From the NCBI GenBank assembly GCA_964016885.1, contig OZ024746.1:58094001-58158000 (forward strand): a stretch of 64,000 nt of DNA. Reading direction: 5' to 3'. Positions 1 to 64,000 of the stretch are shown here, piece after piece; positions within the stretch are counted from its first letter, which is position 1; every line of letters starts with the position of its first letter. This stretch comes from Eledone cirrhosa. Its lineage: Eukaryota. Position numbers and translations under genes: made by a program. A model generated the notes under the pieces. The model was not told the origin of the DNA. It saw only the letters and a program-made list of their open reading frames with translations, and did not search any database.

Positions 1-861
1 AAGCCTTGTGAATTTCCGTTTTATTCCATAAACAAATGGATTTTAAGATAGCGTTGGCTCTTTCTTTCTTATTGACTATGACATCCGACTTTCACAATGG
101 CCGTTAAAGATGGCAGCCTTTCTATTTCTTTGCAACTAACACTAAGTAAATCTAAGCTACTAAAAGTACAGAGGAACCAGTCAGCCATCTTCGATAATGT
201 GTTGTCCTTTTGGATAGGGAAAATTTTCATTGATTACTTTTGAGATGATGGAAACATTTGTTCTTGTCAACAGTCAAGAACATTTCAACTTACAATTAAA
301 TCTATATAGATAATGTTGGTAGTGTTGTTGTTGGTTCTGTTTAGCCCTATGACAATGTTGTTGGAGTCAATTCTCATAAAAGACTTGTCAACAATAACCA
401 ACGCTTTTATTTCGTTTAGATATATTATGTTTATTTTCTAAGGCTTCAATCGTTAGAGTCCCGTTCACCACATTTGAGGACTCTAATCCACAATGCTGAC
501 ACACGTACATCGTTGATTTTAAGGGTATATATCGCTAAGCAATATACAGCTATCATCAATAATGTACTAACCAATTCGAAGAAGGAATTTTTCCTCGATA
601 TTTTTTAGATGAAGAATATATTTTTTGTCGTCAACGGTTTAGGAGATTTCAACAATTTATTGCTGTATATATGTCGTCAGTAGTGAGGTTGGTAGATTTT
701 GTTGTTTATTTGATTTCATGTTATTCCTGATAAGACGAGTTTTGACAGAAGGCATTCCAACTATCACCAACCCGTATTTTAAGATTATGCCTGTTTTTTT
801 AAAGAAGTCTCTCAGCTGATGTGTGGGAGATATTGACAGTTATTATTATAAGGTTATGTCG

Positions 862-1052
862 GGGATTGGCAGTATCGGTAGAAGGTCGGTGGCCATGCTT
901 TGCAGCATAGAGCTACGCCCCTTTACAGTCTGAGTTCAAATCCCACCGAGCTTCACTTTCCCTTTCATCCTTACGGGGTCGATGAAATAAAGTACCAGTA
1001 ATGTACTAGGATAATTTCTGGTCTTGTGCCAAAAGTAGAATCAATTATTATA
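862..1052 (+). mobile_element. tRNA-derived SINE with Nin/Deu-type domain (family A)
   Basis: A-box-like tggcagtatcgg, B box gagttcaaatcc, central cctttcatccttacggggtcgat..aagtaccag, (att)n tail. Confidence 0.85.
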
Positions 1053-2552
1053 AGGTTAGGTGACCATCGTTGTTAGGTGTGATTCTGATACTATTGCTGT
1101 TTATCTTACAATGATTGTCGTTAGTTCAAGCAAATATATGGAAATCTTTCAGAGAATATTTCAAGATTATCCATAAATTAATATGCAATATCATTATTGT
1201 TCAAAATGCCACTGAAGATTTGTTTCCTCTTTTTTCTCAGTATCTCGAACGTTTCCAAAAGTCGTTTACATGTGTGACCCATTCTTCTGATTAAATTAGT
1301 AATACAAACAAAATACCGCTGTCGTATATAGATTTACAATCTGTAAAATGCCTTCCGACACTGGAAACAGTATAGTACTCGAATTGTGAAAACAAATATG
1401 GGTAAATAGTTAACAAGTTCGCACCAAAATGTTATGCTTTCGCGTTCTATTCCTCTGTGTGGTATCTTGTGCAAGTGTCCATATCATAATCTTAAGTGGA
1501 ATCATACATTTGTCCAAATTATTCTGTATGATATTACGAAAGGGGTACATGTGCAAGTGAAATTCACTCACACTTATATTCAAGATTGATTGTGCTTAAA
1601 ATTCAAAGGTCTAGAGTTATAATATATTGTGTCACGGTGATACGGCTTGGGAATTATGATAACATTACATGTGTCTCTGGAATATACAGCAAATAACTCT
1701 TTATATTCGTGAGTTCATCATTCAGTTTATTGTAAGCCTGAGCGCTCACCGCTGTACCCAACCGAAAATCCTTCATTGTGTATGTAGGAGACATGAAGAA
1801 ATAGAGTTATACATGTTGGTAGCACATATAACAAAACATTCTATGGAAAGAAATCCTGCTGTTAGCTACATCATCTAAGAAAATCAATTCCAACATGTCA
1901 GCCATTTTATATAATGACAGAGACAAGTCTTAAAACTCATGTAAGGGATTATTGCTGAAATCAGACATAGTTTTAATAGGATGATTATCCAAGCTGGCGC
2001 AGTAAGCCGATTTATCGAAATTCTTATTGAAGAGAAAAATTGGATATAATGATGTATATATATATATTTATATATATAACATGATTGTTAAAAATGCCAG
2101 AGAAACCATTTATAAATAACAGCATAACCTCATAGAATGATATATTGGATAATGTCATGTATACACGAATATATCGACGTGTTGGTCATGTATAGCACGT
2201 TGCGTTTGCAGATCTCTGTTTGATGCGAAAGAGAAATAAACAGACATATACATACATACATACATACATACATACATACATACATACATACATACATACA
2301 TACATACATACATACATGCGCAGCTCCCTAATTCATAGTCTACAAATGGCTGCGATAGCTGGCACCTTCAAAATTTGCAAAACATTCTTGCGATTCAAGG
2401 GATGACAATTTCTTTTCTTTTACAACCTTGCCACCAGGAACGTGGCCGGTCAAAAAAATATACTCGAAATTAAGAGAAAGAGAAAACATACATACATACA
2501 TACATACATACATACATACATACATACATACATACATACACATAGAAACATT

Positions 2553-2959
2553 ATATTAGTAAAAAGGAAAAGAAAATGCTGACAAATTGTTTCCAGTGAA
2601 AAATAGTTTAATTAGGAATTAGTATGAATTAGTAATAAGTATTAGTTAGTATTCAGTTTTAGTTTTAAGTGTTTACCGGTTGCGCATTTCTTATGCTTTT
2701 CAAAAATAATTTTGAGACGGAGTGCTCGTGATTTTTGCTCCAGATTAGAGAAATAATTACGAGTACTCTATCTCAAAATTATTTTTGAAAAGCATATGAA
2801 ATGCGCAACCGGTAAAAACTTAAAACTAAAACTGAATACTAACTAATACTTTTTACTAATTTATACTAATTCCTAAATTTCACTGGGAAAAATTTGTCAG
2901 CATTTTCTTTTTCTGTTTACTAATATGTCACAGATCTTGTGTCACCTCTATTTTTTTAA

Positions 2960-2960
<1 letters not shown>
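2553..2960. repeat. About 180-bp-arm palindromic element, diverged copy
   Basis: 2553-2740 is the inverse of about 2750-2927. Same family as 23393-23790 and 8722-8905. Confidence 0.85.
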
Positions 2961-2991
<31 letters not shown>

Positions 2992-3038
2992 TTGTATATA
3001 TATATATATATATATACATACCTACATATATATATATT

Positions 3039-3093
<55 letters not shown>

Positions 3094-3273
3094 TTGGGGA
3101 GGGTCATATTTGTGTAATATTGCCAGAATTAATAACAGAACACACTCACTGTTTGGTTGGTTTTCGCTTTTCGCTTCTGTGTCTTTTATATCGGTAATCT
3201 AATTTATTCGGTCCTCAATGTTGCCATTGACTGACCAACGGTCAAAAATAATACAGATACAATATAGACACAA

Positions 3274-3319
<46 letters not shown>

Positions 3320-3877
3320 CGTATGAATGAAAATTAACACGGATAAGCTATACAGTAGGGTTTAGTCAAAGCATTAACATATGTTTCATTTCTAGTACGT
3401 AATCGAATGCGTCTTAAAATCGCTATCTAGAATGTTAATGTAAAATTCGATTTTAAATACTACTCATACCAGGCCAATTATGAAACCATTGATTTTAGCA
3501 TCAGCGGTATAACGTAATTCTATTAGGCTATACAAACCTCCAGATGAAAAACAAAACAAACAAATGTAGTGATTTACAGGTCCGATGGGTAATAAGGAAT
3601 ATAATAATAAAATAAGTAAAAAGTGGTGTATACAATGTATGTTAAAAAATAAAAATAACAGTACTAATACATAATTGATAGAATGCGAGGAGGTGATATA
3701 CTGGTATTCAATGTAGGTGTGTCTTTAGATTATCAGCTTCTTCTCTTGCATCTGATTGGTTAAGAGTTTGTCATTTGTTGTCGTTAGATTGGTGGAGTTG
3801 CTTTCTTATGTATTTTGATTATTGCTACTTTAATAGATTTATTACGGTTATCGGTATATATATACACCCCCCCCCAC

Positions 3878-3890
3878 ACACACACACACA

Positions 3891-3922
<32 letters not shown>

Positions 3923-3942
3923 ACACACACACGCGCACACAT

Positions 3943-4036
<94 letters not shown>

Positions 4037-4171
4037 GTGTATAATTTATATATATGTAAATACATATATATATATACATTATATGCATTATTATGTTGAC
4101 CAGTTTCGACGGCTATTTCTGAGTCCAGAAATAGCCGTCGAAACGGCTTGATCTCTGCCGCCGGGGTCATA

Positions 4172-4221
<50 letters not shown>

Positions 4222-4258
4222 TATGACCCCGGCGGCAGAGATCAAGCCGTTTCGACGG

Positions 4259-4305
<47 letters not shown>

Positions 4306-4440
4306 TATGACCCCGGCGGCAGAGATCAAGCCGTTTCGACGGCTATTTCTGGACTCAGAAATAGCCGTCGAAACTGGTCAACATAATAATGCATATAATG
4401 TATATATATATATGTATTTATATATATATAAATTATACAC

Positions 4441-4487
<47 letters not shown>

Positions 4488-4514
4488 TATGTGTGCGCGC
4501 GCGTGTGTGTGTGT

Positions 4515-4554
<40 letters not shown>

Positions 4555-4626
4555 TGTGTGTGTGTGTGTGTCTGTGTGTGTGTGTGTGTGTGTGTGTTGC
4601 GTGTGTGTGTGTGTGTGTGTGTGTGT

Positions 4627-4665
<39 letters not shown>
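3878..4665. repeat. Nested inverted duplication including microsatellites
   Basis: (CA)n-(TA)n-unique core mirrored as core-(TA)n-(TG)n. Three copies of aaaagtatgaccccggcggcagagatcaagccgtttcgacggct or its complement. Confidence 0.85.
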
Positions 4666-4666
<1 letters not shown>

Positions 4667-4984
4667 CATGCATGTATGTTTTCTTTTTGGGCCCTGATAT
4701 AAAACTTCATTTGCATCCAAATATGTCGACCAGTTCTTGTTTTGGGGAAATTGCATTCGATGTACAGACAGTGAGATTGGCCCTGTGCAAAGTCTTTCAT
4801 TATGTATAAAAGCTTCAAGCAGCGGCATTGCTTAATACGTAACATTTTTTTGCGATGCATTGAATTGCTGGCCAGAGGCAAGTAGGACTAAAAAGCCACA
4901 TCATTGATGCTCACGCTTAAGTATCAAGCGATAGCATTACTCGGAATAGACTTGCAGCCATCACGTTTGTATTAATGTATGTAT

Positions 4985-5350
4985 GCTATTGGTAACATCT
5001 AACCCAGTACAACCTGTCTCATGGTCGGCTCGTTGGTGACTAAACTGGCAACACCACCAAGCATGCTTGTTGAGGAGGGTGATATTTGCACACCCTGCGG
5101 GATGAAATACAAGAACTGGTGAAACTCAGCAGAGACCACGGCCATACAAATAGTACTTTTTTTTTACCTGGGAGGGAGAGGCCCCCAGTTGTCAAAACAC
5201 CTTTCTAGGAGAGGTAAACTCCGAAAAAATCCTGCGGGTTTGGTAGCATCCGATGATGTTGCATAGTTATCCTTTTCGGGTAGTGTTTTCGATGCTCAGA
5301 GGGTGGGATTGGTCGAGTACAAGGCCTTTCCCCACTTAAAAAAACCTTCA
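4985..5350 (+). mobile_element. RTE 5'UTR-like repeat; paralog at about 24080-24305
   Basis: Shared cctgcgg..ccgatgatgttg..ttttcgggt..gctcagag.gtgggattg..ccttt..cactt. ggagaggtaaactc motif. Confidence 0.5.
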
Positions 5351-7880
5351 AATTACAGGCATTGCTTGTTCAGGATATGTTACAGGTTCACGTGGTTAGC
5401 CGTAGCCGGAAAGTGCACCATTTTCTGTAATCTGACAAGCGATTGCAATACTCTTATAAGAGTTTGCAGCCCTCATGTATGTATATACATACGTATGCAT
5501 GTATGTATGCATGTATATGTGTATGCATGTATGAATGTCAGTGAATTAGGAGTGAAAACTTTCGAGCAGACAGTATAGCTAATTGCTTTGTTTAAATGGA
5601 AACTAAGAAAGTATCATTTTGAAATGTATATAACCGATATACACAGCCATGCGAATCAATAACGTTTGCATCATCTATCGTCACGTCATATATACAGTAC
5701 ATAAATCAATAGTTCCTTCGCGCAAACAGCAGCCACTTCCGTATATTTGTAGATAAGCAATGCTTTTTACGCCATAAACGATGCATTTTAAGGAGATGAA
5801 TGGAATGGAACGGAATGGAGTGGAAAGGAATATTCCGAAAAATGCAAAAAAAAAACCCAGTATTTTTACAACAATAAACGTATAAAATTGTATATCGTTG
5901 TGGAGATTAGGATTCAATTTTTTTCGGTAGCTACATATAGAAGCGTGCTTATATATGCATAAATAGATACACACAAACATGTATAAATATTTATGTTTAT
6001 ATTCTCCCACAGTCGTGTATGAAAAGAGAGGTATATAATATATATATATATATGCCCCAGCATGGCCTCAGCCGGATGGCTGAAACAGGTAAAAGAGTAT
6101 ATATATATATATATATATAAGTTATTCTGGGTTGAATAGGAGGTAGCCACAGTAAGTAAGGTACTCAATACATAGCAGAGTATAAAGTTTAAATATAGAA
6201 ACCCTTCTACAGGACTAGAACTGTTTCGTTCGTGAGAAACCATCAGGAAGCTGGCTGTCCAAATAAATAGTAGTATTTATGTATTTCCTTATCTGGTGGT
6301 AGGAGAGGGTGGGGATTGGGATGGGTGTAGGTCATTGGTTGAAGGATTTAAAGAAAGGGGATTCATTAAAAGGTAATTCTTTAAAGCTATAAAATTAACA
6401 AAGGCAGAAATAATACTGTAAACAAGTTCAAAATTGGAATACCAATTCTTGTTTATCACTTAAATTAACAATGCCTGTAAGACAGGTGTCTACAGGATGG
6501 GTGGGGTTCAATGGTTTAAAGAAAAGGGAAATTCATTAGAAGCTAACACGCACGCACACTTAAAATGCCCCCCCCCCCTCCGTCTGCCTACCATATAACA
6601 CACCGTAACCTCTGATCATGTAATCATCTTGCCGAACATATCACCCCAGCCACCACCACAATCACCATGTCCACAACACACATCGCCGTTGGTGAATAAA
6701 CGCTTTTCCCCCGCGTTCCCTATGTCACGATTTAACCGGTATTCGATTCGGTATATATATTTTTGTCCCTCACAACTCCACCACCACCACCACAAAACAC
6801 AACTCCATACTTCATCAACACCGACAAAACATACCTCCACTCCCCAACCAACAATAGTGTGTGTGTCTGTGTGTAAGTATTTTACTCATACGGGCATTTT
6901 AAGTGTGCGCGCGTGTACGCAAATTTATCTGTATGTGTGTGTGTGTGTATGTGAACACATGTGTATACATATGTCTATGTGTGTATATATATATATATAA
7001 ATATCTGTATATATATATATATATGTGTATGTGTATGCATATGAGTATGGGTGTGTATATATATATATGTGTATGTATGTGTGTGTATGTGTACGTCTAC
7101 ATATATGTATATGGGTAAATCTGACTGTACGTGCAGGTGAGCTCATATATGTGCATGTATGTGTATATGTGCGTGTATGTGTGTGCTGTCGGTACATGTG
7201 TGTGTATGTATATATATATATGTGTGAGTATACGTGTGTGCGAGTGTGTATGTGTATATCTTGCATACATGAGTGTGAGTCCATGTGCCCATACCCATGT
7301 GTATGTATGTGTATGTATATATGTAAAACGCCTTCTACATCGCCTCTCACCTTCCCCCCATCTCTGTCGTTCGCTACCTCCACCGATACTCCTCCACTCT
7401 CCATATACATATGTGTGTACGTATACGTATATACAAGGTATCTGTCAGACGAAGAGCGTCTAACTATGTATCTATGTAAGGACCTGACGCCACCAATACA
7501 TCCACCACACCACCACAAACGCCGCTACCATAGACAAAGACACCACTACCACACCCCCACCTACACGCCAACCCGTCTACTGACAATCCACTAACCTCAT
7601 ACTACGTCCCATCCCACTAAATAACCTTAACCACCACCATATCATCACATCCACCCCACATACTCTACACACCAAGGCTAACCCACCACCACTACACCAC
7701 AGCCCACCTCATCCACAGACCGTGACAAACATCTCACCATCAAACCCACCCCCATATACACTACAGGCCAGTACATCGCCTTGATCCTTCTCACCAATCA
7801 AAACATCTCATTTTGTCAAACTCTTGAAACTCTGACTTTACCACATAGCATGTATTTCATTTTCTTATAGCATTTTAAGA

Positions 7881-7967
7881 GGGTCCGTCGAGCTGCCGAT
7901 TATTGAGTCGGGTAGGATCGATATAGATCGAAACTTCAGCTGATCAGTGGCGAAACGCGCGTCACCT
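7881..7967 (+). ncRNA. Degenerate long-stem-II hammerhead; paralog at 57870-57955
   Basis: GGGT-CCGTCGA-gctgccgat...atcagtggc-GAAACGCGCGTC-ACC followed by AATAAA. Downstream gtgaacctaaacatcgagtgctcacc is shared with 58038-58063. Confidence 0.55.
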
Positions 7968-8618
7968 ATCAATAAATGCAATGCAGGAATAATCAATCGT
8001 CCTTTTTATCCTTTCTATATTTTACACTTTATATAGCTCTACACATCATCACAGAAGTGAACCTAAACATCGAGTGCTCACCCGGGTGAACCTGCAGTAA
8101 CTCCTAGTTACACCCACTGGATATATATATATATATATAAATATGCATATATATATATACATTTATACATGGCGTGCTGTGTTGTTGCAATTGTGATATA
8201 CAAATTGAAATGAAGAATTAGAAATAGAAGCCAGAACACATCAGTGGTCTACTAGCCACCATAGGTATTTCTTCGCATTAAAGACCAGATACCTCAGGCT
8301 AGAGCGAACAATAACTAAAATACGTTATTAGGATAAAAAGAATTGGGTGGAGAAAGAGAGACAGGTGAACAAACATGAATGGTGAGGCAACCGTTGCCTG
8401 AGGTATCTGGTCTTTAATGCGAAGAAATACCTATGATGGCTAGTAGACCACTGATGATGGATAGTCCTGGGTTCTATTTCTAATCCTTCATTTTAATTTA
8501 TATATACATATCTGAAATAGCGATGTATACATGAATCTATGCATAGTATATTTGGCAATATACCATATGTTTAATTAAAAACATTTTGAAGAGCTTACGC
8601 TATCATTTTTAAAGTAGT

Positions 8619-8684
<66 letters not shown>

Positions 8685-8900
8685 ACTACTTTAAAAATGA
8701 TAGCGTAAGCTCTTCAAAATGAGAGCAAACATCACGGACGCTCTATCTCAAAATTATTTTTGAAAAGCATTAGAAATGCGCAATCTGTAAAACATAAAAT
8801 CAAAACTTAATACTAACCAATACTATTACTAATTATCACTTATTCCTAATTAAACTATTTTTCACCGTGAACAATTTGTCAGCATTTTCTATTCCGTTTA

Positions 8901-8984
<84 letters not shown>

Positions 8985-11137
8985 TATGCGTGTGTGATGT
9001 GTGTGTGTATATCTGTGTCAGTGTCTGTGTGTTTGTCTGTGTGTGTGTGTGTGTATGTGTGTGTGTATGTTGTAGTTCGACCTTCGGCAATGACGACCTC
9101 GATCTTAATATTGGGAGGACAATCTATCGCTCTGCGCCCGGAAGTAACATCTGAGGGTAATCCAGGCTCGGAAATCATGCGCACTTATTGGCACATATGA
9201 TTAAATGCTGCAGTCGAAAACGATTTTGTTCATGTCTTGCTTGCGGGCGATTCACTGACCCATGTGATGCTTCAGGATTCTGTTGCATGCTTCTTCAAAT
9301 AATTTGCTTCGCCTGGGCAGGTATTTTGAATAAATTATTCTTAGCTCTATGGGTTAATTTTGAGGATTTTGTTGGCCATTTTGATTTTGAAACGTTTCTT
9401 CTCTTCACCATCTTACCTCTCGCTCCGGCTCAACTAACCGTACGGTAGCCTTTCAGGTAGACTTCTGTTACACAATCTAACTTCTTGACCTGTCTATCTG
9501 CTTTGCACTTCCGTACGAGGGTGCGAACCCGTTTGAGGAACATCTTGTCTGGGGCTTTATACTACCACAATATATGGAGAATCTTTGGAGGCAGGCAAAA
9601 TGGAACTGGCTGACCTGGCTTCACAGGCTTGAAAGACTTATAGTTTGGTAGCGAGGCAGAGTTATTTCTGCTGCAATACATTTTCCAAGAGCCTCCTAAA
9701 CACAACACAAGCATTAGCAATTCTATTGTGTCCTTGCCATTCGTAAAGGGATGTTTCTCAGGGAGGCGTAGATGTCGCCAGCTTCACATTGGTATGGGGT
9801 TCATATTAAAACTTTCCAGATGATTTTTTGTTACCTATCTTGAGCCAAAATTTCTCACAAACATGGAAGATGCTGTCAATATCGGCCTACATATTATTTT
9901 ACGTATGTGACAGCCTTTTGACGCCGGTGGTTAGATAGGCCATAACCAATCCTGTGTCAGATATGTATGTAATCCTTGTAATCGTGGAAAGCATTATGCA
10001 GCATATCAGTGAAACCCAATGTGATCGGAGTTGTGATATATTCGTGTGTGTGCGTTGTTCTGCTATAAAGCAACTGTGAAAGTGTAAAGAGAAACTTTGT
10101 GGAAACCCGTCAAATTTATAAAAACAATTTTCACGTTTTGTGTCTTGATCAATTCTGGGTGGACGTTATCAGCACACAGCCATTCACATTTCTATATAGA
10201 TTTATTTGTTTGAGGAACGTTATATTTATAGTCGTAGTACGCAGAGAATCAATTGTGAAAAATAATATATTTTTAGTGTGTACATATATATCATTGCACA
10301 ATTTTTATTCATTTCGCTGTCAAAGCACTTGTGAAACACACTGCCTATAATTCTCATATCTTTTTTCAATTATCAAAACTTTGAACGGCTTTACTACTGT
10401 ATCTTACAATCTCATATCGCTCTTGTGTTTGGAGCATGAATAAAGAAATTTACTTGCATTAAATGTTGAGAGAATGATTTTAGTTACATATAAACAATTT
10501 GAAACACATATTTGTATAGTGTCTGTTTCAGGCGTTATCGTGTCAAAAGGGTTAATAAGTAGTTATAGTTCATCAAGTAAGACACACTACATATTCTTGC
10601 TGTCAAAAACGTAGTAAACCAGCAATTGGTCCTTTGGGAAAAACATGTAACCTGCCGCATTGAAAAAAATCTAAAATGAATAAAATATATATGTTTATAA
10701 CACGGAATTGTTTCAGAAGAATTTATCAAATTTGAAAATGTTTGCTTTGTAAAACACCACCACAATGTGAAAAACTATATAAATAAAATTCAAATATATT
10801 GACATACTTACGTAGGCGGCTCTATCCAAGTCGTTCCTAACTCCGTGTGTATTTACGTAAATTATTCGATTATTCGATTATTATTCATATAGGTCACTAC
10901 ATTTATGAGTTATTCTCAAAAAGAAAACCTGTTGATATTTATATTTAAAAACGAAATTGCTTCATGTGTTATCCTTAGATATATAACAGTTTGAAAACGA
11001 TATTATTGCCTACAAATAACTTAAGCTGTGTGGTGTTAATAAAAGAAAATAATACAATACATTGTATTAGAATAATTTGACGTTCTATTTATTTTAATGC
11101 ATCTCTATTTACCATCTCACCATTTGATATGGTTTCA

Positions 11138-11497
11138 TTATTAGTGTAGTAATTAAAATACCAGTAATACACTGGTTTATTGCTGGCCTTGTACCAAAAG
11201 TAGAAATAATTATTAGTGTAGTAATTAAAGTACCAGTAATACACTGGGTAATTGCTTGCCTTGTGCCAAAAGTAGAAACAATTATTAGTGTAGTAATGAA
11301 TTGGCAGTATCGGTAGAGGGTCGGACGCCATGCTTTACAGCATAGAGTTACGGCCCTTGCTATTATGAGTTCAAATCACGCCGAGGTTAACTTTGCCTTT
11401 CATCCTTACGGGGGTCCATAAAATAAAGTACCAGTAATACACTGGGATAATTGCTGGCCTTGTACCAAAATTAGAAACAATTATTAGTGTAGTAATG
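11138..11497 (+). mobile_element. SINE family A full copy (11299-11485) preceded by two copies of its 3' end
   Basis: Same consensus. ttattagtgtagtaat occurs four times, bracketing each piece. Confidence 0.85.
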
Positions 11498-11796
11498 ACG
11501 TATCTTCTTTATATTCAGTAATATATCACATCATATCACACACCCCTGGACACATCCATGCACACACCCACATTCACATCTGTTCTATTATACAGAAGCA
11601 TGTAACGCATTAACGTACCGTTCAGGGAGATTCTGTGTAACAAGTGTGATACAGATTGCTTTTAGATATTATAAACATTTATATGTATATGTATGTAAAA
11701 GGTAAACAGAAATAACAACACAATCGGTACAATATATGGAAGGGATAATTTAGGTATATATGGAAGGGATATATTAGGTATATAACAGGAAGAGGG

Positions 11797-11832
11797 TCTT
11801 AACGTTTCGGACGCTAGTCCTTCATCAGAAGA
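11797..11832 (-). ncRNA. Minimal type I hammerhead ribozyme
   Basis: Minus: TCTT-CTGATGA-A-GGAC(tagc)GTCC-GAAACGTT-AAGA. Confidence 0.8.
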
Positions 11833-12083
11833 AAGAATGAGAAAAAAGACAGGTTGTGGGGGGGGGGGATAATTGGAAAGATGTCTTTAAATAAAAATAG
11901 CAGGTCAATTCATGTTGACATCTCTTGCAAAACTGTTGGTGCTGGCGTTTTGTGTATGATTTATTTTTCAGAGAGCGTCTATCTGAAATGGAAAAAAAAC
12001 GTTTTGTAAAAAAAGCTATACTTGTGTACGTGCGTAAGAATGTGTGTGTGTGTGTGTTTGTGTGTGTGTGAGAGTGTGTGTGT

Positions 12084-12156
<73 letters not shown>

Positions 12157-12450
12157 TGTGTGTGTGTTATTATACGTCCGTACGAAGCTAAGAAGAAATG
12201 CGTGTGTATATGTGAGTAAAAGAGTGTGTGTGCATGTAAGTACGAAGCTATGAGCAAAAGTATATTAATATAAGGGTGTGTATGTTTGTATACAGAGCAG
12301 TGAAGGGAAAAGTGGAGTGAGCATATATAATGGGCCTGTATTAGAGACTTTCGAATGTTTATTTGTCAGTATACCGTATAACATTAGATATACAAAATTC
12401 ATACACATCGCAAACACTGACTCACACATAATATATATATCTATACATAT

Positions 12451-12508
<58 letters not shown>

Positions 12509-12590
12509 TTCTCTACGGTTCTTATATATCTGATATATATTTATCCTTATCGAGCCCTCTTTGGATTTTAGTCTTCAGATTTATTATTAT

Positions 12591-12638
<48 letters not shown>

Positions 12639-12689
12639 CCATTTAGAGAATTGTTTTTTTCCACAAAAATCTCTAAATGGCTATAAAAA

Positions 12690-13230
12690 AAATTCCAAAA
12701 TACGTGCGCGAAATTTAATGTACTTGTTCAAGTGACAGTCATAATTTCATTTATAACCAATCAAATTACATTTATTAAAAAAAAGCCACCTGTTTTCGTG
12801 AGCCACCATTTTTAAGTAAAAGGAAATTCAAACACAAACTGGCGCGAAAGCTGATGTGCTTATTCACGTGACTCCATCAACCAACCGAACTTCACTCATA
12901 TATGAAAAATACAACCTGACCCCCCCCCACCCCACACCCACCGCTGGGGGGGGGGGAGACACATATAATAAGAACTTTGTAACGCGAACTGGCGCGAAAT
13001 TTATTATACTTATTCACCAACCAACCAAATTACTTCTCTAAGCCACATTTTTCCAAATAAAACAGAAGTAACATTCAAACACCAACCAGATGTGAGAAAA
13101 ACCACAAACCCTCCATCTCAATTCTACTTTTGAAAAAGAAAATAAGGGCGAAACCGGTAAAGGAACCAAATAAATATATATTTAAAAAAAAAAACTACAG
13201 TTGCATTTTCGATTTCATCTTTATTCCTTA
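12690..13230. repeat. Dispersed repeat; paralog at 38985-39440
   Basis: Shared aactggcgcgaaatttattat, accaaccagatgtgagaaaaaccac, gttgcattttcgatttcatct. Confidence 0.75.
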
Positions 13231-13299
13231 TACTTTCACTCGTGTAGTACACCTCGGTCTTTTTTCATTTTGTAAAAAAAAACTCACATATATATATGT

Positions 13300-13520
13300 G
13301 GCGTGTGGCTGAGTGGTTAGAGAATTGTATTCGCAATCGTAAGGTTGTGAGTTCGATTCCTGGACCAGGCGATGCGTTATGTCCTTGAGCAAGACACTTT
13401 ATTTCACGTTGCTCCTTCTACCTGGAGTTGCGACCGATAGATAGTATTAGCAATTGGAAAGACCAACGGAAACATTGTTCCCTCGGTCCGATTTGACAAA
13501 AAAAAAAAGTCGATCGTCTT
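13300..13520 (+). mobile_element. tRNA-derived SINE family B (CORE/V-like domain); reverse copy at about 15575-15740
   Basis: A box tggctgagtgg, B box gagttcgattcc, tgtccttgagcaagacacttta. Confidence 0.8.
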
Positions 13521-13537
13521 TCTAAAAAAAAATAAAA

Positions 13538-13658
<121 letters not shown>

Positions 13659-13867
13659 ATATATATGTATGTATGTATATATGTATATATATGTAGCGTG
13701 AGAGAGAGGGAGATAGAGAGATAGAGAGAAAGTGAAAGTGTGACTGAGAGAGATACAAACATACATATATCTATACATATATATGTCCACACACCAACAT
13801 ACTTACAATTATATGTTTGTATTCCTCTCTCTCTCTATCTCTCTCTCACACACACACACACACACTA

Positions 13868-13956
<89 letters not shown>

Positions 13957-15470
13957 CTCTCTGAATGTGTATGTGTGTTTCTCAACGCGGAAGGTGCACA
14001 GATTTTAACAACACAGCATCAGGCGTGTTAAGAATATCTAACACAGCGTTTCCTCTTGCTTACGCACTTTCTCTTGCTATGCGGGGTGATACGAAATCAC
14101 TATTTTGTATAACTGTCATACATGCTGTATTTCTATTGATCATACTTATAATTAAAACGACCAGCCTCGTCACATATTGTATCACGCCGATTCGGTTAGA
14201 GAATAACGTTAAGGATGCATATCTCTGTGGAATACATAAACAGTTTCAATATAATTTAAGATTCATTTTACTTGTATTTAAAACGTTCAGCCTTTTCACA
14301 TTTTGAACCATACTCCTGTGAAGATTTTTCTTCTTCTTCTCTGTGTTCTGTGTTCAAATCCCTACCAAATTAACTTTTATCCTTTTGGGGGTTGAGAAAG
14401 TAAATTATGTGTACAATGCCATGAATTATGATAATTGTTAGAGCGTCAGATAAAAGGATGTATGCTATGTGTTCTTGATATTTGCAAGCAAATTTATTGG
14501 CTGACACACTTATTTTTATCAGTTTAACACCTTATTATACTCGTATAGAATGAGCTGTACAAAAGTGAGTTGAACATAGAACCACAGAATTGCGAAGCGA
14601 GTTTTCTAATCAGACAGCTAAGCTCTAATCTGGTTCACTGAAAATAGAGTTAGTGAATAAGAGTAAACAACTAATAGTCCAATAGAAGAAACTGGTCAAA
14701 TGAAAATGTGTATGGTTAAGAGAGGTTGAGTGCGTAAAGAAGATGAGGTGGAAGATGGCGGAAACGAAAAGAAGAAAATAGCAATAATAAAGGAAGTAAA
14801 TCAACAAGAATAAGAAGAATGAAAAACGTAGAAGGAAAACAAGAAAACGATGGCATGAGAAGGTTGAAAGAATTTAAAGGGGGAGGGGGGGGGGGGGGCT
14901 ATGAAGAAAAGTAAAATATAAAGTCAACAAAACAACAACAGCTACGGCAATAGCATCAACAACACAAATGTCAGCAACAACATCAACAACAACGACTAAA
15001 ACTTCACCAACGGCAACACCTACGCATCTTCTCAAATTGAGACATCAGTATCGAGGAAATAGCTAGCTATGAAGTAAATGGGATTTAAAATCCATGAATA
15101 TATTATGTAAATGAAATTCACTTCAAATGCAGTAACCAATTGACTGCGATATCAACGAACATATTGTTCATGGTGCAATTAAAAATTCTAAATTGGGCCT
15201 CATTTTGGATATTGCAGCTAAGCTCATTTAACAATGGAAACCATTACAATCAAATATTCATAATGGTCTCGTGCAGATAGGAGGGAGACACAGAGACAGA
15301 GTGAGAGTGAGCGAGAGAGAGATTGAATCACACACACACGAGACAGGCAGACAGAGAAAGACTGATAGAAAGAGACAGAGAAAGAAACGGCTATGCAGAA
15401 AGATAATGGATTCAAAAATACAGACACACATAATAGACATCGGCATGATTGAGATTTCATGAGAACCATC

Positions 15471-15572
<102 letters not shown>

Positions 15573-15884
15573 ACACAGGAACGTTCGACTTTCGTCAATT
15601 CGGACCGAGGTCTTTCCAGTTGCTAATACTATCTATCGGTCACAACTCCAGGTAGAAGAAGCAATGTGAAATAAAATGTCTTGCTCAAGGACAAAACGCA
15701 TCGCCGGTTCCGGAATCGATCTCACAGCCTCACGCGTTCACTACATATATATATATATATATATAAAATGAAAGGTATATAAATTGTTTTAGCGACAAGC
15801 TAATAGTATTCTATAACATATATATATATATACAGACAAAAGGTATCAATTTAGTGTATCTGTATATATTTATTATACATACAT

Positions 15885-15933
<49 letters not shown>

Positions 15934-15950
15934 CACGTATCAACACAGAC

Positions 15951-15983
<33 letters not shown>

Positions 15984-16088
15984 AATAAATATATATATAA
16001 TATAATATATATAATATATATAATATAATATATATAATATAATATATATATATATATATAAATAAATATATATATATATATATATATA

Positions 16089-16186
<98 letters not shown>

Positions 16187-17609
16187 TATATATATATATT
16201 TATATATATATATATATAAATGAAAGGTATAGAAATTGTTTTAGCGACAAGCTAGTAGTATTCTATAACATATATATATATATATATACAGACAAAAGGT
16301 ATAAATGTAGTGTATCTATATATATTTACTAGCAGTAAAGCCCGGCGTTACTCGGGGTCGCTCAGTAGCTGTGTTAAAGTTACAATGTTAAGTTTCTTTT
16401 TTGGCTTAAAAACTGTAGTGTCTACTGTGCAGACTTGCATGTGGTGTTTTTGATTAATATTCCCTCAACCAACAATATGCCTTATGAAGTTAAGAAAACA
16501 TAACGATAACCCGAATGTTATAACAAAAGAGGATGCTGGGTATAAAAACTGCACTAGTTATTTATTAACAAAGATCGAAAATGTAAACACTGCAACGCAG
16601 AGAAAAACATTAGCGTAACCAAATTATCAGTTATTTTGAAACAAAGAAATTGGATGGACATGAAGAACTAAAAAAAAATGCGTTATCTGAAGTCGAGGGG
16701 GCAGGCAGCATCAAAGAGGTTTGCACTTGTGATAAAAAATATTGACAATGTAATAGCTCAGATGTTTAAGTATAAAGTATGAAGAGCTCATAACATACCC
16801 ATGGTGAGTTTGACGGGCAGATTATAGACAGCCACAGCATGCGAAATGGATAGCTGCAGCAAAAGCCATATTCACCAAAAAGAATCACTAAAATCAACAA
16901 AACAGAAATGCTGCTTCCATCTTCAGGTGCAACTGAGAATGATGACGAAAGTTTACTTTGACGCACCAGAAATGCTGTTGTCGCTTGTTGTCCATGTCGG
17001 AATGCATATTGAAACAATGAAAGAAATGACGGAAACAATCTGTGTATGTATGCGGCAAGTTGTGTGTGTCTATGTATTAAACGCCGGACTTGTCAGCGAC
17101 TGGAGGGGTGTCCTTAACAATCGAAAGCATCAATTCCAGAGTCCACTTTCACTTGCAAGCAATGCCGGGCCTATAGGTCTCGTGATGTGTCCTATGGTGT
17201 CAGAGGCGTTGTGCTTGTTAAGAAGTTGGCGTCATGTCGTCAGTTTCGAAGTTGCTGATGTCGCGTGTGTGTTAATGCATGAGCACGCATGTATGTCGTT
17301 CTTTTAACTGTGTGTGGGCGTATGTGTGGGTGCATATGATGGCGGTGTGTGCAAATACGAAGTGCGAATAAGTTTGTATATAGTTCTGTTGTTTGACATA
17401 TATTTGTACAATGGTAGACAATTCAAATGAGAAGTGATTCACTGTTGCATTGGTAACTGTAAATTACTCTGCAAATACACTGAAAGGTATGTCTAGGTGT
17501 CAATAGAATGCACTGCGTCAATGTTGAATATGTCTCCTTTTTTCAGGTTTCGTAGATGCTATATATTTAAGGCAGTTGGTGTAACATTGCCATTTTGAAC
17601 ATAAAAACT

Positions 17610-20600
17610 CTATAAAACCTCACGGTATACAATATTCTTTGTTTTTCCATTTGGAGCAAAGGCAAAAAGGTTATTCCGGCTGCCAACTCGGGAACATCCA
17701 ACGTAGAATTGTCCATGTGAGAAACATGGTTCCTCCAGGTGAAGTCCTGCAACAGATAAAGTCTGACCCTGGGACTTGTTGATGGACATAGCAAAGGCAG
17801 CACGAAGGGGAAATTGAGTTCTTTTAAAAGAATAGGGTGCATCCACTTCTGATGTAGTAAGAGTTACCATAGGTATTAAAACATCTTCTCCTTTTCCACA
17901 CCCTGACATAATCGTAGCATAAATAATGTGCTGTGACATCCTATTGACAACAAGGCGTGTACCATTGCAAAGCTTCGGAGGAGTTATATTCCTGAGAAGT
18001 ATAACTGGACATCCTTCCTTGAGAGACAAAATATGTTGAGGTAGACCAGGAATGTCCAATGAATTGAGGAATTCAATGGGATAACTGACCGCATCATGTG
18101 GATCAACATTGGTATCAATAGACTTAAAAGTCATATCATTTCCAGGAAGACTTTCAAGCATTTGGCGATTAATGGCGGAGACAGTGACATTTGTAGGCCC
18201 AATATAGCCCTCTCACACAGCCATGCATGATTGCGGTAATTATCTACCAAGCTGGGAAAAACGGCTGCCTTGAGATCTTCGACAGTGTTAACCAGACAGC
18301 ATATATTGTCGAGTGCAATGTCTCTATGCACATCTGAAGGTACTTTGCCGTCGCCAAGAATGAGAAGGTCTTCAGCAAATTTTTCAGACACAGTATCGCC
18401 ATGCAGTTGAATACGCATGTTAGTGGTCAGACGAAGTGTTGTTATCTGTTGCCACAATGGAGAAGACTTCAGGCAGGCCCGAACTTGATCCGCTCTGGTG
18501 CCCTTTGGAATAACCGGCAAAGTTTGTCGAAAGTCCCCTGAAAGCAAAAGAGTTACACCCCCCATGGTCTCCTGACAGTCTCTAATGTCTTTTAGCGTTC
18601 TATCTAAGGCCTCAATAGCTCCTTTGTGAGCCATGGTACATTCATCCCACACAATCAGTTGGAACCACCGTAGCAGTTCTGCTCTGGGACTATCCTTGGT
18701 GATGTCACAGAGTGGTGTTTCAGCTGATACCAAGTTAAGCGGAAGCTTAAAGGTAGAATGTGCTGTCCTGCCGCCAGGAAGTAGTGCTGCAGCAATACCA
18801 GATGATGCAACAGCTATTGCGATAACTTCATTCTGTCTAACTTTGGCAAGAATAAGTTTAGTCACAAAGGTTTTCCAGTGCCTCCAGGGGCATCAAGAAA
18901 GAAGATACCACCCGATCGATGAAATACATAATCAGTGATAGTGTTGTATGCTAATTGTTGATCAGGAAGTAGTTTTGATTCCATTTGAAACACATATCTA
19001 GCTAGAGCATCGACATCATAAGATGTTTCTTGGATGATGAGAATTGGAATTTTATTAGAATCAGTGCGGTGGGTTTGTGGAAGACCGTATGCTGGCAAGA
19101 CATTCCCACCCATAAGGAAAACCCTGTCCTCTATATCTATAAGCCCTTTATTGTATAAATCATCACTGAAATCTATTTCTATGTCAGGAAGTAGTAGTTG
19201 AGCCTGGTGAAGGAAGTCCTCAGACAGTTGGTTCCGAAACTTCAACCATAATGTGTAGGGATCACAAATGTTACATAAGTGAAGAAGCTTTGCAAAGACC
19301 TCTCGTAGGCTTCCAGCTGAGTGTGATGAAGCGATCTCCACCAAGGTTGCATCCCATCGTGAGTCATCTTCAAGCATTCCACGAGCCAAACAGGCATCTC
19401 TGTATGTAGACCAAACACGATTACTGAAAGTTCTGAGGTCCTGAAAACTGGTCGGTCCTTTGACCTCATGCAGTAGCATTCGAAGATAGAAGCACCTGTG
19501 TTGATTTGGAGGAATCGTATACACTCGCCCCAAGCAATTAGTGAATTTGATTCCAGGAACTCCAATAACTGGTTCGCCAGTCTTTCTGCGACACCATGTT
19601 TTTTTGTTCCATGTGTAGTATGATGGCACCTGAGGATACAGCAATGATTTTGCGAACTCATCGTATTTGCACAGTTTGAAGAATCCAGTTAAAGTTGTCT
19701 CCCTTGGGGTCTGTGCTAATTCAGCGGCATTTTCATTGGTATAATACACCCGTTGACCGTGTTCTAGGTGTACATCTAATTTTACAATTGAAGGGTGCCT
19801 ATCATGTATTGGAAAACCAAAGATTCGCCAAAAGGCCTCGCTACTACTTATGTATCGACCTACTTGGAATTGTGTTACTTCGTCTCTATTATTTTCGTTG
19901 AGTATACCGAACGAAGCAGCGTCAGAACCTTTATTAACATACTTACATATGTATTTGATGCACTTGACGGAGCTACAGAATTCAACATTAATGTGTGCGT
20001 TGAAAGTACTGAGCAGGAGTGGATACTAGGGAATGATCCATCTGTTGTCAACCTCACCATTCTTAACCCTAGCCGTAAAACCTCCATCTTCAGGTCGCCT
20101 ACGTCTATATAATGGGTAGCCATCATTGCCAGTCTGAGTATCGCGAATAAATTGACGGGGAAATTTTTTAGTGCATCTTTTATTGCCTGTAACGCATGGT
20201 AAGTCGGTTCTAAAGCCAGGCCCACATGGACCATGCACCATATGTGCCCTAACTTTCATGTACAAGTCCTTGTCAGTGGAAGGATCTGGTAATTCTGCAG
20301 AGATGATCCTGTCAATGTCGTTAGAACTAACCTTTGTTGTCAGCCAAATAAGAATATGAGCATGGGGGAGGCCCCTTTTTTGCCATTCGATTGTGTACAT
20401 GTCACATTGAACTGGTCCGAAAACCTCCCCTAATTTCATAAGATCCATAAGCTTAAGTAACTTAAGTCGGAATACTCTAGCTGCGAGATCATGTCGGCGT
20501 GTGGCGTTCTGACCAGGAAGGAGTTCGTCCTCAATCTCCTTCCAATTGGGGTTACATGTAAAAGTTATGAATAAGTCTGGCCTACCGTAATGTCGTACAA

Positions 20601-22374
20601 TTGTCATGGCGTCCTGAGTCCTTTCATGCATATATCGAGGGCTTCCCGTGAAGGTAGAGGGCAGAATGCATACTTTTCCAAGACTCTCAGGATCCGCATC
20701 ATTGTTCATTCCATCCCGAAGGTGTATGTAGCTGTCACAACGCAACTTTTTTTGATTGAGTTTGATAAAACACAATCTCTCTGATTCCATTGTTGCACAC
20801 ATGTCAGTTGCATACTGGTTGAAAAGGTCTTGAGAGCGGTGGAGGTGATTAAAACAGTCATCTCGGATCATGAATCGAAATGCATAGAAGTCCTTGCATG
20901 AAACTGTTTTGGTAGAATGAACCTCTGAATTGGTAGAGTTACATTGTGGAATGCCAAAATGGTATCCACCCTCTCCATATACAAAAAGCAGTGGGCATTG
21001 GAGTGCGTCGTATGATCTGTGTGTTTCACTGATCCGTTGAAGTCCGTGGTCGCGATGCTTGATAACAATGTCACGTTTGTTGTTCTGATCACCAGCGAGA
21101 AGTATCGCAACCTCATTCAAAGAAGGTGAATTATAGCGGCCTGCACGTTCTCCAGATGGCCGCTTGTCAGCATCAATGACAACATAGTAATTATCAACAG
21201 GAGCTGTTTCTAATGCATATTTAAAGCACTGAACATAGCTGTTGTGACTATGAAGCATGTCTTGAAGTTCAAAAAGGAGCTCCTGTCTAGTGTCATAGGC
21301 AATTGAATATTTCCTTGTTGCTTGTGGACAGTCAGTTAACTTATTCGTTTTTTTCTTTTGGGAAGGCAAATGTAATTCGCCTTGTAGCTTGTTGATGGCA
21401 GTTGGACATGAAGTAGACCTGGAGAAATCGGGGCTCTTTATTATCTACAGGCTCCAGTGATCCGATAAGATGATAAACCTGACCTTGAACTTTGAAAGTG
21501 GGCATAAATCCACCTTCATATTCATAACTCGATCCAAAAGATGTCATTTGGAAGGCACAATTATAATGTCGAATATCTAGAAGGAAAGCTCTGGAGAGTG
21601 AATGGGTGCCTGTAAGAAGAAGCCTCAATGGCTGTGGTGAATGTCTAGGAAGGTGCAAGTTGACCTTACCATTAGAGCAGCACATTCCGGCTGGTTCGCC
21701 CGGCCACTTTTTAGCTTTGCAAAACTGGCAAATTCCAGACATGTCACCAATTTGAATATGAAGGTGTGTAGCATAATTATTAGCGGGGACATAATTGAAA
21801 GCCTTCAATGACCACCGTGATTTCGCAGCCCTCGAAATACCCCGCTTATTGGCTTTATACTGAAAAACACCCCCCCAGTCGAATAGTTCGGTTACCTGCT
21901 GTCTCCGCTTCTCGCGCAGCTGCAGTAGCAGCCGTATCTCTGCTCTGACGAAGTCTACGTTCAATAGCATTCTCTGCAGCTCGTACAGTTGCAGTAGCAG
22001 CCGCATCTCTGCTTTGACGGAGTTTACGTTGAACATCATTCTCTGCAGCTCGCGTAGCTGCTTTTGCCGTTGCATTTCTTGCAAGCTGAGTTTGACGTTC
22101 CACGTGATTCACTGCAGCACATAAGGATGCAGTTGAAGAAGCATTTCTGGTGCGTCGGAATAAACATTCGTCATCATTCTCAGTTACCTGTGAAGGTGCA
22201 ATGGAAGCAGCATTTCTGTCCTGTTGACAGAGCTGTTGCATTCACTGAACACCCCGCTATTTCAGGCTGTCTAATGCTCGACGACGCCTCAGTCAGCCTC
22301 CTTCTTTTCGTTATCTGAGACCGCGTCAGTCGTAATAAGGGTGTCCTTTTTTTAGGCATCAGGGTGGTGGGCAC
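17610..22374 (-). pseudogene. Helitron RepHel (HUH/Y2 Rep nuclease plus PIF1 helicase), broken by several frameshifts
   Basis: ORF pieces carry CCSNGKV, RPDLFITFTCNP, EWQKRGLPHAHILIW (HUH), KYICKY (Y2, read near 19940-19960), DAPGGTGK (Walker A), IVWDECTM, GDFRQTLPV and FAMSINKSQGQT. Confidence 0.95.
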
Positions 22375-22801
22375 GATATGACAAAGGAATCTGACAAATG
22401 TATCTTAAATATAAAACAATGCGAACAAATAAATTTTGCAAATCATTCAATTTTGCGAATCAATTCATCTAATGAGGAAAGCACTCAAAATTCTAGAAAA
22501 TGTCATAGATGCACTATTTACAAAGTCATCTTTACATGAACACGCATGCGTTTAATAGGGAAAGTTTGCTAACCGTCGTAATAAAAAAATAAATATCAAT
22601 AACTTACGAAGTAATGAACTCGCCGAACTTTTAAAGCGTTGTAGCATACAAAGGCAGTACAGTGCAAATGAAGCTATTAAACAAACTGGCGAAAAGTATT
22701 CCAATTCACTCTACTTGAGATTCCAATTCACTCTACTAAAGATTTACTTAATCGTCTGCACATTCGCTAATCGTCTGCTCATTCCATAAAAGGGAAATAA
22801 T

Positions 22802-23052
22802 CGCCTATATCACCTCTCTGCATGGCTGTCTGTCTGCATGCCTATATCACCTCTCTGAACGACTGTCTGTCTGTACGCCTATATCACCTCTCTGCATGAC
22901 TGTCTGTCTGCACGCCTATATCACCTCTCTGCACGACTGTCTGCCTGCACGCCTATATCACCTCTCTGCACGACTGTCTGTCTGCACGCGTATATCACCT
23001 CTCTGTACGACTGTCTGTCTGCACGCGTATATCACCTCTCTGCACGACTGTC
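22802..23052. repeat. 37-bp subterminal minisatellite of the Helitron, about 7 copies
   Basis: Unit cgcctatatcacctctctgcacgactgtctgtctgca repeated; remnants also at 62236-62305. Confidence 0.9.
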
Positions 23053-23354
23053 TATGTAAACAGAACAAAGGGAAATAACTCGTCACTTACGCTCAAAAAT
23101 CGATACATTAGATTCGATTTCGTCACATAGGGTGAGTCAATTTGAAATATTTTTTTCCCGATGTCTTCGCTAGGGCTCTATGTACAAGTATAGCAATTTC
23201 GGTGCAATTCCGTCAGAGATTCTAAGAGGAGATGTGTGCCAAAAATCGATAGACAGACAGACAACCACAGCTTTATATATAGAGATTATACATACATATA
23301 CATACATATATATATATATATGAATATATATATATATATACACGTATCAACACA

Positions 23355-23392
<38 letters not shown>

Positions 23393-23394
<2 letters not shown>

Positions 23395-23784
23395 TAAAAG
23401 AATAGAGGTGTAACACACAAGTTATAATGTATTGGTAAACGGAAAAGAAAATGCTGACAAATTGTTCACAGTGAAAAATAGTTTAATTAGGAATAAGTGA
23501 GTATTAGTAATAGTATTGGTTAGTATTCAGTTTTGGTTTTAAGTTTTACCGGTTGCGCATTTCTAATGCTTTTCAAAAATAATTTTGAGATAGAGCGTCC
23601 GTGATTGAGCAAACATCACGGACGCTCTATCTCAAAATTATTTTTGAAAAGCATTAGAAATGCGCAACCGGTAAAACTTAAAACCAAAACTGAATACTAA
23701 CAAATACTATTACTAATTCTCACTTATTCCTAATTAAACTATTTTTCACTGTGAACAATTTGTCAGCATTTTCTTTTCCGTTTA

Positions 23785-23790
<6 letters not shown>
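23393..23790. repeat. Near-perfect palindromic element, about 176-bp arms and 9-nt spacer
   Basis: 23430-23605 is the inverse of 23615-23790. Bounded by (TA)n. Confidence 0.9.
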
Positions 23791-23821
<31 letters not shown>

Positions 23822-23992
23822 CAAAGGAAGTGTGGTAAGCAACCAGAGGGAACATAACGCACCAGAGTACCCAATACTTAGGGTGGTAGAGTGGGTAATA
23901 GGAAAAAGTTTAACGCCGAATACTGGGCTCAAGCCGTTTCGACGGCTATTTCTGGACGGCTTCAGCTCTGCCGTCGGGGTTAAACTTTTTCC

Positions 23993-24024
<32 letters not shown>

Positions 24025-24645
24025 TGTGTATGTATGTATGTATGTGTGTATGTATGTATGTATGTATGTATGTTGCCTTCTCCTAGAATAATGCCCTGAT
24101 AAAGGTTAGTGGTCCTTCACTCCCAGTGGTTTAACAGCGCGATCGGGTGTCCATGTCATGGAACCGGGATAACTTCGATATAAAACCTGCGGCTCAGTAG
24201 TTACCGATGATGTTGATATTTTCTTCTTTTCGGGTTATAGCTACTGTCGCTCAGAGAGTGGGATTGATTCAGTGCACAGTCTTTCCTCACTTTAATAAAT
24301 ATCTTCATTGCACGACAGAATTAATAAATAATTATTAATAATGGTATATCGTGCAATGGCCATACTCTATAATGAGGGGCAGCCATCGTGTATGTATGTA
24401 TGTGAACGCCTCAATAGTATTAATTAGGGAACAAAGAATCAGAGTTGTATCATGCAACATATTTAATCACATATTACATATGCTTCACCCAGGATTGCAT
24501 ACACCCAAAGATTTGACCAAACACAATTCAGCATGATAAAATCGAATTGACCCATATATTCTAATAAATGCTGTGACAACTCAAAATAACAAATCAGGTG
24601 TCTAACAACTCTGCCATATTTAGACGTGAGTCTACATGTGATAAC

Positions 24646-24736
24646 ACATATCTGAGGAGCTTTCGATTCCAGAGTGAGGAACGAACATAATCAATCGTTC
24701 CTTGAACTTATCGGCAGTGAAACATATGTAATATGT
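24646..24736 (+). ncRNA. Type I hammerhead with extended stem II
   Basis: ACATAT-CTGAGGA-gctttcgat...atcggcagt-GAAACATATGTA-ATATGT. Lies in a fold-back element (24420-24485 inverse of 24716-24783). Confidence 0.75.
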
Positions 24737-24852
24737 GATTAAATATATATTTGATGCAACACTGATTCTTTGTTTCCTAATCATTGTGTATATATATATA
24801 TATATATATATGGAGGAGGTTATAGTTAACTTGAAGCATTGTGTAATGAGGT

Positions 24853-25987
24853 ATAAACGTGTGTATATGTATAATAAAGCCAAAACAATGCAGGTATGGA
24901 CATAGAATAAAGAATGCAAATGTAACAGATATTGTTGACAATTAGGCTTTTACCTTAGATTTATTTAAATGTCCTTAATTTTCGAGATATCTCTTCTTGA
25001 GAGGGAAGTAAAGGTCTCAAACCAGTGTTCTAAATAGCTTGCCAAGTCATGCTGACAGGAAATGGTATAGAGTATCTGTTCTATCTCTAATGTCAAAGAG
25101 TTAAAATTAGGTGGATAAAGAGTAGTCTCCCTTTAAAAGGGGTTTGTTTTTGTTTTTTTTTGTTTTTTTATACATGCCTGTTTAAGTGTGTGGGAGAATG
25201 CATGAAGGTGTAAGTATGTGAGTGTGTGTGTGTGTGAGTTATAAAAGAACGCCTCAATACTAACGCTTCCTCATTTAAGAAACACCAAGTTAAATGCAAA
25301 AACACCGACAAAACGATAAAAGTTAGGATAGAAACTAGGGAAAGAAACCTCGGCAATCTTAGAATTAAGGAAGCACTAATTATAGATAAAACACAACCAC
25401 CAATCAATAATAGACTAGAACTCAACACCCAATTTATAACCTGATAGAGCTTCTAGCCCCATATTTACACCCCCCCCACACACACACACGCACGCACGCA
25501 CACACACACGCTTACAACTCCACTTATTCTCTCTCACACATACACACACAAAACCAGTTCTAACACCAGATAACACCTATCCCCCACATTTACGAATAGA
25601 CTTATCTTCTCACACACACACACTCACATACATACACCTTCATGCATTCTCCCACACACTTAAACAGGCATGTATAAAACAACAAAAGAAACAAAAAAAA
25701 AACCTTTTAAAGGGAGACTACTCTTTATCCACCTAATTTTAACTCTTTGACATTGGAGATAGAACAGATACTCTATACCATTTCCTGTCAGCATGACTTG
25801 GCAAGCTATTTAGAACACTGGTTTGAGACCTTTACTTCCCTCTGAAGAAGAGATATTATCTCGAAAATTAAGGACATTTAAATAAATCTAAGGTAAAAGA
25901 CTAATTGTCAACAATATCTTTTGCATTTGCATTCTTTATTCTATGTCCATACCTGCATTGTTTTGGCTTTATTATACATATACAAAC

Positions 25988-25992
<5 letters not shown>
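24853..25992 (+). mobile_element. Truncated PLE: inverted pseudo-LTR, GIY-YIG C-terminus, pseudo-LTR
   Basis: 24853-25240 is the inverse of about 25615-25992. 25241-25444 translates IKERLNTNASSFKKHQVKC...LRIKEALIIDKTQPPINNRLE. HHR at 25839-25873. Confidence 0.85.
25839..25873 (+). ncRNA. Minimal type I hammerhead ribozyme in PLE pseudo-LTR
   Basis: CCT-CTGAAGA-A-GAGATA(t)TATCTC-GAAAATTA-AGG followed by AATAAA. Mutated mirror copy at about 24972-25003. Confidence 0.75.
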
Positions 25993-26034
<42 letters not shown>

Positions 26035-26087
26035 ATAAAATAAAATAAATAAGTAAAACGTTTAAAATTTAGCTTCGTTTATTACTG

Positions 26088-26147
26088 CTATATATATTTC
26101 GGTGACAGCCATCTTTGGCTGTGACCTCTTCAGGTAGTCCGAATTAG
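26088..26147 (-). ncRNA. Type I hammerhead ribozyme
   Basis: Minus: CTAC-CTGAAGA-GGTCACAGCC(aaagat)GGCTGTCACC-GAAATATATA-TAG followed by AATAAA. Confidence 0.75.
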
Positions 26148-26289
26148 TGTGGTATAGACAAGTACATATGTTGTTGAGGTGTACAACTTTGTCAATACTC
26201 TGATATGCCCAGTTCCTGGTTGGGTTGTTATTTCAGTGAGGAACTGGAATCATATGAATTCAAACAAACGAATTTCAGTGTCAAAGGGC

Positions 26290-26366
<77 letters not shown>

Positions 26367-26959
26367 TCAAAATCTATATATATATATATACTTACTTTTA
26401 TCGAAATATTAAACGACAGGATATAAGCTAGATAAGTATACCATTGCAATATATGCAGTGTCCTATATTTAAACCAGTGACCTTAGATTGTTTACAAGAA
26501 ATATCTTCTATCTTTCACAATAATGTAATTTCAATCTCTCTCTGTGCATTTCCTGTAGCTAACAATGTTCTATGCATTTTCCTTCGTCCACATCCAATCT
26601 AATAATATTGACCAATACCACAGTTACAATCCATACTCAATATATTTCGTTTTAATCTAGCTTTGGTCTCACTATCCCGTTTAATATCCTGTTAAAATAT
26701 CGTTTAATAGTCGCAGAGAGAGAAACAGGTAATGTACAATGTATGGTATATCTTATTTCTTTGTTAAGATTGTCACATAACGTTGACAGGCGGAAATCTG
26801 CTTATTTCTCTTGTCATTACTGCTGTCCCATTCATTCTACTATTTGTGTAGCTATTGCTTTAAATCCCCCCACTATTAACATCACCGTTTCTATATATCA
26901 ATAACTGTATATCTCAAAAAAAAAGATAAATGATTCTACACACACACATATATATATAT

Positions 26960-27092
<133 letters not shown>

Positions 27093-28134
27093 TATATGTT
27101 TGTGTGTGTGTGTGTGTGTGTGTGCGTTTTTTCTCTGGGAGTATGTGTCTAAGTATATCGTTTATATATGCGTTTAAAGGTGTATGTGTTTTTCTACGCA
27201 TCCACCGGAAAATCTGTCTAGCAAGCAAGCCGTTTTGTTTGATACATGCATACTTTGTATACTACTATTACTACTACTTCTTTATATCTCACAATCTATA
27301 TTGAATCTAGCAGGCGAAATAATGGTTTTTATTAGTGATCGAGAAGGCTGTTCTCTTTCAGATTGTAAATCTTTGATCATAAAGACTTGAGTTTCACCCT
27401 CTAAAAGCTGTACATTATAAACCATTTCTTTTTCAAGATGTCTCTTCAATGGAACTTCCACCAAATATAATCCGAAAGAAGAATCTCCCTATTTAAAAAC
27501 GTATATTTTCAATCTCAGCTCAAGGAATGGATTATTACTTATACTTGTCTTTGCTTATTTTTTATTATTTTTGTTTTACTGATATATTTGTCGTTGTTGC
27601 TATATCTTTCTTCGATACGTTTCTCTTCGTTTTTATTAGATTTGTTATATTTTCAACAACAAAAGGCTTGAAAGAAATCGAAAAACACATGTATTTTTTT
27701 CTCGTCTATTTTGATTTTTAGCAATATGCCGCTATTAAACATTAAATTGTTGTGTTGATGGGGAGATGATCAAGAGGACTTACGTACTAGATATTCGTCA
27801 TACTAAGTGAAGAAATAGGATTCCTTGCGTACATAGCTTCAATATTGATTTCATGAAACCTGGTCACCAAACCTGCGGATTGTATTAGAAAGCAGCCCAG
27901 CTATTGAAGGATTGGCAAATTGTCGGTTCTAATTTCGTTATTTGATAATTCAATATAAGGGTTATTAATATCTTCAAATACACGTTAAATCTTTGTAAAT
28001 CCATGTAAGTTCAAGTTATGTTTTTTTTTATAGACTACGTGAAAATGTCAGAACGGTATAGTGAAGACAGGGATACCTTTTATTGTAAGGATATTTGATT
28101 AACATTTTTCCGAGGTTAAAGAAATACTATTATT

Positions 28135-28316
28135 GCCGGCAGTATCGGCAGAGTGTAAGACACCATGCTTTGCAGTATAGTTACGTCCCTTTGTGTTCTG
28201 AGTTCAAATCCGCCGAAGTTAACTTTGCCTTTCATCCTTACGAGGTCGATAAAATAAAATACCAGTGATGCACTGGGGTAATCGCTGGCCTGGTGCCAAA
28301 TGTAGAAACACTATTA
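28135..28316 (+). mobile_element. SINE family A
   Basis: Matches 862-1052 along its length. Confidence 0.85.
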
Positions 28317-28439
28317 CTGGTAATACAGATTCCACAGATAGCCACCATATTTTGCTTATATTCTGTCAATTTGAACCTTAATAATTATATTACCAGCCTT
28401 GGGAAAATGATTAAAGAAATATGACTTCCAGTATGTAGT

Positions 28440-28835
28440 GCCGTCAGATACATTTTATGACCGTTTGCCTCCACTGCATTCAAACTATCATATTGTCTGA
28501 GAAAGTAGACCGAATACAAGCGGCCGAAATGAGGTTCTTCTGAATGGTCTTTGGAATAACGTTACTCGATAGATTACGCAGCTCATAGATCAGAGACCCA
28601 TTCCACGTAGAGTCGCTACGTCTCCGAATTGATAGAGCACAGATTCGATACTGCGAGCATGTGTTTAGAAGGTATCACGAAAGAATCGCTGGGAAGATAG
28701 TATGGGCCAAACCAACCGGCAGGAGACCCAGGGCTAGACCCCGAGAAACATCCATGAGCTTGGCTGGTCTCACTTGGAGATCCAACCAGATTAGTTAGAG
28801 ACGGCTGCTTCTGATAGGACACGCTGGAAGTGGGT
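28440..28835 (+). mobile_element. Highly degenerate RTE 3' fragment
   Basis: RIQAAEMRFF..LGITLLDR readable from about 28511; GRRP.GRP-like motif later. Confidence 0.55.
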
Positions 28836-31010
28836 GAAGAAGAAGAATTGTCTCCTCCACCATTCCAGGAATTCTACGAAGTGCTGATGTGTCCAACTTA
28901 TCCACATTCAGTTAGATCCAATTAGTTCGTATTACCTTGTGTTGGGATGCCATAATCAAACCTATGTTTCTTTCTTCATATATCCTTTTCCTAACCATCT
29001 CCCCGTGCCATTATCATTTCTGAGAACCCTTGTATTATTTTTATAGTTTGAGTTCAAGGATTTTGCATCAAATCTGACCTTCTGTTCTGTGGCTATATCG
29101 GCATTCATTTTTTTAATCCCTATTTCTATCGTAGTTTCCTCCTCTAACCGATTTTCCTGATTTTCTCATTGGTATTCACTCAAGCTTATATTTCGCAACT
29201 GAAAGTAACCCCTCTCTGCGAATCTGACTTTTTCCGCCTTCTGCTTTTTTCATGTAGAGTCGATCAGCATCAGTCTGGAAGTGCAAACATTGATATATAG
29301 TCTACATCTTTGTTTATTTAAAAATCCACTGAGCCCTATCTCAAATTCACCTCCTTCAACTCTCCACACAACAATACCTCCACACACAACTACCAATTCC
29401 TTCGTCTCCATTAGCTCTCCGGCGAAAGCTATGATTTCGAGACTCAGTCTCAACACACAGCCTCTCATTTAATCCGGGATGGATACCCAGACCTCTGCTT
29501 TGATGTGGTTGTGATATAAACACTTACATAAAATCGCACACATAATGTCGCATATTACACGCATACCTTTCTTCTTATGGTCAATTTACGCAACATACGA
29601 CTTCCGCTATCTTCACTCTCGAGTAATACTTGTACGTGAACGTATCTGTATAATTTTACATATATGCGTACACATGTGCATGTATATATGTATATTTGAG
29701 TTCCTACTTGTGGAACGGTACCGGACAATTTATACCATAGGAGTGCCACATATTTACACACTAAGACATTTATACTTGGCACAGCTGTGTGCAAATGAGC
29801 ATATGACAACGTGTACCATTGATCTAATGCTAGGACCATCTGGCCATTGGATTTCAGTGTTTGGCAGCATTTATTTCGGCTCACCTTTTAGGTGAATGTA
29901 TGTGTATAACTGTGCGTGTATACGTACACACGTGTTTGTATATATGTGTTTTGTATTTACGTTGGCACTTTTGGATCGCTACTGGACGAATTACAATAGG
30001 AGTGCACATATTTACATATTAAGACATTTATACATGGCACAACTGTGTGCAAATGGGCGTACTCCACCAGGGTATGGCAATATGTTCTTTAGAACTACTG
30101 CTAGGACCATCTGGCCGTCGGGTTAAAATGTCTGGCAGCTTTGATTCCGGCACACCTTCATATACCGAGTATCATACCACCGAACTAATCTTTCTGAGTC
30201 CGGTCGTTGGTAGCTGCTCTGTCATAATATTGGAAGTGATGCTTTGCGGCATCGCTTACGCCCCTCTGGACAATATACGTGACATAAAAGCGGACACTTA
30301 TATGCATGCCTCACTACCGTGGTGTGGTGCTCTCTCTTTGTAGCATTTAAAGAACGACTTTACTAGTGTGTGTGCATATAAACGTACACACAAGCATGCA
30401 TATAAAGTTGATCGAATCGAGTTGATAGGAATGAGGGTGCAACTAAAATACGCAAACGTGTGTGATTACACATATAACCAACTGATCAGTTCAGGCTCAC
30501 AAACGCTTACATGCAACTGGCACTACAGCGTCATCACGACATTCATAGTCCCACAAGATTGAACAGACAAACAGCTATAAAAACATAAAACTATATAAAC
30601 AGGCAAACAACAACACATACCCACACTACCTTCACACACCTTCACACACGCACGGGAACTCTACATGATAGCTATCTCCATTCATGCAAATATTTCATAT
30701 ATGTCAACCAAACTGACATGCACTAAATAACTACACATGTGTTTCTATTCTGAAAAAAAAAATTGAAACTTTACTTTCATATCTTATTATTGCTACTACT
30801 CTTCTTGCGATAAGCGACAAACATCCGAAACATAAAGGGTATTTTCCTACACTAACAAGCATTAAACATATATATCATATATATCGTAATTTATTAGTCT
30901 CCTCTGTTGATTTTCCTTGTTAACATTTATCACACATATATACATACACATACCTACACTCACATGTATACGTTCACATCTACACTCGAGCACATCTATA
31001 TGTAAGTATG

Positions 31011-31143
<133 letters not shown>

Positions 31144-31156
31144 TACATACATATAT

Positions 31157-31247
<91 letters not shown>

Positions 31248-31717
31248 GGTGTGTGTGTGTGTGTGTGTGTGTGTATAATACCTCTCCATTTATTTGCTGT
31301 TTCTATTTAAGTTATCTCCATGTTCCTTATGTTTGTCATTTGTAAGTAAGTGTGCCAGAAATGCTTCAGAAGACACACACATGTAGATTAGGGAAGTCTT
31401 TAAAATGCTTTCCAAGCGAAGGAATCATTTACAGATGTTGCTGCCTGTGCTGCAGAAAGGGAAATATATAGGTATTATAGGATAAAAAGTCGGGCATGTT
31501 CATTTAAGATTACATGGAATAGGGCGTATGGGGGTAATCGGGGAGACGGCGGAGATGAGAATGGAAAATCAAATATGTAATGCAGATATGAAGGCATCTG
31601 AGACGAATCGTTGACAAATCAAATGCAAAGGAAGCAACCAGGTAAGATAGTGTTGGATCTTCTAGCTCTATATAATAGAGATAGAGAGTTATATAGATAG
31701 CTGTATTCACAAACATA

Positions 31718-31801
<84 letters not shown>

Positions 31802-32081
31802 TTTGCCTCTATATGTGTGGGTTCAAAATGTTAAGGCATGGCTGCTCTTCCACATAGAGTAAAAAGGAAAAGAATAAACGAAAAACGAAAATGGGTAGGA
31901 AAGTAAACCGAAATAAGATTTAGCTGCTATTTCAAGCATATGAAGTGTTTCATGCAACAACAAACTTTTGATCTTGTATATCTCATGTATATTAATATTG
32001 ACGCTATATGGAACTTCTGTAAATATCTTTTACATTTCTTTGCATCAGCACATGTTTCGAAATACTGAAATGTAGGCATAC

Positions 32082-32200
<119 letters not shown>

Positions 32201-32882
32201 GCCTCTAACGGAATATTTTTCACATCTGTATAAATATTCACAGCAAAGCTTAAAAAAATGTAATTATACGTGCATTACATTTAATGCAGATTTTCCAGAA
32301 CACGCTCCGTTGTGCATAAATAGTTATTCTTTAAGAACACTACTGACGAATGTGCAGTATGGAAAGTAGATGGTTTAAGAATACAACCATTCCATGGCCC
32401 CGAACATTTGGTTTATTCTACGACCCGCAATTTGAAACATTCAATTCCACCAATGTAGTTTATGAACTCAGAGAACAGAGTGCCGGAACAAACATCAGGA
32501 ATCATATTAATCGGATGGACTTACAATTTTGCCAAATTGTCACATTAGTTAGTATTCAAATAGCTCATAGGTCAACGGCCCGGAGTTTTCCGATGCCCTA
32601 CCAAATAGCAAGGGGGGATTTCATAGGAATGTCATAGTGGATGTCTTATTTCAGTGTACTATACAAGCGCAGATCCAAGATGAATCTATGTTGCTCTATG
32701 TTGTCTCATTCACGAAACAATTAACCAAAGGCTAAAATCAGCAGCAATCCTGCTGAAACATTAGTAGAAAAAAAAATTGAAGCAGAGTATAGTTTTTCAG
32801 AATCATATATATATATATATATATATGATTCTGAAAAACTACACTCTGGTTGAATTTTTTTTTCTACTAATGATTCATCAAG

Positions 32883-32929
<47 letters not shown>

Positions 32930-32936
<7 letters not shown>

Positions 32937-34245
32937 TTCAAAATATTAACAGAATAGATATTCTTGTAATCAAGTATATTTTATTATACATATTTCAGAG
33001 GTACTGAGTTAGGTTCAACAGTACGTCCTCGTCAGATAAAATAAGATGATGCATGACATACCCTGACATAGTAGATGGTTAAGATTCAGTCATGGTAGTG
33101 AGTAATATATGACAAAACTCAATATTTATACCCTAATATTGAGAACATGAGAAAAATATATAATACATACAATAGAGAGGGTGCGTGTAATACAGCTTAA
33201 AAAATACATGGCATCAATATAACAGTAAATTTTTTTTTTTAAACTACTGAAGAAAGAGGAAAGAAGGGAAAGCATAGCGGAAGAAACAGCTGATGGGATA
33301 ATATAGTTAGAAGGTGCCTCGAAAAACAAATGAGAGATGATTAAAGAGAGAGAGGGACAAAGGGGAGTAATTTATGTTTAAGTTTATAGAAAATTATCCA
33401 TATGTGCAATATATATCTAAACTTATTTTGTTGTCCGTTAATATTCAAAATATTTAATTAAAGCTATTTCAGAGTAATGAGTAATATTTTAGGCTTTAAA
33501 AGTTAATAGGTATCTGTATTAATATTATATTATACTATCAAGTTAAATTTCTAAAATTCAAATTTTATGAAATAAAATTTAAAGGATTTACGAAACACAA
33601 AAAAGAAAATATATAATGCTTTTATACCCTCACGAAGGTATTCTTTACCAAAATTATTTATAATATTGACAACAGTTTATATAATATAATTTATAAAATA
33701 ATTATAGTTATAATTATTAAAGAATTTATGATTAACAGTTTGAGTGCCTAAAGGAACAACAGACCTTATAATTAAACTTAAAGAAGTCTGAATTTTTAAT
33801 TATATATATGTGCTAATCAAAAAATACACAAGGATTATAATTAAAAAAGAAAAAAAATTTGAACTGTTACGTTGATGCCATGTATTTTTTAAGCTGTATT
33901 ACACGCACCCTCTCTATTGTATGTAATATGTATTTTCTTATGTTCTCAATATTAGGGTATACATATTGAGTTTTGTCATACATTATACACTTCCATGACT
34001 GAATCTTAACCATCTACTATGTCAGGGTATGTCATGCATCATCTTATTTTATCTGATGAGGACGTACCGTTGAACTTAACTCAGTACCTCTGAAATATGT
34101 ATAATAAAATATACTTGATCACAACAATATCTATTTTGTTAATATTTTGAATTAATATTAATAACTCTGGAAAACCTTTACTGTTGAGTGCTTCCAATCT
34201 GTAAAACTCATTATTTGGTGTATTCATTGAACCTCGTTTAACTTT

Positions 34246-34250
<5 letters not shown>
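32930..34250 (+). mobile_element. Old PLE-like remnant with about 300-bp inverted arms
   Basis: 32930-33235 is the inverse of about 33855-34160. HHR in each arm. AT-degraded interior. Confidence 0.7.
34047..34109 (+). ncRNA. Type I hammerhead; mirror copy at about 32978-33041 minus
   Basis: TTTTAT-CTGATGA-GGACGTAC...GTACCTCT-GAAATATGTA-TAATAAAA. Confidence 0.65.
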
Positions 34251-34327
<77 letters not shown>

Positions 34328-34495
34328 ACTGGAAGTTAGTAAAATCGAAGTTGCGGCGCGCGGCCAGCATCCAAGAAAGAAACATTATTTGGAGCTTTGC
34401 ACGAATCACTCAGTAAGAAGATATGTGTAAATCGATAAGTTACATCTTACAGTAATAAACATACGTTAAATTGCGTGAGATATTGCAAACTGTGG

Positions 34496-34545
<50 letters not shown>

Positions 34546-36013
34546 CCACATTTTTCAATATGTATATATATATATTTGGTCTTGGTGTGCTGGAGTGTTG
34601 TAGTCTAATGGTGTTCCTATTTAAGATGGTTTGCTATTTATGTGTGGGGAAGTGTTTTCTGAGTAGGGCAAATAAGCTGCTAGCTGTTATTGTGGATACT
34701 GTTAAGTTGAATTGGGGTTATACCTACTTATAATTCTAGGCCTTCTTACGGCTGGGGCATCCCGATGTGTTATCCATGTATGAATATTTTCTCTTTGAAT
34801 CCGGCACGGATTAGGGCTTAATTTTAGTAATGGTGAGACTCACTAATAATATTTTCATTGACCGAGAGGCGCGATATTCTACGAGAAACGTTCCTGGTCA
34901 GATTCAATTGTACTCCTCGTCGTTCGGTGTTTATGTATATGTGTGTGTGCCTACATTTGTGTAACCTATGAATGGTTGTGCATTCCACAGGTACGCTTAA
35001 ACTTAACGTAATTGGCAGGGAGACCGAGCTTCATACCATGTGTGACAAAGAGATCCTTTCCAATTATAAAAGTCATTAGCGTTTCCGTCTACCCAGATAA
35101 ACTCTCAAGGCTTGGGTCAGATCGAGAGTAACTTAAATGCCACATATTGCGATAACACTTCGGGGATAATGATTGGGAAACGATCTTCAAACAATTCGGC
35201 GATGCCTACGTCTACATAGTGCATAAACAGCTTTTTGCAATGACTATCTGTTTCAGATTTCATTTTTTGATGGATACGATATATTTTACGTCAGTCCGTA
35301 TATCATTGATGAGATGTGTATTCGTGAAGTTATAAATTGCAGACACAATTTGATTAATATGATTAATACCCAATATACGTGTCATATTGTTGGTTTCATT
35401 CATAGATTCTATGTTACTTTAAATAAATAATTGAATTTGCCCAACTATAATACTAATATACTGCATTACAGAGACAGCTAATTTGGAAATGTCATCAATT
35501 TTAATGCGAAAACGATAGCTTGGAATGGAAAAATGTCGCTATATTACAGAAGAACGCACACACAAATAAACATGGGCAAGCATATATATATATATATTAT
35601 ATATATACATACATGTGTGTGTGTCTGTGTGTGTATATTTATATAATATATATATATATATATATAAATTGTTATACTTGGGGATGGTCATATTTGCGTA
35701 ATATTGCCAGAATTAATAACAGAACATACTCACTGTTTGGTTGGTTTACGCTTTTCGCTTCTGTGTCTTTTATATCGGTAATCTAATTTATTCGGTCCTC
35801 AATGTTGCCATTGACTGACCAACGGTCAAAAATACAGATACAATATAGACACAAACACATATATATAGTTTATCAAAGTTTTTTCGTTGCACATCTGCAA
35901 CATCGTCAGTGGTGCTATTGTTTCCTCCTGTTGCATTGCATTGTATTTACTACGCCATCTTTTTCTGAAAAAGATTGCGTAGAAAATACAATGCAACGGC
36001 AAGAAACACTATT

Positions 36014-36086
<73 letters not shown>

Positions 36087-36309
36087 TACATATATATATA
36101 TATGTAGGAGGTGAGTTTTATTGTAGTACAATAAAGCAATTAAGATATCGGATAAGAAGCACTCTACAGTTTGTAGGACTGGAGTATACATAATAGATAA
36201 GAGCAAAAGATGGTTAAATGAGTTCCATTCATTTTTAAATCAACGTATATGTTGATTTAAAACTGCACCATCCACAAGTGTGTTTTAACCTTCATATCAT
36301 GTCTTACTA

Positions 36310-36376
36310 TTTTATCTGATGAAAACACAGATGTTATTGTACGATGATATTTGTTTTTGAAATGCGCTTAATAAAA
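36310..36376 (+). ncRNA. Type I hammerhead in a short fold-back element
   Basis: TTTTAT-CTGATGA-AAACA...TGTTTTT-GAAATGCGCT-TAATAAAA. 36194-36232 is the inverse of about 36376-36410. Confidence 0.6.
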
Positions 36377-36409
36377 TACATCGAACTCTTTTAACCATCT
36401 TTTGATCTG

Positions 36410-38871
<2,462 letters not shown>

Positions 38872-39438
38872 TATATATGTTTCCGAGTGCATATAAATAT
38901 ACAACCATATTTGTCTGTGTGTATATATATCTATGAAAACTTATATATACATATATATATATATATATATACAGAATAGTTTTCCAAATAAGGGCGCAAA
39001 AATGTAATGAAAACTTGTTCACGTGACAGCTAAATTTCATTTATAACCAACCAAAAAAAAAGCCTACGTGAGCCTCCTTTTTTCAAGTAAAAAGAAATTC
39101 AAACACTCATATATGAAGAAACAACCTGTGACAACTCCCCCCCCCCCCCCTCTCTTATTTGAAGGACTATTGTAACGCGAACTGGCGCGAAATTTATTAT
39201 AATTATTGACAAACCAATCAAATTACTTCTCGAAAAACCTGGCATTTCGGGCCACTTTTTCCATATAAAACAAGTAACATTCAGAGACCAACCAGATGTG
39301 AGAAAAACCACAGACCCTCCATCTCAACTCACCTTTTGAAATGCAGAAGAACTGCGAAACCGGTAAAGGAACAAAATAAATATATATATTTTAAAAAAAA
39401 ATAAGACTCCAGTTGCATTTTCGATTTCATCTCTTTTT

Positions 39439-39518
<80 letters not shown>

Positions 39519-39780
39519 GTATATATACAAATATAACATTTCTTGAGAGAGGGCGGGTGGGTCATATATATGCGAACACACCTTGATATATATATACATA
39601 TATATATTTGTATATATATCTATATGTATATGTATATATATTTGCACATATATATATATATACTGTATATTTACGTATATATATCTATATATACTGGTTC
39701 CTATTACCCACTCTACTACCCTAAGTATTGAGTACTTTGGTGCGTTATGGTCCACCTGGTTCCTTACCACATTTCCTTCG

Positions 39781-39834
<54 letters not shown>

Positions 39835-39917
39835 GGAATAGAATGAAACGAAATTTCATTTCTCACTCTTAGTACGGCACTTACATAAATGTGCTACCAT
39901 TTACACCAACACATCAT

Positions 39918-39989
39918 GATGTGTTGGTGTAAATGGTAACACAGTGGTCCGGATAACCAGTGATGTGGGCTCGACTCCCATGTACGTCA
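39918..39989 (+). other. tRNA-like sequence (pseudo-tRNA or SINE head)
   Basis: 72-nt cloverleaf: GATGTGT/GTACGTC acceptor, GTGT/ACAC D arm, TGGT-ccggata-ACCA, GTGGG-ctcgact-CCCAT T arm. Several non-canonical positions. Confidence 0.55.
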
Positions 39990-40471
39990 ATTCTCATCTT
40001 TTTCCATTTCTCCGAGGGTTCTTAACCCCACTATCAGGCTAAATAATTTCTTTAATATCTTTAGTTAAAATACCGCGATAGCTTACATTTCTAATAACTT
40101 CAAACCCACTCGCTTTTTCGAAAATATTCTTACTTGATATATCTATATGTATATATAAATATAATACATGTAATACATATAATACATGTAACATGTATAT
40201 ATATGTGTGTGATATTTACATATGTTAATATCTATATATAAAAAGTTAACTATGCAACCTTTAGATTTATCACTAACTGTTGCTGATAAAGCAATTCATT
40301 ATCTAGTAACTATTTAGCAGGATGGTGTGACGTAAAACAGAATGATCTCAAATATAAAACAACACTCCCTTAATAAGAAAATGTATACATATATACATGT
40401 ATATATACTTGCATACAGACATGTATATATAAATATTTATATATATATATATGTGTATATATATATATATA

Positions 40472-40578
<107 letters not shown>

Positions 40579-40586
40579 GTATATAT

Positions 40587-40620
<34 letters not shown>

Positions 40621-40658
40621 GAGTAAGTGCATGTATATATATATATACATGTATATGC

Positions 40659-40753
<95 letters not shown>

Positions 40754-40863
40754 TAGTATCTTCATGCTTCAGCATTCTAATTCAAGATCTCCAACACCAG
40801 ATATGAAGAGGCATGGAGACATAGGAATAAACTGTTAATGATAATGCGAAGATGAAAGAAGAC

Positions 40864-40972
40864 GAAGAAGAAGAAGAAGAAGAAGAAGAAGAAGAAGAAG
40901 AAGAAGAAGAAGAAGAAGAAGAAGAAGAAGAAGAAGAAGAAGAAGAAGAAGAAGAAGAAGAAGAAGAAGAAG
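40864..40972. repeat. Pure (GAA)n tract, about 36 units
   Basis: Uninterrupted gaa repeat. Confidence 0.95.
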
Positions 40973-41119
40973 CCCAGACTTAGTAAAAGATAGAAGGCAA
41001 TAAAATGAGAAGTATAAGTATAAGAATGAAAATAATTCGTGATTACAACGATAATAATATTAAAAGAAAAACGAATTTAAACATGTTACACAAGACCCAA
41101 TTCTGTTACTTATATATAC

Positions 41120-41183
<64 letters not shown>

Positions 41184-41256
41184 CCATCTATATAAGCATG
41201 CATAAACACACGTGTAACTATCTATATGCGTATGCACGTACATATATGCGTATATG

Positions 41257-41293
<37 letters not shown>

Positions 41294-41294
41294 G

Positions 41295-41358
<64 letters not shown>

Positions 41359-41869
41359 CGTATATATACATATTTATATGTATATATATACATATTTATA
41401 TATGTATATGTATCTATAAATATATATATTCATATATATATATGTATATATATATTTATATATGTGTGTGTGTGCGCGTGTGTATGTATATACTTATACA
41501 TACATATACATATATACACAAAATTCGTTTATATAATGATGTTATTGACTCTTTTACAATAGTAGATAGAAGCAAATATTGGAAATACGAAGCCATAGAA
41601 TCAAGGAGATATAGAGATGTGTTTAAGTGATAAGGGCTTTTCTAAGGCTTGTGTTAAAATTACAATTTCTATGTTTAGTCGAAAGGTTTCCCTGTGAATG
41701 TGTTAGTATATTTTGTGTTTGTGTTTCACTTCCTTTTGTTTTTAGTTTTTTAATAGACAATCTTATCCGCTATATCGTAAAAATGTTTGTGCCATCTGAC
41801 ATTCTATTTAATGACACCTCCATTAATATTTTCATTATAATAATTTATTATTACTACTGCTATTTTATG

Positions 41870-42232
41870 ATAGTTGTTTCTACTTTTCGCATAAGGCCAG
41901 CAATTATCCCAGTGCATTACTGGTACTCAGTGCTCCTTTGGGAGCCCCTACATGGACACACTAGAATAGGAAGACCAAGTTTAACGTATTTTGATGCCCT
42001 AAGGACAGACACTGGTCTATTGGAGACGCAGGACATGGCAGCGATAATGAGGGACATAGACCGCTGGAGAGAACTCGTCCATGGATCTCGGGAATTTTAC
42101 CCACCTTAGAGAGAGATTACTGGTACTTTATTTTATCGACGCCGTAAGGATGAAAGGTAAAGATCCTAAAGGCCCGTAACTCCATGCCGCAAAGCATGGC
42201 GTCCGGCCCTCTAACGATACTGCCAATCCAAT
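41870..42232 (-). mobile_element. SINE family A interrupted by an RTE 3' fragment
   Basis: SINE tail 41870-41927 and body 42116-42232. 12-bp TSD attactggtact. Confidence 0.8.
41928..42115 (+). mobile_element. RTE-type LINE 3' end
   Basis: LLWEPLHGHTRIGRPSLTYFDALRTDTG..MRDIDRWR. Paralog at 53052-53300. Confidence 0.8.
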
Positions 42233-42435
42233 AATAATGATTTCTAGTATAGGCCCAAGGCCAGTAATTGTGGGGAGTGGAAATTGGATTAAATCAACCC
42301 AGTACGTTACTGGGGCTTTATTTTATCGACCACGTAAAGTCAAAGTTAATCTCGGTGGGATTTGAACTCACATCGTAAAGGGCCGTAACTCTATGTGCGA
42401 AACATGGTGTCCGATGCTGTAACGATACTGCCAAG
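42233..42435 (-). mobile_element. SINE family A variant
   Basis: Reverse complement of the consensus (gggatttgaactca, cgatactgccaa). Confidence 0.8.
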
Positions 42436-42466
42436 CCAGCGCCTAAGTAGAAACAATTATTATTAT

Positions 42467-42684
42467 TGGATTGGCAGTATCGGTAGAGGGTCAGACGCCA
42501 TGCTTTCCAGCATAGTTACGTCCCTTTACAGCCTGAGTTCAAATTATACAGAGGTTAACTTTGCTCTTCCTCATTACGGCGTCGATAAAGTAAAGTACCA
42601 ATCACGCACTGAGGTCGATTTAGTCGTCTTTCCCCTCCCCAAAAAGTGCTGGCCTTGTGCCTATACAAGAAGCCATTATTAATA
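42467..42684 (+). mobile_element. SINE family A variant
   Basis: ggattggcagtatcggtagagggtc...ctgagttcaaat...gtcgataaagtaaagtacc. Confidence 0.8.
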
Positions 42685-43367
42685 TTACTGCTATTTAGAC
42701 TTGTTAGTTCGTCTGATAAATTTGAAAACCCATCGAAGTCAATTTTAAATTTCATTCTTTAAAAGTTGATCAAATTATGTACAAGTCAGTTATTGTGACG
42801 CTGAAATTGACTTACCACATCCCAACATGGCTGATCATGTGACTAAGTTAAACATCATTACTATCACTACTATTTACAATTAATACCATTGCTGCTACGA
42901 CTGAACAAAAGCATACAATGTTTTGCGTAATTGTTCATATAATTATAGGTTTTCCATTTCTGATTTTATCGTATATTTTTGTTGTGCATTGTATTTCATT
43001 AGTTGACGATGAGCAGCAATATACCCATGATAGCCCTATGATATACCAAATTCCTTTAGAAATTATTCTCATAATAATTTATATGTAAATGGTGTGATGA
43101 GACAAAGGTGATTGCTAGAGAATTTTGAAGAAAACAGAGCTTCTATTCGTTAGTTCAAATTCGGAAGATAATAATAACTACAGCAACATAAGTATCAGAG
43201 CCACCAATGATTATGTTAGCAAAACAACAACCTAACGTACTACAGCAACAACAATCCCTCCAATACAACCGCTAACAACAACACAAGTAGCAGTGAAATG
43301 CATGCAAGCAAGACAAAGGTAACTGTGTAACAAGTTAGAAGCTGAAGCTGTAGTATTGCCTATAACA

Positions 43368-43572
43368 GACAGCTCAACATGCGGCCCCCTGGCCCCGTGC
43401 GACCCTTTACATGCACAATTGAGGCCCGCACAGAGGATTTTACAGCGCGAGGGTAATATAAAATAAAAAAATATTAGTTATAATGTACGCAATTATTTGT
43501 GATGTGTGGCCCTCAGACAACACATATTTGGCCATTGTGGCCCTTGAGGAACCCCCAGTTTGACATGCCTGG
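43368..43572. mobile_element. hAT-like MITE remnant
   Basis: Repeated gcggccc/gtggccc subterminal motifs; ends gtttgacatgcctg. Confidence 0.5.
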
Positions 43573-46295
43573 ACTACACCATCACTCTCACTAAGCACAA
43601 AGATTAAACCACTGCAACCATCATCTCTTTGGCAATATACAGGGCAATCTAATTCAATAAACAACAATACTGAGTGGAGAACTCTTTTCCATGAAATGAT
43701 GGTTAGACAATTACAGATGGATTGTATTTTAAGGTCTGTTACACTCGCGTTACGAGGGACGGAAATTAAAATAAAAAATATGTGTAAACAAAAGTAAAGA
43801 CTTGTTTGACAATGCTGCTCCAGTAATATAGTATAGTCGAGTGCTACTCTTATTCCACAATTAAGAGACAACTAGGAAAAATCACGAAAAATCATACTTC
43901 TGCATTTGTATATAGCACGGCTAGTATCGAATGTACCATTAAATTTTTTTTCATAATAATCGTGAAAATGTTTCAGTAGTTTCTCAACTCGAAATCTAAC
44001 ACTCTCCGTAAATGCTAGGTCAAAATAAAAATGCTCCCAATTGATTCTCATCATCATCTGGAGAGTGGGCTTCTGGTTTTGTAGGTTTTGAGTTAAAATT
44101 GCACTGTTAGTTTCCTTATACACATACTCTATTCTTTAAAGCATTCTCAGCTTTCAAAATGATGTGTCCTCCGTCGCTAGCTTATTTAGGCGTTTAATTG
44201 ATTGATCAACTGGACGGCACATCGGTAATTAACATGGGACACACCTGTTTACCTTTAACGTTAATTACAAATTCGCAAACGTGCAACAATATGTGACAGC
44301 TAAAACCCTTGTATACAACATTAAATTCCATCCGGGAACCTATTCAGTTTCGGTCTAGCAAGTTTGAATTAAAATGCTTCGTTTTACATGAGGCTTTGTT
44401 AAACACACTTTTCCACGATGCCATGCACTGGGATCGAACAACGGACTTAATGATTGCGAAACGAATTTACCTTATAAGCCTACCTATTATTAATGCCGTC
44501 CAAACGTAACTCTGCCATTTATACAAAACTAAAGAACACATTTGTGTATATCTGCTGTATCTACCACTAGATTTTAATGAGTAGAATTTGCATCATTGTT
44601 TAAATGTAAACATATTTTCTCTAGACGAATCATGGAAGTGAAATGATCTCCTTGGTAGGATTTTATATAAAGTTTTTGGACTAACGTATTGTGATTAATA
44701 CATCTAGAAAGGAGAGAACAGATTATAAAATTTGTTCGTTTGTTACATAGCGGAATATTTGATAAGTGAACTGCGTCAGATTGTTGAAGGGAAATAGAAT
44801 GGAAATTGTTCAGACCAGGTTTGATAAACTGCATCTGAGTAATAACCTCTTAGCTAGTTAAAGACACCCACTATACGTTGCTTTTAGAATGTATAGATAT
44901 TTTAACAAGCATCTTGTTTTAACTAATTACCACAATCACCTTCGCAAGTAGCCCAAAATATTTCTTACAATCCAATTCCCGCCCGAAGCTTCTTTTTATG
45001 AAAATAACTATAGCAGGGAGTGTTAGGGGCAAAATATATTCACTAACCCCCAAATCAACTTAGCAAATTTACTCTGTAATGAATCAATGTCTGTTTGAAG
45101 AGTTCCTCTACAATAATAAGATAGACTGCAGAGTTGGAAAACATCCAATAGTTTTTCTTTGCGAACATATAATCAGCGTTTGGCATCAGGCTGACTTGTC
45201 TAATGGAACTCAGCCGAAACTAGACTGTTGCTGTAGAAATATTCCTGCTGGCTCCCGCTTTTCTACAACTAATATCTTTTACCTGAAACCATCTATTTGC
45301 TCTGTTAAATTAATACAGGTTTTGCTCAAAAGAAATTAAACAAAATATCAGCGAACACTAGCTGAAAATTAACCGCATTTTCCCGCCTTTTTATTTTTAT
45401 TTCTATCATTAGTCCACTCATTTACCTTTATCGTTCCACCCTTATATTGTTACTTCCTGGCTTTTATTGCCCTATTCCCAACATTTTCTAACGCTAATAA
45501 TTTTCTTAACCTTCTTGTATGAGTTCCAATCCCACCCAGTATAACTATAATCTATACAACGTTATGCAAATGTTATTAACTATCTACTATTAAAGGCATA
45601 CCACTTCAGTTTTATCTAATAAACATCTTTGTAGAATATTGAGTGCATCAGAGAAAATCTTTTGCGTTATTTGCTCTGGCTCATTACGTTCTAAGTTAAA
45701 ACAAGTTAAAATAATACCTCTCTAGTGCAGAAAAATATATATGTCTATGAATGTATATATTAATATTTATACATGTGCATATATGTGCGATGTGTGTGTG
45801 TGTGTTTATATATATATATATATGTGTGGGTGTGTGTGTGTGTGTGTGTGTGTCTGCGTGTGTGTGTGTGTGTGTATGATTTGTTATAGGAAAATATCTA
45901 AAGGTAATAGTTCAAATGTATATAGTGTTTTTACTGGTGGATGGATCATTCTGAGAATTTGCGTTATTCGAACAACGACTTACTATATGATGCAGTCGTA
46001 GCGCAGATTTGTACTTTTCAAAAATATCTTGCTAATTCCGTACATGTGGTACAGGTACTTAAGATTTAAATTAGCAATCATTAGTCCGATTACTTTTTTT
46101 TTTCTGTAATTCTCCATTCCTAAATCTACCCTCTATTTGGCTTTAAATTTTCTGTTTTTCGTCTTCTTATCATATACACTGAGACATACAAAAATACAAT
46201 CAAACTAACGTGATTTCGCTTTCAATCCTCAGATTTTCTTTGTACCTATTCACCCTAAGTTCATTTTTATTAACATAATGTTTATGTAGGGTAAA

Positions 46296-46716
46296 TGTTC
46301 TCAACGGGGGGCATGTGCAACACCAACCCACCACACACCCGGGGGGCGTTTCGTAGCTCCGGGTGGACATTAAGCAGTAAGGGGGCGTTAGGGGGGGGCG
46401 TTATGCAGTAAGGGGGTGTTTGAAACTTTGAGGGCGCTAGAAGCCCATTTAGTTTGGTAAGTTTTATAAGTCATATTTGTACGTCTCTTAGACAGTCAGT
46501 GATTTGAACAAATTAAAGAAGCTTGTCAACGAATTCCCTATGGAGAAAAATAAAATTTTAAAAAATCAAAGAGAATGAAAGTAAGGACTACTTCAACATA
46601 AATGAAAAGAAGCAATGGTGGTGAACATACACACATACATACATACATATATACACATACACACACATATATACACACACAGGCCGGCGTTAGTGTTTGA
46701 GGAAGTTGAGAACCTG
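46296..46716. mobile_element. hAT-like MITE remnant
   Basis: TIR core gttctcaac...gttgagaac with ggggcgtt subterminal repeats. Confidence 0.5.
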
Positions 46717-46854
46717 GTCAGCTTTCAGGCAGAGGTGTGGTGTTTAATCTCCCTAGGTAATAATATCTGGCGAGAAAAATGTTCTCCTTACCAAAAAAAG
46801 AAGACATAGATCATATCAACATCCTTACACACTTAAATATAAATGTATGTATAT

Positions 46855-46961
46855 ATAAACGGAAAAAATGAAACGAATTTCATTTCTCACTCTTAGTACG
46901 GCTGTTACTTAAATATAAGTATGTATACGTACATACATATATGCATACAGACGTACAGTAG

Positions 46962-47001
<40 letters not shown>

Positions 47002-47416
47002 CATGCACACATATATATATATGTACGCATGGATTCACCAAACATTTATTATAATGCTCGGTTTGTTTGTAAACAAACATTCCGAATTAAGCCGTACAGT
47101 GTCTAGCAACCATCGTTCCTCATTTGTTCAACACTGACAAAGGAACGATGTACTAGTTTCAAACTTATTAGCTATAGTCAACAACGTATACCTTCCTGCC
47201 AGATGGTTGAATGTGTGAAAGTATATACTTTCCTTATGCATATTAACGGCTAAGCAGCCTAATTTACATATCGAGTGAGTTAATCGGCCGGGGTACCGAA
47301 AGCGATAAACGGAAAAAATGAAACGAAATTTCATTTCTCACGCTTAGTACGGCTGTTACTTAAATATAAGTATGTATACGTACATACATATATGCATACA
47401 GACGTACAGTAGTATG

Positions 47417-47468
<52 letters not shown>

Positions 47469-47472
47469 CATG

Positions 47473-47546
<74 letters not shown>

Positions 47547-48227
47547 CATACATGCACACACATACATATGTACGCATGGATTCACCGAACATGTATTATA
47601 ATACTCGGTGTGTTTGTAAATAAATATCCCGAATTAAGCCGTACAGTGTCTAGCCACCATCGTTGCTAATTTGTCCAACACTGACAAAGGAACGCTGTAC
47701 TAGTTTTAAGCTTATTAGATGTCGTCAGCAACGTATACCTTGATGGTTGAACGTCTGAAAGTATATACTTTCCTTATGCATATTAACGGCTGAGCAGCCT
47801 AATTTGCATATCGAGTGAGTTAATCGGCCGAGGTACCGAAAACGATAAACCGATACACATATTTAAGTAACAGCCGTACTAAGAGTGAGAAATGAAATTT
47901 CGTTTCATTTTTTTCCGTTTATCGTTTTCGGTACACCGGCCGATTAACTCACTCGATATGCAGATTAGGCTGCTCAGCCGTTAATATGCATAAGGAAAGT
48001 TTATACTTTCAGACGTTTAACCATCTGGCAGGAAGGTATACGTTGTTGACGATAGCTAATAAGCTTGAAACTAGTACAGCGTTCCTTTGTCAGTGTTGAA
48101 CAAATGAGCAACGATCGTTGCTAGACACTGTACGGCTAAATTCGGGATGTTTGTTTACAAACACACCGAGCATTATAATAAATGTTCGCTGATTCCATGC
48201 GTACATATATATATGTGTGCATGTATG

Positions 48228-48315
<88 letters not shown>

Positions 48316-48370
48316 TACTACTGTACGTCTGTATGCATATATGTATGTACGTATACATACATATATTTAT
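46855..48370. mobile_element. ORF-less HHR-bearing tandem and inverted array (retrozyme-like)
   Basis: Two head-to-tail monomers on minus (46855-47850), then an inverted monomer (47860-48370). One HHR motif per monomer. Confidence 0.75.
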
Positions 48371-48443
48371 GTATATATACAAATGTATAAATGCATAGCT
48401 ATATACATACGTAAATGTATGTATATATGTATGTATGTAGATT

Positions 48444-48488
<45 letters not shown>

Positions 48489-48523
48489 ATGTGTGTATAA
48501 TATATATATTATACACACACTCT

Positions 48524-48604
<81 letters not shown>

Positions 48605-48607
<3 letters not shown>

Positions 48608-48850
48608 GTGTGACAAGAAGCTTGTTTCCAACCACATATTTCCATGGTCAGTCCCACTGCCCAAGCCGACCAAAGCCCTGTGATTGGATTTGATGAATCG
48701 AAACTAAAAGAAGCCCGTCGTATATATGTATATATGTCTGTATGTGTCTTTGCCTTTGTGTTTGCCCTCCCACTGTGTGTGTCTTTGCGTTTGTGTTAGC
48801 CCTCCCCTTAATGCTTGTTGGTTTGTTGACGTCCCCATAACTTACCAAGG
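48605..48850 (+). mobile_element. Degenerate SINE-like repeat; related reverse copy at about 35035-35200
   Basis: ccgaccaaagccctgtgattggatttg..gaaactaaaagaagcccgtcgtatatat, a motif recalled as abundant in octopus genomes. Confidence 0.55.
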
Positions 48851-49034
48851 TGATATTCCAGCATGGGCGTAGTCCAGAGACAGAAAAAAAGGAAAATATA
48901 TATGTGTGTGTATGTGTGTGTGTGTGTAGAAGAGGGTTCTCAAACTCATGGACACAAAAGGTCTATTACGTCCTGAAGGCGAGGCACAGTTGGCCAAACG
49001 TGGTGGTGGGTGAACATTTTCACCACTTATAATC

Positions 49035-49246
49035 ATTACTACGATAGGAACAAGGCATGAAATTTGGGGTTTAGGGTTCAGTCGATTGCATCGATCCTAG
49101 TACACAACTGGTACTTAATTCATCGACCCCAAAAGGAAGTAAGGCAAAGTTGAGATCGGCGGAATTTGAACTCAAAACGTAAAAACGGAAGAAGTACCGT
49201 TAAGCATTTCGCCAGATGTGCTAACGATTCCACCAGCTCGCCGCCT
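49035..49246 (-). mobile_element. SINE related to family A
   Basis: ggtacttaattcatcgacccc..aaggcaaagt..cggcggaatttgaactca..ccagctcgccgcc. Confidence 0.75.
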
Positions 49247-49346
49247 TATTTTCACCAGTTATAATCCGATATGAAATATTGGTTCTACCACGGGCCACAG
49301 ATAAGTAGTTCGCGGGCCGCATGTGTGATCCCCCTGCTGGAGATAA

Positions 49347-49423
<77 letters not shown>

Positions 49424-49496
49424 CGTGTACCAAACACACATGCATTTCTTACTCTCTCTCTGTCCCTCCCTCGTTCTCTCTTCATTTATATGTATA

Positions 49497-51225
49497 CTAG
49501 CATTAAAGCCCGGCGTTGCTCGGGGTCAGAAAGTTACCAAAGTTAGTTTGCACCACCCATTTTATGGCAGAACTTTTTTGTCTGCCAGGCACTGGGTGAA
49601 TGCATTGCAGACCTGGACTGCCGAAGCAGGAGCTGCGCCAGCATTGACAATTGTAGTTTCGCCTATGGATATTATCTCTGTGCAAAGAAGTGTTGAAATT
49701 TATTGTTTCACAGTACTTGCGCAACACACGCGTAGACGATGCCAGCCGAACAACAGAGCTGCGATGGAGTTGTTCTGCATGGTTGTCTAATGTGTGTTTT
49801 CTAAATTTATGACAGTAGGGAGAGGTGTGATATGGGGGAGAGTTAGCTGCTCTTTCTAGCAGGTTTAGTGACCTCATAGAGGATATGTTTTCTAAATTCA
49901 AGACAGTAGGGAGTGGTGTGTTAGGGGGGGGGTGTTAGCTGCTGTTTCTAGCAGGTTTAGTGACCTCATAGAGGATATCTTTTATAAATTTAAGACAGTA
50001 GGGAGTGGTGTGTTATGGGGGAGAGTTAGCTGCTGTTTCTAGCAGGTTTAGTGACTTCATAGAGGATATGTTTTCTAAATTTGAGACAGTAGGGAGGGGT
50101 GTGATATGGGGGAGAGTTAGTTGCTGTTTCTAGCAGGTTTAGTGACCTCATAGAGTATATTATTGTGTATAGTAAATAAACTGATACTTCTTTCTTCCAC
50201 GTTCGTTGAGAGGTTTTAAAAAAGATTTATCGCTATTTTTTTTGTTGTTGAATAAATGTATTTGTTGCTTTTGAATAATTGTTGTTTCGTATGAAATGTA
50301 ATAAGTTCTCTTTGTCATTGAAGTAAATAAATGTTTGACCGTTCCACACTCAAAAACAAACGTTCTCTCCCTCTCTCTCCCTCTCTCTCCCTCTCTCTCT
50401 CCGGCGTTCCTAAAGGAAGTGTGTAAGCATGTATGTAGTGGTCATGAAAACCCTCTTGCGTGGTCTCCAAGCTCACAAAGCGGAGGGGACATCAAGTTAA
50501 ATATCAACATTTATTCTGTCCGTTTCATTAAAAGGAAAATTGGAAAGCTTTGAAATAATACAATTGCCACTTTTTTACAGATAAGAGCACTTTTGGATAG
50601 ACGGAGTTGCTCTTGTATAAATGTTCAAAATCGCTGGTATCGTCTGGTGGGAATATAACAATTTCCACTGGTCCTTATTCATAAAAAAAAACATTTATGT
50701 TCCTTTTTTTTAAATTTATATACTTCCTTTCAAGGAATGTATTTATACTTTCAACTGCTTGCAATGGTATCTTTGGAATATCATTAATCAATTTTTTAGT
50801 AATCTACTGATATCAAAATCAGTAGTATATTGAAAAATGGAAAAATAGGGTAGGAAGGGCGTTTCGTGATTTTAAGGGGCAAAAGTGGGCGTTTGGCCGA
50901 AATGGATTCAGAACCTTTGATGTAGGGTATTACCTTGTTTTACCAAGATATTCTACAGCTCTTATCCTTGCCGTTCGACATAAGTATGTGGCGGTTACAC
51001 TCACTGCAGATTCCTCCTTATATCTCTTGCGCACTTCCTATCTATCATTCCTCTCCTTCTCATAAAGAAATCAAATGTATGCAGACCTGGAGAGGAAATG
51101 GGCTCCGTCATGCTGACAAGTTGCCTCCAAGACCCCGTAAGTCAATACGTCGCGCCAACATTCTCCGCCAGGAATTTTGAGTGAACAAAGGAGACACACA
51201 CAAACGCCCCCCCCCCCCAACATAT
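49497..51225 (-). mobile_element. Non-autonomous Helitron of a related subfamily; 5' boundary uncertain
   Basis: a|ctagcattaaagcccggcgttgctcggggtc matches the 3' CTAG end and hairpin of the other two Helitrons. The interior differs, and no clear TC 5' end is visible. Confidence 0.6.
49790..50160. repeat. About 91-bp tandem repeat, 4 copies
   Basis: Unit tctaaattt..gacagtagggag..gtgtg..gggggagagttagctgctgtttctagcaggtttagtgacctcatagaggatat. Confidence 0.9.
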
Positions 51226-51235
51226 ATATATATAT

Positions 51236-53050
51236 ATATTTATTAAAATAACAGATTAAATTGTAAGCAAAGAATCGCTGCTTTCACCCTTGACGGGATA
51301 TTCTGAAACTAACAAATTCAATCTGTAAACGCAGAAGTGGATATTACAAAAAACGTTGCAACCGGAGCAAGACAGGAAGACGATACTTTGGTTCGTGGAA
51401 ACGTTCCCTATGCTAATAAGTAATGGTATAAACATAACATATACTTAGCTACCACATCAAGACGTAAAATATCCACGTATAGATCGTACTATCCGTTAGG
51501 GTATAATGTGGGGCTGTAATACAGGAAAGTTTTGTGCAATTTATGTTTACAAGCCGAAATTGCCTCAGATTTGTTGTTTAAGATGTGGTCTGTAGCGTAG
51601 AGTATGTCCAGGGCCTCAGCGGCGCAGAGGTCACATGGTCTTTTATTTTCGTTATACGATCTAGCTCTAGCTAGGGTCTCCCAGTGTAACTTATATTGGG
51701 TGTGGTTGACTTTTAGACTCCAGATATAAGCTGAAAGTGACGCCATATTCCTTCTTAGAGGGTAAGGAAAAGAATGGGTATGCAAGTAAAGACGCTGCTT
51801 GAATCTATTGGAGGTTAACCCTATGTAGGCCCTACGGGAAGTGGGTGTTTCAACCTTACATTTGTAGACAATGTTACTAGAGAGGCATTTCCCGGATAGG
51901 GGGCAATCAACCCGATTCCTACAATTACAGTTAGTACTAAATACAGGGCTGCACGTGTTCCTACGGCTAGGTAGTTTAGCTAAATTTGAAGCTGTGATGT
52001 TATGTGCAAGGTTAGGAGTCGTAGAGTAAAAAAATTTTATAGTATTTCTATTAAAAATGTTACTATATTTATGTGTAGGGGGAAAATGCTTCGTAACAAG
52101 GGATAGAAAGATCTTAGCCAATGGTGTGGCCACCTCCATATTATATGGTGGGTTATACCATATAATGCGACGGGATATATTTCTTCTAGGTCTATTCTCG
52201 TACTCTGTATATGCCACCTTATCAACAAATCCACTCCGAGCAAGAGCTTCATTGTAATAAGTGGAATGGTCGTTGAAAATATGCTCGTTAGTAGATAGAC
52301 TGGGAAACCTCAACGAAACGTTTCTTACCAGGTTCTTGGTTATAGTGGCAGGATGGTTGCAATGCTTACTTATGTAATTAAGCGTATCATTCGGCTTTCT
52401 ATACGGGTAATACACGCCATTTGATAAATTGAGGGTAACGTCGAGGTAATTAACGACCGAGAGGTCGTGTATGTTGAAGCCTTTATATCTGGAGTCTAAA
52501 AGACAACCACACCCAATATAAGTTACACTGGGAGGTCCTAGCTAGGGCAAGATCGTATAACGGAAATAAAAGACCATGTGACCTCTGCGCCGCTGAGGCC
52601 CTGGAAATACTCTACGCCACAGACCACATACTAAACAAAAAATCTGAGGCAATTTCGGCTTGTAAACATAAACTGCACAAAACTTTCCTGTATTACAACC
52701 CCACATTATAGCCTAACGGATAATACGATCTATACGTGGATATTTTACGTAGCTAAGTATATGTTATGTTTATACCATTACTTATTAGCATAGGGAACGT
52801 TTCCACGAACCAAAGTATCGTCTTCCTGTCTTCCTCCGGTTGCAACGTTTTTTGAAATATCCACTTCTGCGTTTACAGATTGACTTTGTTAGTTTCAGAA
52901 GATCCCGTTAAGGGTGAAAGCAGCGATTCTTTGCTTAAACTTTAATCTGTTATTTTAATAAATATTTGCTCTACGGTTCTTATATATTTGATATATATTT
53001 ATCCTTATCGAGCCCTCTTTGGATTTTAGTCTTCAAATTTATTATTATTA
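51236..53050 (-). mobile_element. 5'-truncated Penelope-like element with inverted pseudo-LTR
   Basis: Minus-strand RT C-terminus and GIY-YIG ORF. 52478-52965 is an inverted copy of about 51236-51730. Tail copies also at 12505-12595 and 53765-53925. Confidence 0.9.
51489..52460 (-). pseudogene. PLE RT thumb, Cys-rich linker and GIY-YIG endonuclease fragment
   Basis: NYLDVTLNL..YYPYRKPN, IIWYNPPY, CNCR..CPLSGKCL, NIVYKC..AYIGLT..FKQR, LSAYIWSLK, CDLC..E. Confidence 0.9.
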
Positions 53051-53051
53051 C

Positions 53052-53300
53052 TATCTATCTATCTATCTAAGGCGGGTAGAATTCCCGAGTTCTCTCCAGC
53101 GGTCTCTGTCCCTCATTATCGATGCCATGTCTTGCGTCTCCATCAGACCAGTGTCTGTCCGTAGGGCATCAACATACGTTAACCTTGGTCTTCTAGTGTG
53201 TCCATGTAGGGGCTCCCACAGGAGCTCTGAGTGCAATGTCAACTCTGGATGTCGGCGAGCATGTCCAGCTAACTTCAGTCTCCTGTTCATTGCTGTAGTG
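53052..53300 (-). mobile_element. RTE-type LINE 3' end
   Basis: RRLKLAGHARRH..LLWEP..RPRLTYVD..RDRDRWR, with (TAGA)n tail. Confidence 0.8.
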
Positions 53301-53681
53301 TATTGCAAAATACATTATATATACATCCATATATATATTGCTATTCCAGAGCTCCAATTCTAATTTTTAATTTCTGCCTGACCAACAACCGCTCTGCATA
53401 ATCAGCTCCTGATTATTTACTAGAATTCTATAAGAATATAACATCAGTGATCTCGGTAGACAGGTGGGAGTAGTTAGCCTTGATAAGCTTCAACAAAAGC
53501 GAAACAAGGTCTTGTGGGCTTATCTCCCCTGTTTGCTGAGATCAAAGTAAGTGAATCTGTCACTACTCTAAAAAACAATAGCTTACGGTCTTCAAAATGC
53601 TTTTAATTAAGCATAAAGTGTATTGCAAAATACATTATATATACATCCATATATATATATATTGCTATTTCAGAGGTCCAA

Positions 53682-53690
<9 letters not shown>
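53298..53690. repeat. Tandemly arranged repeat family, also at 58735-59332; fragment at 8582-8721
   Basis: gtgtattgcaaaataca.tatatatacat.catatatatat..gctatttcagag..ccaattctaat recurs about every 330 bp. Confidence 0.7.
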
Positions 53691-53756
<66 letters not shown>

Positions 53757-54003
53757 GTATATAGTAATAATAATAAATTTGAATACTAAAATCCAAAGAG
53801 AACTTGATAAGGATAAATATATATCAAATATATAAGAACCGTAGAGCAAATATTTATTAAAATAACAGTTTAAAGTTTAACCCAAGAATGGCCACCTTCA
53901 CACTTAACGGGATCTTCTGATGTTGGCAATTCCCCCTGCCAACCCCGCCCTATATATATATAATAATAATCCTACTACTACTACTAATAATAATAATAAT
54001 AAT

Positions 54004-57000
54004 GGAATGTCATGTGACAGATTCTCACCCAGCAGGTGCTCCCTGGCTCAGCAGCAGGGACCTGGCTGTCAGCCAAATACTGCTGGTGTCAGAGGAAGAA
54101 GAAGAAGAAGAAGGAAAGGGACCAGAACCAACTCGACGAAAGAATTGAATAGGACTGTTATGCAATGTTACCTGAAGAGTAACCCCAAGGAGAAAGGCTA
54201 TAGGAAACGGATGCATAACATCTGGAACGAGATTGGTCTATTTAAATTAGATGAACAAAAATTGGCCGGGCCGGCACGGGTAATAAGAACTAATGGGTGG
54301 ATAAGCGAGCTGGAACTGGAGGAACTGAGCTGACAGATTAGGTTGGAAATGGAAAGTGGAGTATGCCAGGCAAACGAGCCAGTGGGAAATGTAGGTGAAG
54401 AAGTTGAGAGAACGGACGAACCATCCGAAGCAGACAATGATCTGAATGCTGAAATAAATAATTGTTTCTACTTTAGGCACAAGGCCAGCAATTACCCAGT
54501 GCATTACTGGTACTTTATTTTATCGACCCCGTAAGGATGAAAGGCAAAGTCAACCTCGGCGGGATTTGAATGCTGAAATAAATAATACCTGGAACAAAGA
54601 TACGGCCATTGAGGAGATGAATGCTGACGGGCTAGGACAAGATTTGGTTGATATCCTAAACTTAGTGGTAGATGAATTGAACAATGAAAGTGGGAAACCT
54701 ATGAAACTAAGATTTGTAGACAGGAAAAAGTTAAAAGAACCAACAGCTAAGGTAAACAAAGTCATCCCATACCTTAAGGCAAGGAGCCTTCACCAGTGCA
54801 ACAATATCCTCAAAGCAACAGCAAATGCGGTGAGGAAATTACTTGGCATAAAAGAGACAGGAAACAACAAACAAGAAAGATCAGAACCTTGGTGGAAGAA
54901 TCGACTGAATGGTCAAATCAGGGAAATGAGAAATGACATTGGAAAGCTTGGGTCCCTAGTGAATGGGACACTAAAAAACATAGACACTAAAAATAGACTG
55001 GAAATAAAGTACAAAACTAGGAGGAAAAAACTAAATATTATCATAGAGGAACTGAAGCAACGCATTGTAGCAAAGAGTGCAAAAATTAGGCGCTACGAGA
55101 GCAGAGTCCGTCAGTATAGACAGAACCGCATGTTTGACAACAACCAGAAGATGCTGTTTGGACAGCTTGAAGGGAAAGAAAGAGGCAACGACTTGATCCC
55201 TGAGGCGGAACAAACTAAGACATTCTGGAGAGCAAAATGGGAGCAAGATGTTAAACATAATGACCAGGCAGTGTGGATTGAGACAGTACAAAACGAGATT
55301 AGTGAACAGGCACACCAACAAACTCATTTGAGTATCACAGTTGAAGCCATTAAGGGGCAGGCCAAAAAAACTAACCAACTGGAAATCGCCAGGCCCAGAT
55401 GGTGTGTAGGGTTATTGGATTAAAAATTAACATCCCTCCACCCGAACTGACAACCATGATCAATGACTGCTTGATGTCAGATGAGGTACCAGAGTGGTTG
55501 ACAAAAGGTACCACGGTTCTGGTAATGAAAGACGGAATCAAGGGTAATGATGTTACCAACTATAGACCTATCACATGTCTGTTCGTAATGTGTAAACTGT
55601 TGACAAGCATTAACTCTGAGGAAATCTACCATCAACTCCACACAAACAACTTGTTACCGGACGAACAGAAAGAATGCCGAAAGAAGTCCGGTGGTACAAA
55701 GGACCAGTTACTTATTGATAAGATGGTAATGAGGAATTGCAAGAGGAGACACACTGGTCTTGCCATGGGATGAATAGACTACAAAAAGGCATTTGAAATG
55801 GTGCCTCATTCTTGGATCACCAAAAGCCTAGAGATCTTCAAAGTGGCAGATAACATCAGACAGTTGTTGGGCAAAAGTAAGAAGTCCTGGGAAAGAGAGT
55901 TAACATCAGCTGGAGAATCCTTGGGAGGCGTGAAGATCAATAGAGGTATCTTCCAGGGAGATAGTCTGTTCCCTCTGTTGTTTGTCCTTGCCCTGATGCC
56001 CTGACCATTATACTGCGAAAAGTGAGAGCAGGATACATGTTGGGAAAAGGAGAGCTTACCAGAAGCAACGGAATCCAGGTATCAACAGGTGATATGATAG
56101 AGGAAATTGACACTGAAGAAGGATACAAGTATTTGGGTGTTCTGGAGGCTGATGACATCAAGAACAAAAATATGAAGGAATTGATAAGATCTGAATACTG
56201 GAGAGTAAGGAGCGTATTAAAATCACATCTGAACAGCAGGAATGCCATAAGTGCAGTAAATTCCCGAGCTGTGTCTATTATTAGGTACAGTGCGGGAATT
56301 CTGAGATGGAATGCTGCTGAACAAAAAGAAATGGATAGGAAGACTAGGAAGCTATTGACTATCTACAACATGTTCCACAAGAGGAGTGATGTCGATAGAC
56401 TCTGCTTAAGGAGATCTGAAGGTGGAAGAGGTCTTATCAGCATAGAAGACTGTGTTCAGATGGAGAAAAACAACCTACACAAATACGTGACTGATAGTAA
56501 GGAGCCAATGCTCAGAATTGTACTGAAGGAGAGGACAATTAACGAACGGATGTCCAAGGAGGAAATAACAAGAAGGAGCAGCCTTCATGAAAAATCCCTT
56601 CATATTACCGTCTTTGAGAAAACTGAATTCAGGTGTTCCACAGACATAGAACTGGTTGAAAAGAGGAGACCTTAAAAAGGCTACAGAAGGAATGTTAATG
56701 GCTGCGCAAGAGCAGGCCCTCAAAACGAAGTGGTTGAAACACCATATTTACAAGGAGGAAGCTAGCCCACTGTGCACAATCTGTGGAGAGAGAGAGGCGA
56801 CTGTGGCTCACATTGTATCCGATTGCAAACACCTAGCCCAGACTCACTATAAGGGCTGCAGGCATGATGTGATGGGCAGGGTGATCCACTGGCACCTATG
56901 CAAAGTAAACAATTTACCACAATCTGAGAAGTGGTATGAGCATAAACCAGAGTCGGTCATAGAAAACGATCAGGTGAAGGTGCTGTGGGATTTTAGGATA

Positions 57001-57424
57001 CAGACGGACAAGAAACTGGAACACAATAGACCTGACCTGGTGGTTTTGGACAAGGAAAAAAGATCGTGCCTGCTTGTGGATGTGGCCTGCCCATTCGACA
57101 CGAGAGTGCAAGAGAAGGGGGAGGGGAGAAAATTAACCGATACCAGGACTTAAAGTGGGAGGTAAAAAGGATTTGGAACTGCCATGAAGTCAAAGTGGTC
57201 CCGATTGTAATAGGCGCACTAGGTACTATCTCAAAAGGTTTCCAGGGATGGTTAAAGAAAATTGGCCCCGCCACGCTTTTTGGAACGCTTCAAAAGGCAT
57301 GCTTGCTGGGAACAGCAAGAACTCTCCGATACGTCCTGAATATCTGAGGCTGCAGGTAGTGGATTGATATTCATTTCAACAAACTTTCCAGTTAACTAAC
57401 ATCAATGACTGCGACTCAAAGAAC
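54004..57424 (+). mobile_element. Dong/R4-clade non-LTR retrotransposon (RT, CCHC knuckle, restriction-like endonuclease), degenerate, in (TAA)n
   Basis: NYRPITCL, GTKDQLLID, RGIFQGDS, YKYLGV, CTIC..TVAHIVSDC, RHD, RPDLVVLD..VDVACPFD, KINRYQDL, VVPIVIGALG. Flanked by (aat)n at about 53987-54003 and 57425-57442, the known Dong target. Confidence 0.88.
54463..54566 (-). mobile_element. 5'-truncated SINE A inserted in the Dong element
   Basis: Direct repeat tgaatgctgaaataaataat at 54443-54462 and 54567-54586. Confidence 0.88.
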
Positions 57425-57439
57425 AATAATAATAATAAT

Positions 57440-57610
57440 AATTGTTTCTACTGTTGGCGCAAGGCCAGCATATACACCAGTACATTACTGGTACTTTATG
57501 TTATCGACCCCCGTAACGATGAAAGGCAGAGTTAACCACGGCGGGAGTTTGTAAAGGGCCGTAACTCTATGCTGGAATGCATGGCCTCCGAATCTCTACC
57601 GATACTGCTG
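57440..57610 (-). mobile_element. SINE family A sharing the (AAT)n tract with the Dong 3' end
   Basis: Reverse complement of the consensus. Confidence 0.8.
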
Positions 57611-58099
57611 ACGGGCGTTTCGCTATTGATCAGTGGTGGTTTAGCTATGAGGAATGTGTAAGACAAAACACCACACCCTACTACTCTAATCAACCATCGC
57701 TTCCCACTACCATCCCGTCACTATGCTCATCTCCCACCTATCACACATGCTAAAACATTCCTTATAGCTAAACCACCAATGAAAACATCTAAATTGACCA
57801 CCATATGAACGTGAAACGTTACACACATTTCTATGCTTTTTATGTTCATTCTCTCATTACAACAGCAGAGGTCCGACGAACTTTTGATTCCAAAGTCGGG
57901 CCAGATCGATACAGATCGAATCTTGAACTGATCAATAGCGAAAAACGCGACACCACTCAATAAAAGTAATGAAGGCTTAACACGTCATCCTTGTATTATT
58001 ATATTACACTATCTAGCTGTACACCTCGCTACTGACGTGAACCTAAACATCGAGTGCTCACCTGCATGATCCTACAATAACTTGACGTTAAAATTCCTG

Positions 58100-58730
<631 letters not shown>

Positions 58731-59332
58731 TGGTACTTATCAAAGCCAATCTGAAATAGAGATATATATATTTTCAGCAAACAGGTGGTGTACTTGTCTT
58801 TGATAAGTACCAATCAGTACGAAACATAGCTCTGTAAGCTTTATCTCCCCTGTTTGCTGATAATTTAATGTAAGTGAGACTGTCACTACTTTAAAACAAT
58901 AGCATAAGGTCTTCGAAATGCTTTTAATTAAACATACAGTGTATTGCAAAATACACTATATATACATTCATATATATATCGCTATTTCAGAGCGCCAATT
59001 CTAATTTTCAATTTCTGCTTGACCGGCAACCGCTCTGTATAATCAGTTCCTGATTATTACTAGAAATTCTATAAGAATCAAACATTCATGATTTTCAGCA
59101 AACACATGGAGTACTTGGCTTTGATAAGTACCAATCAGTACAAAACATAGCTCTGTCAGCTGTATCTCCCTTGTTTGCTGAAAATTTAAAGTAAGTGAGA
59201 CTGTCTCTACTTTAAAACAATATCATAAAGTCTTCGAAATGCTACTAATTAAGCATACAATGTATTTCAAAATACACTATATATACATTCATATATATAT
59301 CGCTATTTCAGAGCGCCAATTTTAATTTTCAT

Positions 59333-59369
<37 letters not shown>

Positions 59370-59376
<7 letters not shown>

Positions 59377-60211
59377 GGAAAAAAGGAAACGAAATTTCAT
59401 TTCCCACTCTTAGTACGGCTGTTACTTAAATATAAGTATGTATACGTACATACATATATGTATACAGACTTACAGTAGTATGTATATATATATATATATA
59501 TACATACATGCACACATATATATATGTACGTATGGATTCACCAAACATTTATTATAATGCTCGGTGTCGTTGTAAATAAACATCCCGTATTAAGCCGTAG
59601 TGTCTAGCAACCACTGTTGCTCGTTTGTTCAACACTGACAAAAGAAGGCTGTACTAGTTTCAAGCTTGTTAGCTATCGTCAACGGTGGTTGCTAGACACT
59701 ACGGCTTAATACGGGATGTTTGTTTACAAACACACCGAGCATTGTAATAAATGTTTGGTTAATCCATACGTACATATATATATGTGTTCATGTATGTATA
59801 TATACATACTACTGTACGTCTGTATACATATATGTATGTACATATACATACTTATATTTAAGTAACAGCCGTACTAAGAGTGGGAAATGAAATTTCATTT
59901 CATTTTTTCCGTTTATCGTTTTCGGTGCACCCGGCCGATTAACCCACATGATATGCAAATTGGGCTACTCAGCCGTTAATATGCATAAGGAAAGTACATA
60001 CTTTCGGACGTTCAACCATCTGGCAGGAAGGTATACGTTGCTGACGATAGCTAACAAGCTTGAAACTAGTACAGCGTCCATTTGTCAGTGTTGAACAAAC
60101 GAGAAACGGTGGTTGCTAGACACTACGGCTTAATACGGGATGTTTGTTTACAAACACACCGAGCATTATAATAAATGTTAGGTGAATCCGTGCGTACATA
60201 TATATATGTGT
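59370..60211. mobile_element. Second array of the same retrozyme-like family
   Basis: Minus arm 59370-59683. Plus arm 59684-60211 is more than one 424-nt monomer (ggtggttgctagac at 59684 and 60108). Confidence 0.75.
60035..60077 (+). ncRNA. Minimal type I hammerhead ribozyme, canonical core
   Basis: ACGTTG-CTGACGA-T-AGCT(aaca)AGCT-T-GAAA-CTAG-TA-CAGCGT: 6-bp stem I, stem II, palindromic stem III, GUA site. Confidence 0.85.
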
Positions 60212-61311
60212 TGGATTTAGAACGTAGCACAATGGAAAGCATCCAGCAGATAGCTAATTCCATACACCAGAGTATAACTGTCACTATCCTCTACCCTTCC
60301 AAACACCCTAAGAATAGATTACCTGTATTAGACACGGAACTCTGGATTAGCACTATAGACGAGAGAGCCCAAATTCTCCCCTCACACTATGCTAAACCCA
60401 TGGCCTCCAAATACCTGATACTGAAAAACTCAGCAATGTCCAGTATTGCTAAATTTAATATTCTGATCGCAGACTTGGTACGAGTGATGAAGAACGTGTC
60501 CCGCATGTGCGACCCAACAGAAATGGAAAGAGACATCCAACACTTCATCACCTGCATGCAGTTCTCTGGCTACAACCAAAGAGACAGAGTCAGAGTATAC
60601 GAAGGAGCCACGGAGAAGTATAAGACCCTCATAGAACTGGACATAAAAGGAATTTGCCCATTATACAGGAGCAAATCATGGAATAGATTAGATAGGGCTA
60701 GACATAAGATAGGGAAAGCCACCTGATGGTACGACAACCAGAGATACCAGAGTGTCATGTTTGTGGATGCTACTCCTGAAGGAAAATTAGCTAACCAGTG
60801 TAAAAAGGCCCTGAGAAAGACCCACTTAAAGATTAAGGTGGTAGAAAAGCCAGAAACCACCATAAAATCCCTGATCAGCAAAACCTACCCTTTTACGAAA
60901 ACCCACTATACTAATAGGAAATGTATCAAATGTAAGGTAAACCCCCGGATAGACTTTAAAACTAGAAACGTAGTCTATAGCATAAGATCTACAGAGGGTA
61001 CTTGCAGAAACATGACAACAACATACATAGGCGAGACAGCTCGTAGCATAGGTGAAAGGATAGACCAACACTGGGGGGAACTAAAAGGACGAAAAAACGG
61101 ATCAGTACTATACGAACATGCCAGACAACAACATGACGGTAACATAGACAACATAGAAATTAGAATAATATCTAAACATAGAAATGACCCAGCAGATAGG
61201 CAAATCAGAGATGCCAGTGAAATAGAACTTAGAAGGTCAAGGATAAACAGAAAGAATGAATGGAATAACAACAACACCCAAACAAACAACACTGACCTAA
61301 GAGAAGTATAA
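60212..61311 (+). pseudogene. PLE RT C-terminus and GIY-YIG endonuclease with one in-frame TGA
   Basis: ORFs 60175-60726 and 60757-61311 are in the same frame and separated only by TGA at 60724-60726. Confidence 0.85.
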
Positions 61312-61571
61312 ATAAATAAAGAGATAAATGAATAAATAAATACATACACAAGCACAATAACAACAAATACATATAAACACACACTAGTAAAGATAGAATA
61401 CATTAACCAATACACAGTAACCCAAACACGAACACACATCAAACAAAACACTATACACACACGCAAACGCATGCGTAAAGAAGACAAATAAAATAAACAA
61501 ATAAATAAATATATAAACAGACTAAATAAAGATGGTTTAGAAAATACAATGCAACGGGAGGAAACAATAGC

Positions 61572-61612
61572 ACCACTGACGATGTTGCAGATGCGCAAGG
61601 AAAGAACTTTGA
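61572..61612 (+). ncRNA. Degenerate hammerhead downstream of the PLE ORF; better copy at about 35872-35915 minus
   Basis: CTGACGA-TGTTGCA(ga)TGCGCAAG-GAAA. The copy reads CTGACGA-TGTTGCAGATGTGCAAC-GAAA. Confidence 0.55.
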
Positions 61613-61817
61613 TAAGCTATATATATGTGTTTGTGTCTATATTGTATCTGTATTATGTTTTACCGTTGGTCAGTTAATGGCAACATTGAGGACCGAATAA
61701 ATTAGATTACCGATATAAAAGACACAAAAGCGAAAAGCGAAAACCAAACAAACGGTGAGTATGTTCTGTTATTAATTCTGGCAATATTACACAAATATGA
61801 CCCTCCCCAAGTATAAC

Positions 61818-61857
<40 letters not shown>

Positions 61858-61930
61858 TATGTGTGTGTGTGCGTGCGTTTAAGCGTTAAACGATAATAGA
61901 ATTATAATGAATTTATTTCTTTATTGTTTA

Positions 61931-62727
61931 CTAGCAGTAAAGCCCGGCGTTGCTCGGGGTCGCTCAGTAGCTGTGTTAAAGTTACAATGTTAAGTTTCTT
62001 TCTTGGCTTAAAAACTGTAGTGTCTACTGTGCAGACTTGCATGTGGTGTTTTTGATTAATATTCCCTCAACCAACAATATGCCTTATGAAGTTAAGAAAA
62101 CATAACGATAACCCGAATGTTATAACAAAAGAGGATGCTGGGGATAGAAACTGCACTGGTTATTTATTAACAAAGATCGAAAATGTAAACACTGCAACGC
62201 AGAGAAAAACATTAGCGTAACCAAATTATCAGTTATGTCTGTCTGCACGCCTATATCAGCTCTCTGCACGACTGTCTGTCTGCACGACTGTCTGTCTGCA
62301 CGCCTAACGACGAAATATTTGCTTGTTTTACGTAGTCTTTAAATAGACTTGTTTTCAAGTAAAAATATTGTTTTAAAATGCTTTTAAATGGAAATGAAGC
62401 AAAACGGAAGCTTAGTGTTCGAACTGATGAATTTTGCAGGTCAATATTTTGCTGGCTCGACGAAAGCCAGCGTAATTGTTTACGTAAGACGCTCAATGTA
62501 AACAGAACAAAGGGAAATAACTGATAACTTACGCTCAAAAATCGATACATTATATTCGATTTCGTCACATAGGGTGGGTCAATTTGAAATTTTTTTTTTC
62601 CGATGTCTTCGCTAGGGTTCAGTGTACAAGTATAGCAATTTCGGTGCAATTCTGTGAGAGATTCTAAGAGGAGATGTGTGCCAAAAATCGATAGACAGAC
62701 AGACAACCACAGTTTTATATATATAGA
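61931..62727 (-). mobile_element. Non-autonomous Helitron, deletion derivative of the 16329-23285 family
   Basis: About 305 bp near-identical to 16329-16634 (CTAG end and hairpin) and about 230 bp near-identical to 23055-23285 (TC end). Inserted between A and T. Confidence 0.93.
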
Positions 62728-63139
62728 TTATACATTGAAAGAAACCGTCAGTTTGTCATCGTTACTCTCCTTTATAGTATGGAGGAACAACTGCAATAAT
62801 TGTGTATGATGTAGTATATCACTGCCACGTAAAGCATATATTTGGCATATATGATGCGTGATTTGTCTGTGGTTTATATTATATAAAGATGATTTCATAA
62901 TATATGTGGTGTGTAAGATATTTAATATATCACATGTTGACCGTGTACTGTATAACATATTTTCTGTCAAATTAAATTATTAGATGTTGCTTAGGTTGTG
63001 TAGATGCTGTTTGGAAAATAACATAATATTCACTTATTACTGAACATAATATCAACAACATTTGTATGCTCCAGACCTGAAAAATTATTCCTTATCATAT
63101 TACGTTTAGTGATTATTATTTATATAATATTTGGGTGGT

Positions 63140-63326
63140 GGATTGGCAGTATCGGTAGAGGGTCGGACGCCATGCTTTGACGCATAGAGTTACGGCCCTC
63201 GCCATACTGAGTTCAAATCCCGCTGAAGTTAACTTTGCCTTTCATCCTTACGGGGTCGATAAAATAAAGTACCAGTAATACACTGGGATAATTTCTGGCC
63301 TTGTGCCAAAAGTAGAAACAATTATT
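63140..63326 (+). mobile_element. SINE family A
   Basis: Full match to the consensus. Confidence 0.88.
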
Positions 63327-64000
63327 CATATAATATTTCATAGTATCTACCATAAGGTGCATATTTGTATTTCCAGTACGATTTGTATTTCATAATGCAT
63401 ACGGTAATCTATCAAAGTATTTAGAATATCATTCTTCTCTTGATTAGTTTTCCCTAATCTTGTCTTTCTGATATTGCACGCCAGTGTTAATTGTAACAGG
63501 GCTGTTGTAAGGCAGTGAATGCTTTATATTCATACATATTTCAAACTTAGTTACGAGAGGATTGACGACGCCATATATATCTGTTCGCGATGCCTCAGTA
63601 ACTGATAGACAGAAAACCTCAACATAATCTCAGACAATCCCCGAAATATTCACTGTCAAAGGTGTTTATTATCTACATTCACATATTCTTGAACCGGCGT
63701 CGGTTCTATTGAAGAGTATTCTATTGAAGAGCATCCTGCTCACAAAATAAACTTGCATGTGGCTGAGCATACCACCGTCTCGCGAATTTCAACGAAGTTC
63801 GGGTTATTCAGTGTGAGTGTGACAAACATATACCTTTCAAATGCATATATTATACACACACAAATATACATAAATATACACACATACATCCATGCATACA
63901 CACATACATGCATACATAACAAAATACATCCATGCATACATACATACATACGTACATAGATACATCCATCCCTCCGTCCATCCATAGATACATACATACA

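Follow-up and report, generated by a model that had tools for sequence, protein, structure and literature searches.

The repeat array at 46855-48369 of the window, by which we mean the whole 64,000-nt stretch of Eledone cirrhosa DNA analysed here (contig OZ024746.1, positions 58,094,001 to 58,158,000), belongs to an abundant family that is very probably a PLE-mobilised retrozyme. The explanation that we favour, and consider likely, is that a protein-free element of ~424 nt is written into (TA)n by the RT/GIY-YIG enzyme of a PLE, with circularised monomer RNA as the likely template. The first-pass annotation had proposed a retrozyme family, and this is supported by tandem units devoid of ORFs, covariation in the hammerhead, fixed 3' ends and, at the sampled loci, the lack of a PLE ORF in register with the unit.

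The locus is a single insertion within TA-rich simple sequence, in which two minus-strand head-to-tail units and one plus-strand unit stand back to back. Its features are as follows:

46855..47852, minus strand: left arm, two head-to-tail units and tail; the 3' end is site B, against TA-rich sequence
46855..46912, minus strand: tail between site A and site B, ~56 nt, with a hairpin; absent from the other end of the insertion
46859..47309, minus strand: unit 1, 451 nt; 93.7% identity to the family majority
47146..47186, minus strand: hammerhead of unit 1; C3U, G8U and changes in helices I and II; predicted dead
47221..47270, minus strand: promoter-like block of unit 1; TATA and an upstream element that bears one change
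47310..47850, minus strand: unit 2 (541 nt), in which the (TA)n is expanded at 47413-47550 and 7 nt are deleted 5' of the ribozyme
47693..47733, minus strand: hammerhead of unit 2, carrying G12A and a disrupted helix II; predicted dead
47761..47810, minus strand: promoter-like block of unit 2 (20.0 bits); its upstream element resembles that of the host U6/MRP/tRNA-Sec genes, and a TATA follows 42 nt downstream
47855..48369, plus strand: right arm, one unit (unit 3); its 5' end meets the 5' end of the left arm, its 3' end is site A, against TA-rich sequence
47957..48006, plus strand: promoter-like block of unit 3; both elements mutated
48041..48081, plus strand: hammerhead of unit 3, whose helices are intact but whose core has C3U; cleavage would be expected after 48076

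Much of the initial description of the locus stands. The seamless join reported near 47309 lies at 47309/47310, and the same unit-to-unit junction has 4,695 exact matches in the genome (control 0); each monomer carries one hammerhead motif, as claimed, and the reported lack of an ORF agrees with a longest stop-free frame of 67 codons in a trimer. The head-to-tail arrangement applies to the two minus-strand units but not to the third, which is inverted. The changes thought to inactivate the cores near 47143 and 47692 are present in both, but the third core is also altered (C3U, a change that by itself lowers hammerhead activity), and none of the three is canonical. All units carry older-subfamily marks and are ~93% identical to the family majority: the copy is an older-subfamily fossil with all three cores damaged. 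The lengths of the units (451, 541 and, for unit 3, 518 nt) differ mostly through an internal (TA)n, as had been noted, and the idea of a family carrying its own microsatellite survives in part. A short hairpin-forming AT-rich segment does belong to the unit, but the long (TA)n at this locus is read as local slippage after insertion, because units elsewhere measure 417-434 nt (10th-90th percentile of 53 complete units from other loci) and their internal TA tract has a median span of 64 and a 95th percentile of 92 nt (272 copies), making the locus an outlier.

The family is large. The canonical 41-nt motif has 4,370 exact matches in the genome (reversed control 0) and a 27-mer across the cleavage site has 8,365 (control 0); counts of this kind are lower bounds, and the family thus comprises at least 8,365 copies, with 10,831 further matches for the related motifs of sister families. 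A typical unit is ~424 nt long with 38% GC and no frame above 67 codons, and its predicted fold, taken singly, is far better than that of shuffled sequences (z -8.4), partly by virtue of the AT-rich hairpin. In copies selected by their ends, rare changes affect core and non-core positions alike (1.6% and 1.8%), as expected for neutral decay after insertion. Common variants are found at none of 11 core sites as against 57 variants at 321 other sites. Scars of A-to-I editing were sought among the rare alleles and are not supported (A>G 101, T>C 81; p 0.21). Among the sequencing runs listed as holding the family, none is recorded as RNA. Family pieces in contigs of four sequencing runs of unknown kind, and a contig from another organism that spans a unit junction, were left out of the evidence. 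Within the window, a solo tail fragment of the retrozyme lies against (TA)n at 39830-39890.

Related repeats are present as well. A sister retrozyme family (L026, L074, L169, L293-L321) has a unit of 466-469 nt and sites homologous to A and B, shows compensatory changes in the ribozyme and in the tail hairpin, and forms arrays of at least 30 units; at 468 nt it is 66% identical to the present family over tail and ribozyme, with the core kept. A third hammerhead repeat, of 309 nt and devoid of the promoter block, was found at L083:9-500, and diverged relatives (72-80%) occur in the window at 58899-59314, 53316-53675 and 8511-8603.

The family motif is a predicted type I hammerhead, and between sister families it shows compensatory changes. 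Scanning with hammerhead models, as the first-pass annotation had advised, brought no match at cut-off among the curated Rfam models (best HH9, 18.5 of 52 bits, E 0.18), and the assignment therefore rests on the core letters and on covariation: 6 of 13 pairs show changes in both partners when subfamilies and the sister family are compared, in an 11-row alignment that represents three or four lineages only. The core is intact in 135 of 159 copies selected by their ends, and the C3-G8 pair is described as required for cleavage in a PLE hammerhead (PMC11167929, as far as its accessible text goes). The isolated hammerhead folds no better than shuffles. Helix III consists of one pair and a palindromic CUAG loop; a helix of this weak, palindromic-loop type favours cleavage as a dimer in the portion of PMC4209133 consulted, which makes a dimer fold the probable form for cleavage here also.

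Upstream of the ribozyme, in the sense direction, each unit holds a block resembling the promoters of host small RNA genes. In seven host genes (U6, U6atac, RNase MRP, tRNA-Sec) the upstream element lies at -77 to -80 and the TATA at -31/-32; the matrix was built from these 7 of 14 host loci, chosen for the element (3/5 U6, 1/6 U6atac, 1/1 MRP, 2/2 tRNA-Sec). The element of the unit scores 15-20 bits against 12.7-27.8 for the host genes in leave-one-out scoring, and none of 280 background windows or 300 shuffled sequences reached the score of the block. The spacing between element and TATA is 42 nt, some 5 nt short of the 46-48 nt of host genes. The block recurs in the sister family and is absent from the third family and from PLE-A, a PLE described below. 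Judged by its sequence, the block is real, and it is a putative promoter. With this TATA, transcription would start at the ribozyme's 5' arm, but Pol III should be halted by a T6 run in the tail ahead of the next ribozyme. The host type 3 Pol III genes (L332-L334, L362, L368-L370) share an octamer-like word at -78 and a TATA-like box, and the host Pol II snRNA genes (L347-L403) have words at -89 and -57 and a TATA-like box, visibly unlike the type 3 Pol III elements. The promoter of newt satellite 2 is snRNA-like. A Pol II snRNA promoter in the unit, scored on the pattern of three host elements at -89, -57 and -30 (U1/U2/U4/U5), was rejected, as it reached 7.7 bits against 18.5-34 for host genes, a level attained by 40 of 280 background windows.

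The ends of the insertions carry the link to PLEs. While 5' ends are scattered, 3' ends are fixed at two sites ~56 nt apart, each followed by (TA)n, with 3,308 exact matches for site B and 2,731 for site A; the cleavage site lies 210 nt upstream of site A, and neither A nor B coincides with it. Partner arms were scored in samples from the first 95 Mb of one contig, with 90 B-anchored and 70 A-anchored ends among the first 100 places listed, reduced to 84 and 69 by removal of duplicates. The inverted partner of a B end stopped at A in 44 cases (8 of them called from short motifs, 2-3 doubtful), elsewhere in 9 and at B in 0, with no partner in 31; that of an A end stopped at B in 31, elsewhere in 5 and at A in 0, with no partner in 33. 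Fold-back insertion, as claimed in the first-pass annotation, is accordingly the rule of the family, with an inverted partner arm at 89 of 153 sampled ends. A was paired with B in 75 of the 89 scored two-armed cases, and A-A and B-B pairs numbered 0, in A- and B-anchored sets that overlap and share several insertions; a choice of site made independently for each arm would yield about half homotypic pairs. The 46855 insertion itself pairs B (46855) with A (48369), and the sister family shows the same pairing in its one insertion with both ends scored (L300/L301).

Two autonomous PLE families, PLE-A and the related PLE-B, end in a comparable manner: a short end was paired with a long end, 45-60 nt apart, in all of their ~8 and 3 two-armed insertions, ~11 in number and read by eye. 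PLE insertions have been reported to include an inverted, 5'-truncated copy, often with the tail at one end only (Craig 2021, PMC8557442), and a purified PLE protein to cut and extend both strands, starting at two internal RNA sites that bound the tail (Frangieh 2024, PMC11167929), in the parts of these papers available to us. The simplest reading of the A/B pairing is that one cDNA starts from each site, on either side of one break. PLE genes are likely to paste the retrozyme, since its mirror-image insertions end like those of PLEs, with one fixed site per arm, and the A/B rule also accounts for the PLE tail usually standing at one end only. The family provides a countable genomic signature that ties a retrozyme to PLE enzymes independently of pLTR homology and, with its 424 nt, two start sites and (TA)n target, a small substrate that the established in vitro PLE assay could use.

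A second insertion of the family in the window adjoins such a PLE:

59371..60211: second insertion of the retrozyme family; minus arm 59371-59683 ends at site B, plus arm 59681-60211
60215..61812, plus strand: PLE-A, a PLE of autonomous type truncated at its 5' end; it has the end of RT, a CxxC linker, GIY-YIG and a pLTR and hammerhead of its own

The plus arm of the second insertion has a canonical hammerhead at 60036-60076 and abuts PLE-A (60211/60215), whose two-site ends are as in the retrozyme; PLE-A is a candidate helper only. We call it a PLE by motifs recognised in translation, and Pfam returned for the PLE ORFs a weak RVT_1 match only (E 0.005). CX2-5CxxC is a motif used for calling PLEs in the consulted part of PMC8557442. 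At 59371-61812 the plus arm of the retrozyme joins the middle of the PLE-A RT with no (TA)n between them, the retrozyme B end lying on the left and the PLE-A short end on the right. The junction is either a template switch by the helper, which is possible but hardly the safer guess, or a later PLE-A insertion that deleted target DNA; deletions of this kind occur at other 5' junctions. Further pLTR fragments of PLE-A lie in the window at 35676-36011 (with a short inverted piece) and 3092-3278, and the PLE-A ORF at L210:502-3117 and L201 has a long low-complexity, Asn-rich insert between the N-terminal part and the RT. The 3' part of a second PLE type, with thumb and GIY-YIG, lies at 51489-52541 on the minus strand; we presume it to be Hydra-like, and many related families occur in the sampled loci.

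Such proximity, the most serious challenge to the retrozyme reading, raises the question of whether the unit is the pseudo-LTR of an autonomous PLE outside our sample and the arrays its truncated tandem remains, a reading to which we give a small probability. Xenopus retrozymes are homologous to pLTRs according to the accessible text of 10.64898/2026.07.22.740005, the second array directly adjoins a PLE RT, a GIY-YIG ORF lies 400-800 nt upstream of the repeat and in the same sense at several loci, and our survey spans 16 GIY-YIG clusters only. Against this, the family shows thousands of exact unit-to-unit junctions, and an in-register continuation of the consensus into an RT/GIY-YIG ORF, which the first-pass annotation had set up as the refuting outcome, was seen in 0 of 229 sampled loci, some of them overlapping. 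The neighbouring ORFs come from different families and join the repeat at differing registers (unit positions 191, 213, 261 and 300); PLE-A has its own pLTR and hammerhead, unrelated to the unit, with no detectable similarity between the unit and PLE-A, its 5' region included; and among the 29 other PLE-A loci RT runs on across the junction point in 27 and different sequence stands there in 2, a retrozyme repeat lying within 1.5 kb at only two. No autonomous PLE with a related pLTR was present among PLE-A and the other UTRs compared. From PLE-A's own pLTR, the other PLE-A loci and the unrelated joining registers it follows that the unit is not the pLTR of any of the 16 sampled GIY-YIG families, and an ancestral pLTR origin can still be accommodated. 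Still less probable, to the point of being remote, is a satellite, or a fold-back DNA element, that spread through DNA recombination and whose hammerhead-like motif arose by chance: higher-order arrays do exist and Rfam cut-offs were unreached, but such an origin sits badly with fixed 3' ends beside scattered 5' ends, with an A/B rule common to PLEs and with compensatory changes in the ribozyme.

The remaining rival keeps the element and the PLE enzyme and differs in the template, which would be an uncleaved linear multimer transcribed from a young array, the hammerhead being vestigial or serving another step and unit number being restored by DNA-level duplication. We regard this as unlikely, though the most credible of the rivals, and hold a circular template to be probable. 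The cleaved linear monomer is not the main template, because 5' ends are scattered (10 of 218 at the cleavage site, 5.7 expected, p 0.06, which is no clear footprint of self-cleavage) and most arms read on beyond that site (87 of 92 and 13 of 15); template jumping at that site was discarded, its indel rate equalling the median elsewhere. Units within an insertion diverge less (3.5% in 76 tandem pairs, 3.9% in 50 arm pairs) than units paired at random (6.8% in 3,686 pairs), and share rare alleles in 17/76 tandem and 12/50 arm pairs against 149/3,686 random pairs. Were the template a mixed linear multimer, the first units of the two arms should match each other and differ from the second unit. 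In 34 triples, a few from duplicated loci, 95 sites were derived in all three units and the two-of-three patterns numbered 8, 12 and 7, with no excess of first units alike and second different (8 vs 12 and 7). At L323, nine units on two arms carry one locus-specific haplotype. The uniformity is imperfect at L322, where one variant occurs in 6 of 7 plus-arm units and in no minus-arm unit, and at L324, where two subfamilies are mixed within one arm, both of which suit the linear template; it is imperfect also at the 46855 locus, where C3U is common to units 1 and 3 alone. One haplotype per insertion favours a monomer circle and does not prove it, as gene conversion or a linear transcript of a uniform young source array would give the same picture. 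In the purified anole PLE system uncleaved RNA is the main substrate and the ribozyme dispensable, in the consulted part of PMC11167929, and 1 of 9 Xenopus dimers was cleaved in vitro, in that of 10.64898/2026.07.22.740005. DNA-level growth of arrays, seen here, also agrees with the linear template, but the median arm is 349 nt, below one unit, so that linear copying alone would shorten arrays each round, and the families have conserved core and helices.

Arrays of more than 20 kb with a 428-bp period at C1 51.77-51.80 Mb (L131-L133, L325), and of 4 kb at L134, contain higher-order repeats and are retrozyme insertions turning into satellite, grown at the DNA level. Because of these long arrays, unit number alone is uninformative on rolling RT. 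A dimer circle behind the alternating array at L134 was considered and dropped, as the alternate core is undamaged and the changes in common seem to postdate insertion.

On the circular template that we favour, the cycle might begin with a transcript that the promoter-like block of the unit itself initiates close to the ribozyme's 5' arm, a step to which we give an even chance. Read-through into the next unit would allow cleavage at two hammerheads, probably as a dimer (PMC4209133, in part), and the cleaved monomer could be ligated by a host ligase (PMC7229834, in part) into a circle of ~420-430 nt, which corrects the 420-550 nt predicted initially. A PLE enzyme would then cut both strands of (TA)n, with one cDNA starting at A and the other at B, as the ends and their pairing indicate. 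Each cDNA would run a variable distance, as the arms do, often through the cleavage site and past one unit, and the two far cDNA ends would be joined into the fold-back junction seen in the insertions. The copies then decay neutrally, their internal TA slips and some arrays amplify at the DNA level. A bolder version, which we offer tentatively and think rather doubtful, is a self-sufficient RNA-circle parasite. Each unit would have captured a U6-type promoter and would carry a ribozyme that depends on dimers and a hairpin tail gripped by the Penelope RT/EN dimer, with two RTs rolling one circle from A and B, one on either side of a double-strand break in (TA)n. If it were true, the strict A/B pairing would prove in vivo that PLEs in general prime at two sites and on two strands, and the 59371-61812 junction would record a template switch that identifies PLE-A as the helper.

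The window holds other repeats besides. Frameshifted ORFs at 17610-22108 (minus strand) are presumably a Helitron-like Rep/helicase, and a broken non-LTR element at 53908-57153 (plus strand), with RT and a C-terminal restriction-like endonuclease, is one that we take to be R4/Dong-like. A tRNA-like match of 37 bits lies at 39918-39989, and tandem repeats of 91 bp and 37 bp lie at 49795-50160 and 22802-23053.

By its sequence the element qualifies as one of the metazoan non-LTR retrozymes defined by Cervera and de la Pena (2020; PMC7229834, here and below in the portion consulted), and it would constitute a new family among known non-LTR retrozymes that behaves like a non-autonomous PLE. In common with the metazoan retrozymes it has a short, ORF-less tandem unit with one type I hammerhead each, a GC content of 38%, thousands of copies, dispersed and free of LTRs, and a highly self-paired predicted RNA, and it shares with the axolotl motifs a weak helix III, a palindromic tetraloop and a U-U at the base of helix II. 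The unit is slightly longer than the 170-400 nt given there, and two-armed insertions, fixed A/B ends, (TA)n targeting and an internal U6-type element set it apart from those retrozymes as described. RNA circles were demonstrated for them and are predicted for the present family. A promoter followed by a hammerhead in tandem units is also found in Schistosoma Sm-alpha, which is Pol III SINE-like, and in newt satellite 2, which is Pol II (both in the accessible part of PMC6765202), while the block here resembles the host U6/MRP/tRNA-Sec element with TATA. For animal retrozymes, both the mover and the copying of circles are presented as proposed, not shown, in the available parts of PMC7229834 and 10.64898/2026.07.22.740005. 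The open-access literature, which defined our search (subscription journals and Repbase/Dfam being outside it), yielded no paper on this family or on two-armed retrozyme insertions.

With EN+ PLEs, as far as the consulted parts of PMC8557442 and PMC11167929 describe them, the family shares tandem and inverted arms, a tail at one end, (TA)n targets, two internal RT start sites and extension on both strands; it differs in having no ORF and a tail of ~56 nt rather than 30-40 nt. The strict pairing of one site per arm counted here contrasts with the lack of a strand difference in start site in vitro (PMC11167929). A further parallel is offered by the Xenopus and vertebrate non-LTR retrozymes (Li, Clavereau, Pollet 2026, 10.64898/2026.07.22.740005), whose sample, in the text accessible to us, includes no mollusc: they too co-occur with PLEs and have been proposed to be PLE-derived non-autonomous elements, the link to PLEs being homology to pLTRs in Xenopus and the signature of insertion in the family described here.

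Follow-up and report, generated by a model that had tools for sequence, protein, structure and literature searches.

Animal non-LTR retrozymes (PMC7229834; 10.64898/2026.07.22.740005) are built of non-coding tandem monomers with type I hammerheads and lie beside Penelope-type elements (PLEs), as does the repeat family A described below. Mobilisation of these retrozymes by PLEs has been proposed from co-occurrence and from homology between terminal repeats (PMC7229834; 10.64898/2026.07.22.740005), and the available text of the two papers contains no mobilisation experiment. Of 57 retrozyme families in Xenopus, 24 match known elements at the terminal repeats; these elements number 22, of which 21 are PLEs, according to the accessible part of the preprint 10.64898/2026.07.22.740005. 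Canonical PLEs with a C-terminal endonuclease (EN+) are described in PMC8557442 as having, like our family B, a terminal repeat with a hammerhead-like motif, inverted 5′ pieces and (TA)n targets. A further comparison is offered by the U6/LINE-1 and Alu/LINE-1 chimeras (PMC13174262), in which, as at the locus presented here, a sense non-coding copy lies 5′ of an autonomous element that is truncated and about equally old; 452 Alu/LINE-1 chimeras were called there by their target-site duplication, with passengers that are mostly full length. Among the titles and abstract openings listed in a survey of the literature, none reported a retrozyme–PLE chimera.

In the window, that is, the whole stretch of 64,000 nt of Eledone cirrhosa DNA that was analysed, two distinct Penelope-type mobile families, A and B, abut without a gap. 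Both elements are new, and both are of already known kinds. The composite sits between two (TA)n tracts without assigned strand, at 59339-59373, where a 321-nt tandem family (C) ends as well, and at 61819-61855, in the order A minus arm, A plus arm, B, and both 3′ ends face outward onto (TA)n. The left arm of A (59371-59681, minus strand, 311 nt) extends from inside the hammerhead core to the fixed 3′ end of the family on (TA)n, and the right arm (59681-60211, plus strand, 531 nt) amounts to 1.25 monomers of 424 nt. At 60210-60211, on the plus strand, A joins B with no spacer and an overlap of about 2 nt. Family B continues on the same strand with a 5′-truncated PLE ORF remnant (60210-61311) and a 3′ UTR plus terminal repeat (61312-61822), and A is not resumed beyond the right tract. 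Since the composite is flanked by (TA)n on both sides, a target-site duplication around it is unreadable. Compared with the U6 and Alu chimeras with LINE-1, as far as the available text describes them, the composite thus has no readable target-site duplication, and it further differs in a passenger without its natural 3′ end, in an extra inverted arm, and in that no recurrence is found among the listed read joints.

An earlier note on this DNA had reported (TA)n on either side, a 424-nt retrozyme-like monomer, an intact hammerhead at 60035-60077, and an array passing straight into same-orientation coding sequence of a truncated GIY-YIG PLE at about 60211. This description is borne out by the coordinates of the two tracts, by the recurrence of 59681-59788 at 60105-60212 with 95% identity, by the full hammerhead core and stems, by an alignment of PLE relatives covering the end of the reverse transcriptase (RT), the thumb, the linker and a GIY-YIG that is C-terminal, and by A sequence up to 60211 with tblastn matches from 60217-60220. 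The note had missed the 311-nt inverted A arm, B's own 3′ repeat with its hammerhead-like core, and the loci in the window that hold A only or B only.

Family A has a GC content of 0.38, and its open frames, all of them short, mark it as non-coding. It is strongly self-paired, with a fold z of −6.02 and none of 100 shuffles equally stable. The complete minimal type I hammerhead at 60035-60077 (plus strand, predicted cut after 60071) has its core beginning at 60041, a stem I of 6 bp with one G-U (60035-60040 with 60072-60077), a stem II of 4 bp closed by U-U, and a stem III formed by the 6-nt palindrome ACUAGU. This is the minimal type found in PLE motifs and not the canonical one; PLE hammerheads in the part of File S2 of PMC8557442 that was accessible have a similar layout, and hammerheads of this PLE type have been proposed to act as dimers (PMC4209133, in part). 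The isolated motif folds no better than shuffles. Rfam returned no hammerhead at gathering level in the window and none at E<=10 in 58700-62200, and at the composite region gave sub-threshold matches only, chiefly to hairpin miRNA models. DNA patterns of the A hammerhead had no match in metagenome or viral contigs. The features that A has in common with retrozymes are the type I hammerhead, short tandem monomers, a GC content below 45% and strong self-pairing. Li et al. (10.64898/2026.07.22.740005), in the accessible text, call a retrozyme active when it holds two consecutive complete hammerheads; in A, one of the five copies in the window is complete, and two consecutive complete ones are absent. 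Family A differs from the non-LTR retrozymes in its minimal PLE-type hammerhead, in its head-to-head insertions and in a fixed 3′ end on (TA)n, and also in that no cognate PLE was found for it in the window. Family A resembles a non-LTR retrozyme or a non-autonomous PLE derivative.

A second A locus, without any PLE, lies at 46853-48372 and consists of about two minus-strand monomers starting from the fixed 3′ end plus one plus-strand monomer that ends internally, in AT-rich sequence. The monomer junction of A is identical at both loci, and the tandem joint was recovered in 230 reads with 16 starts. A short A fragment on the minus strand (39829-39893) has the same 3′ end on (TA)n, and three window copies together with 28 contig loose ends at 59916 define this fixed end. 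Adjoining the short fragment is a tRNA-like sequence (39918-39989), the sole Rfam match at gathering level in the window. As judged from these sequences, family A shows insertion on (TA)n with a head-to-head geometry of the PLE type. The three A arms at the composite have 6 substitutions in common over 272 columns and a 2-nt gap relative to the second locus, and because these changes are common to all three they can be treated as one unit. Loose contig ends were also seen at 60008 and 60099, where the A hammerhead region matches and both sides diverge; such contigs could belong to a sister family or to the terminal repeat of an autonomous partner of A. A BLAST comparison of A with B and with ten other window segments gave no terminal-repeat homology, the matches with B being of low complexity only.

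The ORF remnant of family B comprises the end of the RT core, the thumb, a cysteine linker and the C-terminal GIY-YIG region, and with one in-frame stop and lost cysteines the copy at the composite is dead. The GIY-YIG was read from the alignment to full-length relatives, two of which have Pfam GIY-YIG hits, the composite's copy itself having no Pfam hit. The closest named relative of the fragment is an Octopus vulgaris protein with 59% identity, and protein searches for B sequence upstream of the junction found nothing closer than this match. In the 3′ repeat of B there is a hammerhead-like core at 61576-61603, within a motif spanning about 61567-61620, of which stem II is damaged at the composite and intact in a solo copy at 35666-36011; the assignment of its stems I and III is our own reading. 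That solo copy (minus strand), a terminal repeat, carries a short inverted piece of its own that has an internal end, and it lies between (TA)n tracts with no A present. At a third B terminal piece (3093-3287, minus strand), also without A, the 5′ end merges into a TA target at the internal TA block of B. With solo copies of each in the window, families A and B are independent of one another. Both are highly repeated in four public sequencing runs; in run X1 the summed depth of four A bins is 4.3 times that of eleven B ORF bins, a ratio that is not one of copy number. Relatives of B were not found in viral contigs, and five metagenome loci of such relatives carry no convincing terminal hammerhead.

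The group of B's relatives is broad, with 302 representatives at E<=1e-30, and shows a CX4CXXC linker after the RT thumb, a CCHH-type GIY-YIG and a DKS motif. The endonuclease is C-terminal in 98 of the 99 relatives that have both domains, protein P0162 having it in front. The spacing from RT3 to RT4 is 120-144 aa (median 132) in the 53 of 217 proteins (P0001-P0217, relatives of 60214-61290) in which it was measurable, a value read from relatives only, the composite's copy being truncated past this region. For comparison, counting by eye in Fig. S1 of PMC8557442, one of the parts of that paper at hand, gives about 60 for Neptune, about 84 for Naiad and 118 for human TERT. The cysteine linker is a feature that B's relatives have in common with Neptune and Nematis, clades described in the available text of PMC8557442 with a CCHH and no insertion in the fingers; the RT3-to-RT4 spacing of the relatives, at a median of 132 aa, is longer than the 60 or so of Neptune. 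They depart from the Hydra clade (no CCHH, a CxCX5C linker, DKT and no IFD) by their CCHH-type residues, CX4CXXC linker, DKS and long insert, and from Naiad and Chlamys, reported with an N-terminal endonuclease, in the C-terminal position of this domain in the window copy and in the 98 relatives. Six motifs of the lineage were not found in the listed text of the supplement to PMC8557442, and titles and abstract openings yielded this paper only on PLE clades with an IFD. Solved-structure and Atlas searches returned generic RTs or unnamed clusters only. B's relatives, which were not matched to a clade of PMC8557442, may constitute an undescribed PLE lineage that combines a C-terminal GIY-YIG with a telomerase-sized insert in the RT fingers.

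At the junction itself, the identity of A holds through 60211, and four related proteins begin in tblastn at 60217-60220 in the same orientation. A multi-copy contig from another organism matches B from 60210 and apparently continues upstream in non-A sequence; in our reading of the match tables, it is the A match to 60211 together with this contig match from 60210 that yields the overlap of about 2 nt. Family A breaks off 129 nt before its fixed 3′ end, directly after a short TA block, and intact A monomers have a longer TA block about 10 nt past the composite's break. There is no remainder of A to the right of B and no upstream B coding sequence elsewhere in the window, which together exclude a simple nesting with both halves kept. 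A 14-nt TA-rich match between the junction and the 3′ repeat of B was discarded, its 13-nt core occurring 29 times in the window.

When the divergence ages of the two parts were compared, as the earlier note had suggested, A and B proved indistinguishable, at 2.8% each with wide intervals. The A arms at the composite carry 18 private changes in 640 sites (2.8%), a count that covers the three arms and leaves out the TA block, and the terminal repeat of B there carries 5 in 179 (2.8%, interval 0.9-6.4%), as against 1/179 and 3/179 in the two other B copies. The corresponding figure at the second A locus, 31/769, has misaligned columns at the ends counted in and was kept out of the comparison. 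An apparent age gap (the B ORF at 4.8% from contigs belonging to two other organisms and the A arms at 2.8%, P of about 0.06) was rejected because the like-for-like figure for A is 5.0%. Equal ages are to be expected from one event or from two, both families having been active during similar periods.

Read joints provide a further view of how B ends. Among the 15 joints listed of 283, 13 are B-B, one is the A-A tandem and one, at 60210/60387, is ambiguous; the simplest way to read it is as B-B, since 60210 is where the match of B to the stretch ends. In 8 of the 15 the 5′ break of B is joined to B's own inverted end, and internal skips also occur among the B joints. A same-strand joint from A to B is not among these 15 of 283; all those listed come from one RAD run and form a small sample biased to RAD sites, and with 0 of 9 partners being A, the share of A is bounded only below 28%. 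The read starts are presumably linked to a restriction site. None of the 24 pieces listed, besides which there are 19,200 more, spans the A/B junction, which carries no weight either way.

The end of A is not confined to A. Family E, a head-to-head non-coding element at 23432-23787, ends with A's 11-nt terminal motif, as does its copy at 8723-8903; a further E copy was noted at 2562-2911, the elements reaching about 350 nt. Over the last 40 nt, A and E match best among 28 pairs, with 11 nt, a length that 34 of 20,000 shuffles attained. The 9-mer ending A occurs eight times in the window, five times in A and three times at ends of family E. The ends of A and B have 4 nt in common. The A/E motif thus suggests a common helper other than B, and A's helper is likely to be another PLE with an end resembling that of A. 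The Xenopus terminal-repeat matches likewise lead one to expect a helper that resembles A, which B does not. In O. vulgaris 31 recently active PLE families have been counted in the part of PMC13282606 available, so that candidate helpers may be many, if the host is similar.

The window is rich in repeats and holds many head-to-head families besides. An element at 32933-34155 has a hammerhead-like core in each arm (33035 minus, 34053 plus), and a core looking similar lies at 36316. What is likely another 5′-truncated PLE-like copy, at 24811-25990, lies between (TA)n tracts and carries an inverted end of its own, of 365 nt, and a hammerhead-like core was seen at 26097-26133. Family F (51240-52961, 52895-53052, 53763-53920 and 12508-12591) has inverted arms of 490 nt and a hammerhead-like hairpin with one base changed in the core. 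Small head-to-head elements occur at 4088-4389 and 8202-8499, the former being recent, because its arms are 100% identical over 88 nt. Family C, with its 321-nt unit (58724-59331 and 53297-53687), ends on (TA)n and at its other end joins LINE-like DNA without a TA spacer in both copies; the hammerhead core pattern was not matched in it. Broken LINE-type ORFs are present at 55774-57347 and 58274-58717, of which one matches zf-RVT weakly and is tailed by (TAA)n, the other being a fragment that starts on a long (TA)n. To the right of the composite, at 61918-62726, lies a repeat with internal short tandem units, found also at 16315-16634 and 22802-23284 and 97.5% identical to a second copy, which we take to be Helitron-like.

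Our preferred reading, at a probability of about 0.62, is that A and B inserted one after another at the same TA-rich site; the odds attached to this and to all other readings are our judgement and not computed. The concept behind a head-to-head A unit is twin priming. For the priming steps and the order of insertion we infer that some PLE enzyme would have copied family A as a head-to-head unit, with priming at the fixed 3′ end for one arm and inside A, at its TA block, for the other. A copy of B would then have primed on the (TA)n at the right edge of A, become 5′-truncated and joined A at its 5′ end via the 2-nt microhomology, with a few bases removed; the reverse order, in which B was the older and A landed on its TA edge, would give an identical sequence and is included. 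Microhomology joins at the 5′ end have been described for Penelope (PMC3846280), and one PLE was found in vitro to prime internally on AT-rich targets and to cut both strands (PMC11167929), as far as the accessible parts of these papers go. Successive insertion is favoured by the second A locus, which has the same design of one fixed-end and one internal-end arm without a PLE, by the position of the A break beside an internal TA block, the type of target used by B, and by the third B copy, which meets its TA target through such a block. It is also favoured by the listed 5′ partners of B, mostly its own inverted end, by the lack of a terminal sequence common to A and B, and by family C, which in two cases abuts other repeat DNA with no TA spacer in between. 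With 45 merged TA tracts and three insertions each of A and B, the chance of site sharing is 0.18 (0.10-0.34) in a model that is post hoc and covers the shared site, not the seamless join. Against successive insertion stand the equal ages of 2.8%, as a single event predicts, the junction without a TA spacer and with no remainder of A to the right of B, and the fact that the composite's B lacks its frequent inverted end and has the inverted arm of A in that place.

The earlier note had instead proposed a template switch during one insertion. Here the RT of B, from the apparently undescribed lineage, would, once primed on the (TA)n at the right, have copied B RNA to 60210 and jumped to an internal site in the unrelated hammerhead RNA of A, the product being joined head-to-head with an A copy primed at its natural end on the left (TA)n, and B could then mobilise A. 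The seamless same-strand join with its overlap of about 2 nt, the equal ages and the sense orientation of the passenger fit such an event, and the outline of the unit as a whole, with 3′ ends outward, is that of a canonical PLE (PMC8557442, section 6, in part); passenger/LINE-1 chimeras exist in mammals (PMC13174262), and template jumps have been proposed for Penelope (PMC3846280), in the accessible text of both. Yet the equal ages, the orientation and the outward 3′ ends follow from two insertions as well, and A is joined internally, 129 nt short of its end, where full-length passengers are the usual case for U6 and Alu (PMC13174262, available text). Terminal sequence is not common to A and B, whereas Xenopus retrozymes match PLE terminal repeats, a second same-strand joint from A to B is absent among the 15 listed of 283, and in Adineta PLEs of the EN+ and EN− types were not seen to mobilise one another, in the part of PMC3846280 at hand. 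We therefore regard a single event as unlikely, if worth keeping in mind. More doubtful still is that the two families inserted apart, with intervening DNA, and were fused by a later microhomology-mediated deletion. The final 129 nt of A and the entire 5′ part of B are missing at a single point, with a 2-nt overlap, and internal skips do occur in B read joints, but an extra event is required, and internal A arm ends and 5′-truncated B copies arise without such a deletion. That A is simply the 5′ pseudo-LTR array of B, and the locus one ordinary PLE, is largely refuted and very improbable: an inverted arm, a partial tandem, an ORF and a terminal repeat do make a textbook PLE, but A has no homology to the 3′ repeat of B, solo copies of B bear their own end, and the multi-copy B contig appears to extend upstream of 60210 in non-A sequence. 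The alternative that the earlier note had named, nested insertion, ranks as the likelier account in the form of successive insertion, simple nesting with both halves kept being excluded.

Because sequential landing in one TA-rich spot is the most likely course of events, the junction probably does not reveal the enzyme that moves A. The claim that it identifies the mobilising enzyme is weakened by the internal breakpoint, the PLE-free A unit and the lack of a common 3′ motif in A and B, and a helper–parasite inference from the junction is weak. If the insertions were sequential, the junction itself is ordinary. Were a single event true, the genome would directly attest the mobilisation in trans of a retrozyme by a PLE with which it has no terminal sequence in common, and a proven one-event chimera would name an enzyme–RNA pair to reconstitute. 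The locus as it stands offers a pair that can be tested, and the better lead would be a PLE whose end is like that of families A and E.
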